Positions 1 to 64,000 of a stretch of 64,000 nucleotides of DNA are shown one piece after another; within the stretch, counting starts at the first letter, position 1; every line of letters starts with the position of its first letter. Both the position numbers and the translations under genes were made by a program. The notes beneath the pieces are model-generated. The model worked only from the letters and a program-made list of their open reading frames with translations, was not told the origin of the DNA and made no database searches. Source of the stretch: Candidatus Woesearchaeota archaeon (GTDB lineage: Archaea > Nanobdellota > Nanobdellia > Pacearchaeales > GW2011-AR1); NCBI GenBank assembly GCA_964527365.1, contig CAZGQV010000003.1, positions 8,668 through 72,667 of the forward strand. The letters run 5' to 3'.

Positions 1-763
1 TCAAATCTTCCTCGCTAGAACCATTATCAGCAATAATAATTAAAGGCATTTTGTTAGAAAACTTTGCAACATTTCGAAGTGAATTTGCAGTATCCCTAAT
101 TGAATCATCAAGTTCATAAAATGGAGCTTGACAAGGAGCTCTCAAAAAATATTCCCAAGGAGCTTTCAAAGAACTATGTTGTTTAATAATCAAAGGTAAA
201 ATTGCCCTCTCTAAAGCAAACCCAGAAGAATAACCATCACAATCATTATGGTGCCTTACAATAATTGGCCTATCTTGAATAACAGCTAATCTAATTTGTG
301 TTGCAGCCTCAACAAATCTTTCTTTCAACTTATCTAAAACAGGAATACTTACTAAAAATTCAGGGGGTTCAACTATTGCACGTTCAAATTCTATTTTTTT
401 CATTTGTTTCAAAAAATAATCATGTTCATCTTCGTTAACCTTTTTAATCCTAATAATTTCTCCTTCAATTTCTCCTTGAAATTCTCCAATATTGACAGTA
501 GCTTTTACAATATCTCCTTCTTCAATTTCTGGATAAGCACGCTCTCCAGGACCAATAAATCCTTTAAGAGAAAAACTACCAGTACCATCACTTGTTACAA
601 ATACTGTGGGCCCACCTGTTTGAACAATTCGGTTAATCTTTCCCACAATAGAAACTTTTTTAGAATTCAAATCAATATCTTTAATCTGCATTTCAACGGT
701 CTCTAATATTTTTGCAGGTTTCTTAACAAACTTTTTATTGTTAAATTTTGCTTTATTTTTCAT
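1..763 (-). CDS. RecJ-like DHH-family phosphoesterase with N-terminal OB-fold (5' partial; C-terminal part lies beyond the window edge)
   Basis: Reverse-strand translation from the ATG near 763 gives MKNKAKF...VSIVGKINRIVQTGGPTVFVTSDGTG (OB-fold-like), then ...IIVRHHNDCDGYSSGFAL (DHH motif I region). The frame stays open to position 1. It is absent from the ORF track because it is truncated by the window edge. Confidence 0.55.
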   Translation of the reverse strand, partial: MKNKAKFNNKKFVKKPAKILETVEMQIKDIDLNSKKVSIVGKINRIVQTGGPTVFVTSDGTGSFSLKGFIGPGERAYPEIEEGDIVKATVNIGEFQGEIEGEIIRIKKVNEDEHDYFLKQMKKIEFERAIVEPPEFLVSIPVLDKLKERFVEAATQIRLAVIQDRPIIVRHHNDCDGYSSGFALERAILPLIIKQHSSLKAPWEYFLRAPCQAPFYELDDSIRDTANSLRNVAKFSNKMPLIIIADNGSSEEDL

Positions 764-865
764 CGTTTACAACATTCAATTGTATTAACCCATTAAAAAG
801 CTTTCGATTGGTTACGAGATAATATGAATATTTTTTCATATCTTATTGTAAGGAAATTAAATAAA

Positions 866-1123
866 TTATTTTTTATCTATTCGAGCCATATAAATTTCAT
901 CTCCTTTAGTTGCTCCAAAAAGTGAACCATAAGAATCTTTCAAAGATTGAAATTTGTATAAGGGATTATCAGAAAACGTCTTTTTTAATTGATTTACTTC
1001 CCACATTTTCAAATTATGAACATCCACGGTTTTTCCATTTTCCATTTCTTTAACCTTTTCAATAATCCCTTCCACAGGAATATTAATAACATTTACTAAC
1101 GAAGCCATTTCTATTAAAACCAT
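866..1123 (-). CDS. hypothetical small protein (possibly PRC-barrel-like)
   Basis: 85-aa ORF with a non-repetitive composition. No firm motif. Confidence 0.3.
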   Translation of the reverse strand: MVLIEMASLVNVINIPVEGIIEKVKEMENGKTVDVHNLKMWEVNQLKKTFSDNPLYKFQSLKDSYGSLFGATKGDEIYMARIDKK

Positions 1124-1180
1124 TTAAACTTTATAAGAATTTATGTCACATAATTTTTATAATTGAATATCTTATTACAA

Positions 1181-1194
1181 AAAACTTTATAACC
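1181..1194 (+). promoter_or_regulatory. archaeal BRE/TATA-like box (aaaactttataacc) about 23 nt upstream of the ATG at 1215; implies a leaderless mRNA
   Basis: The same AAAnTTTATAA(M)C motif recurs at a similar distance upstream of several other start codons in this window. Confidence 0.45.
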
Positions 1195-1214
1195 AAAAAC
1201 AAACTTAACCAATT

Positions 1215-2003
1215 ATGGAATTATTTTCTATAGTGGTTCTATTTCTATCTGGAATAGGTGCAGGGGTAATGACTGGACTTATTGGAGCTTCGGCAGTAAC
1301 ATTCATGGCCGGAATATTAATTGTTTTGCTCGGGTATGGTGCCTACTATGCAATAGGAATCTCATTAATAACAGATGTTTCAGCTTCGCTTGTTTCTACA
1401 CATTTATATAGAAAAGCAAAAAACATCGATGTGAAAAGAGGTGTATTAATTGGATTACTAGCTTTAGTTTTTGCATTTGTTGGCAGTTTACTGGCAAGAT
1501 TCATTCCAGACATTGCATTAACAGATGCTTTAGGAATAATTATTCTTTTAACAGGAATAAGTTTTATTAGAAACCCATTAAAAAATGATGAAAACAAATT
1601 TGCAAAATATTTCAAGAATAAAAAAACCACAGGATCAATTTTAATTGGTGTTTTTGTAGGATTATTTTGTGGACTCTTTGGTGTTGGGGGAGGAATAACA
1701 ATCTTGATTGCACTAGTATTCATCCTAGGTTATCCAATAAAGACTGCTGTGGGAACATCTGTATTAATAATGGCATTCATTTCTCTTTCGGGAGGAATTG
1801 GTCACTTTATAGGAAAAGAATTTCCTTGGATTCCCCTAATTATAAGTTCAATAGGGGGAATAATTGGTGGAATAGTGGCTTCTAACTATGCAAATAAGGT
1901 ATCCGAAGAAAAAATGTTCAAAATAACTGGAATAATTTTAATCATAATTTCCTTAGCTGTAATATTCAAAAAGTTCTTCTATTTTTATGGATTATTCATT
2001 TAA
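1215..2003 (+). CDS. TauE/SafE (DUF81) family membrane permease, probable sulfite/anion exporter
   Basis: 262 aa, Gly-rich multi-TM protein with an internal duplication of about 4 TM segments, typical of the TauE/SafE family. Confidence 0.65.
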   Translation: MELFSIVVLFLSGIGAGVMTGLIGASAVTFMAGILIVLLGYGAYYAIGISLITDVSASLVSTHLYRKAKNIDVKRGVLIGLLALVFAFVGSLLARFIPDIALTDALGIIILLTGISFIRNPLKNDENKFAKYFKNKKTTGSILIGVFVGLFCGLFGVGGGITILIALVFILGYPIKTAVGTSVLIMAFISLSGGIGHFIGKEFPWIPLIISSIGGIIGGIVASNYANKVSEEKMFKITGIILIIISLAVIFKKFFYFYGLFI

Positions 2004-2022
2004 AATAAAGAATTTTTCTAAA

Positions 2023-2038
2023 GAAAACTTTATAAACC
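2023..2038 (+). promoter_or_regulatory. TATA/BRE-like box (gaaaactttataaacc) about 22 nt upstream of the S6e start
   Basis: Matches the recurring AAAnTTTATAA motif. Spacing is consistent with a leaderless transcript. Confidence 0.45.
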
Positions 2039-2057
2039 AAATTTTATAACATAACGT

Positions 2058-2510
2058 ATGGCATTCAAGATAAACATTTCAGAAAAATCAGGAAAAACTT
2101 ACAAATTAGAAGCGGAAGCAGAAGGATTAATTGATAAAGAATTGGAAGAAGTTGTTCAAGGTAAAGAAATTTCTGAAGATTTGGAAGGATATGAATTAAA
2201 AATTACCGGAACAAGCGACAAATCCGGATTCACTTCATTAAAATCAGTTCCAGGAATTGGATTAAAAAAAGTCCTATTAAGTTATGAAAAAGGCATGCAT
2301 AAAAGACCCAAAAAAGAAGGTAAAATAGAATATTCAAATAATAATCCCAAGGGATTACGATTAAGAAAAACTGTTAGAGGAAGAATCATTTCTGACGCAA
2401 TTACACAAATTAACATGATTGTTGTAAAACAAGGTAAAAAAACTCTTGAAGAAATTTACAACCCAAAAACAGAAGAAGCTCCTACTGAAGCACCTGTTGA
2501 AGCCCAATAA
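2058..2510 (+). CDS. rps6e: 30S ribosomal protein S6e
   Basis: MAFKINISEKSGKTYKLE...GYELKITGTSDKSGF...RLRKTVRGRIIS matches the archaeal S6e consensus. Confidence 0.85.
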   Translation: MAFKINISEKSGKTYKLEAEAEGLIDKELEEVVQGKEISEDLEGYELKITGTSDKSGFTSLKSVPGIGLKKVLLSYEKGMHKRPKKEGKIEYSNNNPKGLRLRKTVRGRIISDAITQINMIVVKQGKKTLEEIYNPKTEEAPTEAPVEAQ

Positions 2511-2562
2511 TTTTTTATTTTTAACCCAAAACCTTTTTTAACTAAGTTTTTCTAAATTCTTT

Positions 2563-3750
2563 ATGACAGATTTACCAGAATTAAATGTTGGCGTTGTAGG
2601 CCACATCGATCACGGAAAAACAACATTACTTTCAAGACTAACTGGGAAGTTTGCCGACACACATTCTGAAGAACTAAAACGGGGAATTACAATAAAACTT
2701 GGTTATGCTGAACTAATTATTTCTAAAGACAAAGGAGAATACACTCACGAAAAACGAGGAACTCCTGAACGATACATTTCATTTATTGATGCTCCAGGTC
2801 ATGAAATGCTAATGGCAACAATGCTTTCAGGTGCAGCAATTATTGATTCAGCAATTTTGGTTATTGCAGCAAACGAAGGAATTAAACCACAAACTAAAGA
2901 ACATTTTATGGCACTTCAAGCAAAAGGAATAAAAAATATAATAATTGTCCAAAACAAAATAGATCTTGTTTCAAAAGAAGAAGCTGCAAAAAATTATAAA
3001 ATAATAAAAGAATTTGTAAAAGGAACAATTGCCGAAAATGCCCCAATTATTCCAATTTCAGCCCAACAAAATATTAACATAGATAAATTACTTGAAGCAT
3101 TAATAAATTTCCCAGTTCCAAAAAGAAACACAAATGAAAAACCAATTTTTTTAATTGCAAGAAGTTTTGACATTAATAAACCAGGGACAGAAATAAAAAA
3201 TTTACATGGCGGGGTTTTGGGAGGAATATTAAAACAAGGAACATTAAAAGTGGGAGATGAAATTGAAATAAAACCTGGACTTTCAATAAAAAAAAATAAT
3301 CAATATTCCTATGAATCTTTGACAACAAAAATTTTATCTTTAAATAAAGGAACGAAACAAGTTAAAGAAATTTTGCCTGGAGCATCCATCTCCATTGAAA
3401 CTGAATTAGATCCATTTTTAACAAAAACAGATTCATTAACTGGTTCAGTTATTTCTCTAAAAGGTAATCTTCCGGAAATAACCCACAAAGTCAAAATAAA
3501 AACAAATTTATTTGAAGAAATATTGGGGGAAGTTGGTCACAAAAAAACTGAAGTTTTGAAAACAAAAGAAATGCTAATGCTTTCTGTAAATACAACAATC
3601 ACTGTTGGAACAGTTGAAAAGATTAGTGAAGATGATGTTGAAATGAGTTTGAATATTCCAATTGTTGCATTAAAAGGAGACAATGTTGGAATCGCAAGAA
3701 ACATTTCTGGCCACTGGAGATTAATTGGATTTGGCGAGATTCTTGATTAA
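2563..3750 (+). CDS. eif2g: translation initiation factor aIF2 gamma subunit
   Basis: G1 motif GHIDHGKTTL and G3 motif DAPGHE, an EF-Tu-like GTPase with domains II and III, 395 aa. This is the canonical aIF2-gamma architecture. Confidence 0.9.
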   Translation: MTDLPELNVGVVGHIDHGKTTLLSRLTGKFADTHSEELKRGITIKLGYAELIISKDKGEYTHEKRGTPERYISFIDAPGHEMLMATMLSGAAIIDSAILVIAANEGIKPQTKEHFMALQAKGIKNIIIVQNKIDLVSKEEAAKNYKIIKEFVKGTIAENAPIIPISAQQNINIDKLLEALINFPVPKRNTNEKPIFLIARSFDINKPGTEIKNLHGGVLGGILKQGTLKVGDEIEIKPGLSIKKNNQYSYESLTTKILSLNKGTKQVKEILPGASISIETELDPFLTKTDSLTGSVISLKGNLPEITHKVKIKTNLFEEILGEVGHKKTEVLKTKEMLMLSVNTTITVGTVEKISEDDVEMSLNIPIVALKGDNVGIARNISGHWRLIGFGEILD

Positions 3751-3767
3751 AGAGTACAATCTCCCCA

Positions 3768-3781
3768 ACAAACTTTATAAT
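3768..3781 (+). promoter_or_regulatory. TATA/BRE-like box (caaactttataatc) about 26 nt upstream of the ATG at 3806
   Basis: Recurring motif. Leaderless arrangement. Confidence 0.4.
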
Positions 3782-3805
3782 CTCCAAACATTTTTTACAT
3801 GAACA

Positions 3806-4711
3806 ATGGTAGTCTATTCACATTCCAGAATTTCCTCATATGAACAATGTAAATATCGATACAAATTAAGATATCTTGACAAAGTTAAATCTCCAATTGA
3901 AAAATCAATTGAATCCCACTTAGGGACATGTGTCCATGATACATTAGAATGGTTATACAAGGAAGTTTTAGAAAAAAGACTGCCAGAGATGGACGAAATT
4001 CTACAAAGATATGCTGCACAATGGAATCGTGACTACAAAGAAAATTTCATAATTGTAAAAAAACAATTTAATGCAGAAGACTACAAAAATAAGGGGGTAA
4101 AATTCTTAATAGATTATTATGTAAAACACACACCATTCAAAGATGGAACAATTTCCATGGAAGAAAAAGTTTGGGTTAATTTGGGAGATGATTTTCCCCA
4201 CAAAGTAATTGGATTCATTGATAGGCTAGTTTACAATAAAGAGAAAAACGAATATGAAATTCATGATTATAAAACAGCAAACTCTCTTCCAACACAGGCA
4301 AAGTTTGACAAAGACAGACAACTAGCATTATATGGGCTTGCAATAAGAGAAAAATATGGCCTAGACAAATCCATTCTTTTAACTTGGCATTACTTAAACC
4401 ACAATAAACAAATATTTTCAAAAAGAACCGACGAACAATTTGAACAATTAAAAGAAGAAATTAAAAATAAAATTTTAGAAATTGAAGCCAATCAAAATTT
4501 CCCTTGTACAAAAACAATTCTTTGTAATTGGTGTGAATATAAACTGTATTGTAAAGCACATGGAAATCAATTACCTGAACAATATAGGCAAAAACAAACT
4601 TCCTTAACAGAACATACTAAACCAAAAGAAATTCCCACAATTGAAATTCCAAAAGAAGAAATGGAAAAAATAAACAAAGAATTTCCAACTGTGAGTAAAT
4701 ATTTGAAATAA
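3806..4711 (+). CDS. PD-(D/E)XK nuclease of the Cas4/RecB-like (DUF83) type with a four-Cys cluster; standalone, with no CRISPR locus nearby
   Basis: An N-terminal Cys (YEQCKYRYKL) plus a C-terminal CxxxxxxCxxCxxxxxC, together with the IGFIDRL...EIHDYKT (D...ExK) motif, is a Cas4-like Fe-S nuclease architecture. Confidence 0.55.
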   Translation: MVVYSHSRISSYEQCKYRYKLRYLDKVKSPIEKSIESHLGTCVHDTLEWLYKEVLEKRLPEMDEILQRYAAQWNRDYKENFIIVKKQFNAEDYKNKGVKFLIDYYVKHTPFKDGTISMEEKVWVNLGDDFPHKVIGFIDRLVYNKEKNEYEIHDYKTANSLPTQAKFDKDRQLALYGLAIREKYGLDKSILLTWHYLNHNKQIFSKRTDEQFEQLKEEIKNKILEIEANQNFPCTKTILCNWCEYKLYCKAHGNQLPEQYRQKQTSLTEHTKPKEIPTIEIPKEEMEKINKEFPTVSKYLK

Positions 4712-4713
4712 AC

Positions 4714-6276
4714 TCAAGAATAACTCTCAACAACTTCAAACTTTTCTCGAAATTTTAAGTTTTCAGTTACATTGACTGGTTTTGCTTGTCCTTTCTTAGC
4801 TAAAATTTCAGAATCTATTTTATCATAATTTCCTTTTTTAACAATAGACAAAATAGGGGGATCCATGCGGCCAAATTCATTTCTAGTTTCTCCATAAGTC
4901 AACATATATTTCTGCCACAATAAATCAATTTCTTTCAGCAAATTTTTTGCAATTTCCTCATCAATTTTTTTAAAAGGTTCAATTAAAATTTCATACTTTG
5001 GTTTTTTATTTTTAACTATAAATGGTATAACTGTAAAGGATCTAAATTTAACTTTTAATTTTTTAAGTCCTTCTTTAACTCCCCGAACAATTTCTCCTTC
5101 AGGAGCATGTTCTTCAGTAATATTTAGAAATTTATTTCTCTCAGAAAATTTCACAACAGGAAGTTTACCAGAAAAGCCGACAACTTTTACAACATCTTTA
5201 ATATCATACCTATACAAACCTTCTTGAGTAGTCATAATTACTTTATACTCTTTATTTTTTTTTAATTTGCCAATTGTAATTGGTTTCAAAAAATCTTTTC
5301 CTCGTTTTTCACAGAATTCAAAAAAAGTTTCATTGGCCGGAATAATTCCTTCTCCATCAACATCATCGAGCCCCACACTAATTCTACCCTCGCTAGCAAA
5401 TATACCATTGTCTTTCACCACCATATTAATTTTACCAAGTTTTTCTTTAACTGTTTCTAGATATATTTTATTTGAATTTGTTTTTAATGAATTAATAACC
5501 CACAAATTAGGCCAAATTGTAATTGGTTTAAAATCAACTAAATTTTCTAAATAATTTGCACGTGTTTTATTATGTTTTCTAACTTCCCTAATTAATTTTT
5601 TTTCATTCTTTTTTAAAAAATCAAAAAATAAAATTCCCTGTACTGCAGAAGCAAATGCTATGTGTGTAAGGTTCTTTTCCATCAAAGCAAGTATTGCAAT
5701 TTTCTTCATCTTCCGAGAAAAATTTTTCATATTCAAGGTATCAGAATCAACAATCAATTTACGTTTTATAACTTTACTGGCATTTTTAACTAAATACCCC
5801 GTAATATTTCCATAAGGAATTTTTCCTTTAGTGTGCCCAATTAAATCTCCAGCAGCAAAATACAAAGTTTTTCCTTTCAACATTTTTGTTCCACCTTTTG
5901 ACATTGCCCACAAAAATAATTCGCCACGATAAAACTCCATTCTTTTCTTTGTTATGGGAATAAACTTTGGAGAACTAGTCGTTCCAGAAGATACTGCAAA
6001 AAATAAAACCTTATCTTTAACCAATACATTCCTTTTACCTTTTTTCATAACTTCAATTTCTGGCAATATATCATCATAATCAATAATTGGAACATTTTTT
6101 TGAAAATTTTTAATAGATTTTATTTTCCTAAAATCAAATCTTTTTCCATATTCAGTATCTTTATTATTTCTTAAAATTTTAAATAAAATTCTTTCTTGAA
6201 CTCGTTCAGGATTTAACATTGCAGCCGCAAATTCAAGTGCAAACTTGGCTGGTTTGAAAACTCGCTTAATAATCAT
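4714..6276 (-). CDS. GH3-family adenylate-forming enzyme (acyl acid amido synthetase-like)
   Basis: 520 aa. The AVSSGTTSSPKFIP motif is a GH3 hallmark (SSGTT-G-KxIP), and the overall length fits. Confidence 0.5.
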   Translation of the reverse strand: MIIKRVFKPAKFALEFAAAMLNPERVQERILFKILRNNKDTEYGKRFDFRKIKSIKNFQKNVPIIDYDDILPEIEVMKKGKRNVLVKDKVLFFAVSSGTTSSPKFIPITKKRMEFYRGELFLWAMSKGGTKMLKGKTLYFAAGDLIGHTKGKIPYGNITGYLVKNASKVIKRKLIVDSDTLNMKNFSRKMKKIAILALMEKNLTHIAFASAVQGILFFDFLKKNEKKLIREVRKHNKTRANYLENLVDFKPITIWPNLWVINSLKTNSNKIYLETVKEKLGKINMVVKDNGIFASEGRISVGLDDVDGEGIIPANETFFEFCEKRGKDFLKPITIGKLKKNKEYKVIMTTQEGLYRYDIKDVVKVVGFSGKLPVVKFSERNKFLNITEEHAPEGEIVRGVKEGLKKLKVKFRSFTVIPFIVKNKKPKYEILIEPFKKIDEEIAKNLLKEIDLLWQKYMLTYGETRNEFGRMDPPILSIVKKGNYDKIDSEILAKKGQAKPVNVTENLKFREKFEVVESYS

Positions 6277-6350
6277 AAAAAAGAGATGAAAATGGGATTT
6301 ATATTGCTTTTTATAAAAACATTTAAATATTCATATGAAGTGTCATTCAT

Positions 6351-6647
6351 ATGAAATGTAACGCATACCACATATTTTTTAAAAACCTAGCAAATCCTTT
6401 GAAAACCCAAATAATTCAAGTATTAAAAGAAAAACCCATGTCAGTAACTGAATTAATAGAAAAAACAAAGATTGAACAATCTAAACTTTCACACGCATTA
6501 ACTAGCTTGAAGTTTTGTAAAATTGTAAATTCAAAACAAAAAGGAAAACAAAGAATTTATTCTTTAAATAAAAAAACAATAATACCAATTCTAAAAGTGA
6601 TTGACAAACATCGACAATCTTTTTGTCCTGGTTGTAAAGCAAAATGA
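6351..6647 (+). CDS. ArsR-family winged-HTH transcriptional regulator (putative regulator of the Fe-S locus)
   Basis: 98 aa. The HTH region is MSVTELIEKTKIEQSKLSHALTSLKFCKIV. The stop overlaps the downstream IscS start (6644/6647). Confidence 0.5.
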   Translation: MKCNAYHIFFKNLANPLKTQIIQVLKEKPMSVTELIEKTKIEQSKLSHALTSLKFCKIVNSKQKGKQRIYSLNKKTIIPILKVIDKHRQSFCPGCKAK

Positions 6648-7792
6648 AAATATATTTAGATAATGCAGCTACAACTCGCATAGATGATAAAGTTTTGAAA
6701 ACAATGTTACCTTATTTTACAAAAAATTATGGAAATGCTTCTTCACTCCACATGGAAGGAACAGAAGCTAAAACAGCTTTAGATAAATCAAGAAAAATAA
6801 TTGCAAAATCATTGAATACAAAAAATTCTGAAATTTATTTCACCTCTGGAGGAACCGAATCAAACAACTGGGCATTAAAGGGTTTATTCTGGGAAAACTT
6901 TCCAAAAAAAAATCACATCATAACAACAAAAATTGAACATGATTGTATAATCAATACTTGTGGCTGGTTGGAACAACAAGGTGCAGTTGTAACATACTTG
7001 GATGTTGATAAAGAAGGATTCATCAATTTAAAAAATTTAGAAAAGGCAATCACAGATAAAACATTTTTAGTAACAATAATTCATGGAAACAACGAAATTG
7101 GAACAATTCAAAATTTAGAAGCTATTGGAAAAATTACAAAAGAAAAAAATGTTCTTTTCCATACTGATGCCTGTCAAAGTTATACAAAAGTACCAATTAA
7201 TGTTAATAAAATGAATTTGGATTTAGTCACAATTAATTCACATAAGATTCATGGACCAAAAGGGGTGGGTGTCCTATACATAAAAGACAAGATAAAACTA
7301 ACACCCCTAATGCACGGGGGGGGTCATGAAAAAAAACAAAGAAGTGGAACTGAAAACATTCCAGGAATTGTTGGTTTTGCAAAAGCCGTTGAAATAACAA
7401 AAGAAAAAGATTTCAAAAAAATCACAATACTTAGAGACAAATTAATTGACAGAATTCAAAACTCAATTACAAATACAAAATTGAACGGTCCAACAGGAAA
7501 AAATAGATTACAAAATAACATAAATATCTCTTTCACTAACGTCGAGGGTGAAGCCATTGGAGGATATTTGGAAAATCAAGGAATCTTTGTTTCAACAGGA
7601 TCGGCCTGCATGTCAAATACTCTAGCTTCAAGTCATGTACTAAAAGCATTAAAATTATCTGATTTAGAACAAAACTCTTCAATTAGAATAAGTTTGAGTA
7701 AATACACTACAGAAAAAGATGTTGAATATGTTCTGAAAAAATTACCTGAAATAATTAAAAAACTAAGAAGACTTAGTCCTTTGTTAAAATGA
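6644..7792 (+). CDS. iscS: cysteine desulfurase (IscS/NifS, class V aminotransferase)
   Basis: SGGTESNN, a PLP-lysine region HKIHGPKGVG, and a catalytic Cys loop STGSACMS. Confidence 0.85.
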   Translation: MKIYLDNAATTRIDDKVLKTMLPYFTKNYGNASSLHMEGTEAKTALDKSRKIIAKSLNTKNSEIYFTSGGTESNNWALKGLFWENFPKKNHIITTKIEHDCIINTCGWLEQQGAVVTYLDVDKEGFINLKNLEKAITDKTFLVTIIHGNNEIGTIQNLEAIGKITKEKNVLFHTDACQSYTKVPINVNKMNLDLVTINSHKIHGPKGVGVLYIKDKIKLTPLMHGGGHEKKQRSGTENIPGIVGFAKAVEITKEKDFKKITILRDKLIDRIQNSITNTKLNGPTGKNRLQNNINISFTNVEGEAIGGYLENQGIFVSTGSACMSNTLASSHVLKALKLSDLEQNSSIRISLSKYTTEKDVEYVLKKLPEIIKKLRRLSPLLK

Positions 7793-8334
7793 ATATACAA
7801 ATAATTTCTAAAAAATCCATAGATTTGACAATTGCAGAAATTACTTTAATGAATAATTCCAGAATAAAACAATGGGGGAAAAATGCTAAAGTAGATTTCA
7901 AAAAAGAAGATAAGAATGGAGAATTTATTTTTGTGAAAAATAACAAAAAAATAGTTGCATTTGGAATGATGAAACCAATAAAAATAAAATTAAATAAAAA
8001 TAATTTTACAATTTTAGGGATGGGGAGGGGATTCGCAATTATAAAAAACAAAGAATATGGGAGAATATTAAATTCTGCAAGAATTCACCAATTGAAAAAA
8101 TCACAAAAAACAGCAGTTGCATTTACTGACAGATCAAATATTGCTTTCTTTGAAAAAGTTGGTTTCAAAATAAAGAAAAACGGAATTAGACAATTCAAAT
8201 ATTTGAATTCTAAAACAAAAAAATTAATTTATGACCCCGATGGAGATATGGTTTATTTTGAAGGCAAAGATAAATTCATAACAAAATTATTAAAATCAAA
8301 ACAATTTGCAATAACAGACACGCCTTTTTGGTAA
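7789..8334 (+). CDS. hypothetical protein, possibly a GNAT-like acetyltransferase
   Basis: The C-terminal FFEKVGFKIK resembles a GNAT C-terminal motif. It overlaps the iscS stop by 4 nt, suggesting an operon. Confidence 0.3.
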   Translation: MNIQIISKKSIDLTIAEITLMNNSRIKQWGKNAKVDFKKEDKNGEFIFVKNNKKIVAFGMMKPIKIKLNKNNFTILGMGRGFAIIKNKEYGRILNSARIHQLKKSQKTAVAFTDRSNIAFFEKVGFKIKKNGIRQFKYLNSKTKKLIYDPDGDMVYFEGKDKFITKLLKSKQFAITDTPFW

Positions 8335-8341
8335 AATAACA

Positions 8342-8545
8342 ATGATTTCAAAAAAAATAACAAAACAAACAAATATTATGGAAGCAATGGAGCTAAATCC
8401 AAATGCAGCCGAAATTTTAACAAATTCAGGACTAGGATGCATTGGTTGTTCTTTGGCCCACGCCGAAACTTTAGAACAAGGTTTAATGGCACATGGTTTT
8501 GAAGAAAAAGAAATTGATGACGTAATTGAAAAATTGAATAAATAA
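8342..8545 (+). CDS. DUF1858 (hybrid-cluster-protein-associated redox disulfide) small protein
   Basis: 67 aa with a GLGCIGCSLAHAETLEQGLMAHG core, typical of DUF1858/TIGR03980-like proteins. Confidence 0.5.
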   Translation: MISKKITKQTNIMEAMELNPNAAEILTNSGLGCIGCSLAHAETLEQGLMAHGFEEKEIDDVIEKLNK

Positions 8546-8609
8546 TTGATACCATATTAAAATAGTAACAAATCACAAAACTTATAAATTAAATTTTCTA
8601 TTAATTCTT

Positions 8610-8927
8610 ATGAAAAACACATTTAGCTTGTCAAAAATAGAAAGCCCATATAAAATATATGAAGGGATTGAATCAAGAGTTCAAACCACAAAAGATTCTC
8701 ATTTTGGAGTTATTTCAAATGAAGATATTGAATATTTATACTTAAAACCCCATCTTGTTTATGAAAATTTACCAAAATCTAAACAATCTTGGAAACAAAT
8801 TCCAAGAATAGAAATGAAAATTCCAAAAGCAATAAAAAAAGCCTTTATTGAATCTATAGATCCCCTGGAAGAAGGTTATATAACTAACTTAGTCACAAAA
8901 ATTTTAGAAACAGCCAAGACAGAATAA
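8610..8927 (+). CDS. hypothetical protein
   Basis: 105-aa ORF inside the Fe-S assembly gene cluster. No motif recognised. Confidence 0.3.
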   Translation: MKNTFSLSKIESPYKIYEGIESRVQTTKDSHFGVISNEDIEYLYLKPHLVYENLPKSKQSWKQIPRIEMKIPKAIKKAFIESIDPLEEGYITNLVTKILETAKTE

Positions 8928-8987
8928 TTTCAAATAAATTTAACTTCTAAAAAATTCCACAACATTTAAATATGAAAATATTAACAT

Positions 8988-9443
8988 ATGTTCATGGGCT
9001 TTGAATACTCAAAAAAAGTAATGGATAATTTTCTAAAACCCCAAAACATGGGAAAAATAAAAAACCCAAATGGTATTGCAGAAATTGGAAGTCCAGCATG
9101 TGGGGACATTATGCATATGGAAATTAAAGTCAAAAACAATATTTTGAAAGATATTAAATTCAAAACATTTGGTTGTGCTGCAGCAATAGCCTCAACCTCA
9201 ATAATTACTCAAATGGTTAAAGGAAAATCATTAGAATACGCTGAAAAATTAACTATGAAACATGTAGCTGAAGAACTAAAAGGACTCCCAAAAATTAAAA
9301 TGCATTGTTCAACCATGGGAATTCAAACATTGAAAAAAGCAATTAAAAATTATAAAATTAATGCAAGATTAATAAAAAAACCAACTGACTGGTGCCCTAA
9401 AGAAAATAATAATGAACAAGACCATAATGGTGAAACTTATTGA
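8988..9443 (+). CDS. iscU: Fe-S cluster assembly scaffold IscU/NifU-like
   Basis: GSPACGDIMHMEIKV, FKTFGCAAAIASTS and MHCSTMG are the three conserved Cys regions of IscU. Confidence 0.8.
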   Translation: MFMGFEYSKKVMDNFLKPQNMGKIKNPNGIAEIGSPACGDIMHMEIKVKNNILKDIKFKTFGCAAAIASTSIITQMVKGKSLEYAEKLTMKHVAEELKGLPKIKMHCSTMGIQTLKKAIKNYKINARLIKKPTDWCPKENNNEQDHNGETY

Positions 9444-9596
9444 CAGAACGAAATAAAAATCTACTATCCGTCCACCGTGTAACCTAAACAGTTCAAAACT
9501 TTGTAATAACTAATCTCAAACTATGTCCATGCCACGGGTGATAACTTAACTTATCAAATCTGAATTTTAGTTCAACTTACCATATAAATAATAAAA

Positions 9597-9887
9597 TCAA
9601 TTAATCACTTCAAATATCTTAGAAATTCCCTTTTTAGCCAAAAATAATACTTCAAGTCGAGATTCTTTATTTGGACAAATTAAAGAAGAATTAACATTTA
9701 TCAGATTATCTCTTGCTTGACAAAATAAATCCTTCAATGATCCAACCCCATATTGTCCTTCAAGCATGACTTTATTATATTCCTTACAAAAAATAAGATT
9801 AAGATCATTTACTTGATCTGCATTTCCTATTATTGCAGCATTTTCCATGTTTAATAAAACACCATATAATTTTTTGTACTCATCCAT
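9597..9887 (-). CDS. hypothetical protein (possibly a Roadblock/LC7-like fold)
   Basis: 96-aa ORF with weak similarity in pattern only. Confidence 0.25.
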   Translation of the reverse strand: MDEYKKLYGVLLNMENAAIIGNADQVNDLNLIFCKEYNKVMLEGQYGVGSLKDLFCQARDNLINVNSSLICPNKESRLEVLFLAKKGISKIFEVIN

Positions 9888-10048
9888 AAAATAAATATTA
9901 AAAATAAATTAATAAATATATGTATATTTTCAACATAACTACTTATCCTAGCCAGATAAAAATCACCAACTGCAAAATTTCCCCAATACTTTTCAATAAT
10001 ACTAAATCTTTATAAAAACATATGAAATTATATTCATATATATAAATA

Positions 10049-10660
10049 ATGGGAGGTAAAAATAAAATGCATGAAAATTATTGCGAACAAAAAAAAATAT
10101 TGAAAATTGGTAGTCCAGCTCCAGACTTTAATGCTGAAGCGTTTCACAAAGGACAAATTAAAAAAGTTTCTTTACAAGATTATAAAGGAAAATGGACAAT
10201 TATTTTCTTTTATCCCGCTGACTTTACATTCGTTTGTCCAACCGAATTAGGAGAAATGGCAGATAGATATGAAAAATTTAAGGAATTGGGTGCTGAAATT
10301 TTAAGTGTGAGTACAGACACTGTATTCGTACATAAAGCATGGCATGACTCATCTGAAACGATTAAAAAAATCAAATTTCCAATGGTGGCTGATCCCACAC
10401 ATAAAATTTCTTGGAATTACGAGACATTGATTCCTGAAGAAGGTGTAGCCTTAAGGGGATCATTTGTAATTGACCCTGAAGGAGTTTTGAAGGCTTATGA
10501 AATTCATGATAATTCAATTGGTAGAAATGTTGATGAATTATTAAGAAAATTGGAAGCTGCAAAGTTCACATCTGAAAATGGTGGGAAAGTTTGTCCAGCA
10601 AACTGGAAACCAGGAAAAGAAACTTTAAAGCCGGGACTTGATTTGGTAGGAAAGATTTAA
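10049..10660 (+). CDS. peroxiredoxin (2-Cys Prx, AhpC/TSA family)
   Basis: FTFVCPTEL peroxidatic Cys motif and a C-terminal resolving-Cys region GKVCPANW. Confidence 0.85.
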   Translation: MGGKNKMHENYCEQKKILKIGSPAPDFNAEAFHKGQIKKVSLQDYKGKWTIIFFYPADFTFVCPTELGEMADRYEKFKELGAEILSVSTDTVFVHKAWHDSSETIKKIKFPMVADPTHKISWNYETLIPEEGVALRGSFVIDPEGVLKAYEIHDNSIGRNVDELLRKLEAAKFTSENGGKVCPANWKPGKETLKPGLDLVGKI

Positions 10661-10711
10661 TTTAAAGAAGATAGTTATCCATCACACTGCGGGAAATAAA
10701 TTGTACCTCTT

Positions 10712-11113
10712 TTATTTTTTTATTAATCCTAATTTTTTTAATAAAACTTTATCTTTTATTGGGTGGGTATATTTTACCATTAAGTTAAGTTTAGGAACAA
10801 TTAATTCATTCCAATATAGCCCATCTCCCTTTTCTGAACTAAATTCACTCCAATTCAATCTTTCTAAATATTCAAAGCTCCCATCAGAATAGCAAATTAA
10901 AGGATAATTTTCAATATGGATATCATAATCAAATTTATTTTTAAAAGATTGTACAATTAAATTGATATTACTTTTTTGAATTTGTTCATTATCAAACAAT
11001 TCATCATTCACAACTCTTTCAAGTCTTTCAACGCCGGTCATCTCAGTTGTATGATTTTTTATTTTAACTCCAGGAAATACTTCTTCATTATTTAATCTAT
11101 ATCTTTCCACCAT
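10712..11113 (-). CDS. hypothetical protein
   Basis: 133-aa ORF of ordinary composition. Confidence 0.3.
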   Translation of the reverse strand: MVERYRLNNEEVFPGVKIKNHTTEMTGVERLERVVNDELFDNEQIQKSNINLIVQSFKNKFDYDIHIENYPLICYSDGSFEYLERLNWSEFSSEKGDGLYWNELIVPKLNLMVKYTHPIKDKVLLKKLGLIKK

Positions 11114-11174
11114 AAATTCTTTAAGAAATAAACTCTTATAATTTTTATAGCGACCATTGTCGTGTCTAATAATA

Positions 11175-11822
11175 TTAAAGTTCTTTGTAAATTTCTGGTA
11201 ATATTTTTCCTTCTGCTTTTTTCAAATGCGCTTGAAAAGTGGAATAAGAAATTCCCATTATTTTTGCCAAATTTTCCATTTTAATCTTTTTGGGATATTC
11301 ATAATACCCATTATTAATTGCAATTTCAACTGCCTTTTTTTGATTTTTAGTTAATTCTGGTAGTAATCTTGTAAAATTTATATTAAATAATTTTTCCTCT
11401 TTGAAAAAAATAATTTCTGCCCCCAATTTTTTTTCGGTAAACTTTAAAACTTTTTCTAAAACTTTCCTATCAAAACTAGCCAAATCCCAAAGGTGGTATC
11501 CTTCTTTGTTAATAATTGTTGGAAGTGGACGAATTATTTTAGGATTATATGCGGGCTCAGCAAATAAAGGTTGTTTAGTAATACTAATTGAAAAGTCACC
11601 TGTTTTCTCAAACTTAACTATTTCTTTACTTTTCTCTAATTCTTTAAAAAGTCCCTTTTTATCTTTTTCATTTCCAAAAACAAAACCAGCCGAAACTAAA
11701 TACAAATATTTATCATCTTTGTAGTAAGAAAGAGGATACCCCGTCATAGAAACACCATATTTAATTGCCAAACTTCCCAAAAGCTGTTTAGATGAATCTA
11801 ATTTTAATTTAAGTCTCCACAT
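11175..11822 (-). CDS. transcriptional regulator with a C-terminal HTH_10 (Bat-like) domain
   Basis: The C-terminal segment LAKIMGISYSTFQAHLKKAEGKIL is HTH_10-like. Confidence 0.4.
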   Translation of the reverse strand: MWRLKLKLDSSKQLLGSLAIKYGVSMTGYPLSYYKDDKYLYLVSAGFVFGNEKDKKGLFKELEKSKEIVKFEKTGDFSISITKQPLFAEPAYNPKIIRPLPTIINKEGYHLWDLASFDRKVLEKVLKFTEKKLGAEIIFFKEEKLFNINFTRLLPELTKNQKKAVEIAINNGYYEYPKKIKMENLAKIMGISYSTFQAHLKKAEGKILPEIYKEL

Positions 11823-11927
11823 GACAATACGACAATAATCGTGTTTAAAAAATTATGTTTTTATTATTTTTATTGTTTGATAAAATGTCTGACGTGAGCA
11901 TTTATCATTAAAGATAATCAATCATAA

Positions 11928-12302
11928 TTATGTTAATTTTTCTAAACTTTTTTTTCTCATTTTTATAATTTGTTGATGATATTTTTTGATATCTCCATTG
12001 TAATTATTTAAAAATTCATCTAAATCAAATGGAGGTTCTGATCCTCCAGGATTATTTTTATGAAATGTGCCAAGCTTATACAGTAAATCCTCTTTATTCA
12101 AATAATCAAATTTTTTTCCAAAAATATTCATAAAATTTAAAACACCAATCATCCAAATATCTAAACTATCTTTTCCTTCTCTATTATGTCTATTATAATG
12201 ATCAGAAACATGTTCTCTAAAATGTGTTATTAATTCTTTTGTACTTCTTGAATTAGCAATATCTTCACACCATTTATCATATTTAATCTCTATATCTTCC
12301 AT
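11928..12302 (-). CDS. hypothetical protein
   Basis: 124-aa ORF. Confidence 0.3.
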   Translation of the reverse strand: MEDIEIKYDKWCEDIANSRSTKELITHFREHVSDHYNRHNREGKDSLDIWMIGVLNFMNIFGKKFDYLNKEDLLYKLGTFHKNNPGGSEPPFDLDEFLNNYNGDIKKYHQQIIKMRKKSLEKLT

Positions 12303-12530
12303 ACAAATTCCCTTATTTATTAATTTAAATAGATTATTATAAAATTTTATATATATTTGATTCCTTGAGTTCTGGGAGTGAGATAAACATATATTTCTGG
12401 ATAAAATTCAAAATTAGTTATATATTCTTTTAATGATTTTATTTTCATATAAAACCAAAATAAATTCAATTTTTAAAAGGGTTCTCACACCATCCAAATC
12501 TTTATATCTGTACATATACCAAAAAGATAC

Positions 12531-13085
12531 ATGGGTTGGAAAATAGAAAACACAAAATATTTTATTGAACAAATTATTGAACAAGAAGATAAACCCGATT
12601 CTAGAAGTTCAATAAAATATACACTCGGAGAATATTCAAGTCAAGTTCCAATTTTCGTGCCAAACGATTCTGAAAAAATAACATTATTTCCATACAAATT
12701 AGAATCTCTTAAACAAAATGTTGATGAAGAATATCCCAATGGAACAATAAATGAAATACATGTTGGAATTCGTAATGATACCGATATTTCTTATATTGTT
12801 CAATTATGGACGCCAAAAGAATTCAATGGAAAAAACATAAGAGAATATAACTTTAGGGATAACGAGCCAAGTGGATCAAATTTCGGACACATATCTGGAC
12901 CAAATTGCTCACCCAATCACGGACCAAGACTGGATAAAAAGATGATGAAGCATTTTATTGAGTTAAGTAAATTCAAACCACAAGTTGCAGGCAATTTAGA
13001 GAAATGCTTAATACATTTAACAAATTCTAGGCCAGGATATGCACAAAATCCAAATAAAGAAATCAAAGTTAGTTTGGAATTATAG
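12531..13085 (+). CDS. hypothetical protein
   Basis: 184-aa ORF. Confidence 0.3.
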   Translation: MGWKIENTKYFIEQIIEQEDKPDSRSSIKYTLGEYSSQVPIFVPNDSEKITLFPYKLESLKQNVDEEYPNGTINEIHVGIRNDTDISYIVQLWTPKEFNGKNIREYNFRDNEPSGSNFGHISGPNCSPNHGPRLDKKMMKHFIELSKFKPQVAGNLEKCLIHLTNSRPGYAQNPNKEIKVSLEL

Positions 13086-13328
13086 TTATAAATTTCTAAA
13101 CATTTTTATACTTGCCAATTTTTATTCCGCTATGTCAAAGAAAAATAAAATCCCTTGGCATCAGGGAACAATTAGTTATTCGCTTTTCTTTGGAATTCTA
13201 GCTATAATCTCCTTTATTGGAACCTACATTTTATACCAATTTTATGACTCTTCATTTACATTAATTTATCTTATAATGGCAATTATCTTTTTCATAATTT
13301 TCTTATATAGATTTTACTTGGAAAGAAA

Positions 13329-13455
13329 AAAATGATAATGAAAAAAGAAACTAAAGAAATTTTAACAAAACAAAAGAAAGCCAGAATAATTGGTTGGATT
13401 ATCCGTGGTGTTTTAATTGTCGGAATTATTTTGTATATGATATTTAAGAATTAAA
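13329..13455 (+). CDS. very small membrane protein (41 aa)
   Basis: ATG at 13329, encoding MIMKKETKEILTKQKKARIIGWIIRGVLIVGIILYMIFKN. The 3' end is duplicated about 430 bp downstream. Confidence 0.3.
13424..13455. repeat. 32-bp direct repeat, copy 1 (aattattttgtatatgatatttaagaattaaa)
   Basis: An identical 32-mer recurs at 13851..13882. Together they flank ORF 13481..13828. Confidence 0.8.
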
Positions 13456-13480
13456 TGAGCACAATAATCCTTAAAAAGAA

Positions 13481-13828
13481 TTGTTTTATTTTAAAAATAT
13501 GGGTGGATTGTTAAAATTAAAATATGAAGTTACAAGTCAAATATCTGAAAATTCATTGATTAATGCATTATCAGTTAACAATGATTATCTAAAATATCTT
13601 GGAAAATTTAAAAAGATATCTGTAAATTATTCAAACAAAAATCCAGAGATTAATTTAGTTTTCAAACAAAACGACCATTTTCAAGGTGGAACAACAAAAC
13701 ACCGTATTTCTGAAATTCTTGAAAATAAAAGAGAAAATATTTTGGAAAATCCTCCGGAAACAGGCTTAGCTTTCATAATTAAAGATTTTGAGATGAAGTT
13801 GAAATATTCTAAAGTTAAAAAGAAGTAG
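13481..13828 (+). CDS. hypothetical protein flanked by direct repeats
   Basis: 115-aa ORF lying between the two copies of the 32-bp repeat. Confidence 0.3.
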   Translation: MFYFKNMGGLLKLKYEVTSQISENSLINALSVNNDYLKYLGKFKKISVNYSNKNPEINLVFKQNDHFQGGTTKHRISEILENKRENILENPPETGLAFIIKDFEMKLKYSKVKKK

Positions 13829-13850
13829 TTTTATTTTCGTTATTTATTGA

Positions 13851-13882
13851 AATTATTTTGTATATGATATTTAAGAATTAAA
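13851..13882. repeat. 32-bp direct repeat, copy 2
   Basis: Identical to 13424..13455. Upstream of it, in frame, lies a degenerate copy of the small-protein C-terminus (VLFSLFIEIILYMIFKN versus VLIVGIILYMIFKN). Confidence 0.8.
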
Positions 13883-13900
13883 AAAATATAACTTTTAAAC

Positions 13901-14242
13901 TTATTTACTGCCTAACAAAACCTTAACAAGCATAATAGTGGGATATTCAACATTCCCGCCAAATTCAGCATAAATAGGACCAATCTTTTCAGTTCCATGT
14001 TTTTCAAAAGCTTTCACAATATCATTGTAACCTTCAACAGAATCTTTAATATATTGGACGTCTAAAGTGGGTTCATCCACCAGTAATCTTCCAATATAAT
14101 TAACAACAGTTTGAGCAGTTAGTTCGATACCTTCGACAATCTCTTCAATCGTTTTCTTTTCAAGAATCATTGCACGAACTTTTGCTTTTCTTTCATTAGT
14201 TCTAATTTGAGTTTTAGTCAAAGGTTTTTCTTCTATCATGAT
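13901..14242 (-). CDS. hypothetical protein
   Basis: The ORF in the track is 13901..14308. The more likely start is the internal MIEEKPL. Confidence 0.3.
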   Translation of the reverse strand: MMIEEKPLTKTQIRTNERKAKVRAMILEKKTIEEIVEGIELTAQTVVNYIGRLLVDEPTLDVQYIKDSVEGYNDIVKAFEKHGTEKIGPIYAEFGGNVEYPTIMLVKVLLGSK

Positions 14243-14379
14243 TAAGATAAAAAATTGGGAGTTTATAAAATTTATCCACAGGTAAAAAATCTCTAAGAAT
14301 ATTTGCACCCGGTGGAAATAGCTAATAAAATTCTATAACCCCACAAAAAAGCTTTAAACTCTCCCCACTTTATTTTGAT

Positions 14380-14928
14380 ATGTTAGATCAATTAATTTCA
14401 ACAAAAATAATTTCAATTCAATCTCTTACCTTAACAAAACTAATGCTAATTTTAACAAATCTTGGAGACAAATACATAATCGCACTTTTCTCAGTAATAG
14501 TTTTGATATTTCTCCTATACAAAAAACCATACCTAAAAACAGAAATCTTCCTTCTAACTCTTGGCTCTTCAGTTATTCTTTCACAAGCTCTAAAATTCAT
14601 AATACAAAAACCAAGACCAATAAATATGCTAATAGAAAAAACAACTTACAGTTTTCCAAGCGGACACGCAACACTCGCAGTTGCATTCTTCGGAATGTTA
14701 ATTTATTTATTCAAAGACAAAATCAAAAATAAAACACTAAGATACACATTCATAACAGCAAATATCTTTCTCATGATTCTAATTGGAATTACAAGAATAT
14801 ATCTAAACGTTCATTGGTTAACTGACGTCTTAGCCGGATACGCACTAGGTTTAATTTGTATTTTTGGTTCAATCTACCTAGTTAATAAAATTGGATTCTT
14901 AAAGAAAAAAAAATCTTTGATATCATAA
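14380..14928 (+). CDS. PAP2-family membrane phosphatase
   Basis: KPRP...SFPSGHA...HWLTD are the three PAP2 signature motifs (KxxxxxxRP, PSGH, SRxxxxxHxxxD-like) in a multi-TM protein. Confidence 0.7.
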   Translation: MLDQLISTKIISIQSLTLTKLMLILTNLGDKYIIALFSVIVLIFLLYKKPYLKTEIFLLTLGSSVILSQALKFIIQKPRPINMLIEKTTYSFPSGHATLAVAFFGMLIYLFKDKIKNKTLRYTFITANIFLMILIGITRIYLNVHWLTDVLAGYALGLICIFGSIYLVNKIGFLKKKKSLIS

Positions 14929-14974
14929 ACAATTTCTCCAAAACTACTTTAAACCCCTTACTCTTTTTTACAGA

Positions 14975-15739
14975 ATGAAACTATTATCTTGGAACGTAAA
15001 CGGAATTAGAGCATGCATAGGCCACGGCTTCTTAAATTCAATAAAACAACATAACCCAGACATTATTTGCCTTCAAGAAACAAAAGCTCATCCAGAACAA
15101 GTAGACATTCAACTAAAAGACTACGAACACCATTTCTGGAACTCGGCAGAACGTAAAGGGTATGCAGGAGTCGCAGTTTTCTCAAAAATCAAACCATTAT
15201 CCGTAAAATATGGAATAGGGAATGAAGCAGACATGGAAGGCCGAGTAATCACATTAGAATTCGAAGATTATTTCCTTGTAACTGTTTATACTCCAAACTC
15301 AAAAAGAGAATTAGAAAGATTAGATTTTCGTCATAAAGAATGGGACAAAGATTTCCTAAACCATGTAAACAAATTACCAAAACCAACCATCTTTTGTGGG
15401 GATCTAAACGTTGCACACACCGAAATGGATTTAGCAAACCCCGCGTCAAACAAAACAACTTTAACAAAACCAGGAAACTGTGGATTCACTGACAAAGAAA
15501 GAGAAGGTTTTGATAATATAATTAACGCGGGATACATTGATTCATTTAGACATTTCAACCCAGGGGAAATAAAATATTCTTGGTGGGCTTACATGTTTAA
15601 ATCTCGTGAAAGAAATGTTGGCTGGCGTATTGATTACTTTTGTGTTCCAGAAATAATAAAACACAAAATGAAATCAGCAGATATTTTGACAGAAGTTCTT
15701 GGAAGTGATCATTGTCCTGTTGTTTTGGAATTGAATTGA
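14975..15739 (+). CDS. xthA: exodeoxyribonuclease III (AP endonuclease, Xth family)
   Basis: MKLLSWNVNGIRA at the N-terminus and the C-terminal SDHCPV motif. Confidence 0.85.
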   Translation: MKLLSWNVNGIRACIGHGFLNSIKQHNPDIICLQETKAHPEQVDIQLKDYEHHFWNSAERKGYAGVAVFSKIKPLSVKYGIGNEADMEGRVITLEFEDYFLVTVYTPNSKRELERLDFRHKEWDKDFLNHVNKLPKPTIFCGDLNVAHTEMDLANPASNKTTLTKPGNCGFTDKEREGFDNIINAGYIDSFRHFNPGEIKYSWWAYMFKSRERNVGWRIDYFCVPEIIKHKMKSADILTEVLGSDHCPVVLELN

Positions 15740-15797
15740 AGATATTCATAAACCTGACCACAATCAATCTTATAAATCCAAAATAATTACTAAATTT

Positions 15798-16169
15798 ATG
15801 TCCAAAAAAATTAATACATTAATAGTCGATGATGAATATGCTTGGAGATTTGATTTAAACAAATTGGCAGAAAAAGCTGGAATAACAAAAATTTCTCAAG
15901 CTTCAAGTGAAAATGAAGCAGATTACTTTATGAAAAAAAATAATTATCAATTAATGTTATTGGATACTCAATACGGAAGCACAATAATGGGGCCAAACAT
16001 TGCAAAAAAAGCTTTTGAAAATGGACAATCCCCAAAAATAATTGCACTTTCTGCAAACGCAGATAACGAAAAATTCTGGAAAAACCAAGATTTCGATTAT
16101 GAATTTTTTGACAAACAAAAATTTAATGTTGAAAACCTAAAATCAATATTAGAAGAAATGGTTAAATAA
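15798..16169 (+). CDS. stand-alone response-regulator receiver (CheY-like) domain protein
   Basis: LIVDDE at the N-terminus, a phospho-acceptor Asp in the LMLLDT context, and a 123-aa length. Confidence 0.55.
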   Translation: MSKKINTLIVDDEYAWRFDLNKLAEKAGITKISQASSENEADYFMKKNNYQLMLLDTQYGSTIMGPNIAKKAFENGQSPKIIALSANADNEKFWKNQDFDYEFFDKQKFNVENLKSILEEMVK

Positions 16170-16268
16170 TTTTGAATTATATTTTTTAAGTTTGATATTA
16201 TTTTATTTATCCATAAAATTGACTTGTAAAATCAAATAATTTATAACTCCTTCCCACTTTTCTAAAAT

Positions 16269-17069
16269 ATGCAAATAAAAAAGTTTTCAGGTGAATATCA
16301 AAATTTTTCTCCAAAAAAAATATACAAGTCAATCAAACAAGCAGGAGGATCTTCCAAATTAGCTAAAGAAACTCTCGACATAGTAAAAAAGAAAATCCAC
16401 AAAGACATAACAACAAAAGAAATACTAAAAATAGTTTTAAGTAATTTGGGAAAAAAACCTGGAGTTTCAGAAAAATATGATTTGAAAAGAGCAATGATGT
16501 CCCTGGGTCCAACAGGATTTCCATTTGAAAAATATTTTGCAAAAATATTACAACACTATGGTTATGAAACAAAAGTTGGAACCAAAATAAAAGGAAAAAT
16601 GATTTTGCATGAAGTCGACATAGTGGCTAATAAAAATAAAAAATTTATGATTGAATGTAAATACCACAATCAACTAGGAATAATAACAAGATTGCATCCA
16701 GCAATGTATACTTACGCAAGATTCCTTGCACTTAAACAACAAAGATTTGACCAACCTTGGTTAGTAACCAACACAAAATGTTCCCTAGATGCAAAAAGAT
16801 ATGCCAAGGGAGTAGGATTAAAAATAACTGGCTGGAGTTATCCAGAAAAAGAATCATTACAAAAATTAATCTCAGAAAAAAATCTATATCCTATAACAAT
16901 TTTAAAAGAATTAACCAACAAAACAAAAGAAATTCTATTTGAAAATAATATAATCACCTTAAAAGATTTTGAAGCATATCCCTTCCTAAATTTGACTAAA
17001 AGACTCAATATTTCAAAAAAAGAAACTACTGCATTATTAAAAGAAGTAGATGAAATATTGGCAATTTAA
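16269..17069 (+). CDS. ATP-cone domain protein fused to a restriction-endonuclease-like (PD-(D/E)xK, Mrr-like) domain
   Basis: The N-terminus MQIKKFSGEYQNFSPKKIYKSIKQAG resembles an ATP-cone. The middle segment EVDIVAN...FMIECKYH fits a D...ExK nuclease core. Confidence 0.45.
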   Translation: MQIKKFSGEYQNFSPKKIYKSIKQAGGSSKLAKETLDIVKKKIHKDITTKEILKIVLSNLGKKPGVSEKYDLKRAMMSLGPTGFPFEKYFAKILQHYGYETKVGTKIKGKMILHEVDIVANKNKKFMIECKYHNQLGIITRLHPAMYTYARFLALKQQRFDQPWLVTNTKCSLDAKRYAKGVGLKITGWSYPEKESLQKLISEKNLYPITILKELTNKTKEILFENNIITLKDFEAYPFLNLTKRLNISKKETTALLKEVDEILAI

Positions 17070-17131
17070 AATCTGCCTTCTCAAAAAAACTTTAAAAAAA
17101 TAAAAAAATAAAAATTAAACTAAAAAAAGAT

Positions 17132-17323
17132 TTATTCTTTCTTTACTTTAACTGCTTTAAGACCTTTATCTCCAGTTTCCACTTCATATGTAACTTTATC
17201 GCCTTCACTAACTTCTACGCCTTCACCTATTTCTGACTGGTGTACGAAAACATCTTTACCATCATCTCCAGAAATAAATCCGAATCCTTTAGCATCATTG
17301 AAAAATTTTATTGTTCCTTTCAT
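17132..17323 (-). CDS. csp: cold-shock protein (CspA family)
   Basis: MKGTIKFFNDAKGFGFISGDDGKDVFVHQSEI carries RNP-1/RNP-2-like cold-shock motifs. Confidence 0.85.
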   Translation of the reverse strand: MKGTIKFFNDAKGFGFISGDDGKDVFVHQSEIGEGVEVSEGDKVTYEVETGDKGLKAVKVKKE

Positions 17324-17559
17324 TTTTTTTAACCTCCCATTTTATCTATAATTGGGATTAATAAAAATCGTTTAATATTAAATAAAAATAAATCTACAAA
17401 TAATTAATGTTTTTTACTAAAATAGTTAAAAAAAATGCCTATATAAACAATTCCTTTTTCTAAATAGCCTTCCTCAGCCGCAACCACCGCTCATTTCACA
17501 AATCCTAGAAGAAAAAAACATCAAAAAATATTTTAAAACATACTAAACTTAACAAATAT

Positions 17560-18285
17560 ATGAAACAAATAAAACAGTTGAAAATAAATAATAAATTATA
17601 TACATTTAATATTTATACAGAAAAAAGAAATTCAACAAGAGCATCAATAACAAAAACAGCAATTACAATTAGAATCCCAAAACACCTATCCAAACAAAGA
17701 CAAGAAATTGAAACTCAAAATTTAATTAATTGGGCTATTAAAAAAATTGAAATTTCTCCCCCAAAAGAAAATATAAAAAAAATTTATTCTCATTTAGATA
17801 TTTTGGTAATTTATGATGAAAAATATATTTTACACATAGAAAACAGAATTTCTGAAAAAAATTTTGCAAAAATAAATAAAAATAGAATAGAATTCAAAAT
17901 AGCTTATCACCATTCCAAAGACAAAAAACAAGAATATATAAAAAAACAATTAAAAAAATTAATTGAAAAACATCATATTGGAGAAATAACAAAACGCGTA
18001 CATAAAATAAATGACTTATGTTTCAATAAAAAAATAGAAAATGTAAAAATAAAATATTTAACCTCCAAATGGGGTCATTGCACTTCAAAAAACGAAGTTT
18101 GTCTTTCTACAAGATTACTTCTTGCACCAAAAGCTGTATTAAATTACGTAATAGTGCATGAATTGGCTCATTTAATAGAAATGAATCATTCAAAAAAATT
18201 TTGGAATATTGTTAAAGCCGTTGACAAAACATACAAAGCAAAAGAAAAATGGCTAAAGGATTACGGACATACATTAGTTATTTGA
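17560..18285 (+). CDS. DUF45/YgjP-like metal-dependent hydrolase (WLM/M48-like HExxH)
   Basis: A C-terminal VIVHELAHLIEMNHSKKFW zincin motif typical of DUF45. Confidence 0.6.
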   Translation: MKQIKQLKINNKLYTFNIYTEKRNSTRASITKTAITIRIPKHLSKQRQEIETQNLINWAIKKIEISPPKENIKKIYSHLDILVIYDEKYILHIENRISEKNFAKINKNRIEFKIAYHHSKDKKQEYIKKQLKKLIEKHHIGEITKRVHKINDLCFNKKIENVKIKYLTSKWGHCTSKNEVCLSTRLLLAPKAVLNYVIVHELAHLIEMNHSKKFWNIVKAVDKTYKAKEKWLKDYGHTLVI

Positions 18286-19269
18286 AATAGTTAACTTGGC
18301 TTTTTTCATGACTTCATTCATCCTATTCAAAGTTTCTTTTGTTTCTCGGCCTTTCTTAAATTCTTTTGAATAAACTTTCCATCTTCTTTTAATTTCTTTC
18401 AAAGCAGCACGCCGACAAATAGAGTCATCAATAATACATACTTTAGCCATATTAACACCCATTTCTGTTGGAGAAGAATATTTGGAATCAATTTTCTTTA
18501 AAATTTTAAAATTATACAAATCACGATTATAATTAACAGCAATTTTTCCATATTTTTTCTGATAATATTTATCTATAACATTGAAGTCACCCAAATCCGC
18601 AGTAGCAGCCTCATAAGCCAAATTAACAGGATGATTCAAAGGGAGATTCCAAACAGGAAATGTTTCAAATTTACTGAATCCAGACTTAATTTTTTTCTTT
18701 TTCTCCAAATAAATCTGATTCAATGCTGTCGCCATTTTTGCTGAACCCCCAGAAGCTCCAGTTATAACAATAATTTTTTTTGAAACGGGAATATGTTTCT
18801 CTTTTGAATAACCTTTCAAAACATAATTAATTCCTTTCTCATAGTCTTTAATTTCATTTCTAACAAAAACAGAATAATCTTTATTTTCTAATTTTTCCTT
18901 AATTAATAAAATTCCTTTTTCTTTACTATAGCGAGTAATACAAATAAAATTAACTTTCAAACCAAATTTTTTGATATCCTTTAAATCTTTCAAAACTTGC
19001 TTAAAATAACTCAAATCAAAATCACCCAAATGTCTAGAAGAAACTAAATCTTTTGCATTCACACAATAAATAATTTCAATTTCACCTAAGCTCTTAATAA
19101 ATTCAATCTTAGATGTTTTTTTATAACCAGGTAAAACCCTTGAAGCATGCATATCATAAACAAATTTTCCCCCAATTTCTAGATATAACCGATCATAAAT
19201 ACTAAGTCGTCTAAAAACTTCCGAACTCTGAGCCTCAAAATATTTCTTAGAATCAAATCCCCTTTTCAT
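18274..19269 (-). CDS. conserved hypothetical protein, possibly DUF1846/UPF0371-like
   Basis: The N-terminus GFDSKKYFEAQSSEV...EIGGKFVYDMHASRVLPG resembles the UPF0371 N-terminus, but the protein is shorter than typical members. Confidence 0.35.
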   Translation of the reverse strand: MKRGFDSKKYFEAQSSEVFRRLSIYDRLYLEIGGKFVYDMHASRVLPGYKKTSKIEFIKSLGEIEIIYCVNAKDLVSSRHLGDFDLSYFKQVLKDLKDIKKFGLKVNFICITRYSKEKGILLIKEKLENKDYSVFVRNEIKDYEKGINYVLKGYSKEKHIPVSKKIIVITGASGGSAKMATALNQIYLEKKKKIKSGFSKFETFPVWNLPLNHPVNLAYEAATADLGDFNVIDKYYQKKYGKIAVNYNRDLYNFKILKKIDSKYSSPTEMGVNMAKVCIIDDSICRRAALKEIKRRWKVYSKEFKKGRETKETLNRMNEVMKKAKLTISNN

Positions 19270-19320
19270 CTAAAAATAAAAGAATAAGAGTATATAAAAT
19301 TAAACAAAAATAAATTTCTC

Positions 19321-20091
19321 TTATCTTAATTTAAATGTTGCACTAATTCTTGCAGTAACTTCTTTCTCACCAGGTTGAATATTAGAAGCAGCTTCTTTCG
19401 CCATTCCAGCATCTTCCATTACACCCCTTCCTGAACTGGAATAAACATTCCAAGGATAATAACCAAAATCACTAACTTGAACTGAAACTAACTTTCCTGT
19501 TTTAAGTCCAAAACCTTCAGCAACTGAATCAGCTTTAATTTGTGCATCCTTTGCAGCTAACTTCATAGCTTCAGCTTTATACTGATTTTGAAGTTCTTGA
19601 CTAAGTTCAAAATTAATATAATTAATTCCAGCTCCAGCATCAACTCCAGCATCAACAATGTTCCCCAAATCATCGGATTCTTCACTATTTATCACAACCT
19701 TAACAGAATGTGTCGCCTTAAATCCATTATCTTCTCTCCCATCTTCCGTCCACTCATAATTGGGGTAAATATTGAAATTCTCAGTTATTATTTCGTCACG
19801 GTCAAATCCTTCCAAAATTAAAGCAATTAACAAATCATTCAAAATTTCTGAATTTTTATCTTTAGCTTCTGAACTAGTATTACCTTCAGTTTCAATATTG
19901 AAGTAAACACTAATTACATCAGGCATAGCATTAACAGTTGCAATACCTTCGACATTTACAGTATTTCCCGAATAAGTTGAATTTGGTGCCTTAAAAGAAA
20001 ACAAAGCAACCAGAGCTACAATTAGAATAACTCCAGAAACAATAGCAGTTATTGCAATAGCATTATTTTTACTTTTCATTTTTTCCTTCAT
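19321..20091 (-). CDS. SIMPL/DUF541 domain secreted protein
   Basis: Signal-anchor at the N-terminus. The core motifs ATVNAMPDVISVYFNIETEG...ENFNIYPNYEW...FKATHSVKVVI fit SIMPL. Confidence 0.55.
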   Translation of the reverse strand: MKEKMKSKNNAIAITAIVSGVILIVALVALFSFKAPNSTYSGNTVNVEGIATVNAMPDVISVYFNIETEGNTSSEAKDKNSEILNDLLIALILEGFDRDEIITENFNIYPNYEWTEDGREDNGFKATHSVKVVINSEESDDLGNIVDAGVDAGAGINYINFELSQELQNQYKAEAMKLAAKDAQIKADSVAEGFGLKTGKLVSVQVSDFGYYPWNVYSSSGRGVMEDAGMAKEAASNIQPGEKEVTARISATFKLR

Positions 20092-20142
20092 TATAATTTT
20101 CTCTAATTCAAATTAATTTAAATTTGTAAGAAAAATTTAAAC

Positions 20143-20775
20143 TTAAAGTTTCCTCCAATTTATCAACGCAAAAATAAACAAAGCTAAAATTCCACCAGCA
20201 AGAAACCACACCCACATTGGACTTGGAGTATTTTGAATTAAAACATCCCCTGCATGAACACTAGCATCAGCAATTTGGGGGGCAGAAGCAAATTCTCTCC
20301 CTATTGATTCAATATCCATTTTTTGAACAAGATTATTAGAAACACTATCAGTCAGAACTTGTGGAACGGCTTTGATTTTTCCATAAACATAACTTGCAAA
20401 AGTCCCAACACCAACAATCATAAAAGCAGGAAGTAAACTTTTGAATTTATTTGAAATAGTAGAACCTTTGGGGGAAATAATTATTGATTTATTACTTAAT
20501 TCATATAAAACAATTCTTCGTCCCTTTTTACTCCAGAAAAATTTCTGCTTTTTTTGAATCAATTCAGCAGCAAGTAATTTTTTGATATTATAATCAACTG
20601 TGTTCATTGGAATATTAAGCCCATCAGACATGTCTTTTGCACTTGATCCATCATGCTTCGCTAAATAATCAATAAACTTCTTTGAAGTCTCACTACCCAA
20701 GACATCCGCGAGTTTCTTGGCCCTGCTGTCATCCAAGGAAATTAACATAAAACTTTCTTCACCCATATCAACCAT
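20143..20775 (-). CDS. membrane-anchored winged-HTH (ArsR-like) regulator
   Basis: An N-terminal HTH region (AKDMSDGLNIPMNTVDYNIKKLLAAELI) is followed by two predicted TM helices. Confidence 0.4.
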   Translation of the reverse strand: MVDMGEESFMLISLDDSRAKKLADVLGSETSKKFIDYLAKHDGSSAKDMSDGLNIPMNTVDYNIKKLLAAELIQKKQKFFWSKKGRRIVLYELSNKSIIISPKGSTISNKFKSLLPAFMIVGVGTFASYVYGKIKAVPQVLTDSVSNNLVQKMDIESIGREFASAPQIADASVHAGDVLIQNTPSPMWVWFLAGGILALFIFALINWRKL

Positions 20776-20826
20776 TAGAATTTAATATTTATAAAAGATA
20801 CGAAGACTTCAAGGATAATTGAAGTT

Positions 20827-21138
20827 ATGAGTATAAATTCTTATAAAGAAAAAAAGATACATAAAAATATGGAAAAAATATCAGAATTTAGAAAATTGAT
20901 GGAAAAAGAGAAATTAAATAGACAATTAAGTAAAATAGAGATAATTCTTCAAAATTTCAATGAAAATAAAAATGGTCCAATCACTCCAGGAGATTTATTA
21001 GAAGAATTTCAAAGTTATAATCGTATAGCACAAAATATTAAAAATGAATGTGGGATTGAATTTGAAGATTTACAAAAAAAATATAATTTATTATATGGGT
21101 CTGCTCCGGAAGAGATGGCAGAAGAATATTTTAATTAA
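20827..21138 (+). CDS. hypothetical protein
   Basis: 103-aa ORF. Confidence 0.3.
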   Translation: MSINSYKEKKIHKNMEKISEFRKLMEKEKLNRQLSKIEIILQNFNENKNGPITPGDLLEEFQSYNRIAQNIKNECGIEFEDLQKKYNLLYGSAPEEMAEEYFN

Positions 21139-21165
21139 TTCTGAATTAATTTTTTAATAATTTGG

Positions 21166-21417
21166 CTAAACAAATCCTTCAATATTTTTACTGGGATTAC
21201 CTATTGAAACAGGGATTTTACAACCTGTTTTTACATTTTCCCAAGTTTCATCATCATCAATTTTAGACCATAAATTATAATGTTTATTATAACTCCACCA
21301 CCTTTGACCACAATTAGCAACATATGTTTTTTGGGAAGAACTTATTCCCATTCCTTCAATTTTTTCCTTATTCTCACTATGAGAATACTGTAAAATATGA
21401 CATTCTGAACAACTCAT
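21166..21417 (-). CDS. hypothetical small Cys/Trp-containing protein
   Basis: 83-aa ORF. Confidence 0.25.
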   Translation of the reverse strand: MSCSECHILQYSHSENKEKIEGMGISSSQKTYVANCGQRWWSYNKHYNLWSKIDDDETWENVKTGCKIPVSIGNPSKNIEGFV

Positions 21418-21607
21418 AAAAAATAAAATTTAATCTCATTTAAATAAATGCCTATAAATATCAAACCAAAACCCATAAAAACTCAACAAACCTCAAATTA
21501 ACATGACAACTTGGAGTTATCTTCATCATTAGAAAAGATATTCTTAGTCGTAACTCAAATTCTAAAAAAACTTATAAATGTCCCTCATTTGAATTAAATG
21601 TAATTAT

Positions 21608-21680
21608 GGCGGTTTTCGTATAGTGGTTATTACACGTGGTTGTGGTCCGCGAAACGGGGGTTCGATTCCCCCATTCCGCT
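21608..21680 (+). tRNA. tRNA-His (anticodon GUG) with genome-encoded G-1; the acceptor stem has two U.U mismatches
   Basis: Canonical T-arm GGGGG-TTCGATT-CCCCC. Anticodon arm CGTGG/TTGTGGT/CCGCG, giving anticodon GTG. D-arm GTAT/AGTGGTTA/TTAC. An extra 5' G precedes GCGGTTT. The 3' acceptor strand ATTCCGC leaves T.T mismatches at pairs 5-68 and 6-67. Confidence 0.6.
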
Positions 21681-21797
21681 TCGAATGAATTGGATGAGTG
21701 GTCAAATCTTTGATTTGATCCTCATTCCATCTTCCCCCATAATATTTTTTTCAAATAAATAAATTAAATTTATAACTAAACAATACCTAATAAAAAA

Positions 21798-22976
21798 ATG
21801 GAAACACTAAATAAAAAATCAAAGATTTCTAATTCGCCAACAAACCAAGGCGAATTAGTGAAAGGATTCAAAGACATCACAGGAATGGAAGCACAAAAAT
21901 TTGCATTAATAAGAAAAGTAGCGGAGCAAACTTTTGAAAAATACAACTTTCAAGAAATTGAAACACCAATAATTGAATACGAAGATTTCGTTAAAGGAGA
22001 AAATTCAAACGAAGAAACAATTTCAGAAATATTCAAACTAGAAGACAGAGGAAAAAGAAAACTGGCTCTAAGATATGAATTCACTTTCCAACTAAAAAGA
22101 TTAGCAAAACTACAAAAAATCCCCTTCAAAAGATTTCAAATAGGACCAGTATTTAGGGATGAACCAATAAGTAAAAATAGATTCAGGCAATTCACTCAAT
22201 GCGATATTGATACAATTGGCTCAACTCCAAAAGAAGAAGCAGAAATATTAACAGCAATAAAAGACATCTTGAAAGCCCTAAAAATTAAATCAACTATTTT
22301 TGTAAACAACAGAAGATTACTTAACGAAATATTGGAAGAACAAGGAATAAAAAATAAGCAAGAAACAATAAAAGAACTTGACAAACTAGATAAACTCTCA
22401 GAAAAAGAAGTGAAAGAGAATCTGAAAAAAATAGGAGCAGAAAAATTATTGGCTATTGTAAAACAACCAGAAGATTATTTCAAAAAGTATGAAGCTTACA
22501 AAGAAATTCTAGAACTAAAAAAATACTGTTCATCATATGGAATTAAAATAGAATTCCAACCAACACTTTCAAGAGGGCTTGCATATTACACAGGGAATGT
22601 ATTTGAAATGAAATCAGATATAAAAGAAACTATTTGTGGTGGGGGAACTTATGAAATTGAAGGAAAAGAATCAACTGGAATCTCATTCTCAATTGAAAGA
22701 TTAATGGCTGTTTCAAATATAATTGTGGGCATTGAAAAAATATTGGTAGTTTCCCTAAATGAAGATAAAAAAGCAATTCAATTATCAAAACAGCTTCGTC
22801 AACAAGGAAAAAATATATCAACATTCTTTGGAAAACCAAACAAGGCATTTGACTACGCAAAAGCTTACGGAATAAAGAAAATAATTTTTGTTGGTAAAAA
22901 AGAATGTGAAAAGAAAAGATTCATGATCAAAGATTTACAAACAGGCAAAGAAATAATTTTAACTGTTAAGAAATAA
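21798..22976 (+). CDS. hisS: histidyl-tRNA synthetase (class II aaRS)
   Basis: The motif 1 region ALIRKVAEQTFEKYNFQEIETPIIE, the motif 2 region FKRFQIGPVFRDE...RFRQFTQCDID, and a C-terminal anticodon-binding domain. It sits immediately downstream of tRNA-His. Confidence 0.75.
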   Translation: METLNKKSKISNSPTNQGELVKGFKDITGMEAQKFALIRKVAEQTFEKYNFQEIETPIIEYEDFVKGENSNEETISEIFKLEDRGKRKLALRYEFTFQLKRLAKLQKIPFKRFQIGPVFRDEPISKNRFRQFTQCDIDTIGSTPKEEAEILTAIKDILKALKIKSTIFVNNRRLLNEILEEQGIKNKQETIKELDKLDKLSEKEVKENLKKIGAEKLLAIVKQPEDYFKKYEAYKEILELKKYCSSYGIKIEFQPTLSRGLAYYTGNVFEMKSDIKETICGGGTYEIEGKESTGISFSIERLMAVSNIIVGIEKILVVSLNEDKKAIQLSKQLRQQGKNISTFFGKPNKAFDYAKAYGIKKIIFVGKKECEKKRFMIKDLQTGKEIILTVKK

Positions 22977-23017
22977 ATCACAATAATTCTTAAAAACACA
23001 AAATATCTCAAGATATC

Positions 23018-23359
23018 ATGGAAGAAAACTATTTGAAAAAAGATTTACAACTTGATCTTTCCAAAAAACCTAACAACTTAAGTGAATACGAAATTTGGTT
23101 AGAAATGAAAAAAATCCTAGTGCCAATGGAACCCCCAAAAAGAGATTCTAGTGGAATTTTAATAAACTATCTTAATGAACTTAAAACATTCGATCATTTT
23201 TATTCAGTTGAAAAACATCCAAATGTATACGTTGGAAGAAAAGACAACGGTGATATAATTTCAATGAGATTCATTTCCAAAATAAGTGAGCTTGAAGAAA
23301 GAATAAATAAATTGATTGAAGGTCCATTAAATAAAATAAAAGAAAATATAAAAGTTTAA
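23018..23359 (+). CDS. hypothetical protein
   Basis: 113-aa ORF. Confidence 0.3.
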   Translation: MEENYLKKDLQLDLSKKPNNLSEYEIWLEMKKILVPMEPPKRDSSGILINYLNELKTFDHFYSVEKHPNVYVGRKDNGDIISMRFISKISELEERINKLIEGPLNKIKENIKV

Positions 23360-23436
23360 TAATTACTAATAAAATATTTTGAAAAAATACTTTAACTTCA
23401 ACTAAATTAGAACCTTTCAACATATTTATAAAGAAT

Positions 23437-24126
23437 TTGTCCTATCTTCTTTACACAATGAAAAAAATTATTTTTTTAATAATGGTTCTTATGTGTGTAG
23501 TACCATTTGTTAATGCAGATGTTATCCCAATGGATTCACATCCTTTGTCAAAATGTGTTGAAATTGTAAATTTAAATAATTTTTCCGATGCCTACATAAT
23601 TGGTTATATTACTGGTCCAATGGTTGAAGATTATGAAACTTATTTTATTGGACAAAATGAATGTTTAACAAGTGGTTATAAATTTAATACCTTAAAAATA
23701 ATTGCTGCAAAAAAATCTTATGTTGATTCAATAGGTATAAAGAATATTGATATTAGCAATGAAAATATATTTGTTTCTGAAGAAAAAATTAATCCTTATG
23801 GAGGGTATGTTAATGAAAATGACCCCCTTATTAATTTAAAAATAGAATATTCTATTCAAGGTTTTTTAGATGGTAAACTAATATTGTATAAATCAAAAAA
23901 AACTTCTGAATACAATAATGGAACACCAAAAAAAGTAGAAACATATGAAAAATCAAATATTCAAAATATTAGATTAAATATTGGGGAGATAAATAATTCT
24001 GAACCAACACCAAAACTAACTCCAAAAATTTCTCCAGAACAAATCCCAGAACCAAAAAGTTTTTTGAATAAATTTGTATGGTTCTTCAAAGGATTATTTG
24101 GTAAAAATTGTGAAAATGATATATGA
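23437..24126 (+). CDS. secreted hypothetical protein (N-terminal signal peptide)
   Basis: The ORF begins MSYLLYTMKKIIFLIMVLMCVVPFVNA, which contains a hydrophobic signal-like core. Confidence 0.4.
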   Translation: MSYLLYTMKKIIFLIMVLMCVVPFVNADVIPMDSHPLSKCVEIVNLNNFSDAYIIGYITGPMVEDYETYFIGQNECLTSGYKFNTLKIIAAKKSYVDSIGIKNIDISNENIFVSEEKINPYGGYVNENDPLINLKIEYSIQGFLDGKLILYKSKKTSEYNNGTPKKVETYEKSNIQNIRLNIGEINNSEPTPKLTPKISPEQIPEPKSFLNKFVWFFKGLFGKNCENDI

Positions 24127-24460
24127 AACAAAATTTCTTTTATCTCTCTTAGTAACATTAATTATTGAAATTCCCATAATATTTTTACTTATTAAATATT
24201 TCATTAAACCAAAAAAGTTTTCAATAAAAAAAATAATTGTTGTTGGAATTATTGCTTCAACATTAACACTTCCATACTTTTGGTTTATATTAGTCGCTTA
24301 TCTCTCCCCAAATTATTACATACTATTTGGAGAAATTTTTGTAATACTTATTGAATCTTTGATCTTTAATCAAATTCTCAAGATTAAACTACACAAAGCT
24401 TTTTACATTTCATTAATAGCAAACATTTCTTCTATATTGGCAGGAATACTAATCTTCTAA
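24116..24460 (+). CDS. small polytopic membrane protein
   Basis: The track ORF is 24074..24460. The likely start is the internal MIYETKF, just after the upstream stop. It has 3 to 4 hydrophobic helices. Confidence 0.35.
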   Translation: MIYETKFLLSLLVTLIIEIPIIFLLIKYFIKPKKFSIKKIIVVGIIASTLTLPYFWFILVAYLSPNYYILFGEIFVILIESLIFNQILKIKLHKAFYISLIANISSILAGILIF

Positions 24461-24510
24461 AAACTTTAACTCCAACAATTGATCTAAATCCAACCTCAAA
24501 AGAAACAAAA

Positions 24511-24969
24511 TTACCTAAACCAAGACCAAATCTTCAAACCAATCTTCACAAAAGTTGATTTAAATTTCTTAGTAAATGATTTACCTTTAATCTTAATCTC
24601 CCCATCACTAATTTTTTCAAGAAGAGTATCCACCAAAGCTTCACTTTCATAAATATCAAATAAAGTTGCCTCACTTTCAATTAAAATATCATAAGTAGCA
24701 TTTTCATTTTCAATACAATCAAACTCTTCAATCATAGAATTATTTAATTCTAAAAAACCATAACTTTCTTCTGCAATATAAATATTAAAAATTTCTGTAT
24801 TAAATGGAATCTGTGAAGGAATTACTTGTCCAATTATTTTATCCTTATATTGTAAAAGACTTTGACATTCAACTTGTTTAAAATTAATTTGTTCAATCTC
24901 GGCATCTTGCGCAACAACAAAAGTTAAACTTAAAATTAATGCAAAAACAAATACCATCATCTTTTTCAT
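24511..24969 (-). CDS. small secreted protein
   Basis: The track ORF is 24511..25347. Its N-terminal 126 aa cross a GC-rich, non-coding-looking stretch. The likely true start is MKKMMVFVFALILSLTFVVAQ (a signal peptide) near 24969. Confidence 0.35.
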   Translation of the reverse strand: MKKMMVFVFALILSLTFVVAQDAEIEQINFKQVECQSLLQYKDKIIGQVIPSQIPFNTEIFNIYIAEESYGFLELNNSMIEEFDCIENENATYDILIESEATLFDIYESEALVDTLLEKISDGEIKIKGKSFTKKFKSTFVKIGLKIWSWFR

Positions 24970-25039
24970 AACCAAAACAAGAAAACTCCGTTTATATTCT
25001 TTTTTATCTTTCCCCCTCACTGAAAAACCATAAAATTTC

Positions 25040-25140
25040 CCTGTTAACCTCAAACAACTTATGTTCTCCAACAGCCTGCATGAGCAGGTTCTCGTGCCGG
25101 GAACTTTGGTGAGGCGGTACAAAGGATAACTCAATTTTTT
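25040..25140 (+). ncRNA. candidate small structured RNA or regulatory leader (GC-rich island ending in a T6 tract)
   Basis: The GC content is locally much higher than the surrounding DNA. There is a perfect hairpin CCTGC-ATGA-GCAGG enclosed by GTTCTC...GGGAAC pairing, followed by the tract ttttttcccccc. No ORF of normal composition covers it. Confidence 0.25.
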
Positions 25141-25186
25141 CCCCCCAATTCCAAGAATTTTTAAACTAAAATTAACTAAGATAAAA

Positions 25187-26053
25187 ATGGTAGAAAAACT
25201 TATTGGGGGACAAGCTGTAATGGAGGGGGTAATGATGCTTAACGGTAAAAAACAAGCAATCGCAGTTAGAAACCCGGAAGGAAAAATAATTATAAAAAAA
25301 GGAGAAATTAATCCCCCACAATCAAAAATTACAAACTTGCCTTTCATAAGGGGAGTAATAAAATTAATCTACATGATGGTAATTGGAATAAGAGCATTAA
25401 ATTATTCTACAAGCATAGCTGTAGATGAAAAAGAAGAAGAGTTCACAGGTTGGAGCATGATACTATTCATGTTTTTTTCAATTGCTTTTGCATTATTTTT
25501 ATTCAAATTTTTACCATTATTAGCAACTAAATTTTTAGTTTCAAAAATAATATATTTACAAACACAAAATTTCCTCCCAAACTTAATTGATGGAATAATA
25601 AAGATTTCAATTTTTATTTTATATATTTACTTAATGACTTTATCTCAAGAAACAAAAAAATTATTCGAGTATCATGGTGCAGAACATAAAACAATTAGAT
25701 GTCAAGAATCTAAAGAAAAATTAACTCCAAAAAATGCAAAGAAATATTCAAGATTCCATCCAAGATGTGGAACATCATTTATTTTTGGAACCCTCTTAAT
25801 TAGTATTTTCGTCTACACAATAATTCCATTCAACGATGTAACTTTCTGGGAAAATCTATTGTATAGAATATTATTACTTCCAGTAATCATGGGAATTTCT
25901 TATGAAATATTAAGAATCTCTGGAAAAAATGAAAACAATTGGTTCTTTAAAATAATAACAGCTCCAGGACTTTGGATGCAAAGACTAACTACAAAGGAAC
26001 CAAATGAAAAACAACTTGAAGTTGCAATAAAATCTTTAGAAGGTGTTATGTGA
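25187..26053 (+). CDS. DUF1385 (YqhQ-like) membrane protein
   Basis: The N-terminus LIGGQAVMEGVMM is the DUF1385 signature, followed by multiple TM helices. Confidence 0.55.
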   Translation: MVEKLIGGQAVMEGVMMLNGKKQAIAVRNPEGKIIIKKGEINPPQSKITNLPFIRGVIKLIYMMVIGIRALNYSTSIAVDEKEEEFTGWSMILFMFFSIAFALFLFKFLPLLATKFLVSKIIYLQTQNFLPNLIDGIIKISIFILYIYLMTLSQETKKLFEYHGAEHKTIRCQESKEKLTPKNAKKYSRFHPRCGTSFIFGTLLISIFVYTIIPFNDVTFWENLLYRILLLPVIMGISYEILRISGKNENNWFFKIITAPGLWMQRLTTKEPNEKQLEVAIKSLEGVM

Positions 26054-26095
26054 AAAGGTTAAGAAGTTGTAGAAAAGCTTGAGTTAGTTGTTTCT

Positions 26096-26311
26096 TTATT
26101 CTACTTTTTTATAATCTTTAATTTCTGGGAAAAAATAATATAATCTATAAAGCACATCATTAGCTGCCCTCAAGGTCATTTTTTCTGGTAAACAATTTGC
26201 ACTTTGATTCTGAAGAAAATATGCATTACTCTTTTCTTGATCTACCTCATCCATCAACGCCTGTTCAAAATCTTTTAATTTATTCATTAAATTTTTTGTT
26301 TCTTTTCCCAT
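26096..26311 (-). CDS. hypothetical small protein
   Basis: 71-aa ORF. Confidence 0.25.
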   Translation of the reverse strand: MGKETKNLMNKLKDFEQALMDEVDQEKSNAYFLQNQSANCLPEKMTLRAANDVLYRLYYFFPEIKDYKKVE

Positions 26312-26369
26312 AATTAATTAATTTTTTAGTAGATTATAAATATTATTGTGATAAGGTTAAGAGATTATC

Positions 26370-27452
26370 TTAGTTTAAAATATCATATCCTTTCATCAAA
26401 AGAATTTTCCTAACAGCATCATCAATTTGTTGCTCATTTATTTCACCAATTAAAACTTTCTCTTCTAATTTTTCTAAGATATTTTTTAATTGTTTATCTG
26501 TAATATAGAAATCCAAAATTAACTCTTCCCCAGAATTAATTAAATCCACATAAAGATCAATTTTATCTGGATAAAAGGAATGTAATCCTTCCATATTTAT
26601 TTCATCCGCAACAATTAATCCTTCAAATTCGGAAAGAGTACCTAAAACCCCTGGAGAAACTGTTGAAGGTCCCCCACTTGAATCTATCAATCCCTTAGAA
26701 ATCTGATGACTAACCATAATAGCTGAAACATTTTTTTTTATACAATTCTCAAAAATAAGTAAATCCTCTTCTCCAATTATTTGTGTATCTGTTTCCTCAT
26801 GCAAATTTTTCAATAAAGATTTTCCCGGATAATGTTTACATGTACCAAAAATATTTTCTTGTAATCCTTCAACATATGCTTCAACTTTTTCATTAATTTG
26901 ATCAACTTCTCCAGAAAAAACTCTCCCCCCATAAGCCAAATCTTTATATTCGGCAACAGGAGCAAAATTTAGATTAAACCCAATGGATTTTAGCAACTCT
27001 CCTTGTTTTAATCCAACCTCATATGCTTCCAAACTTGAATTTATTTCATTAAAAGGAGGAAATTTTTGATTTTCTTGAACATTTTTTCTAAAGGGAGTCC
27101 AAGCACCCTCCATATCTGTAGCAACAAATAATTTTATTTTGGAATCTTTTTGATATATTGAAATTAATTCCACATAAGCTTCTTGAGAATTTTGTCTATC
27201 TAAAAATATTCCCCCAATATTAAGGGAATTATAATCAAGGTCTTTTTTATCCCCTCTAACCATAATCATTTGAGAAATTTTCTGTTGTAACGTTAAACTA
27301 GCTATATCTATTGTATTCCCTTCGATAAAAATATTATCTGTATTGCCAAAATCTTTGTCAATAAAAAAGATTCCAACCAGAATTAATATTAAAATTAAAA
27401 CTAATGCTATCTTAAAATTTGATGATCGCATTACCTGTAATAGATTTTTCAT
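26370..27452 (-). CDS. glycoside hydrolase family 3 N-terminal-domain protein (beta-N-acetylhexosaminidase, NagZ-like), membrane-anchored
   Basis: KHYPGKS...H (GH3 K-H-F/YPGHG-like) and MVSHQISKGLIDSSGGPSTVSPGVLGTL...GLIVADEINMEGL (the GH3 catalytic Asp region). Confidence 0.6.
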   Translation of the reverse strand: MKNLLQVMRSSNFKIALVLILILILVGIFFIDKDFGNTDNIFIEGNTIDIASLTLQQKISQMIMVRGDKKDLDYNSLNIGGIFLDRQNSQEAYVELISIYQKDSKIKLFVATDMEGAWTPFRKNVQENQKFPPFNEINSSLEAYEVGLKQGELLKSIGFNLNFAPVAEYKDLAYGGRVFSGEVDQINEKVEAYVEGLQENIFGTCKHYPGKSLLKNLHEETDTQIIGEEDLLIFENCIKKNVSAIMVSHQISKGLIDSSGGPSTVSPGVLGTLSEFEGLIVADEINMEGLHSFYPDKIDLYVDLINSGEELILDFYITDKQLKNILEKLEEKVLIGEINEQQIDDAVRKILLMKGYDILN

Positions 27453-28461
27453 TTTTCTCCTTCGTTATATAATCATAAAATTCTTTATATGTCATAGATT
27501 TTGCACCATCTTCTTTAACATATTTCAAAAATAAATCTAAATCTTCTAATTTTTCTTCTGAATCAAAAGTATTTTGGTGCAATTGAATAATAAAAAGATT
27601 TTCTTTTTTATAACTTTTAATCCAATCTTCATATTCCGTATGTCTAAAATCTTTAGCATACCAACCATAATGGTAAATTGGGTCATACCCCCTAGGGGTA
27701 ATTATTACATTTTCATCAAAATAAGCTTTTGGAACATGAGTATTTCCAATAATTGTAAAACCTGCTTTCTTAACATTTTCATATTGTTCAGTTGTCCAAG
27801 CATTTCCTGGAGGAAAATAACTATGGATTGATATTCCAAAAATATTTTCAATTTCTCTTTTTCCTTGGAAAATATTGTACCAAACTTCTTCATAAGCCGG
27901 ACAATAAAATGAATTTCTACAATGATTATATCCGTGCATCCCCACTTCATAACCCTTATCTAAAACCTCTTCTATATACTCCACCATTTCAGGATCTTCC
28001 CTTAAAGGAAAATTTTCTCCTGTTTGTTCTACAAAAATATATGGGGTAACACCTATTGTTGCGATAAATCCATATTTATCAATTATATCTGTAACTTGTT
28101 TGTATCTCTCAAGATCATATCCAAAAGGTCCCAGGTATTCTTCTGTATCTTGCATATTCCACCAATCATCTAATTCAATAATAATTATTTTTTCTTGAAC
28201 TTTAACACTAGTTTGATGATCCAACCTCGCTCCAATAAAGAAAAAAACAAGAAACGCAATAAAAAAAATCATTACAAGAAAAACTAAAATTTTTCTAACA
28301 ATTTTTTTCTTTATTTTAATTTTCTTTTTTAAATTTTCAAAAAAGTTAATTCTTTTTAATATATAAAATAAAAGAAAAATTATGGCTAATATCAAGAACA
28401 AATAACCTAGTTTACTAATAATTGCAGATTGAGTTAATTCATAATGTATTGTCCAAACCAT
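27412..28461 (-). CDS. DUF2334-type polysaccharide-deacetylase-like protein, N-terminal TM anchor
   Basis: ELDDWW...GMHGYNH...H-rich motifs in an ordered pattern typical of DUF2334 / predicted deacetylases. Confidence 0.45.
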   Translation of the reverse strand: MVWTIHYELTQSAIISKLGYLFLILAIIFLLFYILKRINFFENLKKKIKIKKKIVRKILVFLVMIFFIAFLVFFFIGARLDHQTSVKVQEKIIIIELDDWWNMQDTEEYLGPFGYDLERYKQVTDIIDKYGFIATIGVTPYIFVEQTGENFPLREDPEMVEYIEEVLDKGYEVGMHGYNHCRNSFYCPAYEEVWYNIFQGKREIENIFGISIHSYFPPGNAWTTEQYENVKKAGFTIIGNTHVPKAYFDENVIITPRGYDPIYHYGWYAKDFRHTEYEDWIKSYKKENLFIIQLHQNTFDSEEKLEDLDLFLKYVKEDGAKSMTYKEFYDYITKEKNEKSITGNAIIKF

Positions 28462-28574
28462 ATTATTAAGAGATTATCTTAATTTAAAAAAATTACTTTT
28501 ATCTGTCTTGATTTGATTCTTAGAAGTTGTAGAAATTGCAGAATAGGTTGAATTAATTAGTTATTTGGAATTTA

Positions 28575-29081
28575 CTAAAGAGAACATTCATAAATTTCTG
28601 GAATACTTGATTCTAAAATATTTCCTTCTTTATCTACTCTAAATATTAGTTCGGCTGCATTTGAAGGCCTATCATTACGTCCAGCAATCCTATGAATTTT
28701 AGATGTTATTAAATAATATTCTCCTTTATCTTCAACCATATATTTATATCCCCCAGATCCCCCCTCATCGAAACTTTCAACATAAACATAATTTTGATCT
28801 TCCAATTCTCCTGAATAAGAACCCCCACAAATAACACAATGTGGATATGTTGCAGCCCCATCCAAATCTTGACAATATGATTGTATTTCTGGTTTAACTA
28901 TTTCTAAAATTTGTTCCTGATAATATTGCTCTTTTATTTCTTTTAGTTGTTCATCGGTTAAATCTAACTTATGAGAATTAGCTATGAACACATTACTTAA
29001 TAAAAACCAAATTGATATTGCTAAAACAATAATTCCAATTGTCCAATAAATTGCTCCTCTTTTCATAGGTGTTATAATCAA
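28575..29081 (-). CDS. membrane-anchored secreted hypothetical protein
   Basis: An N-terminal TM segment followed by a Cys-containing ectodomain. Confidence 0.35.
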   Translation of the reverse strand: MIITPMKRGAIYWTIGIIVLAISIWFLLSNVFIANSHKLDLTDEQLKEIKEQYYQEQILEIVKPEIQSYCQDLDGAATYPHCVICGGSYSGELEDQNYVYVESFDEGGSGGYKYMVEDKGEYYLITSKIHRIAGRNDRPSNAAELIFRVDKEGNILESSIPEIYECSL

Positions 29082-29168
29082 AAAACCTTTATAATTTTAC
29101 CGCACAAAAACAAAATCCCAGCATATCTGCACTAAATAAAAAAACTAACAATCTTACTTCCCAACTAA

Positions 29169-29512
29169 TTATTTACCAACAGTAGTATAAAACTTACTAT
29201 ATTCGTCATCGTCTTCATCAGGTTCTCGTCTTTCAAAACGTGGTCTTCCGCCTCTATCTGGCCTTTCCTTTTCTTCAGCAATACTAACTGTTATCTTTCT
29301 ACCATCCATTTCCTTTTCATGCATTTCTTCTACTGCTTTAGCTGCAGCATCTTCATCAATAAAAGTTACAAAACCAAATCCTTTACTTCGATTAGTTTCT
29401 CGGTCAGTAATAACTATAACATCTTCAATATCCCCGAATCCCGAAAACATTTTTTCCAAGTCTTCCGTCTTCAGTTTGAAATTCAAATTCCCTACAAATA
29501 TCTTTTTACTCA
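29169..29512 (-). CDS. RRM-type RNA-binding protein (RNP-1 KGFGFVTF) with an acidic/RGG-like tail
   Basis: RNP-2 KIFVGNLNF and RNP-1 KGFGFVTF. The likely start is MSKKIFVG (near 29512), preceded by a GGAGG Shine-Dalgarno about 8 nt upstream. The track ORF 29169..29591 begins in the leader. Confidence 0.75.
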
Positions 29513-29591
29513 TCTTAATTTTTTCCTCCATAAACTTTTCTCGCGAAATCGTTTCCCAATCGATTTTGTTGACTGGGAAAAGTTTTTTCAC

Positions 29592-29700
29592 AGGAAATTG
29601 CTAAACAATTTCCTTTGAATCGTAGTGAATCCAGAAGATTCACGCAGTTTCATTCTTACTTCTCAAACTCTTTTCCGAACAATAATAATAAAAAATAATA
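29592..29700 (-). promoter_or_regulatory. structured 5' leader of the RRM gene (multiple hairpins)
   Basis: On the minus strand there are perfect hairpins GTGAATC-ttctg-GATTCAC and GGAAATTG-ttta-gCAATTTCC, followed by an AGGAGG SD. Confidence 0.4.
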
Positions 29701-29721
29701 AAATTAAAAAATTAATTAAAC

Positions 29722-29985
29722 CTATTCTCTAGGTTCTCTTGGTTTAGCTTCGTTAACAGTCAATGCTCTTCCGTCTAATTCTTTTTCGTTCATTTCTGCT
29801 ACTGCTTTATCAGCATCAGCATCATTTACAAAAGTAATAAAACCGAATCCTTTTGATTTTCTGCTATCAAATTTATCAAGAATAACTGTGGCATCTTCAA
29901 TTTCTCCAAATTTTTCAAAAGCTTCTCTAAGCTCTTTTCCTCGAACTTTGAATGATAAATTACCAACAAATACTTTTTTACTCAT
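29722..29985 (-). CDS. RRM-type RNA-binding protein, paralog 2
   Basis: MSKKVFVGNLSF (RNP-2) and KGFGFITF (RNP-1). The start region, including the SD (aggaggaaaattaagATG), is nearly identical to that of paralog 1. Confidence 0.75.
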   Translation of the reverse strand: MSKKVFVGNLSFKVRGKELREAFEKFGEIEDATVILDKFDSRKSKGFGFITFVNDADADKAVAEMNEKELDGRALTVNEAKPREPRE

Positions 29986-30188
29986 CTTAATTTTCCTCCT
30001 TTCAAGCACTTTAAACATGGTCAGAGGTAGAACTCTTAATCAATTTTTACGCCGAACAGGACAAATCTTTTACAAATCAAGGCTTTATAAGTTTTTACAT
30101 AGCCCATTTATTCTCAATCTCTATTTCTAACTAAACTCAATTTATGTCCTCCAGCGGATACAGATAATTTATTTTATCAATTTCCCAC

Positions 30189-30467
30189 TCAACTAAACTC
30201 AATATATTTTCGATAAGTTCTAAGTAAATTCAAATTCTTTAATAAAAAACCACAAAACCTTTCAGCATCATTCCTTTCTTTCATAGTTGAATAATCATAA
30301 AAACTATTCAATTCCTCTTTTCCGATATCCCCCGCAGAATAAGCATTCCCTTCCGGACTCACAATCAAATAATCCTTCTCTTTACACAACTTCTTCAACT
30401 TCCAACCACAATTAAAAAATTTCTTTACCTTATTTTCTAACGAGGCTTTTCTTTGCAATTTATTCAT
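30189..30467 (-). CDS. hypothetical protein
   Basis: 92-aa ORF. Confidence 0.25.
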   Translation of the reverse strand: MNKLQRKASLENKVKKFFNCGWKLKKLCKEKDYLIVSPEGNAYSAGDIGKEELNSFYDYSTMKERNDAERFCGFLLKNLNLLRTYRKYIEFS

Positions 30468-30553
30468 CCTCTTAAACCCAAAAATTCAGTTAAATAGATG
30501 ACTTTTCCCTAGTCAAGAGAAACAACAATCTTTTAAAGAAAACCTAAAAATAT

Positions 30554-31429
30554 TTACCTAAATCCACCCAAGGTCTCCAAAAAAGGAATAATTTCTTTTG
30601 GATGTTCCATTATTGTATCAGCTCCAGCATCAATTAATTTTTGTTTATCCTTAACAAATCCCCAAGTAACTCCGACAACGTACGCATCAGTTGACCTAGG
30701 AGCCGTCATAATATTTTTGTAAGCATGAATCCCATTAACAGTATCCTCAAATGCAACAACTTCACTCGGATGAACCCCCAATGCATTTACAGTAAGCATT
30801 GCAGATAAACTATTTGGTTTTTCAATATAATGTTTCATATCACTAGGAATCAATTTAGTCAAAAATTCAATATTATCATAATTTATATTATCTTGTTTAA
30901 TCTTTCCATTTACCAAAATTTTCAAAATATCGTCATATGTTACAATACTGTCAAAACATCCAGAGATACCTGATTTATTTAACAATTTATCTAAACTAGC
31001 TCTCCCCTTAGTTGTATTAATTCCCAACCTTAATCGAGTCATTCTATTTGGACTAGCAATTCCCCTGTTATACACTTCAGAAATAATATTTTTCATATCA
31101 ACTCCTCCCATCTTTATTGTGTCCAAAGGATTTTTTGCACAATAATTATTATATTCTTTCCAAATTTTAGCTTCATTGCCTTCCCATTTCACATAAGAAA
31201 TATTATCATACAAAGCAGGCATACCTCCACCTGCATAAATCTTATTATAATAATCCATCCACTCATCTGTATAATCTCCAAATTCCTTAGATTTATCTCC
31301 CATCTTTTCATGAATAAATTTTTGCCAATCATAATGAAAATCCATGGAAGCATAAGTAACCCCATCCATATCAAAAATAACAGAACGTAATGGTTGTTGA
31401 ATTTTATTTGTAGATGTAATGATTTCCAT
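30554..31429 (-). CDS. HAD-superfamily hydrolase
   Basis: Motif I VIFDMDGVTY and a C-terminal EDTVNGIHAYKN..AP (motif III/IV-like). Confidence 0.55.
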   Translation of the reverse strand: MEIITSTNKIQQPLRSVIFDMDGVTYASMDFHYDWQKFIHEKMGDKSKEFGDYTDEWMDYYNKIYAGGGMPALYDNISYVKWEGNEAKIWKEYNNYCAKNPLDTIKMGGVDMKNIISEVYNRGIASPNRMTRLRLGINTTKGRASLDKLLNKSGISGCFDSIVTYDDILKILVNGKIKQDNINYDNIEFLTKLIPSDMKHYIEKPNSLSAMLTVNALGVHPSEVVAFEDTVNGIHAYKNIMTAPRSTDAYVVGVTWGFVKDKQKLIDAGADTIMEHPKEIIPFLETLGGFR

Positions 31430-31475
31430 AAAAAATTAACCAAATATCCACTTAAAAGAATTATTGTGCTATATT

Positions 31476-31928
31476 TTACAATCTTTTTGCCATTTCAACA
31501 AAAGAAAGTGGCTCTTTTGAAAGACCAACAAGAATTTCTCCAGATAAATATCCTTGACTCAAATAAAATTTTTCTGAATTCAAAGTAGAATACAAATAAA
31601 TTTCCCAGTAACTTTTTTTCTTAATCTTCTTTTCAGCAAATTTTAATAATTTTTTTCCATAACCACGGCCAACAGAACTAGGACAAACATACAACCCATC
31701 AATTTTATTTTCACAAAAAGAAACAGAACCAATCACTTTTCCCTTTTTCTTTAAACAATATATTTCACAATCATTAAACTCCTCTAAAATTTTCTCAGGA
31801 GTTTGGTCTTCAATTAATTCTTTTACAGCATTAGAAGAATAACAATTAGAATTCACATTACCAATAGAATTTCTACGACAATTAGAAATCTCCGATACAT
31901 CACCTTTTTTTGCTGAGACTACTCTCAT
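31476..31928 (-). CDS. GNAT-family N-acetyltransferase
   Basis: RGYGKKLLKFAEKK (an acetyl-CoA binding Q/RxxGxG/A motif), 150 aa. Confidence 0.6.
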   Translation of the reverse strand: MRVVSAKKGDVSEISNCRRNSIGNVNSNCYSSNAVKELIEDQTPEKILEEFNDCEIYCLKKKGKVIGSVSFCENKIDGLYVCPSSVGRGYGKKLLKFAEKKIKKKSYWEIYLYSTLNSEKFYLSQGYLSGEILVGLSKEPLSFVEMAKRL

Positions 31929-32085
31929 GAGATATTTATGAAAACCCCCTTAAAAAAGAAATATGTAACTATAAAACAGATGTTCAAAAATGATTAAACA
32001 ACGCCAATTTCCCCCTTACAAATATTTGGTTCAATTTATGTCCCCGCTGGAAATAATAATTCCCTTTTTTTATCCCACAAACTAC

Positions 32086-32763
32086 TCAACCCCTAAGAAA
32101 ATTCACAACCCCACCATTATTGCTCCCCGAGGGATGGGGTAACACAATTACTTCTTTACCATTTTCTTCCAAAATTTCTTTAATTGATCTATCTCCAATT
32201 AACTTTTGATTAATAATAAACTCATTCTTCTTTCCAAAAAAAATTATCTTCTTTAAACTATTTCGCAATAAAATATCTTGAAGAAATTTATTTTTGATAC
32301 ATTTTTTAGCAAAATCAAATTTCAAGGGATTAAACTCATCAGATCTTCCTTTTCCTTCTTTTAATGAAGCACATTTCACTAAAGATGTTATTAAAAAATA
32401 TTCAGAATTATTAAAATCAAAATAATCTCCAATTTCAAATTCAAGAAATTTATCAATTTCTATTTTTCGAAGCATTAAAGAAATATTTTTATTTATCTTA
32501 TTAAAGCTAGCAGTTTCTTTTGCTTTTAAAAAATCTCCATGCAAATTAAAATCCTCAACCAATTTACTTATTTGATTAAATCCAGGACATAATCCAACTA
32601 AAGCAATTAAAGGTTTTTTAGGATTATTTTCAATCATACTAAAATAAAGAAATCTATCTCCTTCTTTTAATAAAACCAAATCTTTTTCAGAAATGATTTT
32701 TTTATTAATTTCATTTAACTTTCCCCCACAAAATAATTCGCAATAATCTTTTGCTCTTATCAT
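32086..32763 (-). CDS. uracil-DNA glycosylase superfamily-like protein (divergent)
   Basis: An N-terminal LIALVGLCPGFNQ (motif A-like, GExPG) and a C-terminal VLPHPSGSNNGG (motif B HPSPxN-like). Confidence 0.35.
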   Translation of the reverse strand: MIRAKDYCELFCGGKLNEINKKIISEKDLVLLKEGDRFLYFSMIENNPKKPLIALVGLCPGFNQISKLVEDFNLHGDFLKAKETASFNKINKNISLMLRKIEIDKFLEFEIGDYFDFNNSEYFLITSLVKCASLKEGKGRSDEFNPLKFDFAKKCIKNKFLQDILLRNSLKKIIFFGKKNEFIINQKLIGDRSIKEILEENGKEVIVLPHPSGSNNGGVVNFLRG

Positions 32764-33431
32764 TCAACCTCAATCTCCGCCCTAAAACTATGACTTCCTT
32801 CAACCTTAATTTTATGACTAACAACTTTCAAAGGTTTAGAATACATTGGACAATCCAATACAAAAGATTCAAACTCTCCCCCTTCACCCGCAACATGAAT
32901 CTTATATTTTTCATTCAAGGAAATAACTTCTCCAATGAATTTTTCATCAATTTCTCGGAGTAGCCACGATCCATCCAAAGGATAAGCAAATACTCCAACA
33001 ATAATAACTTTAAAATTAGCTTTAATCAATTCATGTAAATACTCCGTTTCATTTTTTTTCCACAAAGGATTAAAACATTTTAATTTTAATTTATCACAAA
33101 TCTTCTGAATTCTAGATGCCTGGTAAACCGATTGTATGGCCCCCGTAATAATCCCTTCGATTCCATATTCTTCCTTCACTTTCAAAATAGCCCTTTCTAA
33201 ATCTTCAAGTTCAATTTCTTTTTCCCCCTGTGTTTTTTCAATAATTAATGGAATATTCATAACCTCGGCTTGTTTTACAACCTTTTCAACCGATGGAGTA
33301 TGAAACATATAACTCTCTTTATTTTCAGAAAAAATTGAAACAAGACAAACTATTTCATGCCCCGCATTCTTCATTAAATAAGTTGCATAAACTGAATCTT
33401 TCCCTCCAGAAAATAATGATGCTAGTTTCAT
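32760..33431 (-). CDS. PP-loop ATP pyrophosphatase, MJ0570/Dph6-like (diphthine-ammonia ligase ATP-binding domain)
   Basis: SGGKDS PP-loop at the N-terminus, the C-terminal EGGEFE..LDCP motif, and a 223-aa length. Confidence 0.7.
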   Translation of the reverse strand: MKLASLFSGGKDSVYATYLMKNAGHEIVCLVSIFSENKESYMFHTPSVEKVVKQAEVMNIPLIIEKTQGEKEIELEDLERAILKVKEEYGIEGIITGAIQSVYQASRIQKICDKLKLKCFNPLWKKNETEYLHELIKANFKVIIVGVFAYPLDGSWLLREIDEKFIGEVISLNEKYKIHVAGEGGEFESFVLDCPMYSKPLKVVSHKIKVEGSHSFRAEIEVE

Positions 33432-33579
33432 AACAAATCAAATTTTTTTCTATTTATAATAATTACTAATTAACCCGATAATTTAACTCAAGAAATTTTT
33501 CCACTTAACTACTTCTTCCCCAAAAAACGAAAAGTAAATCTGCATTTAGCGATTTAATTGAGCAAGAGAAATAATTCAT

Positions 33580-33858
33580 TTATTTCTTTTTGGAAATTAT
33601 TCTGGAAATATGTTCTAAAGTACTTTCCATCAATTCAGGATTTTTATCTAAAATTTTTTTTATCTCTCTTTGATTTTCTATTAAATCAATTGTATTCAAA
33701 ACTTTCTTTCTTCCATCAAAATAATAAAAAATATTATCTACAAAACCATGTGGATTTAAATTTGTTTTAATATAATTTAATTTAGATTCGGGAATATCTT
33801 TAAATTTTTCATAAATTGAGCCTTTCAAGCGATTTAAATTTGAAACATCTATTGCCAT
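33580..33858 (-). CDS. hypothetical protein
   Basis: 92-aa ORF. Confidence 0.25.
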   Translation of the reverse strand: MAIDVSNLNRLKGSIYEKFKDIPESKLNYIKTNLNPHGFVDNIFYYFDGRKKVLNTIDLIENQREIKKILDKNPELMESTLEHISRIISKKK

Positions 33859-33888
33859 AAAAAATTAACCAAATATTACTTTATAAAT

Positions 33889-34749
33889 TTATTTGGCCTC
33901 AAGTTCAAGAGCATCTTCAGCAGTAACAACATCTCCTGCTTTCAATGTTTCTTCTGACCAATTCCCATCAATTAAATCCTGATAAGGATGAGGATTATGT
34001 TTCAAAAAAATATGCTTCAACCAAATATGAATTTCATCAAAATGATTTTCTTGCTCAAGCCATAATTCCCCATTGCTTTCTAATTGCAAAACCGGGAAAA
34101 AGGATAAGGCTCTTTCCTCTTTCTTTTCTCCAATGATTCTTGTATAACTAACTCTTTTATGGGATTTATTTGCATCAAAATAAAGCAAAACTTTTCCATG
34201 AATAGATTTCAATTTACTTTTTATATTAAAATTATTTTTAGGTAAACTAATTCCCGTTTCCCGAAGAGCATTCTTATCAACAATTGTTTTTTTTATTCTT
34301 CTATTTTCAGTAATAATTGCTTTATTCAAAGATTCAATTAATTCGTCCAAAGTTACTTTTCTAAAACGGGGCATGGGACTCCTCGGAATAAGTCCAGGAA
34401 TATCTTCATCAAGTTCAATCCTTTCAAGTTCCCTGGGCTCACGTTTTTCTTCTTCACCAAATAAAATACTATCAATTGACCTCAAATATTTGCTCAAAAT
34501 TAATTCTGATTTAATTCTCAAAAGTAATGTCGCTGCAAGTAAAACCTTGCTTGAAACAAAAAAATCAATTTCCTCATATTCTTGGATTTTAATTAAAAAT
34601 CCCTCAACCAAAATTCCAATATCAATATTCCAAGGGTCAAGCTCTTCAGTATTAATTAAATCATAAATAATGTCTTGCCACCCCATCTCTCGATTAAATA
34701 ATAAATCATGGATTTGATCCTGATTAACCCCTCTTTGTTCACCTCCCAT
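33889..34749 (-). CDS. scpA: segregation and condensation protein A (ScpA, kleisin)
   Basis: IIYDLINTEELDPWNIDIGILVEGFL...VLLAATLLLRIKSELILSKY matches the ScpA N-terminal consensus. Confidence 0.65.
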   Translation of the reverse strand: MGGEQRGVNQDQIHDLLFNREMGWQDIIYDLINTEELDPWNIDIGILVEGFLIKIQEYEEIDFFVSSKVLLAATLLLRIKSELILSKYLRSIDSILFGEEEKREPRELERIELDEDIPGLIPRSPMPRFRKVTLDELIESLNKAIITENRRIKKTIVDKNALRETGISLPKNNFNIKSKLKSIHGKVLLYFDANKSHKRVSYTRIIGEKKEERALSFFPVLQLESNGELWLEQENHFDEIHIWLKHIFLKHNPHPYQDLIDGNWSEETLKAGDVVTAEDALELEAK

Positions 34750-35021
34750 AGATTAATTACTCAGTTTTATTTTATAAAAACTATTATTTGAAAAAACCCA
34801 AAAGTAACAACCGCAATTGACTACTTTAAAACAATCAACTCTTGTCATTTTGAAAGAGTAACAATAACGAAACATTTATATACTATTATTTGCTCAATAT
34901 AATATCACCTCTTTTTACCCAGGAGAGGAAACTTACTAACTATTTTTTTGGTGAGAATAATCTCCTAGGTTTTTTTTAACTCTTTCAAATATTATGTTAA
35001 AAACCCATTAAATATCATTAA

Positions 35022-35324
35022 TTATTTCATAAATTCACCAATATTCTCTTGGTAAATAATCGTTCCAGCATTTCCAAGACAATCTTCAATATTTTCAGAT
35101 TGACAACCATCAATTAATTTTCTAACTTGATCAACATGTGGCTCTTGAAGAAGAAAAACCATTACACATTTTCCGTCTTCAACCAAATTACTATCTAGAC
35201 AAAGATAATAATCATTAATTTGTGTTGCCCAAGATAAAATTGACAAAACCCCCATTATAATTAAAAAAATCCGAGCATATTTCCAATTTTTTTTAAGATA
35301 CTTAAAAAATCTTTTCTTGTTCAT
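35022..35324 (-). CDS. small membrane/secreted Cys-containing protein
   Basis: 100 aa with an N-terminal TM segment. Confidence 0.3.
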   Translation of the reverse strand: MNKKRFFKYLKKNWKYARIFLIIMGVLSILSWATQINDYYLCLDSNLVEDGKCVMVFLLQEPHVDQVRKLIDGCQSENIEDCLGNAGTIIYQENIGEFMK

Positions 35325-35619
35325 AAATCTTGTAGATAAAAATAGTATAAAACTTTACTCTTTTTTCTCAGATGTAAAAAATTCAAAATAATGACATTTA
35401 ACACAATAAAAATTAATACTTGGTCCTAATCTTTAACCAAACTAAAAATAAAATACAAAAAACAGCCATAACTCCAAAAAAAGTATATAATTTATTCTCA
35501 AAAATTTTACCAGCATATTCTGGAAATGCTACAAAAAATATAATAATTAAAGCAACCAAAGATATAACGTCCCAATATTTGTTTTCCATATTTATAATAA
35601 AAATCTTTTTTTTAAAAAC

Positions 35620-35835
35620 CTACTCTTTTTTCTCAGCTGTAAAGAATTCAGAATAATGACATTTGCCACAGTAAACTCTTTCTTTAGTTTCCATTAAGAA
35701 AATCCCCGGACCACATCTTGGACAAGTTCTTGCTCGAGTAACAGTGTCACCATTAATAGTATATTTTGTATATTTCTTACTGGTCGGTTTATTCTTATGT
35801 GGTTTCTTTCCTTTTTTTACTATTTTTTTTACCAT
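35620..35835 (-). CDS. rps27ae: 30S ribosomal protein S27ae
   Basis: A basic N-terminus plus a C4 zinc ribbon CPRCGPGIFLME...CGKCHYSEF. Confidence 0.8.
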   Translation of the reverse strand: MVKKIVKKGKKPHKNKPTSKKYTKYTINGDTVTRARTCPRCGPGIFLMETKERVYCGKCHYSEFFTAEKKE

Positions 35836-35836
35836 T

Positions 35837-36349
35837 TTATTCTGATTTTTCCTCTACTTTTTCTTCCTTAACTTCTTTGTCCTCAGCCCCACCATTTGAA
35901 GGTACATCTAAGCCCCCCTTTCCAGGAGTCATGCCCGTAGCATCAGGTGATGTCTCTTCCGTGGGTTTTTCAGTTTCTACTTTGGCAACAACTTTAGCTT
36001 CTTTTTCAGCTTTCTTGGCCTCTTCTTCAGCAGCCTTAGTTTCCTCTTCAGCTTTTTTCTTTTCTTCTAAAATATTTTTTTCAGCTTCAAGTTCTTGTTT
36101 AGTTTTTTTAACAATTCGATTAAATTCTTCAATTGAATCATAAATATCTACAGTAACAACAAAAACACTAACTCCAAATTTACCAATAATATCTCTAATT
36201 CTAATCAAACTTTCATCAACTTTAAACTTTTTAGCAATTATTTTTTTTGATTCTTCTTTACTAGGAGTAACTTCATTTTTGACTTCTATTTTTACTTCAT
36301 TTCTTGAAAACAAAGCATTCTTTTTTTCTTGTAATATTTTAATTTCCAT
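35837..36349 (-). CDS. rps24e: 30S ribosomal protein S24e with a long Lys/Glu/Ala-rich C-terminal extension
   Basis: An S24e core (LFSRNEVKIEV...KFKVDESLIRIRDI...) followed by a low-complexity extension of about 70 aa. Confidence 0.75.
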   Translation of the reverse strand: MEIKILQEKKNALFSRNEVKIEVKNEVTPSKEESKKIIAKKFKVDESLIRIRDIIGKFGVSVFVVTVDIYDSIEEFNRIVKKTKQELEAEKNILEEKKKAEEETKAAEEEAKKAEKEAKVVAKVETEKPTEETSPDATGMTPGKGGLDVPSNGGAEDKEVKEEKVEEKSE

Positions 36350-36350
36350 T

Positions 36351-36569
36351 TTATCTAGTTTTGATAGCGAAATCTCCTTCGCCAGTTATATTTAAATTTT
36401 GAGCAATTACCGATTTTTCATGATCAAGTACATAAACTTTTCCTTTAAAGGATTCTGTATTTTCTTTTGATTCACAATTTGGACATTTATCTCCTTCTTC
36501 ATAAATCTTCTTACAAATTTTACATGCTTTTTCTTTTATTTTTGCCATTTTAACAACCTGTTCCCCCAT
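36351..36569 (-). CDS. spt4: transcription elongation factor Spt4 (RpoE'')
   Basis: C4 zinc ribbon CKIC...CPNC followed by YVLDHEKSVIA. Confidence 0.7.
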   Translation of the reverse strand: MGEQVVKMAKIKEKACKICKKIYEEGDKCPNCESKENTESFKGKVYVLDHEKSVIAQNLNITGEGDFAIKTR

Positions 36570-36574
36570 TCATT

Positions 36575-37204
36575 TTATTTTTTCGCTCCCTTGGCAGCTT
36601 TCTGATTTGTTTTTGTAACTTTCTGATTTGTTTTTGTAATTTTCTTTAAATCCGCTTCTGCTTTCTGTTTATCTTCCTTAATCCAATCCAATTTTCCAAG
36701 TCCAGGTTGTCTCATAGTAAGCCCAACTTTGGGATCATCTCCCTTGTGGCTAATTGCTACAACTCTTGCCATACATAAATCCCCTTCTTTCAAAACTCTT
36801 CCACTTGCTTTTCCTGAAAGACTTCCAGCATCACTAAAACTTACATAATCATCCATTGTTTGACTAATGTGAATCATTCCTTTCATCGGACCCATTTCAA
36901 TAAATGCTCCAAAATTTGTAATTTCAGTAATTTTGCCATAAATTAATTCTTGTAAATCGGGCTTCCAAGCAAGTACCTTGAATGTAGATTTGTAATAAGC
37001 AGCACCATCTCCCGGAATAATAACTCCCTCACCAATTTCAATTATTTCAACAATAGAAACAACTTTTCCAACTTCTTTATCATAATATTCAGAATAAGTA
37101 TCTTCTAATTGTTCACTAATAGCCTGCCGAGTATCCATACCAAATAATTTTGGGTCTACACGCACATAATCCTCAACTTCTGTTAAATAAAACATCTTAA
37201 TCAA
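36575..37204 (-). CDS. rpoE: DNA-directed RNA polymerase subunit E' (Rpo7) with S1 domain and a Lys-rich tail
   Basis: MFYLTEVEDYVRVDPKLFG... (Rpb7 N-domain) and an S1 domain (GKITEITNFGAFIEMG). The tail contains the duplicated KVTKTNQ. Confidence 0.8.
   Translation of the reverse strand: MIKMFYLTEVEDYVRVDPKLFGMDTRQAISEQLEDTYSEYYDKEVGKVVSIVEIIEIGEGVIIPGDGAAYYKSTFKVLAWKPDLQELIYGKITEITNFGAFIEMGPMKGMIHISQTMDDYVSFSDAGSLSGKASGRVLKEGDLCMARVVAISHKGDDPKVGLTMRQPGLGKLDWIKEDKQKAEADLKKITKTNQKVTKTNQKAAKGAKK
36598..36639. repeat. perfect 21-bp tandem duplication (ctttctgatttgtttttgtaa x2) in the 3' end of rpoE
   Basis: Direct adjacent copies, encoding KVTKTNQ x2 on the minus strand. Confidence 0.85.
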
Positions 37205-37253
37205 AACTTAAATGAAATTTCCATTTAAAAAGCTTTTGGGTTCCCTCGTTAAA

Positions 37254-37625
37254 TTACTGTAACTCCAATTTTTTTTTGTTCCTTAAAACCATTTTCCTAT
37301 TTGATACACTTTTCTTAAGTTCCTTATCCATTGTAGCCAAAACATAAGTTGGATGTTCCTTCAAAAACGTCTTAATTCCAATGTCAACATACTTTCCTGG
37401 ACAACTAACTTCATCATAATCTTGCGCTTTAATTAGTTTTAAGGCCAACTCTGCTTCTTCTCTGAACTTCAGAGCTTTAGAACCATCTCTTAATCTTTTA
37501 ATCTCCTCAATTACTTCTTTAGGAATTGCAACCCGGTGGCCCTTCATCAAAAGTTCTTCATGAAAATCAACTTTATTTCCAATGCAATAAAGAATAAAAT
37601 TTGTATCCAATAAAACCCTTGCCAT
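37254..37625 (-). CDS. PIN-domain protein (VapC-like)
   Basis: MARVLLDTNFILY has an N-terminal Asp in a PIN context. The conserved acidic residues D..E..D follow, over 123 aa. Confidence 0.55.
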   Translation of the reverse strand: MARVLLDTNFILYCIGNKVDFHEELLMKGHRVAIPKEVIEEIKRLRDGSKALKFREEAELALKLIKAQDYDEVSCPGKYVDIGIKTFLKEHPTYVLATMDKELKKSVSNRKMVLRNKKKLELQ

Positions 37626-37655
37626 AAAAACATTTAGAAAAGGAAGTATAAATAA

Positions 37656-37985
37656 TTAATCTAAATCTTTCTCCGAACGAACATGTCTTTTATTTTGAAA
37701 AAAACTCGCCACAGCTTCCTGAATAAACCAAGGTTTTAAATGCCCTTCTTTTTCTTTTAATTTATCGACTAAATTACCTTCCTTGTGGTAACTATATAAC
37801 TCTTTAGCCTCACTAACTTGAAAATATGGAATTGGATGTACATTTTGAATATCAACAATCCAACTTTCAGGTTTATATTTTGCAACATAATTTTCCAAAT
37901 CAATTGCTAATAAATTATACCCTTTTGCTATTTCCACCATACAAAATATAAAATAAAACAATATATAAATCTTACTCTTTGTCAC
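37656..37985 (-). CDS. hypothetical protein
   Basis: 109-aa ORF. Confidence 0.25.
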   Translation of the reverse strand: MTKSKIYILFYFIFCMVEIAKGYNLLAIDLENYVAKYKPESWIVDIQNVHPIPYFQVSEAKELYSYHKEGNLVDKLKEKEGHLKPWFIQEAVASFFQNKRHVRSEKDLD

Positions 37986-38025
37986 AACTTTAAAATAACA
38001 ACTAAATAATTAATCTATCTTTATC

Positions 38026-38041
38026 AAAAAAATTTATAACC
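38026..38041 (+). promoter_or_regulatory. TATA/BRE-like box (aaaaatttataacc) about 24 nt upstream of the ATG at 38062
   Basis: Recurring motif heading the three-gene operon. Confidence 0.4.
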
Positions 38042-38061
38042 TGCATTCTCCTACCAATAAA

Positions 38062-38616
38062 ATGAAAGAGCGTGAAAACAGTTTACTTATTTTGAAAAAA
38101 ACTTTAAAAACAATTCAAAAAGATAATCCAACACCACTTAAAGAATTGAGTGATCAAACAATTCATTCTGCATCAAAAGGAGATATCGATAATTTAAACA
38201 TAGCAATAATTGTTTATTCTCTAGGAAAAATACTCTCAAGAGCAGATTACCGAACATTAAAGGGTTGGGATTCTTTTAGAAGAATAGCAATAACTGCTTT
38301 AAAATGTTCAATAAATGATTTAGAAAATAACAATGAAAAAAAATTTAGAAAAGATTTTAATTTAATAAGAAAAGCCATCAATAAAATTTCTGGAAAATTA
38401 AAAATATATATTGAAGAAGTATTCAAAAAAGCTGAAATAGCAAAAGCTTCAAGAATTCATGAACATGGAATTTCAGCAGAAAAAACAGCAAAAATGCTTG
38501 GAATATCAATGTTTGATTTACAAAATTATACGGGGCAAACAAGAATTTCTGAAGTTCCCTTAAACCAAACAATAAATGTAAAAACAAGAATCAAAATGTT
38601 AGAGGAATTATTTTAA
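38062..38616 (+). CDS. hypothetical protein with a C-terminal HTH-like segment; first gene of a coupled three-gene operon
   Basis: 184 aa. ISAEKTAKMLGISMFDLQNYTG resembles an HTH. The stop lies 2 nt before the next start. Confidence 0.3.
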   Translation: MKERENSLLILKKTLKTIQKDNPTPLKELSDQTIHSASKGDIDNLNIAIIVYSLGKILSRADYRTLKGWDSFRRIAITALKCSINDLENNNEKKFRKDFNLIRKAINKISGKLKIYIEEVFKKAEIAKASRIHEHGISAEKTAKMLGISMFDLQNYTGQTRISEVPLNQTINVKTRIKMLEELF

Positions 38617-38617
38617 A

Positions 38618-39127
38618 ATGAATGGACAAACATTAGAATTTGCAACAAAAAAACATGAAGGCCAAGTAAGAAAATTTAAAGAGGAAGCTTACATAAAACA
38701 CCCAAAAAATGTTGCAAAAATAATAAAAGAAAATAAAAAGAGTCACAAGATTAATGAATTACTTGCAGCAGCATTGCTCCATGACACATTAGAAGACACA
38801 AATACAACAGAACAAGAACTCAAAAAAAATTTTGGAAAATTGATAACTTCAATTGTAAAAGAATTGACAACTGACGAAAATGAAAAAGAAAAAATTGGGA
38901 AAAAAGAATATCTTGCAAATAAAATGTCTAACAGGAGTAGTTGGGCTTTGGTGATAAAATTAGCAGATAGATTGGACAATGTTTCTGATATAAAAAATAG
39001 CCCACAAGAATTTAAAAAAAAATATATTGAAGAAACTAATTTTATTTTAAAAAAAATAGAAAACAATAGGGAACTATCTAAAACACATAAAAAAATAATT
39101 AAAAAAATAAAGGAAAAATTAAAATGA
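38618..39127 (+). CDS. RelA/SpoT-type HD-domain hydrolase (small alarmone hydrolase, Mesh1/SpoT-like)
   Basis: ATKKHEGQVRKFKEEAYIKHPKNVAKII...LLAAALLHDTLEDTNTTEQELKKNFG..ITSIVKELT...ALVIKLADRLDN aligns motif by motif with the (p)ppGpp-hydrolase HD domain consensus (KxHxGQxRKxGEPYIxHP...AALLHDxxEDT...FG...VxxLT...LIKLADRLHN). Confidence 0.7.
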   Translation: MNGQTLEFATKKHEGQVRKFKEEAYIKHPKNVAKIIKENKKSHKINELLAAALLHDTLEDTNTTEQELKKNFGKLITSIVKELTTDENEKEKIGKKEYLANKMSNRSSWALVIKLADRLDNVSDIKNSPQEFKKKYIEETNFILKKIENNRELSKTHKKIIKKIKEKLK

Positions 39128-39810
39128 ATGAAAATGTATTAATTTTTGATGCAAGTTCATTAATCAGTTTAGCTATGAATGGTCTGCTTCCAGAATTAAG
39201 AGAATTAAAAAAAATATTTCCAGGAAAATTTATTATTCCTGCAGAAGTTAAATGGGAAATAGTTGGAAGACCGATAAACATTAAAAGATTTGAACTTGAA
39301 GCATTAAAATTAAATGAGCTCATAGAAAATAAAATATTAGAATCCCCTGATTCAGTTGGAATAAATGATAAAAAAATATCTGAAGAAACAACAAAATTAC
39401 TTAACATAGCAAACAATACTTTTTTTGATAGGGGACAAAAAGAAATTCATTTGATTGATTTGGGAGAAACTGCCTGTCTTGCATTATCAAAAATGTTGAA
39501 TGATAAAGGAATAAAAAACGTTTTATTAATTGATGAGAGAACAACAAGGATGCTTTGTGAAAAACCTGAAAATTTAAAAAAATTATTGCAAAAAAAATTG
39601 CACACGAGAATAGATGTAAAAAAAGAAAATTTAAAATATTTTAAAGGAATGAAGATAGCAAGATCAACTGAATTAATTTATATTGCATACAAAAAAGGAG
39701 TTGTAAGAATAAAAAATAATAAAATTTTAGATGCCTTGCTTTATGCTTTAAAATTCAAAGGTTGTGCAATTTCCACTGAAGAAATTAAAAAAATAAAAAA
39801 ATTGGGTTAA
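39124..39810 (+). CDS. hypothetical protein, possibly PIN-like; third gene of the operon
   Basis: 228 aa. The N-terminus VLIFDASSLISLA has an Asp in a PIN-like beta-strand context, with later acidic residues (IDERT). The start overlaps the upstream stop by 4 nt. Confidence 0.3.
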   Translation: MNENVLIFDASSLISLAMNGLLPELRELKKIFPGKFIIPAEVKWEIVGRPINIKRFELEALKLNELIENKILESPDSVGINDKKISEETTKLLNIANNTFFDRGQKEIHLIDLGETACLALSKMLNDKGIKNVLLIDERTTRMLCEKPENLKKLLQKKLHTRIDVKKENLKYFKGMKIARSTELIYIAYKKGVVRIKNNKILDALLYALKFKGCAISTEEIKKIKKLG

Positions 39811-42800
39811 TCAAAAATCTTTTGTATATCTGTCAAATTCATACCTCGAACTCCACCATCTTCTTCAACAATAATATCTTTCACTAATTTCTTTTTACTT
39901 TCTTGAAGCTTCAAAATCTTTTCTTCAATGGTATCTTCAGCAATCATCTTATAAACAAATACCTTATTCTTTTGACCAATTCTATGTGCCCGGTCCATTG
40001 CTTGCATTTCAACTGCTGGATTCCACCAAGGATCTATAATAAATACATAATCTGCACCAGTTAAATTGAGTCCAAGTCCTCCAGCTTTAATGCTAATTAA
40101 AAAAGCTTCAGCATCCTTCGAATCTTGAAATCCATTGACAACTTTCTCTCTATTTATTGTTTTTCCATCTAAATAAGAATATTTTAATTTCTTTTTCTCC
40201 ATTTCTTGTCTAACTAGTGTTAACATTTTTACAAAAGAAGAAAACACTAAAACCTTATGTCCTTCAGTCATAACCTTCTCAATTTCCGTAATCAAAAGAT
40301 CAAACTTCACACTTCCTCCTTCATAACTAGAATCAATCATTTTTGGATGCAAACAAATTTGACGAAGTTTTGTCAAGCCTTCCAAAATTTTCATTCTAGA
40401 TTTATTTAAACCATTTTCCTTAATGGAAGTATTAATTTCATGTCGATAATATTCTTTCCAACTTTCATAAACTTCCTTTTCAGATTCATTAAATTTACTA
40501 CGTAAAATAACTTCTGTTTTTTCCGGAAGTTCATTAGAAATAACTGATTTAGTACGACGAAGTAAAAAAGGTGATACCATTTTTTTCAAAGATTCAGAAA
40601 CTTCTTTGTCATGATTTCTTTCGATTGGCAAAACAAAATCCTCTTTAAAAAAATCATATCCTCCCAAGTAACCAGGATTCAAAAAATTAAACAAACTCCA
40701 TAATTCCATTAAATTATTTTGTATTGGTGTTCCAGAAAGAACTAATTTATTTTTACCTTGAAGAGAATACACACTTTTTGCACTAAGACTAAAAGGATTT
40801 TTAATAACATGTGCTTCATCAAGAACAACATATTCAAAAATCTTATCAGAAAATAATTCTAAATCATTTCTTAAAACGCCATAAGTTGTAATAATAACAT
40901 CATTTTTATCCATAATTTCTTTAAATTTATTATTAGAATTTTTTGTTTTTGAAGAACTCCGATTTAAACCATGATGAATATATGTTTTCAAATTTGGTGT
41001 AAATTTTTCAATTTCCCTCTTCCAATTAAATACAAGAGACGTTGGAACAATAACCAAAGAAGGAATCTTTACTTTTTCATCTTTTATTTTCTGAAGAACG
41101 CAAAGTGTTTGAACTGTTTTTCCAAGTCCCATATCATCAGCAAGAATTCCATTAAAATTAAAATCTCTCAAAAAATTAATCCAATCATATCCTTCTTTTT
41201 GGTACTTTCTCAATTTAGCATTAACTCCTTTAGAAATTTTTGTTTCTCTAATTTTTTTAAAATCCTTGAATTCTTTTATCATTTTTTTTATTTTTGGCGC
41301 TAAAGAAGCATTACGGTCAAGTTCAATAATTGAATTAAGAATAGTAATATGATTTTTAGATAATTTTAAATTATTTTTTTCTAAATTTATAAATCCTGAA
41401 AAAGCTCTCAAATTATGAATCCAGTTTTTAGGAATAACACCTTTCTTTCCTTCACCTAAATCAACAAACCTTTTATTTTTAAAAATTGAATTTAAAACTT
41501 CATCAATGGTCACTTCATCCGATCCAAATTTAACCGAACCCTTAATATTAAACCAATCATTTGACTCAGTAACATTCATTTTCATAATTGGTTTATTCTT
41601 TATAACACGAAAATTAAATATCTTTTCTTCACCTAAAACCTTTATTCCTTCAACAGAAATCAAAGGAACAGTCTTTGTTACAAAGTCAATTAAATCTCCT
41701 TCTAAAACAAATTCATCAAGCTCTTCATGTGTAACAACCGAGTAAGAATTCAAAATCTCAACCACCCTATCTTCAAATTCTAAATCTCTTTCAACATCAT
41801 ACAAAGAATTTTTCTCAATTATAATAATTTCTTTATTTTTAGAAAAATAATTTATCTCACGACCAGCATAATTAAATCTTAATTTAATTCTTATACTTGC
41901 ACCAGATTTTTCCAAATATAATTTGGCAATAGGAGACACAACTTTATTTTCCCGTTTTAAATCATCTGAAACCTTAAATTGAAACCCATCTAAAATTTTT
42001 TGATAATATTTTGAGAAAAATTTCTTTAATTCATTCTCACTAAATTCTAATTTTTTAGGGAATCTAATAATGCTTCTCACAACTTGTAAATTATCACTTT
42101 CTTGATGTCCATAAAAACACCTATTTTCAATATCAAAAACCCATAAACTTGTACTACCAATCTCCAAAAGTTTCATACGAAGTAAACTAGATTTTTTATT
42201 ACCACAAATAAAAAAAGGTTCAAGAGCATATTTCTCATTTTTTTTCTTTTTTATTTCCCAAGAAATTTTGAAATCCTCTTTATTAAAAACAGCCCCTAAA
42301 ATAATTTCTTGTTCCTCAAAATATAAATCTCTTAAAACCGGCATCATTAAATCAGTATTAACATCATAAAAACTACTTTTACTAAATCCAGCAGAAGAAT
42401 AACCCATTCCAAAATTATCTCCTTCATGCATATATGTTAATACTCGCCTAACATTAGAACTAATATTCCATTTTAAAAAATTAAAATCCCTTCCAAAAAA
42501 CTTTATTGGTGCACTATAACTCCCATTTTTTTTTATTATTCCTTTTTGAACTTTCAATAACTGCTCTCCCAAACCAAAATCTTCAAAATTAAAATAAACC
42601 ATGTTCTTTCTTTCTTCTAAATTTTTTTCTGGAAATAATTTTCTTAAATAAGCAAGTCCATTTTTTGATTTTTCAATCTCATTTTCTTTTTTTTCTTCAT
42701 CCAATTCTAAATTTTTAAAATCATTATCTTCTTTTTTTAATAATTTATAAATTAAAGTTGATCCAGCATGACTACATCCCTTACCTTTTTCACGATAAGC

Positions 42801-43058
42801 ACAATTACAAAAAGCTTCTATTTTACCGTCTACAATTTCCAAATCAACTTCATAACTTTTCTTTCCCACTTTCAATAATAAATAAACCTCATTCTTAGAA
42901 TCAAAACTATTACGAATAATTTCTAAATTATCATATTCATCAATCGCTTGTTTCCAAAATTTCTCATGAACGAACCCCAAAAAAATTTCAATCTGTTTTT
43001 TTGAAAGTCCAAGTTTAGATAATCTTCCTTCAATATCCGTATTCTTCAATTTTGCCAT
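39807..43058 (-). CDS. SNF2-family helicase/ATPase with an N-terminal SWIM zinc finger
   Basis: 1083 aa. SWIM CNCAYREKGKGCSH at the N-terminus. Helicase motif I LADDMGLGKT, motif II DEAH, and C-terminal helicase motifs through QAMDRAHRIGQ. Confidence 0.85.
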   Translation of the reverse strand: MAKLKNTDIEGRLSKLGLSKKQIEIFLGFVHEKFWKQAIDEYDNLEIIRNSFDSKNEVYLLLKVGKKSYEVDLEIVDGKIEAFCNCAYREKGKGCSHAGSTLIYKLLKKEDNDFKNLELDEEKKENEIEKSKNGLAYLRKLFPEKNLEERKNMVYFNFEDFGLGEQLLKVQKGIIKKNGSYSAPIKFFGRDFNFLKWNISSNVRRVLTYMHEGDNFGMGYSSAGFSKSSFYDVNTDLMMPVLRDLYFEEQEIILGAVFNKEDFKISWEIKKKKNEKYALEPFFICGNKKSSLLRMKLLEIGSTSLWVFDIENRCFYGHQESDNLQVVRSIIRFPKKLEFSENELKKFFSKYYQKILDGFQFKVSDDLKRENKVVSPIAKLYLEKSGASIRIKLRFNYAGREINYFSKNKEIIIIEKNSLYDVERDLEFEDRVVEILNSYSVVTHEELDEFVLEGDLIDFVTKTVPLISVEGIKVLGEEKIFNFRVIKNKPIMKMNVTESNDWFNIKGSVKFGSDEVTIDEVLNSIFKNKRFVDLGEGKKGVIPKNWIHNLRAFSGFINLEKNNLKLSKNHITILNSIIELDRNASLAPKIKKMIKEFKDFKKIRETKISKGVNAKLRKYQKEGYDWINFLRDFNFNGILADDMGLGKTVQTLCVLQKIKDEKVKIPSLVIVPTSLVFNWKREIEKFTPNLKTYIHHGLNRSSSKTKNSNNKFKEIMDKNDVIITTYGVLRNDLELFSDKIFEYVVLDEAHVIKNPFSLSAKSVYSLQGKNKLVLSGTPIQNNLMELWSLFNFLNPGYLGGYDFFKEDFVLPIERNHDKEVSESLKKMVSPFLLRRTKSVISNELPEKTEVILRSKFNESEKEVYESWKEYYRHEINTSIKENGLNKSRMKILEGLTKLRQICLHPKMIDSSYEGGSVKFDLLITEIEKVMTEGHKVLVFSSFVKMLTLVRQEMEKKKLKYSYLDGKTINREKVVNGFQDSKDAEAFLISIKAGGLGLNLTGADYVFIIDPWWNPAVEMQAMDRAHRIGQKNKVFVYKMIAEDTIEEKILKLQESKKKLVKDIIVEEDGGVRGMNLTDIQKIFD

Positions 43059-43146
43059 TAGGATACAGACAATTCACCCATTATAAATTTTTACTTTTTG
43101 ATAAGATAATAGAAAGAATATTTATAATCCACCAAATAACAATTTT

Positions 43147-43977
43147 TCAGGAACATTCAAACATATTTTTCATTTCTAAAGCCCCACCATCTTGACTATC
43201 TCTTGACTCAGAAATCAATGTTGGTTCCATTTTAAATTCTTTAATCACCGGTAAAAAATGTTGAAATTGTGGAAAAAATTCTTTTTCATAATATGCTCTA
43301 TGTTTTTTTTCACCCTTTTCATTAAACTCGACTGGATAAAAATGGCAATGTAATCTTCTAAGGGCTTTTATTCCCAAAACTTTTTTTATCTTCAAAGCAA
43401 TTTTTCTAAAATCCTCAACAGATTTTAAGCTTCCACCTCCCCTTGCATGAACATGTGCAAAATCTAGACAAGGTTCACAATCAGTTGCCTTACAAATTTC
43501 CAAAACTTCATCAACACTTCCAAACTGACTTCCCCGCCCCATAGTCTCGGGTAAAATCCTAACAGGGCCAGTGTAAATTTTTTTGACCTCCTTGATTCCC
43601 TTAACAATCCTATCTAATGGATTTTCAACATTATGATAACCAGGATGAAAAACAATCCTATCAGCCCCCATAATTTCAGCAAGCCTCAAAGTTTTAACCA
43701 TTTCATTTATAGAATTTTCAAAAGTTCCCTCTTTATCAGAAGTGAAAACAATATAGTAAGGTGCATGAACAGATAATTGAACCCCTAATTCTTTAGCTCT
43801 TTTGCCCACATATTCTGCAACTCCAGGTCGAGTTCTTGCCCCATAAGTCATCAAATATTCATAAGCATTTAATCCAATATCATGAATCCATTCTACAGCA
43901 TTAATTCTTTTCTTTCCAAATTTTGATTTAAAAAAATTCGGAGGATTTCCACTTGTTCCATATTTTATATTTTTCAT
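43147..43977 (-). CDS. TIM-barrel protein of AP-endonuclease family 2 (xylose-isomerase-like / EndoIV-like fold)
   Basis: 276 aa. The pattern ...LSVHAPYYI...IVFHPGY...HCHFYPVEF has H/E metal ligands spaced as in AP_endonuc_2 TIM barrels. It lies 8 nt downstream of gyrA. Confidence 0.4.
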   Translation of the reverse strand: MKNIKYGTSGNPPNFFKSKFGKKRINAVEWIHDIGLNAYEYLMTYGARTRPGVAEYVGKRAKELGVQLSVHAPYYIVFTSDKEGTFENSINEMVKTLRLAEIMGADRIVFHPGYHNVENPLDRIVKGIKEVKKIYTGPVRILPETMGRGSQFGSVDEVLEICKATDCEPCLDFAHVHARGGGSLKSVEDFRKIALKIKKVLGIKALRRLHCHFYPVEFNEKGEKKHRAYYEKEFFPQFQHFLPVIKEFKMEPTLISESRDSQDGGALEMKNMFECS

Positions 43978-43984
43978 TTAAAAA

Positions 43985-46543
43985 TCATTCAACATCTTCA
44001 ACACTTTCAACAACTTTAACCACATCACTAACCTTATCTCCCTCATGAAGATTCACAATTCTAACTCCTTGAGCTGCACGACCCATGACTCGGATATTAT
44101 CTAAACTAGTTCTAATAACCATTCCTTTTTGAGTTGTCAAAATTATTGAATCTGTATCTTTAACAGAAACAGTATTAACAACTTGCCCTGTTTTTTCAGT
44201 AACCTTCAAATTAATTACTCCTTTACCTGCCCTAGCAGTTTTCCTATAATCTTCAATGGCTGTTCTTTTCCCATAACCTTTTTTAGTAATTGTAAAAATA
44301 GCTTCAGTTCCAAGTACCTCTAAAGAAACAACTTTATCTCCAGGACCTAATTTAATTCCAGTTACCCCATAACTTGCACGACCCATGGGCCTTACTTCAT
44401 TAGAATTAAATCTGATTGCTTTTCCATCTTTTGTTGCTAAAGAAACTTCTTGACCTTCTTTTATTATTTCAACTCCGATCAAAGAATCACTTCCATCTCC
44501 AGGAAGATTAATTGCTTTAATACCAGAAACTCTTGGTTTTGAGAAATAATTTAATGAAATTCTTTTAATCATTCCATTCTTTGTTGCCATAATTAAATAA
44601 TCATCAAAATTCTTTACAGAAAGAACATTTGTAATTACTTCTTCTTTAAGTCCTAAAATATTTACAATTGCTTTTCCTTTACCATATCTTTCAGCTTCAG
44701 GCAAATCATATGTTTTCAACCAAAGAACCCTTCCCCTTGAAGTGAAGAACATTAAATAATCATGAGTTGAACAAGTCAATAATTGTTTTGTAAAATCACC
44801 CGTTGCAAGACCACTTCCAATTACTCCTTTCCCTCCTCGCTTTTGTTCTTTATATGTTTGAACATCCATTCTTTTTACATAACCTTTTTCGGTAATTGAA
44901 ACAACAACTTCTTTTTCTTGAACCAAATCTTTTTCAGAAATAGAACCAATAGCCCTTTTCATAACTTGGGTTCTACGAGCATCGCCATATTTATCTTTTA
45001 ATTCTTTAACTTCTTTTTTAATAATTTTCAAAACTTCCTGAATATTATCTAATATCTTTTGATATTTGGAAATATTTTTAGTTAATTCTTCTGATTCAGC
45101 TTTTAACTTACCATGTTCCATTGAAGTTAATTGCCTTAGTTTAGTTTCCAAAATTGCTTTGACTTGATTTACAGTAAAATTGAATTTCTCTTTCAATTTT
45201 TTAGTAGGTTCAGCATCATACCTCACAATTTTTATAACTTCATCAATATTATCTAATGCAGTTAATAATCCTTCAACAATTTCTTGTCTCAATTTTGCTT
45301 TTCTCAATTCATATTGCGTTCTTCTTGTAATGATAATTTTTCTATGAGAAACATAGTTTTCTAAAACATCTCGAATTCCTAAAACTCGAGGCTTTCCTCC
45401 AACCAAAGCTAAAAAACTAACATTAAAAGAATCTTGAAGACGAGTATATTTGAATAATGCATTAATAACAAATTGTGAATCGACACTTTTTTTCAATTCA
45501 ATTACAATCCTAATTTTGCCTTTATTTGATTCATCTCGTAAATCACTAATATCTCTTAATTTTTTATCCCTAACTAAAGTTGCAATTTGTGTAATTAAAG
45601 TGGATTTATTTACCATATAAGGAATTTCTGTAATAACAAGAGAATTTTTTTTCTTTCCCTCTTCAACAGAAATCTTTCCACGCATAATCATTCTCCCTCG
45701 ACCAGTTTTATATAATTCAATCATATCTCCTTGAACCTGTCCTCCCGTCGGAAAATCTGGACCTTGAACAGTGTCTTTAACTAATTCTTCAACAGTCACT
45801 TCTGGATTTTCAAGATACATGTCAATAGCATCACATACTTCACGTAAATTATGTGGGGGTATGTTTGTAGCCATTCCAACAGCAATACCAGTAGCACCAT
45901 TAAGCATTAAAGCAGGCAACTTACCTGGAAGCAAAGATGGTTCTTTTAATGAATTATCAAAATTAGGAGTAAATTCAACAGTATCCTTATCAAGATCCTC
46001 CAAAAGCTCTTCGGCAAGTTTTTCCATCTTGGTTTCAGTATATCTATATGCAGCAGCAGGATCCCCATCGATAGAACCGAAATTACCTTGGCCAAATACT
46101 AAAGGATATCTTAAAGAAAAATCTTGAGCCATACGAACCATGGCCTCATAAACACTAGAATCTCCGTGGGGATGATATTTACCAATAACGTCTCCCACAA
46201 CTCTAGCTGATTTTTTAGTTTGAGTATTTGGTTTCAAACCCATTTGTTGCATTGCATAAAGAATTCTTCTCTGTACTGGTTTCATCCCATCTTCAATTGC
46301 AGGAATTGCTCTTGAAACAATTACACTCATAGCATAATCAAGATAAGATTTTTTCATTTCAGTAGTAACTTCAGCATTAATTACTCCCTTTTCTTCGGGA
46401 AACTTAGCTCCAAAATCTTCTTCAACTTGAATTTCCCCGGGAACTTCCTCTACTTGATTCATTTGGCTTTCTTCCTTAATTTCAGAATCATCTAATTCCA
46501 TTCCTTCAATTTCCTTTTCTATTTTATTTTCTTCATCTGTCAT
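43985..46543 (-). CDS. gyrA: DNA gyrase subunit A
   Basis: 852 aa. The active-site Tyr region RYTE(T)KM, the GyrA-box-like motifs, and C-terminal beta-pinwheel repeats (GRGGKG). Confidence 0.9.
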
Positions 46544-46586
46544 TTTTTATATTTATTAGCATTTATTTATTTTTTTTAAATAAACT

Positions 46587-46850
46587 TTAAGCTACTTCTT
46601 CTCCTTTGTTATCCAAATATTGCATAAATTCGTCTTCAGTTAATTCATCTTCCTTAATTTCTTTTCCCTTAAAGCCACATTTACTACATTCCCAAACACC
46701 AATTTCCCCCATCTTAACTTGAACTTCATCCGAATTGCATTCAGGACATCTACGAACCTTAAAAGTTTTAATTTTTTTTTCCTTTGATTTCTTTTCTTCT
46801 TCACCATTCAATATCCAATCTGGAGTTTTTAATTTACTTTTTTTTGCCAT
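46587..46850 (-). CDS. zinc-ribbon small protein
   Basis: CPECNSD...CSKCGF, over 87 aa. Confidence 0.35.
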   Translation of the reverse strand: MAKKSKLKTPDWILNGEEEKKSKEKKIKTFKVRRCPECNSDEVQVKMGEIGVWECSKCGFKGKEIKEDELTEDEFMQYLDNKGEEVA

Positions 46851-46855
46851 TTTAA

Positions 46856-47092
46856 TTACTCAACCTTAACAAATCTTTTAACAGATTCTCCTTTTTTGTA
46901 TTTTACACCCACATATTCACAATCTTTTTCAAAAACTTTATCTCCAACAAATTCCTCAATAGATTTTTTAAAATCCATTCCAACCTGAAAACCGCTATGT
47001 TCATTCAAATTGATATAATAAACTTCTCCACCTTCAACTTTCATAATTTCATAATCATTCCCCTTGAAATGTCTATATTTTCCAAGTTCCAT
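46856..47092 (-). CDS. DUF1653 small protein
   Basis: The likely start is MELGKYRHFKGNDYEI (the YRHFKGN signature). The track ORF 46856..47158 extends into gyrB. Confidence 0.45.
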   Translation of the reverse strand: MELGKYRHFKGNDYEIMKVEGGEVYYINLNEHSGFQVGMDFKKSIEEFVGDKVFEKDCEYVGVKYKKGESVKRFVKVE

Positions 47093-47093
47093 T

Positions 47094-48998
<1,905 letters not shown>

Positions 48999-49150
48999 TT
49001 AACCCCTCTTTTTAGTGCAATTTTATACTAAGAAAAAACAAAATTACTTTATAAACTTTTTGTCAAAAAAGGATTTTATCGACGGATTAAACTGAAAAGT
49101 AACAAACCCAACATATAAAAACTTAAATAGCTTTCGAACTTCAGAATTCA

Positions 49151-49414
49151 ATGAAAAAAGCCATGAAAATAGTTCTAATTCTTGTATTAATTTCTTTACT
49201 AATTTTAATAATTCCTGGGTTAAATTTGACAGGAAAAATAATTAATAATTCGCATTACAAATACACCAAAGCAATATGTGATGAATCAAATTATTGTGAA
49301 GATTATGTAATCGAATGTGAAGGAAAAAAAGAACCGAAACTTACTGCGACAGGATTTTCAATACAACAAGATATTAATTGGGAAGATAAGAGGGAGAGAA
49401 AAGAATATTGTTAA
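49151..49414 (+). CDS. small secreted Cys-containing protein
   Basis: A signal-like hydrophobic N-terminus, with a total length of 87 aa. Confidence 0.3.
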   Translation: MKKAMKIVLILVLISLLILIIPGLNLTGKIINNSHYKYTKAICDESNYCEDYVIECEGKKEPKLTATGFSIQQDINWEDKRERKEYC

Positions 49415-49573
49415 AGCAATAAATAAATTTGGTTTTTCTTTCGATGCATTGTAAAATAATGTATCGTATGTAAAATTTGCGATGCGTTTCTTTAGAAATG
49501 TATTGTATAAGTAAAATAAAAAATTATTTCCTTTTCTTTCGATAATGTGTTGATATTATCGTATGAAAAAACG

Positions 49574-49777
49574 TTAACGTTTCTTCTTTTTAGCTTTAAT
49601 CTTGTTCTTGGGATTAAATTTTAAATGAGTGGGCAACCACCTAACTTTTCTACGACCAAGAAGCATATTTTTTTTACATTTAGAAGAACATAAAGTATTT
49701 ACAGTTCCATCTTTCATAATCAAAGTTAATCCTCTTGGAAATTCATAATTACTTTCACAATAAACACATTTAGGCAT
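49574..49777 (-). CDS. rpl24e: 50S ribosomal protein L24e
   Basis: CVYCESNYEFPRGLTLIMKDGTVNTLCSSKCKKN zinc ribbon, typical of L24e. Confidence 0.8.
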   Translation of the reverse strand: MPKCVYCESNYEFPRGLTLIMKDGTVNTLCSSKCKKNMLLGRRKVRWLPTHLKFNPKNKIKAKKKKR

Positions 49778-49971
49778 TTAATCCACCTCGACTCATTTTA
49801 TAACAAGGAGCAAAAGAATCACAACTTCCCAAATTCTTTTGAACTAAACTAATATAATTAACGAAAGTTCCATATCCTTGATCTTTCTTAAAATATTTAA
49901 CAGTCATTTTATCAAGTTTCTCATTTCCAGAAATTTTTCTTTTTCTAATTAATTTGGGTAAACTTTGCATT

Positions 49972-50247
49972 TTAACTATAACTTCCTTTTGTAACATTAG
50001 ATTTAATTCTTCTAGCTTCAATTTCAGTTTCTCTAAGCATTAAAACATCTCCAATCTTAACTACACCACGAACATTTCTTCTCATAGAACGTCCAATATC
50101 TTTACCTTCTTCAACTAAACATTTAACTTGAGTAATTTCTCCCCTAAAACCAGTTCTTCCAATTAATTCCTTAACAGTAGCTGGAACAATTTGTCCAATA
50201 ATACTAACTCTTTCTTTTTTCTGTGTGGGTTTATTGTCTTTTGCCAT
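49972..50247 (-). CDS. rps28e: 30S ribosomal protein S28e
   Basis: IGRTGFRGEITQVKCLVEEGKDIGRSMRRNVRGVVKIGDVLMLRETEIEARR. Confidence 0.85.
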   Translation of the reverse strand: MAKDNKPTQKKERVSIIGQIVPATVKELIGRTGFRGEITQVKCLVEEGKDIGRSMRRNVRGVVKIGDVLMLRETEIEARRIKSNVTKGSYS

Positions 50248-50289
50248 TTTTAATTATAATAAATTTCTAAATAAAGATTTATGAAATAT

Positions 50290-50589
50290 TTATTTAATTT
50301 GAGCTATATCTTTATCTGCTTCACCAGCATCAATAACAGCTATAGAAGAAGCCTTAACTGGTAAACCTACAGCAATCCCTAATTTTTGCTTGTTATCTGC
50401 CATCATACAAGGAATTCCTTTTTCCTTACATAATACTGGAATATGAGCCACAATTTCTTTTGGTTCAACATCACCAGCATAAGCCACAAACTTTGCAGTT
50501 CCTCGCTCAATTGCTTTTGTCACTTCGTTAGTACCTTTCTCTATCTTTCCTGTTCTTTTTGCTTTTTCAACAATTTGGTATACATCCAT
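50290..50589 (-). CDS. rpl7ae: 50S ribosomal protein L7Ae (kink-turn binding)
   Basis: GTNEVTKAIERGTAKFVAYAGDVEPKEIVAHIPVLCKEKGIPC. Confidence 0.9.
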   Translation of the reverse strand: MDVYQIVEKAKRTGKIEKGTNEVTKAIERGTAKFVAYAGDVEPKEIVAHIPVLCKEKGIPCMMADNKQKLGIAVGLPVKASSIAVIDAGEADKDIAQIK

Positions 50590-50779
50590 TTTTCTTATTT
50601 TTCGTCACGTTTAATTTATCCGAAAGCTCCACCCATTTGTAACTCACGGGCTGAATAGAAATTTACATTTCTTCATTTGAACCTTTGTTCATCGGATATG
50701 AATATTGACAAATTTTACTTTATAAAACTTCCTATGAAAATATCTAAATATTTAAATATCTCCAATAAATTCAAATTTT

Positions 50780-51283
50780 ATGAAAATAAAACATAAACAA
50801 ATTTATTTTCCAGTTTGGAAAGGCAATATAAGAAAAAAAATAAATTCCTCAAATAGAATAATATTTGCAAAAATGCAAATATTTAGTAAAGCAAATAGCA
50901 AGGAGGATCATTTCACAACTTTGGCCCCTTGCATAGGCATTTTATTTTATAATTTAAAAAATAAAGAAAGTTATATTATGCATGAACCATACACAACAAA
51001 ATCAAATTTAGTATCAAAAATTATCCAAATAAAAAAAGATTGGAAAATTCCATTGAAAAAAATAACTGTTAATTGTTATGGGGGATCTGAAACAAACTAT
51101 GTTCCACCAAATAGGGGAAACAATCAATTAATTTCAAAAGAAAAACAATATGCTGAAAAAATATTAAAAAAAATATTTCCGGAAAAAAATTTATCTTTTG
51201 ATTGGGCTAAAAATGATACAATTACTTCATTTTATTTGGATAAACAAAAAGAGACCCAACACATTTTTTCTCAACACTTTTAA
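50780..51283 (+). CDS. hypothetical protein
   Basis: 167-aa ORF. Confidence 0.3.
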   Translation: MKIKHKQIYFPVWKGNIRKKINSSNRIIFAKMQIFSKANSKEDHFTTLAPCIGILFYNLKNKESYIMHEPYTTKSNLVSKIIQIKKDWKIPLKKITVNCYGGSETNYVPPNRGNNQLISKEKQYAEKILKKIFPEKNLSFDWAKNDTITSFYLDKQKETQHIFSQHF

Positions 51284-51305
51284 AAAATCATTAAATTAGA
51301 CAAAA

Positions 51306-52292
51306 TCATTCCCTCCAACTAACTTCGACTTGATCAGTTCTTTCACGTGGCCGAATATCCAAAACTTCATCTTCTGCATAATTAAAACCAATTCCAGAAT
51401 TAAACATAATTTCCCCCAAGAAAGCAATCATCGCACCATTGTCAACAAGCAAAGATCGAGTAGGAACAAAAAACTTAGCTCCCCTCTCTTCACACATAAT
51501 TTTAGTCATCTCTTGTAAACGAGAATTACAAGCAACCCCTCCCCCCAAAAGTAACTGCTCTTTTCCAACATGCGCTAAAGCTCTTTCGGCAGTTTCTAAA
51601 AGCATTGCAAAAACAGTTTCCTGCATTGAATAAGCCAAATCTTTAAGTTCAAATCCCTTTGAAAGTTTCTGACGAAGATTAGTCAAAATTCCAGAAAAAG
51701 CAACATCCATTCCTTTTACTGAATAGGGAAGTTCAACATAATTTCCTCCAACAGCTTCCTTTTCAATCTTCGGTCCTCCTGGAAACCCGAGTCCCGCATA
51801 ACGGGCAAAATTATCAATAAAATTTCCCACACCAACATCCAAGGTTTCCCCAAAAACACGATATTTGCCTGCCGCATATGCAATCACTTGAGTATTGGCA
51901 CCACTACAATAAAGCAAAACAGGGTCAGTTGCACCAGTCACACGACCAACCTCTAAATGTGCAACACAATGATTAACCGGAACAAGTTTCTTCCCCAATT
52001 TTTTACCTAATTTTTTAGCAAACTTCATACCTTCAATCAAACAAGGAGGTAAACCAGGTCCTCTAGAATAAGCAATAGCATCAATTTCCTCTTCCTTAAT
52101 TTTAGCTTCTTCAAGTGCTTCAGAATAAACTAGATCACAAATTTTACGATGGTGCGCAGCAGAATCCATGGGAATTATTCCCCCCGATTCTGTGGTATAC
52201 ATATCTCTCTTATTAGCAATTACTTCACCATCTCGAACAACACCAATTCCAAAAGTATGTGCAGTTGATTCAATTCCAAGTATTATTGTCAT
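51306..52292 (-). CDS. kae1: tRNA N6-adenosine threonylcarbamoyltransferase Kae1 (KEOPS catalytic subunit), stand-alone
   Basis: ILGIESTAHTFGIGV...the metal-binding HCVAHL region...GGGVACNSRL. 328 aa. Confidence 0.9.
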   Translation of the reverse strand: MTIILGIESTAHTFGIGVVRDGEVIANKRDMYTTESGGIIPMDSAAHHRKICDLVYSEALEEAKIKEEEIDAIAYSRGPGLPPCLIEGMKFAKKLGKKLGKKLVPVNHCVAHLEVGRVTGATDPVLLYCSGANTQVIAYAAGKYRVFGETLDVGVGNFIDNFARYAGLGFPGGPKIEKEAVGGNYVELPYSVKGMDVAFSGILTNLRQKLSKGFELKDLAYSMQETVFAMLLETAERALAHVGKEQLLLGGGVACNSRLQEMTKIMCEERGAKFFVPTRSLLVDNGAMIAFLGEIMFNSGIGFNYAEDEVLDIRPRERTDQVEVSWRE

Positions 52293-52326
52293 AAAAATAA
52301 ATCAAAACAGAAATATATAAAATTAA

Positions 52327-53184
52327 CTAACTAAACTTTTTAATAGAATTCTTCAAAATTTTAATATCCTTCTTCAATCTTTCTTCTTCAACAAGATTTA
52401 ATTTAACATCTTTAATTCCCACCACTTTTCCAGCCTTAATATAAAAAGGTAAACCAATAGAAACTTCTTTTATTCCATAAAAAGGTTTTTCCAATCTTGC
52501 AGAAGTATAAATTAATTCTTTTTTTCCAGAAATAAATTTCTCCAAATATTTTTTAAATTCATTTTCATAAACTGGATAAGGTAATCCTTTTTTACGAATA
52601 TATTTCAAAAGAAGTATATCTACTTTTTTACATAATTTATCATAATCTTTATTCTTTTTTAAATCAAGAAGAGGAATTGTTTTCCCGTGAATTCCTATAA
52701 CTGATATTCTCTTCCCAAGATATTTTGAATATCTACCTATATCCAACTGCAATCCGAATCCAAAAATTTTCTTTCTGGGAAGTTTCTTTTTCAAATAATT
52801 TTCAATTCCATCAACTGGATTCGTCATTAAAATAATTTTTGTTTTCAAAGGGAGTTTCTTAAAAAAAGGTATTAATTTTTTAATTGCCAACAAATTAATT
52901 TCGAGTTCCCTTTGTCTGATTTCATAAGTATTTTTACTTTTTTTAATATTTTTCTTCCTTTCTTTAAATGGAACAGCACACAAAGTTACAATAACATAAT
53001 CAAAATTCAAAAATTGACCTTCCTTAAAAGCTTCTACTTTTTTTCCTCCAATCTCTTTAACTGCACGAATAGAACTTTTCAATGTTCTATTCATAACATA
53101 AACTTTAGAAATCTCCTTTATTTTAGCAATTCCTCGAGCAACAGATTGTCCTGTTCCCCCAGCACCAACAATTAAACACCTCAT
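52327..53184 (-). CDS. L-lactate/malate dehydrogenase family protein (divergent)
   Basis: N-terminal Rossmann IVGAGGTG, ILMTNPVD (LDH/MDH hallmark), IGIHGKT (IGEHGDS-like), and a substrate loop LQLDIGRY. Confidence 0.5.
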   Translation of the reverse strand: MRCLIVGAGGTGQSVARGIAKIKEISKVYVMNRTLKSSIRAVKEIGGKKVEAFKEGQFLNFDYVIVTLCAVPFKERKKNIKKSKNTYEIRQRELEINLLAIKKLIPFFKKLPLKTKIILMTNPVDGIENYLKKKLPRKKIFGFGLQLDIGRYSKYLGKRISVIGIHGKTIPLLDLKKNKDYDKLCKKVDILLLKYIRKKGLPYPVYENEFKKYLEKFISGKKELIYTSARLEKPFYGIKEVSIGLPFYIKAGKVVGIKDVKLNLVEEERLKKDIKILKNSIKKFS

Positions 53185-53394
53185 ACTTGAATAAACAAAA
53201 ATTAACTATATAAAATTAACTTTTGAAAAATTAGATTCTCCTTCCTAAATCACCTCTTCCGACATTTTACACACAGAAACTTTTCCAAGGGTTTTCTGAA
53301 TTCTTGGAAATGTCGTATGAGAACTTCAACCACTCCCTTTCACCCAGAACAAAAACATAAAAAAATAAAAAAATTATTTATAAAAAACGTAAGA

Positions 53395-53787
53395 TTACCT
53401 TCGTTTCTTTTTAACTACTTTCTTCTTGACAGCTTTTCTCTTAACTACTTTCTTTTTAACAACCTTCTTTTTCACAGCAGCTTTTCTCTTAACTACTTTG
53501 TTTTTAACAACCTTCTTTTTAACAACCTTCTTTTTCACAGCAGCTTTTCTCTTAACTACTTTGTTTTTAACAACCTTCTTTTTAACAACCTTCTTTTTCA
53601 CAGGTTTCTTCTTAGTAGCTTTCTTCTTTTTACCACCTCTAGCCATTTTAGCTTCACATACATTTCCTTTTCCGTCAACGTAATAAAGATGTCCTGGCTT
53701 TCTGTCAACAACATTTTTAACAATTATTTTTCCCATTATTAACTTCCTCCTTTTTACTAACTTATTTTTATGTTCCATAAAGAACAT
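53395..53787 (-). CDS. Lys/Val-rich tandem-repeat protein with a small N-terminal globular domain (putative nucleic-acid-binding or chromatin-like protein)
   Basis: N-terminus MGKIIVKNVVDRKPGHLYYVDGKGNVCEAKMARGG, followed by (KKKVVKKKVVKNKVVKRKAAV)n. This is encoded by a perfect 63-bp tandem DNA repeat. Confidence 0.5.
   Translation of the reverse strand: MFFMEHKNKLVKRRKLIMGKIIVKNVVDRKPGHLYYVDGKGNVCEAKMARGGKKKKATKKKPVKKKVVKKKVVKNKVVKRKAAVKKKVVKKKVVKNKVVKRKAAVKKKVVKKKVVKRKAVKKKVVKKKRR
53410..53615. repeat. 63-bp perfect tandem repeat (2 full copies at 53473..53535 and 53536..53598, plus flanking partial copies) inside a CDS
   Basis: Unit cacagcagcttttctcttaactactttgtttttaacaaccttctttttaacaaccttcttttt. 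It contains 15-bp sub-repeats aacaaccttcttttt. Confidence 0.9.
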
Positions 53788-53814
53788 TAAATATACAATA
53801 ATTATACAAAATAC

Positions 53815-54174
53815 CTATTTAAATGTTTCTTCCTCGTCGATAAGATTCAAAACCTCGTCGTATTCCTGCTTAATTGGAATTTCAATTAATTTCGTAAATT
53901 TTCTCGACGGTAAAATGTTAAAAGAAAAAGGCTTAACTTTTTTTATGCTTACTACTTTTTCATTTTCATCTAACCAAATAACAAAAAAATCATAAAAAAC
54001 AAACAAAGAATGTATCGCCATTTTTAGGGGTTTATCAAAAGAGAACAGTAGAGCTTTTGCGTTTTTTTTTCTGGAAAACATAAGTCCAATACCTTCAAAC
54101 CACCAAGGAACTACCTTAACTTTAATTTTTATTTTTTTATTTTTGTAATTGAAACCAATTAATTTTTGTATCAT
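53815..54174 (-). CDS. DUF192 (COG1430) family protein
   Basis: WWFEGIGLMFSRKKN...LLFSF...MAIHSLFVFYDFFVIWLDENEKVV fits the DUF192 pattern. Confidence 0.5.
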   Translation of the reverse strand: MIQKLIGFNYKNKKIKIKVKVVPWWFEGIGLMFSRKKNAKALLFSFDKPLKMAIHSLFVFYDFFVIWLDENEKVVSIKKVKPFSFNILPSRKFTKLIEIPIKQEYDEVLNLIDEEETFK

Positions 54175-54541
54175 TTTTTCTACATCCCAAATAAACCACG
54201 TAACATTTATTTACATTTTTATCTGTAACCACGTCGTGGTGCTTAAAGCCCCCTCCAAAACTTTCTGGAATATGCATCAATTCATGAATCACAACTTTAA
54301 CTTTTTCTTCAGTAGACATAATATTAAATTTTTCACCTAAAAACTCAAGAGCATAAAATGCATCCACACCCATTGCCAACTGCATTAATTTGCCCAATGC
54401 ATGGCACCTTGCAATAGTTTGTTTTGTTGAAGAACCATAACTTCTAAAACATTTTATTCTATCAATTTTTACATGAGGAAAAACTCGCCTAGAAACATCT
54501 TCTGCTAACACTTGTAAACTTGGAGAAAATTCATATTTCAT
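54137..54541 (-). CDS. predicted zinc metallopeptidase-like protein (HExxH)
   Basis: VIHELMHIPESFGGGFKHHD, a zincin-like motif in a 134-aa protein. It overlaps the DUF192 start by 38 nt. Confidence 0.4.
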   Translation of the reverse strand: MKYEFSPSLQVLAEDVSRRVFPHVKIDRIKCFRSYGSSTKQTIARCHALGKLMQLAMGVDAFYALEFLGEKFNIMSTEEKVKVVIHELMHIPESFGGGFKHHDVVTDKNVNKCYVVYLGCRKNDTKINWFQLQK

Positions 54542-54574
54542 AAAGAATAAAAAGAACTATCCATTTTAAACATT

Positions 54575-55111
54575 ATGATAACAAAAATAACTCCCAAAAT
54601 AACCTCCTTTGAATTTAAAAATTTTGGATCAATCGTTTACTTAATTCAATTAAAAAACCAAAACATCTTGATAGATACATCAAGTAAAGAAAATAAAGAA
54701 GAACTTCTCTCCGCCCTCTCTTCACTTAATCTTAAAACAGAAAACATCACAACAATAATTTTAACACATGGACATTACGATCACATAGAAAATATTAATC
54801 TCTTCACAAAAGCTAAAATATATTCTGATGCAAAAGAAGCAATAATGTACAATAACAACATAATTGATTTCTCTAAAGTTCTACCAATAAATGAACAACC
54901 AATTAAAGAATTTGAAATTTACAAAACCCCTGGCCACACAAACGGAGATATTGTAATTCTTTACAAAAACATCCTATTCAGTGGAGATGTAATTTTTCAC
55001 AACGGGTACATTGGAAGAACTGATCTTCCAGAAAGCGATCAAGAACAAATGCAAAAATCTCTTGATTTTATAAAAAACTTAAAATTTGATATTTTATGTC
55101 CTGGACATTAA
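54575..55111 (+). CDS. metallo-beta-lactamase-fold hydrolase
   Basis: The signature THGHYDH, with downstream TPGHTNGD and HNG motifs. Confidence 0.7.
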   Translation: MITKITPKITSFEFKNFGSIVYLIQLKNQNILIDTSSKENKEELLSALSSLNLKTENITTIILTHGHYDHIENINLFTKAKIYSDAKEAIMYNNNIIDFSKVLPINEQPIKEFEIYKTPGHTNGDIVILYKNILFSGDVIFHNGYIGRTDLPESDQEQMQKSLDFIKNLKFDILCPGH

Positions 55112-55181
55112 TGTCCATAATTCTCGCACCCTCTGATATCCGGGCCATTAAATTTAAATATTCCTTCCAACATAAAAAATA

Positions 55182-55502
55182 ATGGGAAAAAATTCTTCAA
55201 AAAAATTAGAACAAAGATTAGAAAAATTATTTGATTTAAAGAAAAAATATCCCTCTCTAAATTACATCCCAACATTAAATAACATATTAGAAGATTCAAA
55301 AAATCTTCATCCTCCTGAAAAAGAAGAATTTATTTATTATTTAATACCAAAAATATCTGAACTATATCAAACATTACAATGCCACAAAGAAACAGGAGAC
55401 ATAAAAGAATTTAAAAAAATAAAAAAACAACCAACAAAAAAATATTCAAAAATAATTAAATCAACCAATAAACAAGAATTAGCTGATGACATAATATACT
55501 AA
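55182..55502 (+). CDS. hypothetical protein
   Basis: 106-aa ORF. Confidence 0.3.
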   Translation: MGKNSSKKLEQRLEKLFDLKKKYPSLNYIPTLNNILEDSKNLHPPEKEEFIYYLIPKISELYQTLQCHKETGDIKEFKKIKKQPTKKYSKIIKSTNKQELADDIIY

Positions 55503-55687
55503 TCCTCCTTTTCTAAAATTTATCCTAAGCATCATTCTTAGCCCAGGAATAAAATCTATTATCCATTGCCGCTGGCAGATATTAACAGTTCAACTTCTTA
55601 CAAAAGATAACATCAATTTATTGTCTTGCCATAGGTCATTAACTTTTTTCTTATTAATTCTAGCATTAGCTAGCAATTCTTTAAAAA

Positions 55688-56098
55688 TTATTCTTCATCT
55701 TCTTCTTTTTCAACTACTTCATGTCTTCCAGTCTTGAAAACTTTTTCAATATATTCATCAACATCTTCCATACTATTAAAACGATATAATTCTTCATACT
55801 TATTATGCTGCGGACATTGATCAATAGTAAAATCTTTACAAATTTGGGGTCGTAAAACTTCAGAATTTTTTACAAAACCTTCATGAATAGAACATTTTTC
55901 CCCATCCAAATATTTACAAGGAGTAATAAATTCAATATTCCAAACCCCATCCTCTTCAACATAAACAGAAATATTTTCGTGAGCCAAATACCATCGAATA
56001 TTTTGGAAATCTTCAAGTTCTTCAGGACAATCTAATTCCATTGCAACATATTTACAACACTTAGCTCCACAACTATTACAACTTTTATTTATGTTCAT
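55688..56098 (-). CDS. YkgJ-family (UPF0153) Cys-rich zinc/iron-chelating domain protein
   Basis: CNSCGAKCCKY...C...C, a Cys pattern typical of PF03692. Confidence 0.45.
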   Translation of the reverse strand: MNINKSCNSCGAKCCKYVAMELDCPEELEDFQNIRWYLAHENISVYVEEDGVWNIEFITPCKYLDGEKCSIHEGFVKNSEVLRPQICKDFTIDQCPQHNKYEELYRFNSMEDVDEYIEKVFKTGRHEVVEKEEDEE

Positions 56099-56133
56099 GA
56101 CGAGAAAAAGAATAAATTAATTTTTAAATGTAC

Positions 56134-57318
56134 CTATTTAATTAGAATTTCTATGGCATCTCTTGGCTGTAATTTGTATTCTTTTCCCAAAATTCTTTTT
56201 GTTTTTGCATTTATAGCTTTAATAAAATTATTTCCAAAATCTGTATGCAAAAAGAAAGCAAAATCTAAAGCAGTTGAACCAGGTGGCAATAAAAAACAAT
56301 CTGGAAGAATATTTCCTTTACTATCTCCTAATTTATTTGCAGAAGCAGGAAAAATTGGAAGATATCCAAGTAAATCAAAAACTGTAATATTTAAAATTTC
56401 TTGAACCCCTGTTCCTTTTTCATATTTAGTCAAAACATTTTCTTTAATTTTATTTAATGCTTCTAACTGCTTAGGATTCAAATCTTTTAAAATTTTAAAA
56501 TCTCGTTCTCCAGGAATATATTCAATCATTTCTGCTTTTGCTGCTTGTCTTAAAGCTAATTCAGAATCAGCCGAACAAGGAATAATAATTAAATCTGGAA
56601 ATTCTTTTTTTATTCTTTCATAATTATCTTTACCTTCTAAAATATCAATTTTATTTGCAGCAATAATCATGGGTTTAGAAATGCTTCTCAATCCAGTTGC
56701 AAATTTTATTAATTCCTCGTCTGACCAAGAACTGCATTTTCCAGGAAGATTCAATTTTAATAAAACACTAGTTATCTGATCCTCACTAATTTTTAATCCA
56801 GAAAATTGTTTATAAACAGCCCCACTTAACTTACGCCCCTCCATATCAACTTTTCTAGAAAAAGTTGGCCAAGCTTTCATTAAAATATTATAATACCATT
56901 TATTAAGTTCATCTTCTAAAAACCGAATATCTTCTGCCGGATCATGATCTTCCACAGGTTTACCTTCAATGTCTGTAGTTCCAGAAATATCCACAATATG
57001 AATAAAAGCATTAGCCTCACGTAAATCATTCAAGAATTGGTTTCCAAGCCCTTTCCCTTCGCTAGCTCCAGGAACAAGTCCCGCAACGTCCATTAAATCA
57101 ATTGGAACAAATCTATTCCCCTTAATACAAAAACCATGATTAGGATTACATTTTGTATTAAATTCTTCTTCAATACATTTAACCTTAACATAAGCAACTC
57201 CATGATTCGCTTTAATTGTTGTAAAAGGATAAGAAGCTATTTCTACTTCAGCTAAAGTTGCAGCTTTAAAAAAAGTTGATTTTCCTACTGAAGGTTTTCC
57301 CACAAGTCCAATTAACAT
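56134..57318 (-). CDS. Obg-like GTPase of the YchF/OLA1/Ygr210 family
   Basis: G1 GLVGKPSVGKST and G2 FTTI near the N-terminus. The central region has a DVAG-type G3. A TGS-like C-terminus follows. 394 aa. Confidence 0.7.
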   Translation of the reverse strand: MLIGLVGKPSVGKSTFFKAATLAEVEIASYPFTTIKANHGVAYVKVKCIEEEFNTKCNPNHGFCIKGNRFVPIDLMDVAGLVPGASEGKGLGNQFLNDLREANAFIHIVDISGTTDIEGKPVEDHDPAEDIRFLEDELNKWYYNILMKAWPTFSRKVDMEGRKLSGAVYKQFSGLKISEDQITSVLLKLNLPGKCSSWSDEELIKFATGLRSISKPMIIAANKIDILEGKDNYERIKKEFPDLIIIPCSADSELALRQAAKAEMIEYIPGERDFKILKDLNPKQLEALNKIKENVLTKYEKGTGVQEILNITVFDLLGYLPIFPASANKLGDSKGNILPDCFLLPPGSTALDFAFFLHTDFGNNFIKAINAKTKRILGKEYKLQPRDAIEILIK

Positions 57319-57346
57319 ATTAAAGAAATAAAATAAGAGTTTTTAA

Positions 57347-58828
<1,482 letters not shown>

Positions 58829-58865
58829 TAAAATAATAAAGAAATATTCTTTTTAATAGTTACTT

Positions 58866-59453
58866 TTAACAACTTTCACCTGAAGAAATTCCTCTAAAAG
58901 AAAGTGTGTTATTATAATCTCCAGAAGGTTGAGCCGCAGGAATATCTAACCAAAACCTATAATAATTATTAGACGCGGGATTAATATTTTGTCCACATTT
59001 AACAGAACTTAAAGTGAAAGCTGTTTCATTTGATATAGAAGGCAAAGTCATATTTGATTCATTTGAACAACTATATGATTCATTTCCTAATTCTAAAACA
59101 TCTAAATATTGATTAGTTAACGCTGTATTCGCCCGAAGACAAAAATCAACAGCAGTATTTCCATCAGAAGAAACTAAAATATAATAATTAGTCAAATTAT
59201 TGGTCACATTATAATTTTCTGAACCATTTATATTTGATACGGGTAAAATACTAACATTTCCAAATAAAATTCCATTAGATAATGCTGGACTAAATTCTAT
59301 AGAAATTGATTTTGAAATTGTAACATTGGAATAAACATCTCCCTCAACAACATTTCCCTGTATAAAAAAATTATTTTCTAAAAAAAGAAAACTAATTGCA
59401 AAAACTAAAATAATTATCATTATAACAGTAAATGAATTAAAATTCCTCTCCAT
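58866..59453 (-). CDS. small secreted protein, paralog A of a surface-protein family sharing a conserved C-terminal module
   Basis: N-terminal hydrophobic segment MERNFNSFTVIMIIILVFAISFLFLENN. The C-terminus is NYYRFWLDIPAAQPSGDYNNTLSFRGISSGESC. Confidence 0.45.
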   Translation of the reverse strand: MERNFNSFTVIMIIILVFAISFLFLENNFFIQGNVVEGDVYSNVTISKSISIEFSPALSNGILFGNVSILPVSNINGSENYNVTNNLTNYYILVSSDGNTAVDFCLRANTALTNQYLDVLELGNESYSCSNESNMTLPSISNETAFTLSSVKCGQNINPASNNYYRFWLDIPAAQPSGDYNNTLSFRGISSGESC

Positions 59454-59466
59454 AATAATTAGATAC

Positions 59467-60102
59467 CTATTTCCTTTTTTTAATTTTCTTTTTAAAAGTT
59501 CTTTTAGTAAATTTTCTTTTATTCAAAATATTAACTAAAAGTAAAATTCCAGCAATTAAAGCAATTGCGAGATAAACAAGACTATAATTTCTTTTGTGAG
59601 CAATACATTGAACTTTAATATTAATTGGTGCAGAAACAGACATTTGTGTTTTTGATCCACCACTTCCACCCTTTACCACTTCTTCCTCAGTTAATTCAAT
59701 TACTTCTACTTCTCCCTTAAAATTTTGCATTTCTTCAAGACAATCTTGTTTACAAATTAAAAAACCAAATAATGCACAATCTTTTTCATAAACAGTTGGA
59801 GTTTTAAAACAAAATGTAACAGGCATAGCTTCTTCACTAGATGTTTCTGCAGGTACAAACTTTGTTTCAGCTTCAGCAGAATCTAAAATATTTAATAATT
59901 CATCAGAGAGTTGAATTTGAACATATGAATCTTCTGGCCAAGGATTATAAACTTTATATGTTAAACAAGTTTTTGTTCCTTCAGGTACTAAACTTGATTC
60001 TCTATCCCAACTAATTCCAACACCAGCCGACACCATTGGTAAAACCAGCATAGCTATAAAAATAAATCCCACTATTCCCCTCATTTTTTTATTACACCTC
60101 AT
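59467..60102 (-). CDS. membrane-anchored secreted protein (signal peptide, Cys-containing ectodomain, C-terminal TM and poly-basic tail)
   Basis: GIVGFIFIAMLVLPMVSA signal. The C-terminus is LVYLAIALIAGILLLVNILNKRKFTKRTFKKKIKKRK. Confidence 0.4.
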   Translation of the reverse strand: MRCNKKMRGIVGFIFIAMLVLPMVSAGVGISWDRESSLVPEGTKTCLTYKVYNPWPEDSYVQIQLSDELLNILDSAEAETKFVPAETSSEEAMPVTFCFKTPTVYEKDCALFGFLICKQDCLEEMQNFKGEVEVIELTEEEVVKGGSGGSKTQMSVSAPINIKVQCIAHKRNYSLVYLAIALIAGILLLVNILNKRKFTKRTFKKKIKKRK

Positions 60103-60136
60103 TTTTTTAATAATTGATTCTCTTTAATAAATTTAA

Positions 60137-60778
60137 TTAACATGAAAGTCCAGTTGTTACTCCCTTGAATGATACTGAATTATTATAATCTCCCGAAGGC
60201 TGTGCTGCAGAAATATCTAACCAAAATCTGTAATAATTATATCCTGCAGGAGCAATACTATTTCCTGATTTAACATAACTTGTCGTCATTGAAACTTGAT
60301 TCGCTAATTCGGGAACGGTGACACTAGTAGTTGTAGCATTACTATATGTTTCATTTCCAAGTCCAATAACCTCTAAAGCAAGACTTGTTAAACCAGCATT
60401 TGCTTTTGTACAAAAATCTATATTTGTGTTGCTATCAGCAGAAACAATTGTACAATAAGTTGTTGCACTAGAAGCTCCATCATAGTCATGTGTTGCATTA
60501 ATATTATTGGCAGGCAATGTATCTACACTACCAAAATAAATACCTTCACTTAAATTAGTGCAAAAATTTATTGCTAAATATTTTTCAATTGTAACATTTG
60601 AAGTTGTACTTCCTTCAGTCGCATGACCTGTAATTGCATTTACATTTTCAAAAAATAAAAATACTAAAGAAAGAACTAATACTGCAATTAAAATTACTTT
60701 GTACCAATTTTTTTCCCTTTCCATTAACCTTTTCACATGATGATTATTTATAAATGTTTTTGATTTGCAGAACTCCAA
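60137..60778 (-). CDS. small secreted protein, paralog B of the same family
   Basis: It aligns over its whole length with 58866..59453 (SNVTI.K...FG.V..LP.NIN...IVSADSNT.IDFC.KANA.LT...L..LGNETYS...). The C-terminus is YNYYRFWLDISAAQPSGDYNNSVSFKGVTTGLSC. Confidence 0.45.
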   Translation of the reverse strand: MEFCKSKTFINNHHVKRLMEREKNWYKVILIAVLVLSLVFLFFENVNAITGHATEGSTTSNVTIEKYLAINFCTNLSEGIYFGSVDTLPANNINATHDYDGASSATTYCTIVSADSNTNIDFCTKANAGLTSLALEVIGLGNETYSNATTTSVTVPELANQVSMTTSYVKSGNSIAPAGYNYYRFWLDISAAQPSGDYNNSVSFKGVTTGLSC

Positions 60779-60783
60779 TTTAA

Positions 60784-62916
60784 CTAAACAGCTTGGCCAT
60801 TACGAACAGCCTTGAATTGTAAATTATTTTTATAAACTCCTGCCGGTTGTGAAGCTGGAGCATCCAAGTAAAATTTCATATAAACCATGGAAGTTGCAAT
60901 ATTTTGTGCAATTAAAACATAGTTTGTCGTCATAGTAACTTTGCTAGGTGCTGTTACATTCGAATCATTCAAACTTATTGCATAAGTTTCATTTGCAAGC
61001 CCTAAATTATCCAAAGCCAAATTAAACAAATCACCATCAGCCCTAACATAAATATCGACAAGTGTGTTCGTTGCAGAAACATTCAAATAATAATCAGTAG
61101 AATCATTTAAATTATTCCCAATAGCATCCAAATCATCAGCAGGTAAAGTCAATAAATCCCAAAGGACCCCCTCTGAAAGTTCCTCAGACATAGAAATAGA
61201 AATTGCAGCCTCGTTCTCAATTGAAAAATTTACATAAGTAGAATTCCAATTTGAAGAAGTATCGCTACAATAATACCATAAACCATGATCTCCTGGCCCC
61301 AAAGTTATATCTAAATAAGTAAAATGTGTAACATTAGTTTGATTCATTGTAACATTACCATTCAAATCTAAATTGTATAAACACATGCTCCCTGGCTCAT
61401 TTAATGAAACATTAAAGAAAATATTTAAAATGGTATAATTGTTATTATTAATTGGGCTTTCAACATAAATTATTGGGGGAGTAATATCAATGATTTCCAA
61501 TTCATTTGAATCAATTGCATTAGAAGAATCACTAAGATCATAAACTTTCATCGAACATTTCCAAATATCTCCCAATGTTAAATTTCCATTTCCTAAAATA
61601 GAACCCAAAGTTGTTCCATTATTAATTCCGGTATGATTAACAATTAATTGTGAAACATTATTTTTTGAAAAATTAACTTCCACCGTCAACGAATCATTAT
61701 TATCAGCATCACTAATAAATCCCGTACAATTCAAATCAGTATCACTTTCATTTCTTCCATTCAAAGAATATAAATTAACAGAAGTTGGATCAATCGGAAC
61801 AGCATTGATAATTGTGAGTTCATTACTTAAAACTGTTAACCCATCGCCAAAAACATCGTTAGGTGTTGCTGCAACTTGCCAAGTTTCTCCCATCACTGTT
61901 TCTTGTGAAACCAATTTTTCCGAATGATGTCCAGCTAAACCTGCTTGATAATTTGTTTGAATTTGTTCCAGAGATAAAACCTTATCAAATATTTGAACTT
62001 CATCAAGTGAACCATTAAAATAATATCCGTCATGAAGTTTACCAACATAAACAGGATTTGTTGAAGAGAAAATATCTCCTACAGCATCATCATTAATTGT
62101 AACCCCTTGCTCAACTCCATTAAAATAAATTTTCTTTACAAAATTATTATACTTAACAACCACATAAGTCCATTGATTTGAATTCAAAGTCGAAGTAGAA
62201 GTAAATCTAATTTTACTTGAACCCAAATTTGTTCCTTCAAATCTCACTTGATTATTCGTTAAATGAACATTCCATTCAACCCCTCTATTTTTATCAACGA
62301 TTCCCGCAATTTGAGATTCGAAAGGATTAATCCAAAAACTAATTGTCAATTCAGACATTCCCTTCAAACTACTACTGTCATCAATATTAATATAATCATT
62401 AACTCCATCAAATTCATAACATCCACCAACCTGACAATCTGAACTCCATATCGGAACATTACTTGTAACTCCAGCTCCAAGAGTCCCATTATTTTCATAA
62501 GTTGAATAATCCCTCACATTTCCTTTAACTTTCCTTGTATCAAAAGGCATATTCAAAACAGCAATAGAATTTCCCTCAACCCTCCAATCAGTTATATTTG
62601 TTATTGCATCTTCGTCGTCATCAATTGAATCATAACTTATACTCAAATTTTCATTTGTAGTATCCGTCCCACTTGAAGAAGTCAAAATCAAATTTGATAA
62701 AACAGGCAAAACATTTGTTGAAAAGAAAAATCCTTCCAAATAAGTATTGGGATTAATGATAAAATTATTACTTCCCCCAGAATTTATCGAAAGAATATCT
62801 GCAGAAACCAAAGAAAATAACAAAATCATTCCAATAATTATAAAATATTTTAGTTTCATTTTATCATTTCCAAACCTTGGAAACTCCCGAACGATAATCA
62901 TAACAAATTTCTCCAA
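60784..62916 (-). CDS. large secreted protein with a LamG/concanavalin-A-like lectin domain and a C-terminal module homologous to the two small paralogs
   Basis: Signal peptide (LKYFIIIGMILLFSLVSA). LamG-like core YEFDGVNDYINIDDSSSL...LTISFWINPF...NQWTYVVVKYNNFVKKIYFNGVEQ...LDEVQIFDKVLS. The C-terminus is ...LGLANETY...YMKFYLDAPASQPAGVYKNNLQFKAVRNGQAV. Confidence 0.6.
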   Translation of the reverse strand: MEKFVMIIVREFPRFGNDKMKLKYFIIIGMILLFSLVSADILSINSGGSNNFIINPNTYLEGFFFSTNVLPVLSNLILTSSSGTDTTNENLSISYDSIDDDEDAITNITDWRVEGNSIAVLNMPFDTRKVKGNVRDYSTYENNGTLGAGVTSNVPIWSSDCQVGGCYEFDGVNDYINIDDSSSLKGMSELTISFWINPFESQIAGIVDKNRGVEWNVHLTNNQVRFEGTNLGSSKIRFTSTSTLNSNQWTYVVVKYNNFVKKIYFNGVEQGVTINDDAVGDIFSSTNPVYVGKLHDGYYFNGSLDEVQIFDKVLSLEQIQTNYQAGLAGHHSEKLVSQETVMGETWQVAATPNDVFGDGLTVLSNELTIINAVPIDPTSVNLYSLNGRNESDTDLNCTGFISDADNNDSLTVEVNFSKNNVSQLIVNHTGINNGTTLGSILGNGNLTLGDIWKCSMKVYDLSDSSNAIDSNELEIIDITPPIIYVESPINNNNYTILNIFFNVSLNEPGSMCLYNLDLNGNVTMNQTNVTHFTYLDITLGPGDHGLWYYCSDTSSNWNSTYVNFSIENEAAISISMSEELSEGVLWDLLTLPADDLDAIGNNLNDSTDYYLNVSATNTLVDIYVRADGDLFNLALDNLGLANETYAISLNDSNVTAPSKVTMTTNYVLIAQNIATSMVYMKFYLDAPASQPAGVYKNNLQFKAVRNGQAV

Positions 62917-64000
62917 TAGGAAAAATATCCCCTTCTGGAGTAGTTGACATCAAATCCGTTCCATCAATATTTTTAATACATAAATTTCCAGCTGTGCAAG
63001 CTTGGCTCATTTTTGTAAAAGTTCCTAAAGTCACCAGATCACAAGTTGAATTAATATAAGAATTTGTAACCCCATTTGTGAAATTATTAATGACAAATGA
63101 TCCAGAAGGAGCAGTTAATGGTCCATCTTCTCTCATCCAAATTTCTCCATAAAGAATTACAAATCCAGAAGTATTAATCGCAAAACAAACATCTCCTGCA
63201 GTATTTTTAATTTCAAAAACATCTTGACCATCAAAATTAGCAGGACACCCACTAGCGGGAGCAACACAAGCGCCAGCAGTACAATTATCACTTGCACAAT
63301 TATCATCATCACAACAACTTTGTCCAGTAGTTCTAGAACTATCAATAACACAACCTAAAGAATATGTGTTACAAACTAAACCATTTGTAGTATATCCTGT
63401 AGAACCCACATCACTATCACAAACATTCCCATTAGAACAAGAAGTCATTGTTCCATAATAATTAGTACCAGTATAACAAACGTCAACAGTATCACAACTC
63501 CCTTCAAAAACACAAACTCCATCTTGCTCATAACTTGATCCAACATTTGAATCACAAGAATATTCTGAAGTATAACCACACAAAGAACAATTTTTCTTAT
63601 AAACTCCCCCAGAACCAATACATACATCTCCTGAATCACAATCAACATCTGTAGTTGCAACTCCATCATATGCACAAATTCCATTATTATGATAAGCTGG
63701 ACCAACATCAGCATCACATTCATAAGCTGAATTAGGTTGAGCATCATTTTCAATCTCATAACAATCAGTATATCTTAATCCGGCAGAACTGGGACTAGCA
63801 ACTTCATCTTTATCACAAGACCAAGTCCCAGCATAATTTCTTGCACAAGTTCCACTTTGATAATTATCATAGGTATTCGAATTATCACTACACCGATCAT
63901 CATTAAAAGTAGAATTACAACCAGACCAACAAACCGCTTCAATACAAAATCCCCCAGTACATTCATCCCCATAAGTACACGATTCTCCATTCGATAAAAG
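62864..64000 (-). CDS. Cys-rich secreted protein (5' partial; the reading frame is open to the window edge)
   Basis: No in-frame stop is found between 63583 and 64000 on the minus strand. The translation is dominated by C, D, G, S, T and N, with recurring C-D-[SA]-[DN]-V-G modules. The listed start at 63583 is a non-ATG codon inside a longer ORF. Confidence 0.45.
   Translation of the reverse strand, partial: LLSNGESCTYGDECTGGFCIEAVCWSGCNSTFNDDRCSDNSNTYDNYQSGTCARNYAGTWSCDKDEVASPSSAGLRYTDCYEIENDAQPNSAYECDADVGPAYHNNGICAYDGVATTDVDCDSGDVCIGSGGVYKKNCSLCGYTSEYSCDSNVGSSYEQDGVCVFEGSCDTVDVCYTGTNYYGTMTSCSNGNVCDSDVGSTGYTTNGLVCNTYSLGCVIDSSRTTGQSCCDDDNCASDNCTAGACVAPASGCPANFDGQDVFEIKNTAGDVCFAINTSGFVILYGEIWMREDGPLTAPSGSFVINNFTNGVTNSYINSTCDLVTLGTFTKMSQACTAGNLCIKNIDGTDLMSTTPEGDIFPIGEICYDYRSGVSKVWK

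What the first reader, a model, noticed from the sequence alone, without database searches (positions are those of the whole stretch)
29169..30200. Tandem pair of RRM (RNP-1/RNP-2) RNA-binding protein genes with Shine-Dalgarno sites and long structured leaders
Two adjacent paralogs, about 88 aa of RRM plus charged tails, carry canonical KGFGFVTF / KGFGFITF RNP-1 motifs. I believe such glycine-rich RRM proteins are typical of bacteria and eukaryotes and uncommon in archaea. Unlike most genes here, which appear leaderless, both have a GGAGG SD 8 nt before the ATG. Both also have leaders of about 75 to 150 nt with perfect hairpins. The upstream gene's leader contains a direct repeat aactaaactcaat x2 and a TATA-like box about 100 nt upstream of the ATG. 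This resembles cold-shock or RNA-chaperone regulons; a CspA gene is also present at 17132.
Basis: partly seen in the sequence, partly recalled or inferred. Interest (0 to 1): 0.55.

Follow-up and report, generated by a model that had tools for sequence, protein, structure and literature searches.

The report
Conserved RRM RNA-binding gene pair in DPANN archaeon
Two adjacent genes for small RNA-binding (RRM) proteins are real and form a gene pair conserved across Woesearchaeota-type archaea; unlike their mostly leaderless neighbours they carry ribosome-binding sites and leaders, but one "structured leader" is a strain-specific insertion and any cold-shock-like regulation is only inferred.

Summary
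Both genes exist, on the minus strand. Gene A is 29722-29985 (87 aa) and gene B is 29169-29513 (114 aa). Both are clear Pfam RRM_1 proteins. The window is from a 29% GC DPANN-type archaeon. About two thirds of its genes have a TATA box about 29 nt before the ATG, so they are leaderless. A and B instead carry GGAGG, 9 and 11 nt before the ATG.

A and B belong to two distinct orthologous groups that sit in tandem in many Woesearchaeota-type MAGs. B has a conserved non-glycine tail (RPRFERRE..EYSKFYTT). RRM proteins are common in this archaeal clade, not rare.

Gene A has a conserved BRE/TATA 100-113 nt upstream, which predicts a 77-nt leader. That leader is better conserved than synonymous sites, but it is not unusually stable. 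SD sequestration is not statistically supported.

Gene B's three hairpins fold well (z = -4.4). However, they lie in a ~121-nt insertion found only in this strain.

The direct repeat lies upstream of the promoter and is not conserved.

The closest functional analogue is the Bacteroides/cyanobacterial single-RRM Rbp proteins, which have long 5' UTRs, feedback control and a role in cold adaptation. This is a new archaeal member of a known kind, of moderate interest.

The parts
29722..29985 (-). Gene A (type A RRM protein, 87 aa, MSKKVFVGNL..KGFGFITF..; no tail)
   Evidence: Pfam RRM_1 E 1.5e-21. Start fixed by the SD and by family N-termini. The upstream in-frame ATG at 30018 is not conserved in frame in relatives.
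29169..29513 (-). Gene B (type B RRM protein, 114 aa, with conserved C-terminal tail RPRFERRE..DEYSKFYTTVGK)
   Evidence: Pfam RRM_1 E 6.4e-24. Tail motif is conserved in alignments A1 and A5. The AF2 model shows a beta1-alpha1-beta2-beta3-alpha2-beta4 fold with block-mean pLDDT 72-82 and a disordered tail. The 140-aa GTG-extended gene call (P0001) is not supported by the family.
29995..30000 (-). Shine-Dalgarno AGGAGG of gene A, with a 9-nt spacer to the ATG
   Evidence: Sequence. Invariant in 7 lineages together with the spacer AAAATTAAG.
29986..30062 (-). Predicted 77-nt 5' leader of gene A, starting GUCCUGUUC. Contains invariant blocks GUUCUACCUC (30024-30033) and GAAAGGAGGAAAAUUAAG.
   Evidence: TSS is inferred from the 22-nt TATA-to-start spacing seen in the window's leaderless genes. 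TTGTCC sits at the same spacing in 8 lineages. Leader identity is 0.71-0.95, against 0.61-0.81 for synonymous codons. CM R1 hits only these leaders.
30085..30098 (-). BRE/TATA promoter of gene A (GTAAAAAC-TTATAA)
   Evidence: Matches the window's promoter consensus. Conserved in window, L173, L168, L001, L008, L175, L176 and L040.
30129..30145 (.). Direct repeat copy 1 (AACTAAACTCAATTTAT on the + strand), about 40 nt upstream of the TATA box of gene A
   Evidence: Not conserved in relatives. Significance is marginal.
30191..30207 (.). Direct repeat copy 2, overlapping the stop codon of the upstream 92-aa ORF (30189-30467, minus strand)
29676..29721 (-). A/T-rich tract after gene A, with two T6 runs. 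Likely an archaeal oligo-T terminator and/or the gene B promoter region (TTTAAT motifs).
   Evidence: Sequence. Equivalent T-rich tracts occur in relatives, most with a T run of 5 or more.
29532..29652 (-). Strain-specific insertion of ~121 nt carrying three stable hairpins (H1 29616-29652, H2 29587-29619, H3 29546-29586) plus a small UUUC-GCGA-GAAA hairpin
   Evidence: Fold z = -4.4. Inverted repeats I2-I4. Absent from L173, L168, L169, L001, L008, L005 and L171. Not repeated in the window or the fetched loci. No Rfam match below E = 1.
29525..29529 (-). Shine-Dalgarno GGAGG of gene B, with an 11-nt spacer to the ATG
   Evidence: Sequence. GGAG(G) is conserved at -10 to -16 in all 11 type B lineages examined.
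29138..29144 (-). T7 run about 25 nt after the gene B stop codon; probable terminator
   Evidence: Sequence. Inference from archaeal oligo-T termination (established knowledge).
17132..17323 (-). Cold-shock-domain gene (63 aa) with GGGAGG SD and a TATA about 120 nt upstream. Context only, not contiguous with the pair.
   Evidence: NCBIfam Csp-family hits.

Best explanation
A and B are two anciently diverged paralogues of single-domain RRM proteins that bind single-stranded RNA. They are kept as an A-then-B tandem in Woesearchaeota-type DPANN archaea. [quoted passage not shown]

Most genes of this genome are transcribed as leaderless mRNAs. Both RRM genes are instead translated from leadered mRNAs through a GGAGG Shine-Dalgarno site.

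Gene A has its own BRE/TATA promoter at -113 to -100. It gives a 77-nt leader whose sequence is under purifying selection. The leader probably serves as a cis-regulatory site for feedback by the RRM proteins and/or control of SD accessibility. Candidate pairing partners for the SD are the 5'-terminal UCCU and the internal CCUCY.

Gene B is translated from its conserved SD, either on its own short-leader transcript or on read-through from A. In this strain a ~121-nt insertion has placed three stable hairpins in front of B's SD. This is a lineage-specific change whose function, if any, is unknown.

Shown: gene identity, family structure, synteny, SD conservation, promoter conservation and spacing, leader conservation, and the insertion. 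Inferred: TSS positions, RNA binding, feedback or temperature control.
For: - RRM_1 hits and a predicted RRM fold.
- Two orthologous groups, with a conserved tail in B.
- Tandem A-to-B arrangement in the window, L001-3, L005-8, L168-171 and L173-186.
- The window is archaeal: aIF2-gamma, S6e, S24e, Rpb7-like and Dph6.
- Leaderless majority: TATA peak at -30 to -27 and few SDs.
- SD is conserved in all A and B orthologues and in most other DPANN RRM genes.
- Gene A's TATA plus 22-nt spacer plus GTCC is conserved.
- Leader identity exceeds synonymous-site identity and upstream-flank identity in nearly all of the 21 lineage pairs, by 0.09 and 0.18 on average; three window-versus-L008-group pairs are roughly tied.
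- The CCUC(Y):GGAGG helix is kept in 7 of 7 lineages. The local hairpin RGAG-UUCUAC-CUCY has one A:U to G:C covarying pair.
- Bacterial precedent: rbp 5' UTRs of 122-155 nt, negative auto- and cross-regulation, and cold adaptation redundant with Csp (PMC13370968). Cyanobacterial Rbp paralogues differ in their C-terminal regions (PMC9333190).
Against: - There are no transcript data, so the TSS and leader are inferred.
- The gene A leader is not thermodynamically unusual (z about +0.6 to -0.4).
- The probability that the SD is paired is not higher than in shuffles for most lineages. It is low in several other DPANN RRM leaders.
- Only one covarying pair was found, and it amounts to a single phylogenetic event.
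- The 77-nt motif is confined to a narrow clade. Type A genes in L040, L018, L005, L171 and L081 have other, shorter leaders.
- Conservation could act on DNA (promoter or operator) rather than on RNA.
- A TTTAAA at -30 of gene A could drive a leaderless transcript.
- The hairpin block is not conserved.
Confidence: 0.6

Rival explanations
1. Nothing regulatory is present. An SD plus a leader is simply how this organism expresses a few abundant small nucleic-acid-binding or stress proteins. The conserved sequence upstream of gene A is promoter/operator DNA and translation-initiation context. The hairpin block is a neutral insertion, for example a remnant of a small mobile element.
For: - The other SD-led genes in the window are Csp, a Lys-rich histone-H1-like protein and AhpC.
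- Leader folding is not significant and the SD-pairing test is not significant.
- The hairpin block is unique to this strain and has no relatives.
- The invariant stretch includes the SD, the spacer and the start.
Against: - The invariant block GUUCUACCUC lies 38-47 nt upstream of the ATG. That is far from both the TATA box and the SD, yet it is conserved above synonymous-site level.
- The bacterial precedent for 5' UTR-mediated feedback (PMC13370968).
- Three consecutive stable hairpins are unusual for this window. Perfect stems of 8 bp or more occur at about chance frequency elsewhere.
Confidence: 0.3
2. The pair, along with Csp and AhpC, was acquired from bacteria, probably CPR/Patescibacteria. 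The genes keep bacterial-style SD-dependent translation signals for that reason.
For: - The nearest non-archaeal homologues are CPR bacteria at about 50-58% identity.
- Two Gracilibacteria sequences nest next to the type A clade in an NJ tree.
- RRM_1 and CSD proteins are, from general knowledge, rare in cultivated archaea.
Against: - A and B each form large, deep, archaeal-only clades. Type A has at least 120 clusters.
- Promoters are archaeal BRE/TATA with the host's spacing.
- Synteny is conserved within archaea.
- Any transfer must therefore be ancient and its direction is unresolved. The tree rests on about 90 columns with no bootstrap.
Confidence: 0.25
3. The leaders are RNA thermometers or cold-shock-type switches, making A, B and Csp a temperature-responsive regulon.
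For: - Csp, A and B all have an SD plus a long upstream region.
- Short anti-SD complementarity is present: UCCU or CCUCY in A, and UCCCA:UGGGA in Csp.
Against: - No alternative-structure covariation was found.
- SD pairing is not above chance.
- The csp, A and B leaders share no common sequence motif.
- Nothing can be said about temperature from sequence alone.
Confidence: 0.15

Closest known systems
Bacteroides RRM-1 RNA-binding proteins RbpA/RbpB/RbpC (NCBIfam NF058537 'Rbp_regulator')
   Same: - Single RRM_1 domain of about 80 aa, with or without a short unstructured tail.
- Several paralogues per genome.
- Leadered mRNAs.
- Co-occurrence with a single Csp.
- Best NCBIfam hit for both A and B (92.5 and 93.7 bits).
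- Feedback regulation through the 5' UTR and a cold-adaptation role are documented for the Bacteroides proteins (PMC13370968, PMC11697453).
   Different: - The scores fall below the family's 100-bit cut-off.
- The host is an archaeon with BRE/TATA promoters and mostly leaderless mRNAs.
- The predicted leader is 77 nt, against 122-155 nt.
- The A/B tandem and the B tail motif are specific to the archaeal clade.
- No functional data exist for these genes.
Cyanobacterial Rbp proteins (Rbp1 with a Gly-rich tail, Rbp2 with no tail, Rbp3 with a distinct tail)
   Same: - Small single-RRM paralogues that are distinguished mainly by their C-terminal regions (PMC9333190).
- Rbp3 associates with ribosomes and mRNA 3' ends (PMC12232666).
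- The pattern of A with no tail and B with a distinct conserved tail mirrors Rbp2 and Rbp3.
   Different: - Neither A nor B has a glycine-rich tail.
- The B tail motif (RPRFERRE..EYSKFYTT) is different.
- The host is archaeal.
Chlorobi-RRM RNA motif (Rfam RF01697)
   Same: A candidate cis-regulatory RNA located upstream of RRM-protein genes (PMC2864571).
   Different: An E-value-threshold Rfam scan of 29000-30400 gave no match to it. The sequence and proposed structure are different, and it comes from a bacterial lineage.
E. coli cspA-type long 5' UTR with autoregulation
   Same: A small nucleic-acid chaperone gene with a long leader and feedback control (as summarised in PMC13370968). The window's own Csp gene shows the same layout.
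   Different: - The protein fold is different.
- No cold-box or thermosensor structure can be identified here.
- Leader folding is not significant.

Membership tests
Pfam RRM_1 (PF00076) single-domain RNA-binding proteins | Domain score above the gathering cut-off (20.7 bits) | tested here: met
   76.4 bits for A and 84.0 bits for B.
Pfam RRM_1 (PF00076) single-domain RNA-binding proteins | RNP-1 octamer and RNP-2 hexamer with aromatic residues | tested here: met
   KGFGFITF and KGFGFVTF; VFVGNL and IFVGNL. These are invariant in alignment A1.
Pfam RRM_1 (PF00076) single-domain RNA-binding proteins | beta1-alpha1-beta2-beta3-alpha2-beta4 fold | tested here: met
   The AF2 model of B has E4-10, H16-23, E29-35, E45-51, H54-64 and E75-78, with block-mean pLDDT of 72-82 in the domain. 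This is a prediction only.
NCBIfam NF058537 Rbp_regulator (bacterial RRM regulators) | Score at or above the curated cut-off of 100 bits | tested here: not met
   92.5 bits (A) and 93.7 bits (B). Close relatives, but not members by the curated threshold.
Glycine-rich RNA-binding proteins (GRP / CIRP / cyanobacterial class I Rbp) | Glycine-rich (RGG/GGY) C-terminal region | tested here: not met
   A ends ..KPREPRE. B's tail is acidic/basic with two glycines. Gly-rich tails do occur in other DPANN RRM proteins: L037, L066, L069, L071, L084.
Chlorobi-RRM RNA motif (RF01697) and any other Rfam family | Covariance-model match | tested here: not met
   No RF01697 hit. The only hits have E of 1.8 or more, to unrelated families. 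The gathering-threshold scan of the whole window found only a tRNA.
SD-led (leadered) archaeal mRNAs | GGAGG-type motif 5-12 nt upstream of the start codon, conserved among orthologues | tested here: met
   Complementarity to this organism's 16S rRNA 3' end could not be checked, because there is no rRNA in the window.
SD-led (leadered) archaeal mRNAs | Transcription start upstream of the SD | not testable with these tools
   Only inferred, from TATA position and spacing.
Structured cis-regulatory leader (riboswitch / thermometer-like) | Conserved secondary structure with covariation | tested here: inconclusive
   Gene A has a 5-bp SD helix with no compensatory change, one covarying pair in the local hairpin, fold z near 0 and a non-significant SD-pairing test. 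Gene B's hairpins are stable but not conserved.
Cold-shock regulon | Induction on temperature downshift | not testable with these tools
   No expression data are available.

The most novel reading that the evidence does not exclude
The A/B pair could be a DPANN-specific post-transcriptional control module. In this reading, protein A (and/or B) binds the invariant GUUCUACCUC(C/U) element of its own leader. In the L008-type lineages this element reads GGAGUUCUACCUCCU, which resembles the anti-SD 3' tail of archaeal 16S rRNA (GGAUCACCUCCU, recalled from memory). The proteins would then be ribosome-associated factors that recognise the 16S 3' end, with autogenous control by rRNA mimicry. That would link SD-dependent initiation to an RRM factor in organisms that otherwise translate leaderless mRNAs.
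Probability: 0.07. Interest if true: 0.75.

Novelty: new member of a known kind. Interest (0 to 1): 0.4.

Why it matters
Small-genome DPANN archaea are uncultivated, and almost nothing is known about their post-transcriptional regulation. Three results stand out:
- A bacterial-type pair of RRM proteins is conserved in tandem across many Woesearchaeota-type MAGs.
- In this window these genes, together with Csp, AhpC and a lysine-rich protein, are among the few with Shine-Dalgarno sites in an otherwise leaderless gene set.
- One of them carries a leader conserved beyond neutral expectation.

Together these give concrete candidates for RNA chaperones and feedback elements in these organisms. They also offer a natural case of leaderless and SD-dependent initiation coexisting in one genome.

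The result also corrects automated gene calls. The 140-aa and 98-aa N-terminal extensions are not supported by the family.

Tried and rejected
- **Rfam.** The gathering-threshold scan of the window and the E-value scan of the locus found no known RNA family.
- **Repeated element.** I tested whether the hairpin block is a repeated element. It has no other copy in the window and none in the 186 fetched loci. Hairpins with perfect stems of 8 bp or more are not enriched genome-wide.
- **Metagenome scan.** It added nothing for the A/B family.
- **Viral-contig scan.** The scan for the conserved start region found nothing.
- **Covariance model.** The CM of the gene A leader found no instance beyond the sequences it was built from, apart from one weak hit (L116, E = 0.16).
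- **SD-sequestration hypothesis.** Compared with shuffles, it was not significant. I therefore downgraded it from mechanism to possibility.
- **Leader motifs elsewhere.** Searching the window for GAGTTCTACCTC and TTGTCCTGTTCGG gave only chance-level matches. There is no evidence for a wider regulon.
- **Tail docking.** The AF2 model predicts B's tail to be disordered, so no fold search was run.
- **Upstream ORF.** The conserved ATGTT(T)A in the gene A leader could mark an upstream ORF or an N-terminal extension. The reading frame relative to gene A is not conserved in the nucleotide alignment, and by manual translation of the aligned leaders the encoded peptide is not conserved either. I rejected it as coding.
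- **Direct repeat as operator.** The repeat is not conserved and is statistically marginal.
Full report
**What is there.** The finding lies on the minus strand.
- Gene A runs from 29985 to 29722 (87 aa, MSKKVFVGNLSF..KGFGFITF..).
- Gene B runs from 29513 to 29169 (114 aa, MSKKIFVGNLNF..KGFGFVTF.., followed by a 30-aa charged tail).
- Both are unambiguous Pfam RRM_1 proteins, with E 1.5e-21 and 6.4e-24. They are 54% identical to each other.
- An AlphaFold model of B gives the canonical beta1-alpha1-beta2-beta3-alpha2-beta4 fold and a disordered tail.
- The closest solved relatives are eukaryotic RRMs and one 97-aa "RNA-binding protein", 7jly.
- The best NCBIfam model is the bacterial "Rbp_regulator" NF058537. 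Both proteins score 92-94 bits, just under its 100-bit cut-off.
- Neither protein is glycine-rich.

**Host.** The window is 26-33% GC. It encodes aIF2-gamma, ribosomal proteins S6e and S24e, an Rpb7-like subunit, diphthamide synthase, an HTH_10 regulator and a YGR210-type GTPase, along with gyrase A/B. It is therefore archaeal. The closest loci with names are Candidatus Woesearchaeota / Nanoarchaeota MAGs.

**Family structure and distribution.** Homology searches show that A and B are not a recent local duplication. They represent two orthologous groups (alignment A1).
- Type A is 84-99 aa, with the signature RGKELR..DATVILDKFD.RKSKGFGF. It has at least 120 protein clusters at 63% identity or more. 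All come from metagenomes or MAGs, and the named ones are "archaeon" or "Nanoarchaeota archaeon".
- Type B is about 110 aa and carries a conserved C-terminal motif, RPRFERRE..(D/E)EYSK(F/Y)Y(S/T)T.
- The A-then-B tandem recurs in every closely related contig recovered: L001-3, L005-8, L168-171 and L173-186. Intergenic distances there are 61-187 nt. Only L004 has the two genes split, by 3 kb.
- Wider synteny (Dph6, UDG-like, GNAT, HAD, a ~90-aa ORF, then A and B) is shared with L168 and the P0005 contig.
- A GTDB-wide scan returned RRM genes in at least 17 Woese-, Pace- or Nanoarchaeota MAGs among the top 80 loci. Some of these have glycine-rich or acidic tails. The same scan returned many CPR and other bacteria.
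- In a neighbour-joining tree of about 90 domain sequences, types A and B form neighbouring archaeal clades. A third archaeal clade lies nearby, and a few Gracilibacteria sequences are interleaved (no bootstrap, so only indicative).
- RRM proteins are thus common in this archaeal lineage.

**Leaderless background and the SD exceptions.** I took 68 gene starts in the window and searched upstream for TATA-like hexamers. They pile up sharply at -30 to -27 relative to the ATG, with about 44 hits there against roughly 1 per position elsewhere. The consensus is aaaaCTTTATAAa followed by 22 nt and then ATG. This is the signature of leaderless transcripts. SD-like motifs are rare. The clear SD-led genes are:
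- RRM A (AGGAGG, 9-nt spacer)
- RRM B (GGAGG, 11-nt spacer)
- the cold-shock-domain gene at 17132-17323 (GGGAGG)
- AhpC at 10067
- a lysine-rich repeat protein at 53395-53736

GGAG(G) is present upstream of every type A and type B orthologue examined, except the type A gene of L004, and upstream of most other DPANN RRM genes. Promoter-like elements usually lie 60-115 nt upstream of those genes.

**Gene A upstream region.**
- A BRE/TATA element (GTAAAAAC-TTATAA, window 30098-30085) matches the window's promoter consensus. It is conserved in window, L173, L168, L001, L008, L175, L176 and L040.
- In each of these it is followed after exactly 22 nt by GTCC. By analogy with the leaderless genes, transcription should start at G 30062. 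This gives a 77-nt leader.
- The leader is more conserved than neutral sites. Across 21 lineage pairs, leader identity is 0.71-0.95. Synonymous-codon identity within gene A is 0.61-0.81, and the flank upstream of the TSS is 0.54-0.79. The leader exceeds both in nearly every pair; three window-versus-L008-group pairs are roughly tied.
- The invariant blocks are the 5' end GUC, GUUCUACCUC (30033-30024) and GAAAGGAGGAAAAUUAAG.

Structure evidence for this leader is weak.
- RNAalifold finds only a 5-bp helix pairing CCUC(C/U) with the SD, and it has no compensatory change.
- An alternative local hairpin, RGAG-UUCUAC-CUCY, shows one A:U to G:C covariation. It is split 3 sequences to 3 with one broken pair, which amounts to a single evolutionary event.
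- Single-sequence folds are no more stable than shuffles (z +0.6 to -0.4).
- The probability that the SD is paired exceeds shuffles convincingly in only 2 of 12 type A lineages. It is low in several other DPANN RRM leaders.
- A covariance model of the leader hits only the narrow clade it was built from. More distant type A genes have different, shorter leaders of about 23-35 nt, some with 5'-end UCCU:AGGA pairing.

I conclude that the gene A leader region is functional. Whether it acts as RNA structure, as a single-stranded protein-binding site or as DNA is unresolved. A TTTAAA at -30 could additionally drive a leaderless transcript.

**Gene B upstream region.** The 208-nt A-B spacer folds far better than shuffles, at -51.8 kcal/mol with z = -4.4. 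It forms three adjacent hairpins with stems of 7-10 bp. Alignment with relatives shows that these hairpins lie in a ~121-nt insertion (about 29532-29652). The insertion is present only in the window and in L174, which is the same organism. L173, L168, L169, L001 and L008 have spacers of 61-89 nt, and L005 and L171 have longer spacers (187 and 122 nt) that lack the hairpin block; all contain a T-rich tract, TATA-like elements and the SD. The block has no other copy in the window or in the fetched loci, and no Rfam match. The observation of a "long structured leader" is therefore real, but it is not a conserved property of the gene. Its function could be a stability, processing or translation-modulating element, or a neutral remnant; this is open. 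No TATA-like motif lies within 60 nt of B's ATG in the window. B is therefore probably expressed from the A/T-rich tract just after gene A, giving a leader of about 165-175 nt, or by read-through from A.

**Direct repeat.** The repeat AACTAAACTCAAT(T/A)TAT occurs at 30129 and 30191. It lies upstream of the TATA box. One copy overlaps the stop codon of the 92-aa upstream ORF. It is not conserved in L173, L168 or L001. Exact 13-mers repeated within 300 nt occur at about 10 places in the window, against about 3 expected by chance. I treat the repeat as unproven.

**Comparison with known systems.** The closest analogues are bacterial single-RRM proteins.
- In Bacteroides, RbpA, RbpB and RbpC have 5' UTRs of 122-155 nt. 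They show negative auto- and cross-regulation at transcriptional and post-transcriptional levels. [quoted passage not shown] RbpB is a global RNA binder (PMC11697453).
- Cyanobacterial Rbp paralogues differ mainly in their C-terminal regions (PMC9333190). Rbp3 associates with ribosomes (PMC12232666).
- A cis-regulatory motif upstream of RRM genes is known in Chlorobi (RF01697; PMC2864571), but it does not match here.
- I found no paper describing RRM proteins of DPANN archaea.

**Verdict.** This is a genuine, conserved pair of archaeal RRM genes with SD-dependent, leadered expression in a leaderless genome. Gene A carries a candidate cis-regulatory leader. Gene B's hairpin block is strain-specific. 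I classify it as a new (archaeal) member of a known kind of system. Interest is moderate, at 0.4.

Noticed in passing
window 53395-53736 (-): A 113-aa protein with a ~35-aa N-terminal domain followed by Lys/Val-rich repeats (KKKVVKKKVVKNKVVKRKAAV)n. The repeats are encoded by DNA tandem repeats at 53411-53590. A strong SD (AAAGGAGG) sits 9 nt before the ATG. There is a weak histone-H1-like NCBIfam hit. It is possibly a chromatin or nucleic-acid-binding protein.
   Followed up: partly
window 17132-17323 (-), 10067-10660 (+), 53395-53736 (-): Besides the two RRM genes, the clear SD-led genes in this otherwise leaderless window are Csp, AhpC and the Lys-rich protein. SD-plus-leader seems reserved for a small class of probably abundant proteins. 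The Csp leader contains UCCCA..UGGGAGG complementarity.
   Followed up: partly
window, 68 gene starts: A very sharp promoter signature is present. TATA-like hexamers start at -30 to -27 from the ATG in about two thirds of genes (consensus aaaaCTTTATAAa, 22 nt, ATG). This implies predominantly leaderless mRNAs in this DPANN archaeon.
   Followed up: yes
window 35313-35410 and 35578-35675: A 98-nt direct repeat at 73% identity. It looks like a partial duplicate of the 3' end of the eS31/S27ae-like zinc-ribbon gene (35620-35835, minus strand), and it sits upstream of the next ORF.
   Followed up: partly
window 29514-29591 and 29986-30018 (-): Automated gene calls extend gene B to a GTG (140 aa, P0001) and gene A to an upstream ATG (98 aa). 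Neither extension is conserved in the family, and the SD sites point to the MSKK starts.
   Followed up: yes
window 30189-30467 (-): A 92-aa ORF with no family match sits directly upstream of gene A. A counterpart of similar size occupies the same position in L168 (88 aa) and in the P0005 contig (99 aa). No oligo-T run separates it from gene A, so read-through into A is possible.
   Followed up: partly
L173, L168, L001, L005, L172 (upstream of type B genes); window 30010-30015: Several type B orthologues have a TATA-like hexamer at -27 to -29, the leaderless position, with the GGAGG lying between it and the ATG. Gene A in the window has TTTAAA at -30. This may indicate dual promoters or dual initiation modes, or it may just reflect A/T-rich leaders.
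   Followed up: partly
L032 2471-3297: Another Woesearchaeota MAG carries a different tandem pair of RRM genes whose ~100-nt upstream regions are nearly identical. This is an independent recent duplication that included the leader.
   Followed up: no
window 21608-21682 and 21798-22976 (+): tRNA-His lies immediately upstream of the histidyl-tRNA synthetase gene.
   Followed up: no
window 39807-43058 (-), 43985-48983 (-): A 1083-aa SNF2 helicase with the 'bacterial SNF2 helicase associated' domain, and DNA gyrase A and B genes. These are bacterial-type genes in this archaeal window.
   Followed up: no

Follow-up and report, generated by a model that had tools for sequence, protein, structure and literature searches.

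Does a gene for a small alarmone hydrolase (SAH), sandwiched between genes for a helix-turn-helix (HTH)-like and a PIN-like protein, form a dedicated functional module with its neighbors, or is it a passenger in an operon that also exists without it? The question is raised by a locus in a 64,000-nucleotide stretch of a Candidatus Woesearchaeota archaeon (hereafter the window, in whose coordinates all positions are given). The window has a G+C content of ~28%, and homologues of the genes are found in MAGs named as Woesearchaeota, Pacearchaeota or Nanoarchaeota, which places the organism among the DPANN archaea. A sequence-only reading of the locus had likened the trio to toxin–antitoxin (TA) or nucleotide-signal-dependent defence modules built on the SAH, had considered such a module uncharacterised in archaea, and had named as evidence against itself the finding of relatives that conserve the two outer genes in the same arrangement but have no HD gene.

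Organization of the locus

The three genes lie on the forward strand, downstream of two genes on the opposite strand:

37254-37625, - strand: PIN_9 (Fcf1-like) gene (PIN_9 match, E 6.3e-8), the first gene of the rpoE'-spt4-S24e-S27ae cluster
37656-37985, - strand: orphan ORF of 109 aa, between the PIN_9 gene and gene 1
38026-38039, + strand: putative BRE/TATA element, AAAAAAA-TTTATAA, predicted by reading the sequence
38062-38616, + strand: gene 1, 184 aa, HTH-like protein
38618-39127, + strand: gene 2, 169 aa, RelA/SpoT-type HD hydrolase
39124-39810, + strand: gene 3, 228 aa, PIN-like protein

The tight packing described earlier holds at the second junction, where the stop codon of gene 2 and the start codon of gene 3 share an ATGA (4-nt overlap). 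The gap of 2 nt given for the first junction needs correction to 1 nt, a single base separating the TAA of gene 1 (38614-38616) from the ATG of gene 2. Upstream, the sequence TTTATAA (38033-38039), with an A-rich tract beside it, is located 29 nt 5' of the gene 1 ATG. TTTAWA starts at -29/-30 from this ATG in 23 of 72 related loci, and aacaTTTATTAA variants occupy the same -29/-30 position in other related loci. This upstream element looks like an archaeal BRE/TATA for a leaderless transcript, since a TATA-like element 29 nt before the start codon would lead to a leaderless or near-leaderless operon mRNA. From the junctions of 1 nt and 4 nt and the conserved upstream TATA, we infer that the three genes are co-transcribed. 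A sigma-70 scan (17 sites vs 13.5 expected) relied on a bacterial promoter model and is uninformative for an archaeon, as is the scan for intrinsic terminators of the bacterial type, which found none. The orphan 109-aa ORF is restricted to close relatives (67% in comparison locus L001 and 59% in L081).

Gene 2 encodes a credible small alarmone hydrolase

Gene 2 had been described as a stand-alone RelA/SpoT-type HD hydrolase, and profile searches bear this out. The 169-aa product matches Pfam HD_4 (PF13328; E 1.3e-16) at 61.1 bits, where the cut-off is 27.2, and its match to TIGR00691 spoT_relA is limited to the hydrolase part (positions 2-144 of 687). In the Pfam scan its domain matches are HD_4/HD only, with synthetase, TGS and ACT domains absent. 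Its top solved relative is human MESH1/HDDC3 (3nr1, E 8.6e-19), joined by Drosophila Mesh1, and bacterial SAHs and Rel N-terminal domains in the PDB rank behind these two. H13, R18, H28, H55, D56, E59, D117 and N121 are unchanged across 25 homologues; residue 60 is D in 21 of them and N in four, the window protein having D60. We take these conserved residues, which also align with MESH1, to be the metal ligands and the catalytic pair of Mesh1/Rel hydrolases, so that the catalytic His-Asp and the metal-binding residues are intact, as the initial assignment supposed. Because of the HD_4 match, the likeness to MESH1 and the intact catalytic residues, gene 2 is a credible stand-alone SAH that is probably active. 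Its predicted chemistry is the Mn2+-dependent removal of 3'-pyrophosphate from (p)ppGpp/(p)ppApp, or of 2'-phosphate from NADPH, and its substrate would be (p)ppGpp, (p)ppApp, NADPH or a related 3'/2'-phosphorylated nucleotide. The observation that no RelA/SpoT synthetase domain is evident in the window was reproduced by a coarse test, in which regular expressions for the signatures EIQIRT, DxxGxR, YxSxH and RxKxxxSxxxK found nothing in the six frames of the window.

Mesh1/HDDC3 and the Mesh1-like SAHs (Atkinson et al. 2011, PMC3153485) consist, as does the gene 2 product, of a single HD_4 domain in ~170-180 aa, have the H...HD...D metal ligands, the ED pair, the Arg and the Asn in common with it, and include phage-encoded copies. 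Gene 2 also resembles the orphan SAHs (PMC9765508) in that an adjacent toxic synthetase is absent. In contrast to the Mesh1-like SAHs, it is archaeal (DPANN) and resides within an unrelated HTH-PIN operon. The suggestion that such a module had not been characterised in archaea was too strong: archaeal SAHs were catalogued already in 2011 (PMC3153485), and 41.7% of Woesearchaeota genomes and 21.3% of those of Pacearchaeota have been reported to contain RelA/SpoT homologues of putative bacterial origin (PMC8407392).

Genes 1 and 3 form a conserved pair

The descriptions of the two outer genes as HTH-like and PIN-like both survive closer comparison. The gene 1 product consists of an N-terminal helical bundle (~residues 1-134) and a C-terminal UPF0175-like HTH (~125-160) with the motif YEHGIS..KTAK.LG. 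UPF0175 (PF03683) matches were found in 16 of 30 homologues, with a best E of 5.2e-4 and all under the gathering score, and the window protein itself matches only HTH_7 (E 0.044) in Pfam. Its sequence and profile retrieved from the PDB designed 'CAP repeat' HTH and helical-repeat proteins, and nothing informative. The gene 3 product has a VapC-type PIN fold with extra helical elements and a conserved acidic quartet; the acidic residues conserved in it are D9, E45, E115, D137 and E138. Its sequence and profile gave no meaningful match in the PDB. DUF3368 (PF11848) stayed below the Pfam threshold in a local scan (1 of 30 gene 3 homologues, E 0.26; 0 of 10 fusion proteins), and precomputed PF11848.14 matches are 'faint' for the window protein and 'weak' for the fusions. 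Assignment of gene 3 to COG2405 was considered and rejected, because the COG2405 structure 2mdt reached only rank 11 in similarity and is therefore not preferentially similar to it. With respect to PIN nucleases of ribosome biogenesis, gene 3 is a sequence member of neither the Fcf1/Utp24-like PIN_9 family nor the Nob1 family; the true PIN_9 gene is the neighbor at 37254-37625, the zinc ribbon of Nob1 is absent from gene 3, and the HTH partner of gene 3 is obligatory.

A scan with one genome per species detected a relative of gene 3 in at least 246 species genomes, and we compared the loci of the best 80 of 246 genome hits, which come from 80 different assemblies. Gene 1 is located upstream of gene 3 on the same strand in 74 of these 80 loci, the other six being contig ends. 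The PIN_9 gene is divergent from gene 1 in 66 of the 74 loci, RpoE' is also present in 60 of those 66, and the PIN_9–gene 1 spacer is no longer than 150 nt (51-144 nt) in 41 loci. Averaged over 57 loci, gene 1 is 50% identical to its counterpart in the window, gene 3 61%, RpoE' 70% and PIN_9 45%, with Spearman coefficients of 0.56 between the divergence of gene 3 and that of RpoE' and 0.67 between genes 1 and 3. No second copies or paralogues of either gene were seen in the loci or the window. The pair occurs once per assembly in the 80 assemblies, at a fixed site beside PIN_9-rpoE', and does not display the mobile, patchy distribution of TA systems. The flanks of the pair in the window are housekeeping genes as well (rpoE', spt4, S24e, S27ae, ScpA, diphthamide synthase, gyrA/B and Kae1). 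On this comparative evidence, genes 1 and 3 behave like a single-copy, vertically inherited, core-like pair in Woese-/Pacearchaeota-type DPANN, not like a mobile module.

Furthermore, the two genes are sometimes fused. A gene 3 profile search of 1.84 billion representatives returned 596 clusters at 50% identity (E<=1e-3). Eleven of the 150 best clusters have proteins of 356-431 aa with the gene 3 part in the C-terminal half, and the N-terminal halves of these long proteins are gene 1 (for the N-terminus of P0415, hhalign with the gene 1 profile gave 99.8% probability and E 5e-28). Such fusions of 403-431 aa occur in at least nine clusters at 50% identity. Two were checked; each is a called gene on an independent contig, and one still adjoins PIN_9. 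Fusion of genes 1 and 3 is strong evidence that both products act together.

A variable slot between genes 1 and 3

Among the 74 loci with both genes, genes 1 and 3 are directly adjacent in 36, enclose an HD gene in five (L004, L006, L009, L010 and L015) and other same-strand genes in 31, and are separated by a gap of 61-250 nt in two; an HD gene is additionally found in the slot in L081/L082. The non-HD cargo comprises His_Phos_1 (11 loci), GNAT (seven), an 88-aa membrane protein (five) and SAM methyltransferase (two), as well as LMW-PTP, Ser_hydrolase, polysaccharide deacetylase, DUF5680, a secreted protein of 658 aa, a glycosyltransferase-like protein and several unknowns; over a dozen unrelated genes thus share this site. 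About half of the loci have cargo in the slot, of up to 2 kb, always on the same strand and with tight junctions. His_Phos_1 and GNAT recur in several gene 3 clades and are found together in L035 and L044. A phosphohydrolase (His_Phos_1, HD or LMW-PTP) is present in ~20 of ~39 cargo-bearing loci.

In the closest relative, L001, in which gene 3 is 87%, gene 1 83% and SNF2 87% identical to the window, the HD gene is absent and the stop codon of gene 1 overlaps the ATG of gene 3 (ATGA). All HD-bearing loci fall within one gene 3 subclade in a simple neighbor-joining (NJ) tree, the method used for all trees here. Because eight of the 12 members of this subclade have the HD gene and four (L001, L002, L003 and L005) have a clean ATGA junction without it, the history of the HD gene is most simply explained by one gain followed by repeated clean losses.

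The HD gene outside the slot

The HD gene is also found where genes 1 and 3 are missing. L083-L086 encode an HD protein with 61% identity to that of gene 2, divergently beside PIN_9-rpoE' and with KsgA (RrnaAD) following it or a SpoU methylase flanking it, and no gene 1 or gene 3 was found within 4 kb. The ScpA...GyrA macro-synteny of the window is also present in these loci, and their HD sequences nest inside the clade of slot HD proteins in the HD tree. Other HD relatives, of 50-59% identity, come from unrelated archaeal contexts or from phage-like contigs carrying terminase, portal and clamp-loader genes, and profile HMMs found no relative of gene 1 or gene 3 near these other HD genes. In addition, 220 GenBank phage records hold HD relatives of up to 47% identity, many in phage genomes of ~190-640 kb. 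Since genes 1 and 3 are absent from the locus in L083-L086, the pair may not be indispensable; judged at this locus only, it may be dispensable in some lineages.

Discussion

The order of genes 1 and 3 is kept without the HD gene: the two genes are found together in 74 of 80 loci, and the HD gene lies between them in five of those 74. The outer genes are thus conserved in this arrangement in relatives that have no HD gene, the very pattern named beforehand as evidence against a TA or nucleotide-signal defence module built on the SAH. Because the HD gene is one of many interchangeable slot genes, the trio is, on the comparative data, not a dedicated TA or defence module, and gene 2 is one of many interchangeable passengers, lineage-specific and dispensable.

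We therefore favor a conserved two-gene operon of genes 1 and 3 with a facultative third gene inserted. We regard this reading as likely with regard to the architecture, and hold its functional part with less confidence. The products of genes 1 and 3 would act as one unit, presumably a complex, in which gene 3 supplies a Mg2+-dependent PIN ribonuclease and gene 1 binds nucleic acid and/or restrains gene 3. This unit probably descends from a VapBC-like (UPF0175-PIN) TA ancestor. Its conservation, synteny and fold suggest that it now probably serves a housekeeping function in RNA processing or turnover, as would be expected from its fixed site beside transcription, translation and ribosome-biogenesis genes. 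Gene 2 would have been gained in one subclade and be expressed by read-through and coupling from the gene 1 promoter. It would have been lost again in close relatives, a loss that argues for its dispensability, and would work independently of genes 1 and 3.

It would be tempting to view all three genes as one dedicated TA or nucleotide-signal defence module, in which gene 1 is the regulator and the SAH neutralises the toxin or controls an alarmone that licenses the PIN nuclease. The junctions of 1 nt and 4 nt are tight, PIN-HTH three-component systems have been proposed (PMC5499597), and bacterial toxSAS modules (Jimmy et al. 2020, PMC7229694) use SAHs as antitoxins and, as here, have their stand-alone SAH-type hydrolase within a tightly packed operon. 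However, a small alarmone synthetase is neither adjacent nor detectable in the window, the partners here are HTH and PIN proteins, and the association of the SAH with them is facultative. Also in favor of a module is a weak match of the N-terminal part of gene 3 to the PADLOC candidate PDC-S70 (E 1.1e-4, 44 residues), but this is the only match to PADLOC-DB among the three genes, genes 1 and 2 having none, and a defence-island context was not found. PADLOC also labelled the neighboring SNF2 helicase as DpdE/ZorD (E down to 5.6e-152), a candidate that we rejected; the match looks like generic SNF2-domain similarity and the Pfam-scanned neighboring genes include no other Dpd or Zorya components, so we do not treat it as a defence context. 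Several observations speak against the three-component module: the HD gene occupies the slot in only five of 74 loci and is missing from the nearest relative, L001; 36 loci have nothing in the slot and 31 have unrelated genes there; the HD gene exists without genes 1 and 3; synthetase motifs are absent from the window; and genes 1 and 3, each present once, keep their synteny and are inherited vertically among core housekeeping genes. This reading appears largely refuted by synteny, and we consider it very improbable.

Two further readings retain the conserved pair and differ in what they make of it. One holds that genes 1 and 3 are a working type II TA system of the UPF0175 (COG2886)-PIN (COG2405) kind that has become chromosomally fixed, with gene 1 as labile antitoxin and autorepressor, gene 3 as growth-arresting RNase and gene 2 as a passenger. 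The likeness to VapBC systems that combine UPF0175 (COG2886) with a COG2405/DUF3368 PIN (Makarova 2009, PMC2701414; Matelska 2017, PMC5499597) is considerable: the HTH gene comes first and the PIN gene second, stop and start codons overlap (ATGA) when cargo is absent, the C-terminus of gene 1 is UPF0175-like (matches in 16 of 30 homologues), UPF0175 has been reported exclusively beside COG2405 PINs (PMC5499597), and gene 3 has the PIN fold of the VapC group with its acidic residues intact and faint to weak precomputed matches to DUF3368. Moreover, a functional TA system that had been fixed in the chromosome would look similar. Yet TA pairs are typically mobile, multi-copy and patchy, whereas genes 1 and 3 occur once, at a single core locus, in each of at least 80 assemblies and match core information-processing genes in their degree of conservation. 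A labile antitoxin sits uneasily with the stable fusion seen in several lineages, gene 1 (184 aa) and gene 3 (228 aa) are far bigger than the classic partners, cargo of up to 2 kb would upset the antitoxin:toxin stoichiometry, and DUF3368 and UPF0175 both remain under Pfam thresholds. A live TA pair is thus rather unlikely in our view. The other reading makes the middle gene a functional client, such that interchangeable small enzymes, among them phosphohydrolases (for example His_Phos_1, SAH and LMW-PTP), GNAT acetyltransferases and methyltransferases, would act on the substrate of the PIN nuclease or modulate the nuclease. It is consistent with a slot that is filled in about half of the loci, on the same strand and with tight junctions, with a phosphohydrolase in ~20 of ~39 cargo-bearing loci as a hint of a functional theme, with the recurrence of His_Phos_1 and GNAT across gene 3 clades and their co-occurrence in L035 and L044, and with the extended PIN+GNAT and PIN+HTH+X systems discussed in PMC5499597. 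However, membrane proteins, a glycosyltransferase-like protein, polysaccharide deacetylase and a 658-aa secreted protein share no chemistry, 36 loci manage without cargo, and the HD protein functions in other contexts, phages included. Because compact DPANN genomes offer few intergenic landing sites, insertion inside an operon can presumably be neutral. We find the client model improbable. The same small probability attaches to the broader idea of the slot gene as a functional accessory, in which genes 1 and 3 would be a TA-derived, two-part core PIN ribonuclease and the operon a modular platform whose plugged-in enzyme modifies the substrate of the nuclease or tunes its activity; if this were true, the SAH would act on an RNA 3'-end or a PIN-linked nucleotide ligand and not on the classical alarmone pool.

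Returning to the conserved operon with a facultative insert, an archaeal TA or defence module based on an alarmone hydrolase would be notable, but the comparative data do not support one, and the SAH adds one further example to a known enzyme family that is horizontally mobile and has been noted before in DPANN. The locus also advises caution, as in DPANN genomes the tight packing of genes cannot be taken as evidence for a functional module. The slot itself is a well-documented case of an operon-internal site that exchanges small genes in streamlined genomes, and the conserved, sometimes fused HTH-PIN pair with its variable internal slot is a more notable result than the SAH. The pair belongs to a large HTH+PIN family, as yet uncharacterised, with 596 clusters at 50% identity and at least 246 species. 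Core-like in its site beside rpoE'/spt4, this family may represent a lineage-specific RNA-processing factor or, alternatively, a clear example of a domesticated TA system.

Variable cargo between g1 and g3

The slot between g1, encoding the UPF0175-like HTH protein, and g3, encoding the VapC-type PIN-like protein, is variable, and among the g3-bearing loci of related genomes (L001-L080) it is empty in 36 and filled by other genes in 31. The cargo of these 31 loci amounts to at least 12 unrelated genes, all on the same strand and with junctions of 1-4 nt, including His_Phos_1 (11 loci), GNAT (seven), an 88-aa membrane protein (five), a methyltransferase (two), LMW-PTP, Ser_hydrolase, polysaccharide deacetylase, DUF5680, a glycosyltransferase-like protein and a 658-aa secreted protein.

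Examples of the slot, by locus
L012, 7732-7998
L029, 7570-7998
L080, 595-1149
L030, 7219-8004
L024, 5871-7847

Because His_Phos_1 and GNAT genes occur together in both L035 and L044, it is possible that the slot contents originated from an older four-gene operon by differential loss. The slot can also hold two cargo genes together, since in L081/L082 an additional 115-aa gene (3657-4004), which has no Pfam match, separates g1 from the HD gene.

Fusions of g1 and g3

Single proteins of 403-431 aa that combine g1 and g3 make up at least nine clusters at 50% identity (representatives P0370, P0381, P0384, P0415, P0429, P0432, P0444, P0462 and P0490). For the two fusions that were checked, P0370 and P0415, gene calls exist on metagenome contigs that are independent of each other. 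In L171, the PIN_9 gene still adjoins the fusion.

Loci of fused g1-g3
L171, 5001-6221
L172, 5001-6212
L173, 1195-2406

The HD gene without g1 and g3

A related lineage with a G+C content of about 37-38% (L083-L086) carries the HD gene divergent from an adjoining PIN_9-rpoE'-spt4-S24e operon; g1 and g3 are absent from its HD locus. The ScpA...GyrA macro-synteny of the window is retained there, genes for KsgA (RrnaAD) and a SpoU methylase lie beside the HD gene, and in the HD tree these sequences are nested inside the clade of slot HD proteins.

HD loci without g1 and g3
L083, 4001-5294
L084/L085, 4001-5803
L086

Neighbouring genes in the window

Flanking ORFs in the window
35837-36349, minus strand, ribosomal protein S24e, 170 aa
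37656-37985, minus strand, 109-aa ORF between PIN_9 and g1
39807-43058, minus strand, SNF2 helicase, 1083 aa (SNF2_assoc, SNF2-rel_dom, Helicase_C)

The helicase is convergent with g3, overlapping it by 4 nt, and is conserved beside g3 only in L001 (87%), occurring at a distance in L070. Its CxC...CxH motif, close to the N-terminus, is possibly a SWIM-type zinc finger, judging from sequence. PADLOC matches it very strongly to DpdE and ZorD, with E down to 5.6e-152, but this looks like similarity common to SNF2 proteins in general.

The 109-aa ORF, without a Pfam match, is kept only in the nearest relatives (67% in L001, 59% in L081/L082) and widens the divergent promoter region, which otherwise spans 51-144 nt. 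The S24e protein has a long Glu/Lys/Ala-rich C-terminal tail; its length is 106-118 aa in L083 and L084.

Relatives of the hydrolase in phages

Close relatives of the g2 (HD) hydrolase are frequent in large phages: those in 220 GenBank phage records reach up to 47% identity, and those on marine phage-like contigs lie at 50-59%. Annotations of these proteins read metal-dependent phosphohydrolase or guanosine pyrophosphohydrolase.

Phage and metagenome relatives of g2
H1-H15, phage records, e.g. Vibrio phage phiKT1024, OM249648.1, 125036-125473
L087, L088, L092, L096, L099, L101, metagenome loci

Evidently, the g2 hydrolase family moves between viruses, bacteria and archaea.

Follow-up and report, generated by a model that had tools for sequence, protein, structure and literature searches.

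The chlamydial proteins Hc1 and Hc2 provide the described systems with which the gene reported here is most readily compared. Hc2 is built of 36-aa elements composed of pentamers and a hexamer, and these elements have been duplicated or deleted between closely related strains, giving rise to length variants, while in Hc1 a conserved N-terminus dimerises and a Lys-rich C-terminus binds DNA (PMC2848022). On the archaeal side, histones and Alba are already encoded by Woesearchaeota and Pacearchaeota (PMC6136690).

The gene lies in a 64-kb stretch of DNA from an archaeon of the Woese-/Pacearchaeota group (hereafter the window), and its product joins a small conserved N-terminal domain (N-domain) to a long Lys/Val-rich tail. 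Like chlamydial Hc2 (hctB) and the Hc2-like proteins of Bordetella and Burkholderia, the tail consists of consecutive Lys-rich pentamers without an acidic residue; in both, each higher-order unit contains pentamers and one hexamer (36 aa in Hc2 and 21 aa in the window protein), and whole units are gained or lost in frame, this being an architectural and functional resemblance only. The Hc2 pentamer has two basic residues and mainly Ala, whereas that of the window protein has three Lys and two Val, and Hc2 is a bacterial protein with demonstrated DNA binding and no conserved beta-hairpin N-domain, whereas the window protein is archaeal and known from sequence alone. HMM scores of the window protein were 7.1, 14.2, and 18.4 bits for PF07382 (HC2), NF038052, and NF038053 (Burkholderia), against cut-offs of 40, 135, and 80 bits, respectively. 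Since these are far under the cut-offs, homology to H1 or Hc2 was rejected and the resemblance is regarded as compositional.

Hc1 (hctA) and linker histone H1 are likewise organised as a small conserved domain to which a variable Lys-rich tail is attached, but the globular domain of H1 is a winged helix, whereas the N-domain of the window protein is predicted to be all-beta, is about 35 aa long and is unrelated in sequence. No nucleosome partner is implied for the window protein, and the known H1-like tails are Ala/Pro-rich, whereas the present tail is Val-rich. Because there was no Pfam match to linker histone H1/H5 and the predicted domain is all-beta, the protein was not assigned to that class. 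The ribosomal protein eS31 (S27a/S27ae) likewise has a short hairpin beside a Lys-rich stretch, and was the only protein to give sequence matches in PDB. However, the zinc ribbon of eS31 contains four cysteines, only one Cys is present in the window protein, and homology was rejected because of this and because the weak matches (E 0.3-0.75) are confined to the K-run, which carries the alignment. The presence of histones and Alba in Woese-/Pacearchaeota was counted against a chromatin role for the protein.

Gene structure and the conserved N-domain

The coding sequence of 113 aa lies on the minus strand at 53395-53736, with a TAA stop at 53395-53397 and an ATG at 53736-53734, as judged from the ORF list, homologues and JGI gene calls. 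An earlier note on this DNA, made from the letters alone, had taken the maximal ORF (53395-53787; 130 aa from the ATG at 53787) as the gene; its strand and coding status hold, and its start has to be moved. The 17 codons upstream of the MGKIIV start (53737-53787, minus strand; MFFMEHKNKLVKRRKLI) are unconserved in the nearest relative and missing from nearly all homologues seen, and nearly all of these homologues start with MGK. A Shine-Dalgarno-like GGAGG can be read from the sequence 9 nt 5' of the ATG (53746-53750, minus strand), and a similar AGGAGG precedes the orthologue in L001/L004. The true start is almost certainly the MGKIIV ATG at 53736, behind this GGAGG, and not the ATG at 53787, and the in-frame extension is most likely a 5' leader and not coding. 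Lengths vary among gene callers (113, 127, or 130 aa), and the JGI call on the same contig is 113 aa.

Among 82 orthologues, the codon-position entropy in the minus-strand frame is 13/7/39 for positions 1/2/3, indicating purifying selection in that frame, and 43,883 synonymous versus 19,097 non-synonymous codon differences were counted. Judging from this codon pattern, the minus-strand 113-aa ORF is a genuine gene. Two ORFs overlap it on the plus strand (53317-53742, 141 aa, and 53426-53683, 85 aa), so that it might be thought a low-complexity by-product or antisense to a real plus-strand gene; however, these ORFs are F/L-rich mirror images of Lys codons, the 82 orthologues vary mostly at third codon positions of the minus-strand frame, the N-domain is kept in thousands of sequences, and both the Shine-Dalgarno-like site and a conserved gene order are present. 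The probability that the ORF is not a gene is practically negligible, and an antisense or non-coding origin was rejected on the codon-position pattern, in line with the earlier opinion that the plus-strand frames are less likely. Right after the stop codon, a T-rich stretch with T6-T7 runs on the coding strand (53351-53390, minus strand), also read from the sequence, is a possible candidate for an archaeal oligo-T termination region, although it is weak evidence in a genome of 29% GC. A scan for sigma-70 promoters and hairpins, which is uninformative for an archaeon, found no hairpin terminator at the gene, and no second copy of the gene was found in the 64-kb window. The protein, whose N-terminus is MGKIIVKN, has neither a signal peptide nor a transmembrane segment.

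The conserved N-domain comprises residues 1-35 (53632-53736, minus strand; MGKIIVKNVVDRKPGHLYYVDGKGNVCEAKMARGG) and was delimited by database matches, invariant residues and AlphaFold2. All residues invariant in the family are present in the window protein, namely G2, R12, G15, L17, Y18, Y19, D21, G24, V26, C27, E28, A29, M31, R33, G34, and G35, and the family motif of the single-domain form is GxLYYVDxxGNVCEAxMxRGG followed by a K-tail. An HMM of the N-domain family, built from 46 sequences with the window protein among them, matched the window protein with 94 bits (E 2e-28). The median identity of the N-domain is 89-90%; L7Ae, S28e, and Kae1 from the same loci reach 74%, 66%, and 67%, respectively. 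AlphaFold2 placed a hairpin at residues 16-20/26-30 with a pLDDT of about 90. The N-domain is thus predicted to be a beta-hairpin module; it is net-basic, and the purifying selection acting on it is very strong. The structure prediction bears out the earlier description of the N-terminal part as small and beta-rich.

The same description went further and proposed an SH3/Sso7d-like domain, i.e., a member of the Sso7d/Cren7 class of chromatin proteins carrying an H1-like tail. Sso7d/Sul7d and Cren7 are indeed small, basic, beta-rich archaeal proteins of the abundant type, as the window protein appears to be, but they form a five-stranded SH3-like barrel of about 60 aa without a repetitive Lys tail, whereas the window domain is half this size and has two predicted strands (three in the repeats of the paralogue described below). 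Neither Pfam nor NCBIfam gave a match to it, and the two families are not among the Foldseek PDB matches listed. This proposal is very improbable, SH3/Sso7d membership being effectively refuted by size, strand count and the lack of a sequence or structure match.

Scans of the window protein, the N-domain and family members against Pfam and NCBIfam gave no significant match, the sub-threshold noise including Proteasome, HC2, TetR_N, DotY, and others. Foldseek searches of PDB and BFVD gave no significant match for the N-domain models; against PDB, the window model reached a best E-value of 2.9 and the two-domain model one of 0.63, TM being at most 0.33. Profile searches of solved structures with the single- and two-domain alignments returned only the eS31 K-run and weak YWTD and choline-binding matches. 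The latter were insignificant (LRP6 YWTD blades, E 0.025; a choline-binding protein; Choline_bind_2, E 3.3), and since no stretch is significant alone and the protein has a single module, membership in the YWTD (LDL-receptor class B) or choline-binding repeats was rejected.

The Lys/Val tail, its tandem repeat and length alleles

The tail occupies residues 36-113 (53398-53631, minus strand), as recognised from translation, composition and a 15-nt sub-period found by Tandem Repeats Finder (TRF). It is 53% K and 28% V, contains no D or E, and is made of KKKVV-type pentamers. As in the family at large, the K/R-rich tail follows the module directly, without another domain, and its length is 78 aa versus 4-43 aa in homologues. 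In homologues that look high-GC the tails are R-rich, which suggests that charge is conserved and not sequence. AlphaFold2 modelled the tail as a long confident helix with almost no alignment support, and this helix may be an artefact of the prediction.

The perfect 63-bp tandem repeat of two identical units plus partial copies, by which the locus had been noticed, was confirmed by TRF and self-comparison. Positions 53450-53540 are identical to 53513-53603, so that the array comprises two perfect units of 63 nt and 28 nt of a third one, and self-comparison of the window gave one exact run of 91 nt at offset 63 from 53450. TRF assigned to 53441-53603 a period of 63, 2.6 copies, and 98% matches, with the 15-nt (KKKVV) sub-period underlying the array at 53404-53625, and this array is the only tandem repeat scoring 120 or more in the whole window. 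The unit encodes VKKKVVKKKVVKNKVVKRKAA, three pentamers and one hexamer, which is the unit of the earlier note read in another register. On the minus strand, the gene-proximal copy (53513-53575, approximately residues 46-66) exactly matches the second perfect copy (53450-53512, approximately residues 67-87), and is followed by a degenerate third unit (53404-53449) that is one pentamer short, a 48-nt period variant, and by the terminal KKKVVKKKRR; this third unit was delimited by the period-48 row of TRF (53404-53524), the translation and the 28-nt extension of the exact match. In 500 codon-shuffled versions of the tail, the longest exact self-match was 13 nt on average and 26 nt at maximum, and in 89 homologous genes of other genomes it was at most 26 nt, versus 91 nt in the window gene. 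As had been suggested from the perfect identity of the units, the 63-bp duplication is, to judge from these self-matches, very recent.

Same-species contigs from other samples, gathered via exact neighbouring proteins, carry either a 113-aa or a 92-aa allele in flanks that are 99.7-100% identical. The 92-aa allele equals the 113-aa allele minus exactly one 63-bp unit, and each allele was found in five contigs (for the 92-aa allele, L091/L100, L094, L097, L099, and L103). The locus is thus prone to length variation, as the earlier note expected, and the check it proposed, a comparison of copy number across related contigs, gave a difference of one unit between near-identical flanks. Scanning the metagenome_contigs collection for an exact 45-mer gave 0 matches, and the 113-aa and 130-aa proteins have no entry in the exact-sequence cluster collection, yet JGI contigs encode the 113-aa form.

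Since an exact repeat of 91 nt produces a loop in a de Bruijn graph with k<91, the copy number might be an assembly artefact, either a spurious second unit or a collapse producing the 92-aa form, with no real polymorphism; short Logan contigs (L102 and L096) end or start within the array, which shows that assemblers struggle there. We consider this unlikely, because five contigs, each from a different sample, yielded the 113-aa form in independent assemblies, the k141 MEGAHIT contig L093 among them, and all k-mers of the 154-nt array are unique at k=141. The 92-aa form is also in five contigs, two of them k141 (L091/L100 and L099, 5.5 and 102 kb), and both forms are in frame, one unit apart, with the gene otherwise the same. 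Since assemblers usually collapse repeats and seldom invent copies, the longer form would be the safer of the two.

Family distribution, paralogues and gene neighbourhood

The family comprises more than 2400 database matches, the best 120 of which are 77-100% identical to the window protein, and 668 clusters at 50% identity. It is present in at least 575 GTDB species-level genomes of Woese-, Pace-, and Nanoarchaeota, and the 80 loci kept for comparison are all from these groups or labelled 'archaeon', except one labelled 'bacterium'. The small protein is a lineage-wide core gene of Woese-/Pacearchaeota, and the earlier suggestion of an archaeal protein agrees with the identity of the organism. 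The usual length of family members is 39-78 aa, and the window protein is the longest seen. Database annotation is limited to 'hypothetical protein', with a precomputed Pfam tag, PF27482, on some members (P0001, P0002, and P0033), and searches of the literature on PF27482 or on a small basic or nucleoid protein of DPANN, Woesearchaeota or Pacearchaeota found nothing on the family. The protein had been called possibly novel, and this needs qualification: the family is already in the databases thousands of times, and it appears to be uncharacterised.

A two-domain paralogue family of 75-78 aa, in which the module MAEKVAKVGVKKEsGYLYFVDKqGDVSRAKMARGG occurs twice, is found in Woese- and Nanoarchaeota. 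By profile search it shares the hairpin module, G-x-LY-[FY]-[VI]-D-x-x-G-[DN]-[VI]...M-x-RG; it is equally basic, is annotated only as 'hypothetical', belongs to the same phyla, and has some members tagged PF27482. It differs in having tandem modules, a tightly fixed length, a basic end of only 2-4 residues, and a genomic context of OapA/B/C, DUF3368, and HerA/Mre11; the genes it adjoins are those of OapA/B/C, HerA, an Mre11-like phosphoesterase, and MCM. Its model has six strands, with a pLDDT of 89 and a pTM of 0.76. Multi-repeat proteins whose linkers are acidic contain the module as well, as do proteins extended by further domains at the C-terminus, and among long family members the only recognisable fusion joins it to a DoxX membrane domain.

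No neighbour of the single-domain gene is conserved as well as a DUF192-family gene directly upstream on the same strand, found in 61 of the 80 species-level loci and, in the window, at 53815-54174 on the minus strand (Pfam DUF192, E 3.6e-6). In 56 of the 80, Kae1 lies downstream in the same orientation; YchF is upstream in 33, and L7Ae/S28e downstream in about 30, the last count being limited by the 4-kb flank. The family gene order PhageMetallopep - DUF192 - [gene] - Kae1 is found in the window with an extra MDH-like gene before Kae1. The conserved neighbours are translation-flavoured (YchF, Kae1, L7Ae, S28e, and L24e). The steadiest, DUF192 and the putative metallopeptidase, are without a known ribosome link, and in L006-L008 the Kae1 and ribosomal-protein genes are not adjacent to the small gene.

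Possible functions and their relative merits

Nucleic-acid binding by the small protein is probable from its composition and from analogy with the systems above. Our preferred model, whose chances we put at about even, is a two-part nucleic-acid-binding protein with a pairing 35-aa beta module and a non-specific polycationic tail of changeable length. Since the two-domain paralogues are predicted to form one compact six-stranded unit, the module would work as a pair and the single-domain form would homodimerise. The replication and repair genes beside these paralogues count in favour of the model. The KKKVV tail would bind the phosphate backbone non-specifically, as do the Lys-rich regions of Hc1/Hc2 and the C-terminal domain of H1. 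It is free to change in length, and the 63-bp block was duplicated, probably via unequal recombination or replication slippage, producing the longest tail seen in the family, with alleles one copy apart persisting in the population. DNA rather than RNA as the target is what we tentatively infer; to judge from the translation-flavoured neighbours, a role with RNA or the ribosome is no less likely than one in chromatin, and the occurrence of the module in acidic-linker multi-repeat proteins and in the DoxX fusion would be expected of a generic pairing or binding module more than of one dedicated to reading DNA.

The same neighbourhood raises the possibility, which we entertain tentatively, of a lineage-specific ribosomal or ribosome-associated RNA-binding protein whose hairpin docks on rRNA or a ribosomal protein while its tail threads along rRNA. 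The conserved synteny with Kae1, YchF and L7Ae/S28e, an N-domain more strongly conserved than L7Ae and S28e themselves, and the small size, basic character and strong Shine-Dalgarno-like site typical of ribosomal proteins all point this way, as do the eS31 matches, weak and K-run-driven as they are. Yet tail lengths among relatives span 4 to 78 residues, and two lengths 21 residues apart exist within one population, which would be unusual for a segment packed in rRNA; no solved ribosomal protein was matched by profile or fold, the steadiest neighbours have no known ribosomal link, L006-L008 lack adjacent Kae1 and ribosomal-protein genes, and the two-domain paralogue adjoins replication and repair genes. 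It is improbable, in our estimate, that the module is instead a generic protein-protein or ligand-binding hairpin repeat of the YWTD, choline-binding or WW type, with a tail used for membrane or cell-surface interaction or another non-nucleic-acid purpose in an episymbiont. The module does occur in multi-copy, DoxX-fused, and C-terminally extended proteins, and a K/V-rich composition recalls cationic membrane-active peptides; the profile matches to LRP6 YWTD, the choline-binding protein and Choline_bind_2 are in its favour too, but all of them are under significance. The lack of a signal peptide or transmembrane segment and the housekeeping gene neighbourhood also argue against it, and since many family members have a tail of just 4-8 K/R residues, the tail cannot be the main functional element.

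A bolder form of the preferred nucleic-acid-binding model, possible but doubtful at present, is that an undescribed fold pairing into a six-stranded unit forms the core of a chromatin or ribosome component that is highly abundant and defines the lineage, with the tail serving as a population-polymorphic, fast-evolving 'dial' for nucleic-acid compaction or binding strength in these episymbionts with tiny genomes. Many small genes are unannotated in the Woese- and Pacearchaeota, two abundant groups of uncultivated archaea. Because the family occurs in no fewer than 575 species-level genomes, is conserved above L7Ae/S28e, and has no detectable relative whose function or structure is known, it ranks among the clearer 'known unknowns' of DPANN cell biology. 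If it proves to be merely another non-specific basic nucleic-acid binder, the gain in annotation will be modest. A protein of 40-113 aa is easily synthesised and is therefore a cheap target, and the two alleles, one 21-residue tail unit apart in otherwise identical genomes, provide a natural experiment on tail length versus binding. The alleles may also help to tell strains apart in these communities, much as hctB is used in the typing of Chlamydia. Relatives of the two-domain form are present in some bacteria too.

Reading frame and repeat array of the small gene

The minus-strand ORF at 53395-53787, the 3' two-thirds of which forms a Lys/Val-rich low-complexity tail, had been taken in full as a gene in an earlier note. 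It is a genuine ORF, with a longest possible product of 130 aa, but the real start lies within it: the ATG at 53736 is almost certainly the true one, giving a 113-aa product (53395-53736) with the N-terminus MGKIIVKN. This is because GGAGG is located at 53746-53750, 9 nt 5' of this ATG, nearly all homologues seen start with MGK, the 17 codons upstream have no conservation in the closest relative, and the JGI gene call, on apparently the same contig, is 113 aa.

For 82 non-identical orthologues, the summed nucleotide entropy of codons 2-35 comes to 13.0, 7.2, and 39.1 at codon positions 1, 2, and 3, respectively, and synonymous codon differences number 43,883 versus 19,097 non-synonymous ones; the minus-strand frame is under purifying selection. 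ORFs overlapping on the plus strand are F/L-rich and mirror the Lys codons. From this codon pattern and these mirror-image ORFs, an antisense or non-coding reading has therefore been rejected.

Tandem Repeats Finder detected a repeat at 53441-53603 (period 63, 2.6 copies, 98% matches), beneath which lies a 15-nt sub-period (53404-53625); a 48-nt period variant is also present in the array, the only tandem repeat with a score of at least 120 within the 64-kb window. By direct self-comparison, 53450-53540 and 53513-53603 form a single exact 91-nt run at an offset of 63, i.e., two perfect 63-nt units, as the earlier note had described, and 28 nt from the start of a third. The unit encodes VKKKVVKKKVVKNKVVKRKAA, which consists of three pentamers and one hexamer. 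Since the longest exact self-match averages 13 nt, with a maximum of 26 nt, in codon-shuffled tails, and is also no longer than 26 nt in 89 homologous genes from other genomes, the 91-nt exactness is no by-product of biased composition. Because the two units are exactly identical, the last duplication is very recent, in agreement with what had been proposed.

Length alleles and composition of the tail

Two neighbouring proteins, searched as exact sequences, brought up same-species contigs from further samples and assemblers, and the flanking DNA of these contigs has 99.7-100% identity to the window's contig. The 113-aa form is present in five distinct contigs (L090/L098, L092, L093, L095, and L101) and a 92-aa form in five (L091/L100, L094, L097, L099, and L103), the latter being the former minus exactly one 63-nt unit with no other difference; two short Logan contigs (L102 and L096) end or start within the array. 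The length variation predicted from the repeat is thus found when copy number is compared across related genomes. That the polymorphism is not real, one length class being an assembly product, is unlikely: the 113-aa form is carried by L093, whose assembly k of 141 exceeds the 91-nt repeat, and k141 contigs, 5.5 and 102 kb long, also contain the 92-aa form. Since assemblers tend to collapse repeats, not to insert additional copies, and k exceeds the repeat length in L093, we infer that the 113-aa form is the safer of the two lengths. The tail most likely grows and shrinks via unequal recombination or slippage between the 63-nt units, and probably also between the 15-nt units.

At 89 loci the whole protein has 39-78 aa with tails of 4-43 residues, and the window protein, with a tail of 78 residues, is the longest single-domain member seen. 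Lysine makes up 62% of family tails, alongside A, R, V, T, S, and P, and 53% of the window tail, which also has 28% V and lacks acidic residues. In the nearest other species (protein P0035; loci L001-L005 and L013), the protein is 71 aa long with the C-terminus KKKVVKKKVVKKKVVKRKPAKKKVVKKKRR, and its tail shares the pentamer vocabulary of the window without the 63-nt units. Relatives of high-GC appearance have Arg-rich tails; tail composition seems to track genomic GC, and it is charge that is conserved, not sequence. Homologues P0166, P0176, P0181, P0200, and P0270 have Arg/Ala/Thr-rich tails, e.g., RRTTRRTAARRAPARRRTARG, in place of Lys-rich ones, and composition suggests high-GC, possibly bacterial, genomes.

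The N-domain family and its predicted structure

With the N-terminal 45 residues as query, more than 2400 proteins were matched. The top 120 have lengths of 42-78 aa and 77-100% identity over the aligned part; those that are named are called only "hypothetical protein", and come from Candidatus Woesearchaeota, Pacearchaeota or "archaeon". When 1.84 billion cluster representatives were scanned in full with HMMER, 668 clusters were found at E ≤ 0.001, and at least 575 genomes encode the family when one genome per GTDB species is scanned. All of the 80 loci kept are named Woese-, Pace- or Nanoarchaeota or "archaeon", bar one labelled "bacterium". A few members bear the precomputed Pfam tag PF27482, of which our literature search found no mention, and no relative whose fold or function is known could be detected for the N-domain; the family is plentiful in databases yet appears uncharacterised.

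Invariant residues of the N-domain (1-35) are G2, R12, G15, L17, Y18, Y19, D21, G24, V26, C27, E28, A29, M31, R33, G34, and G35. Identity to the window is 90% for the N-domain and 74, 67, 66, and 44% for L7Ae, Kae1, S28e, and DUF192, respectively, at the same 24 loci, with the caveat that these had been picked as best N-domain matches. In P0001 (MCX6711742.1, Woesearchaeota MAG, 63 aa), GSVILKNAIKRKPGYLYYVDGKG occurs twice as a perfect 23-residue duplication within the N-domain, either a recent tandem duplication or an assembly artefact. Proteasome subunit models match family members recurrently over one hairpin, but weakly and below threshold, and the name "20S proteasome alpha/beta subunit" of a 74-aa member (P0381) in one JGI record is probably a mis-annotation from this motif-level resemblance.

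The AlphaFold2 model of the window protein, made with a 58-sequence alignment, has a beta-hairpin (strands 16-20 and 26-30, pLDDT about 90), in line with the small beta-rich domain anticipated earlier; confidence is lower at residues 36-55 and overall pTM is 0.38. Residues 56-112 are modelled as one long helix (pLDDT 87-98), a prediction we regard as unverified because it has almost no alignment behind it and the KKKVV period is not amphipathic. A related family of 75-78 aa has the hairpin module (MAEKVAKVGVKKEsGYLYFVDKqGDVSRAKMARGG) twice in tandem, with 4771 matches, mainly Woese- and Nanoarchaeota and a few bacterial. The model of this family comprises six strands, three from each repeat (pLDDT 89, pTM 0.76), whereas the first strand (residues 3-8) is absent from the single-domain model, which fits a module needing a partner copy; the single-domain protein would hence homodimerise.

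Other arrangements of the module are also found: P0216 has it downstream of a Cys-rich N-terminus, P0125 (886 aa) has seven stretches matching it, and P0219, P0221, and P0260 (Woesearchaeota, 172-174 aa) have two modules and, at the C-terminus, an unrecognised domain of some 90 aa. P0002, on a 622-nt ENA contig, is a hybrid in which a first module of single-domain type, MGKIIVKKVITRKPGHLYYVDGQGNVCEAVMARGG, precedes one of two-domain type matching the second half of P0283; recombination may have produced it, or the short contig may be chimeric.

Genomic neighbourhood and candidate function

The small gene has DUF192 directly upstream on the same strand in 61 of the 80 species-level loci, PF18894 putative metallopeptidase upstream of DUF192 in 52, and YchF farther upstream in 33; downstream on the same strand are Kae1 (56 loci) and, beyond it, L7Ae and S28e (about 30, a count limited by 4-kb flanks). 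This neighbourhood is translation-flavoured, and the case for a function with RNA or the ribosome rests mainly on it. The two-domain paralogue lies in another conserved block, the context of which is DNA-flavoured: in each of loci L104-L107 its gene, at 5001-5234, follows OapC-OapB-OapA (GTPase) on the opposite strand, a 181-188-aa unknown, and DUF3368, with HerA (DUF87), Mre11-like phosphoesterase, MCM, and again YchF nearby.

Our preferred reading of the small protein is a nucleic-acid binder, and we give about an even chance to its being a chromatin-type or general one. The constrained, net-basic beta module, probably as a pair, would provide defined contacts or oligomerisation, and the unconstrained polycationic tail would add non-specific affinity for the phosphate backbone of its putative target. 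The gene, the family, the repeat, the polymorphism, and the synteny are observed here, whereas the pairing, the binding of nucleic acid, and the target are inferred. The chromatin version is weakened because these phyla already possess histones and Alba (PMC6136690), because the synteny is translation-related, and because copies of the module are found elsewhere, both in multi-repeat proteins whose linkers are acidic (six modules in P0121, 354 aa) and joined to the membrane domain DoxX (P0236). Association with the ribosome or RNA, to which the translation-related neighbours point, is a less probable alternative; it overlaps mechanistically with nucleic-acid binding, and the remaining weight goes to other uses of the module.

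For the binder, the closest working analogues are chlamydial Hc1, which dimerises through a conserved N-terminus and binds DNA through a Lys-rich C-terminus, and Hc2, in which Lys-rich pentamers and a hexamer make up 36-aa elements duplicated or deleted between strains (PMC2848022). A small conserved domain with a repetitive Lys tail and unit-number polymorphism is, as in these and H1-like proteins, a known kind of architecture and, on present evidence, not a new principle. The gene is a cheap and solid experimental target, for which the 113-aa and 92-aa forms provide a natural allele pair.

The window (29% GC) has archaeal genes for Kae1, L7Ae, S28e, and a YchF-type GTPase, and one tRNA gene (His, 21608-21682), beyond which nothing in Rfam matched within the 64 kb. 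The PF18894 (54137-54541) and DUF192 (53815-54174) genes, both on the minus strand, overlap by 38 nt (54137-54174), as they do in gene calls of related contigs. The window keeps the gene order of the 80 loci, except that Kae1 is separated from the small gene by an additional one, a malate/lactate-dehydrogenase-like gene of 285 aa (52327-53184, minus strand) with weak Ldh/Shikimate_DH matches. None of the 80 related species loci carries this gene, so it is a species-specific insertion. In the same-species contig L099 (3928-4785), one substitution breaks it into ORFs of 157 and 93 aa.
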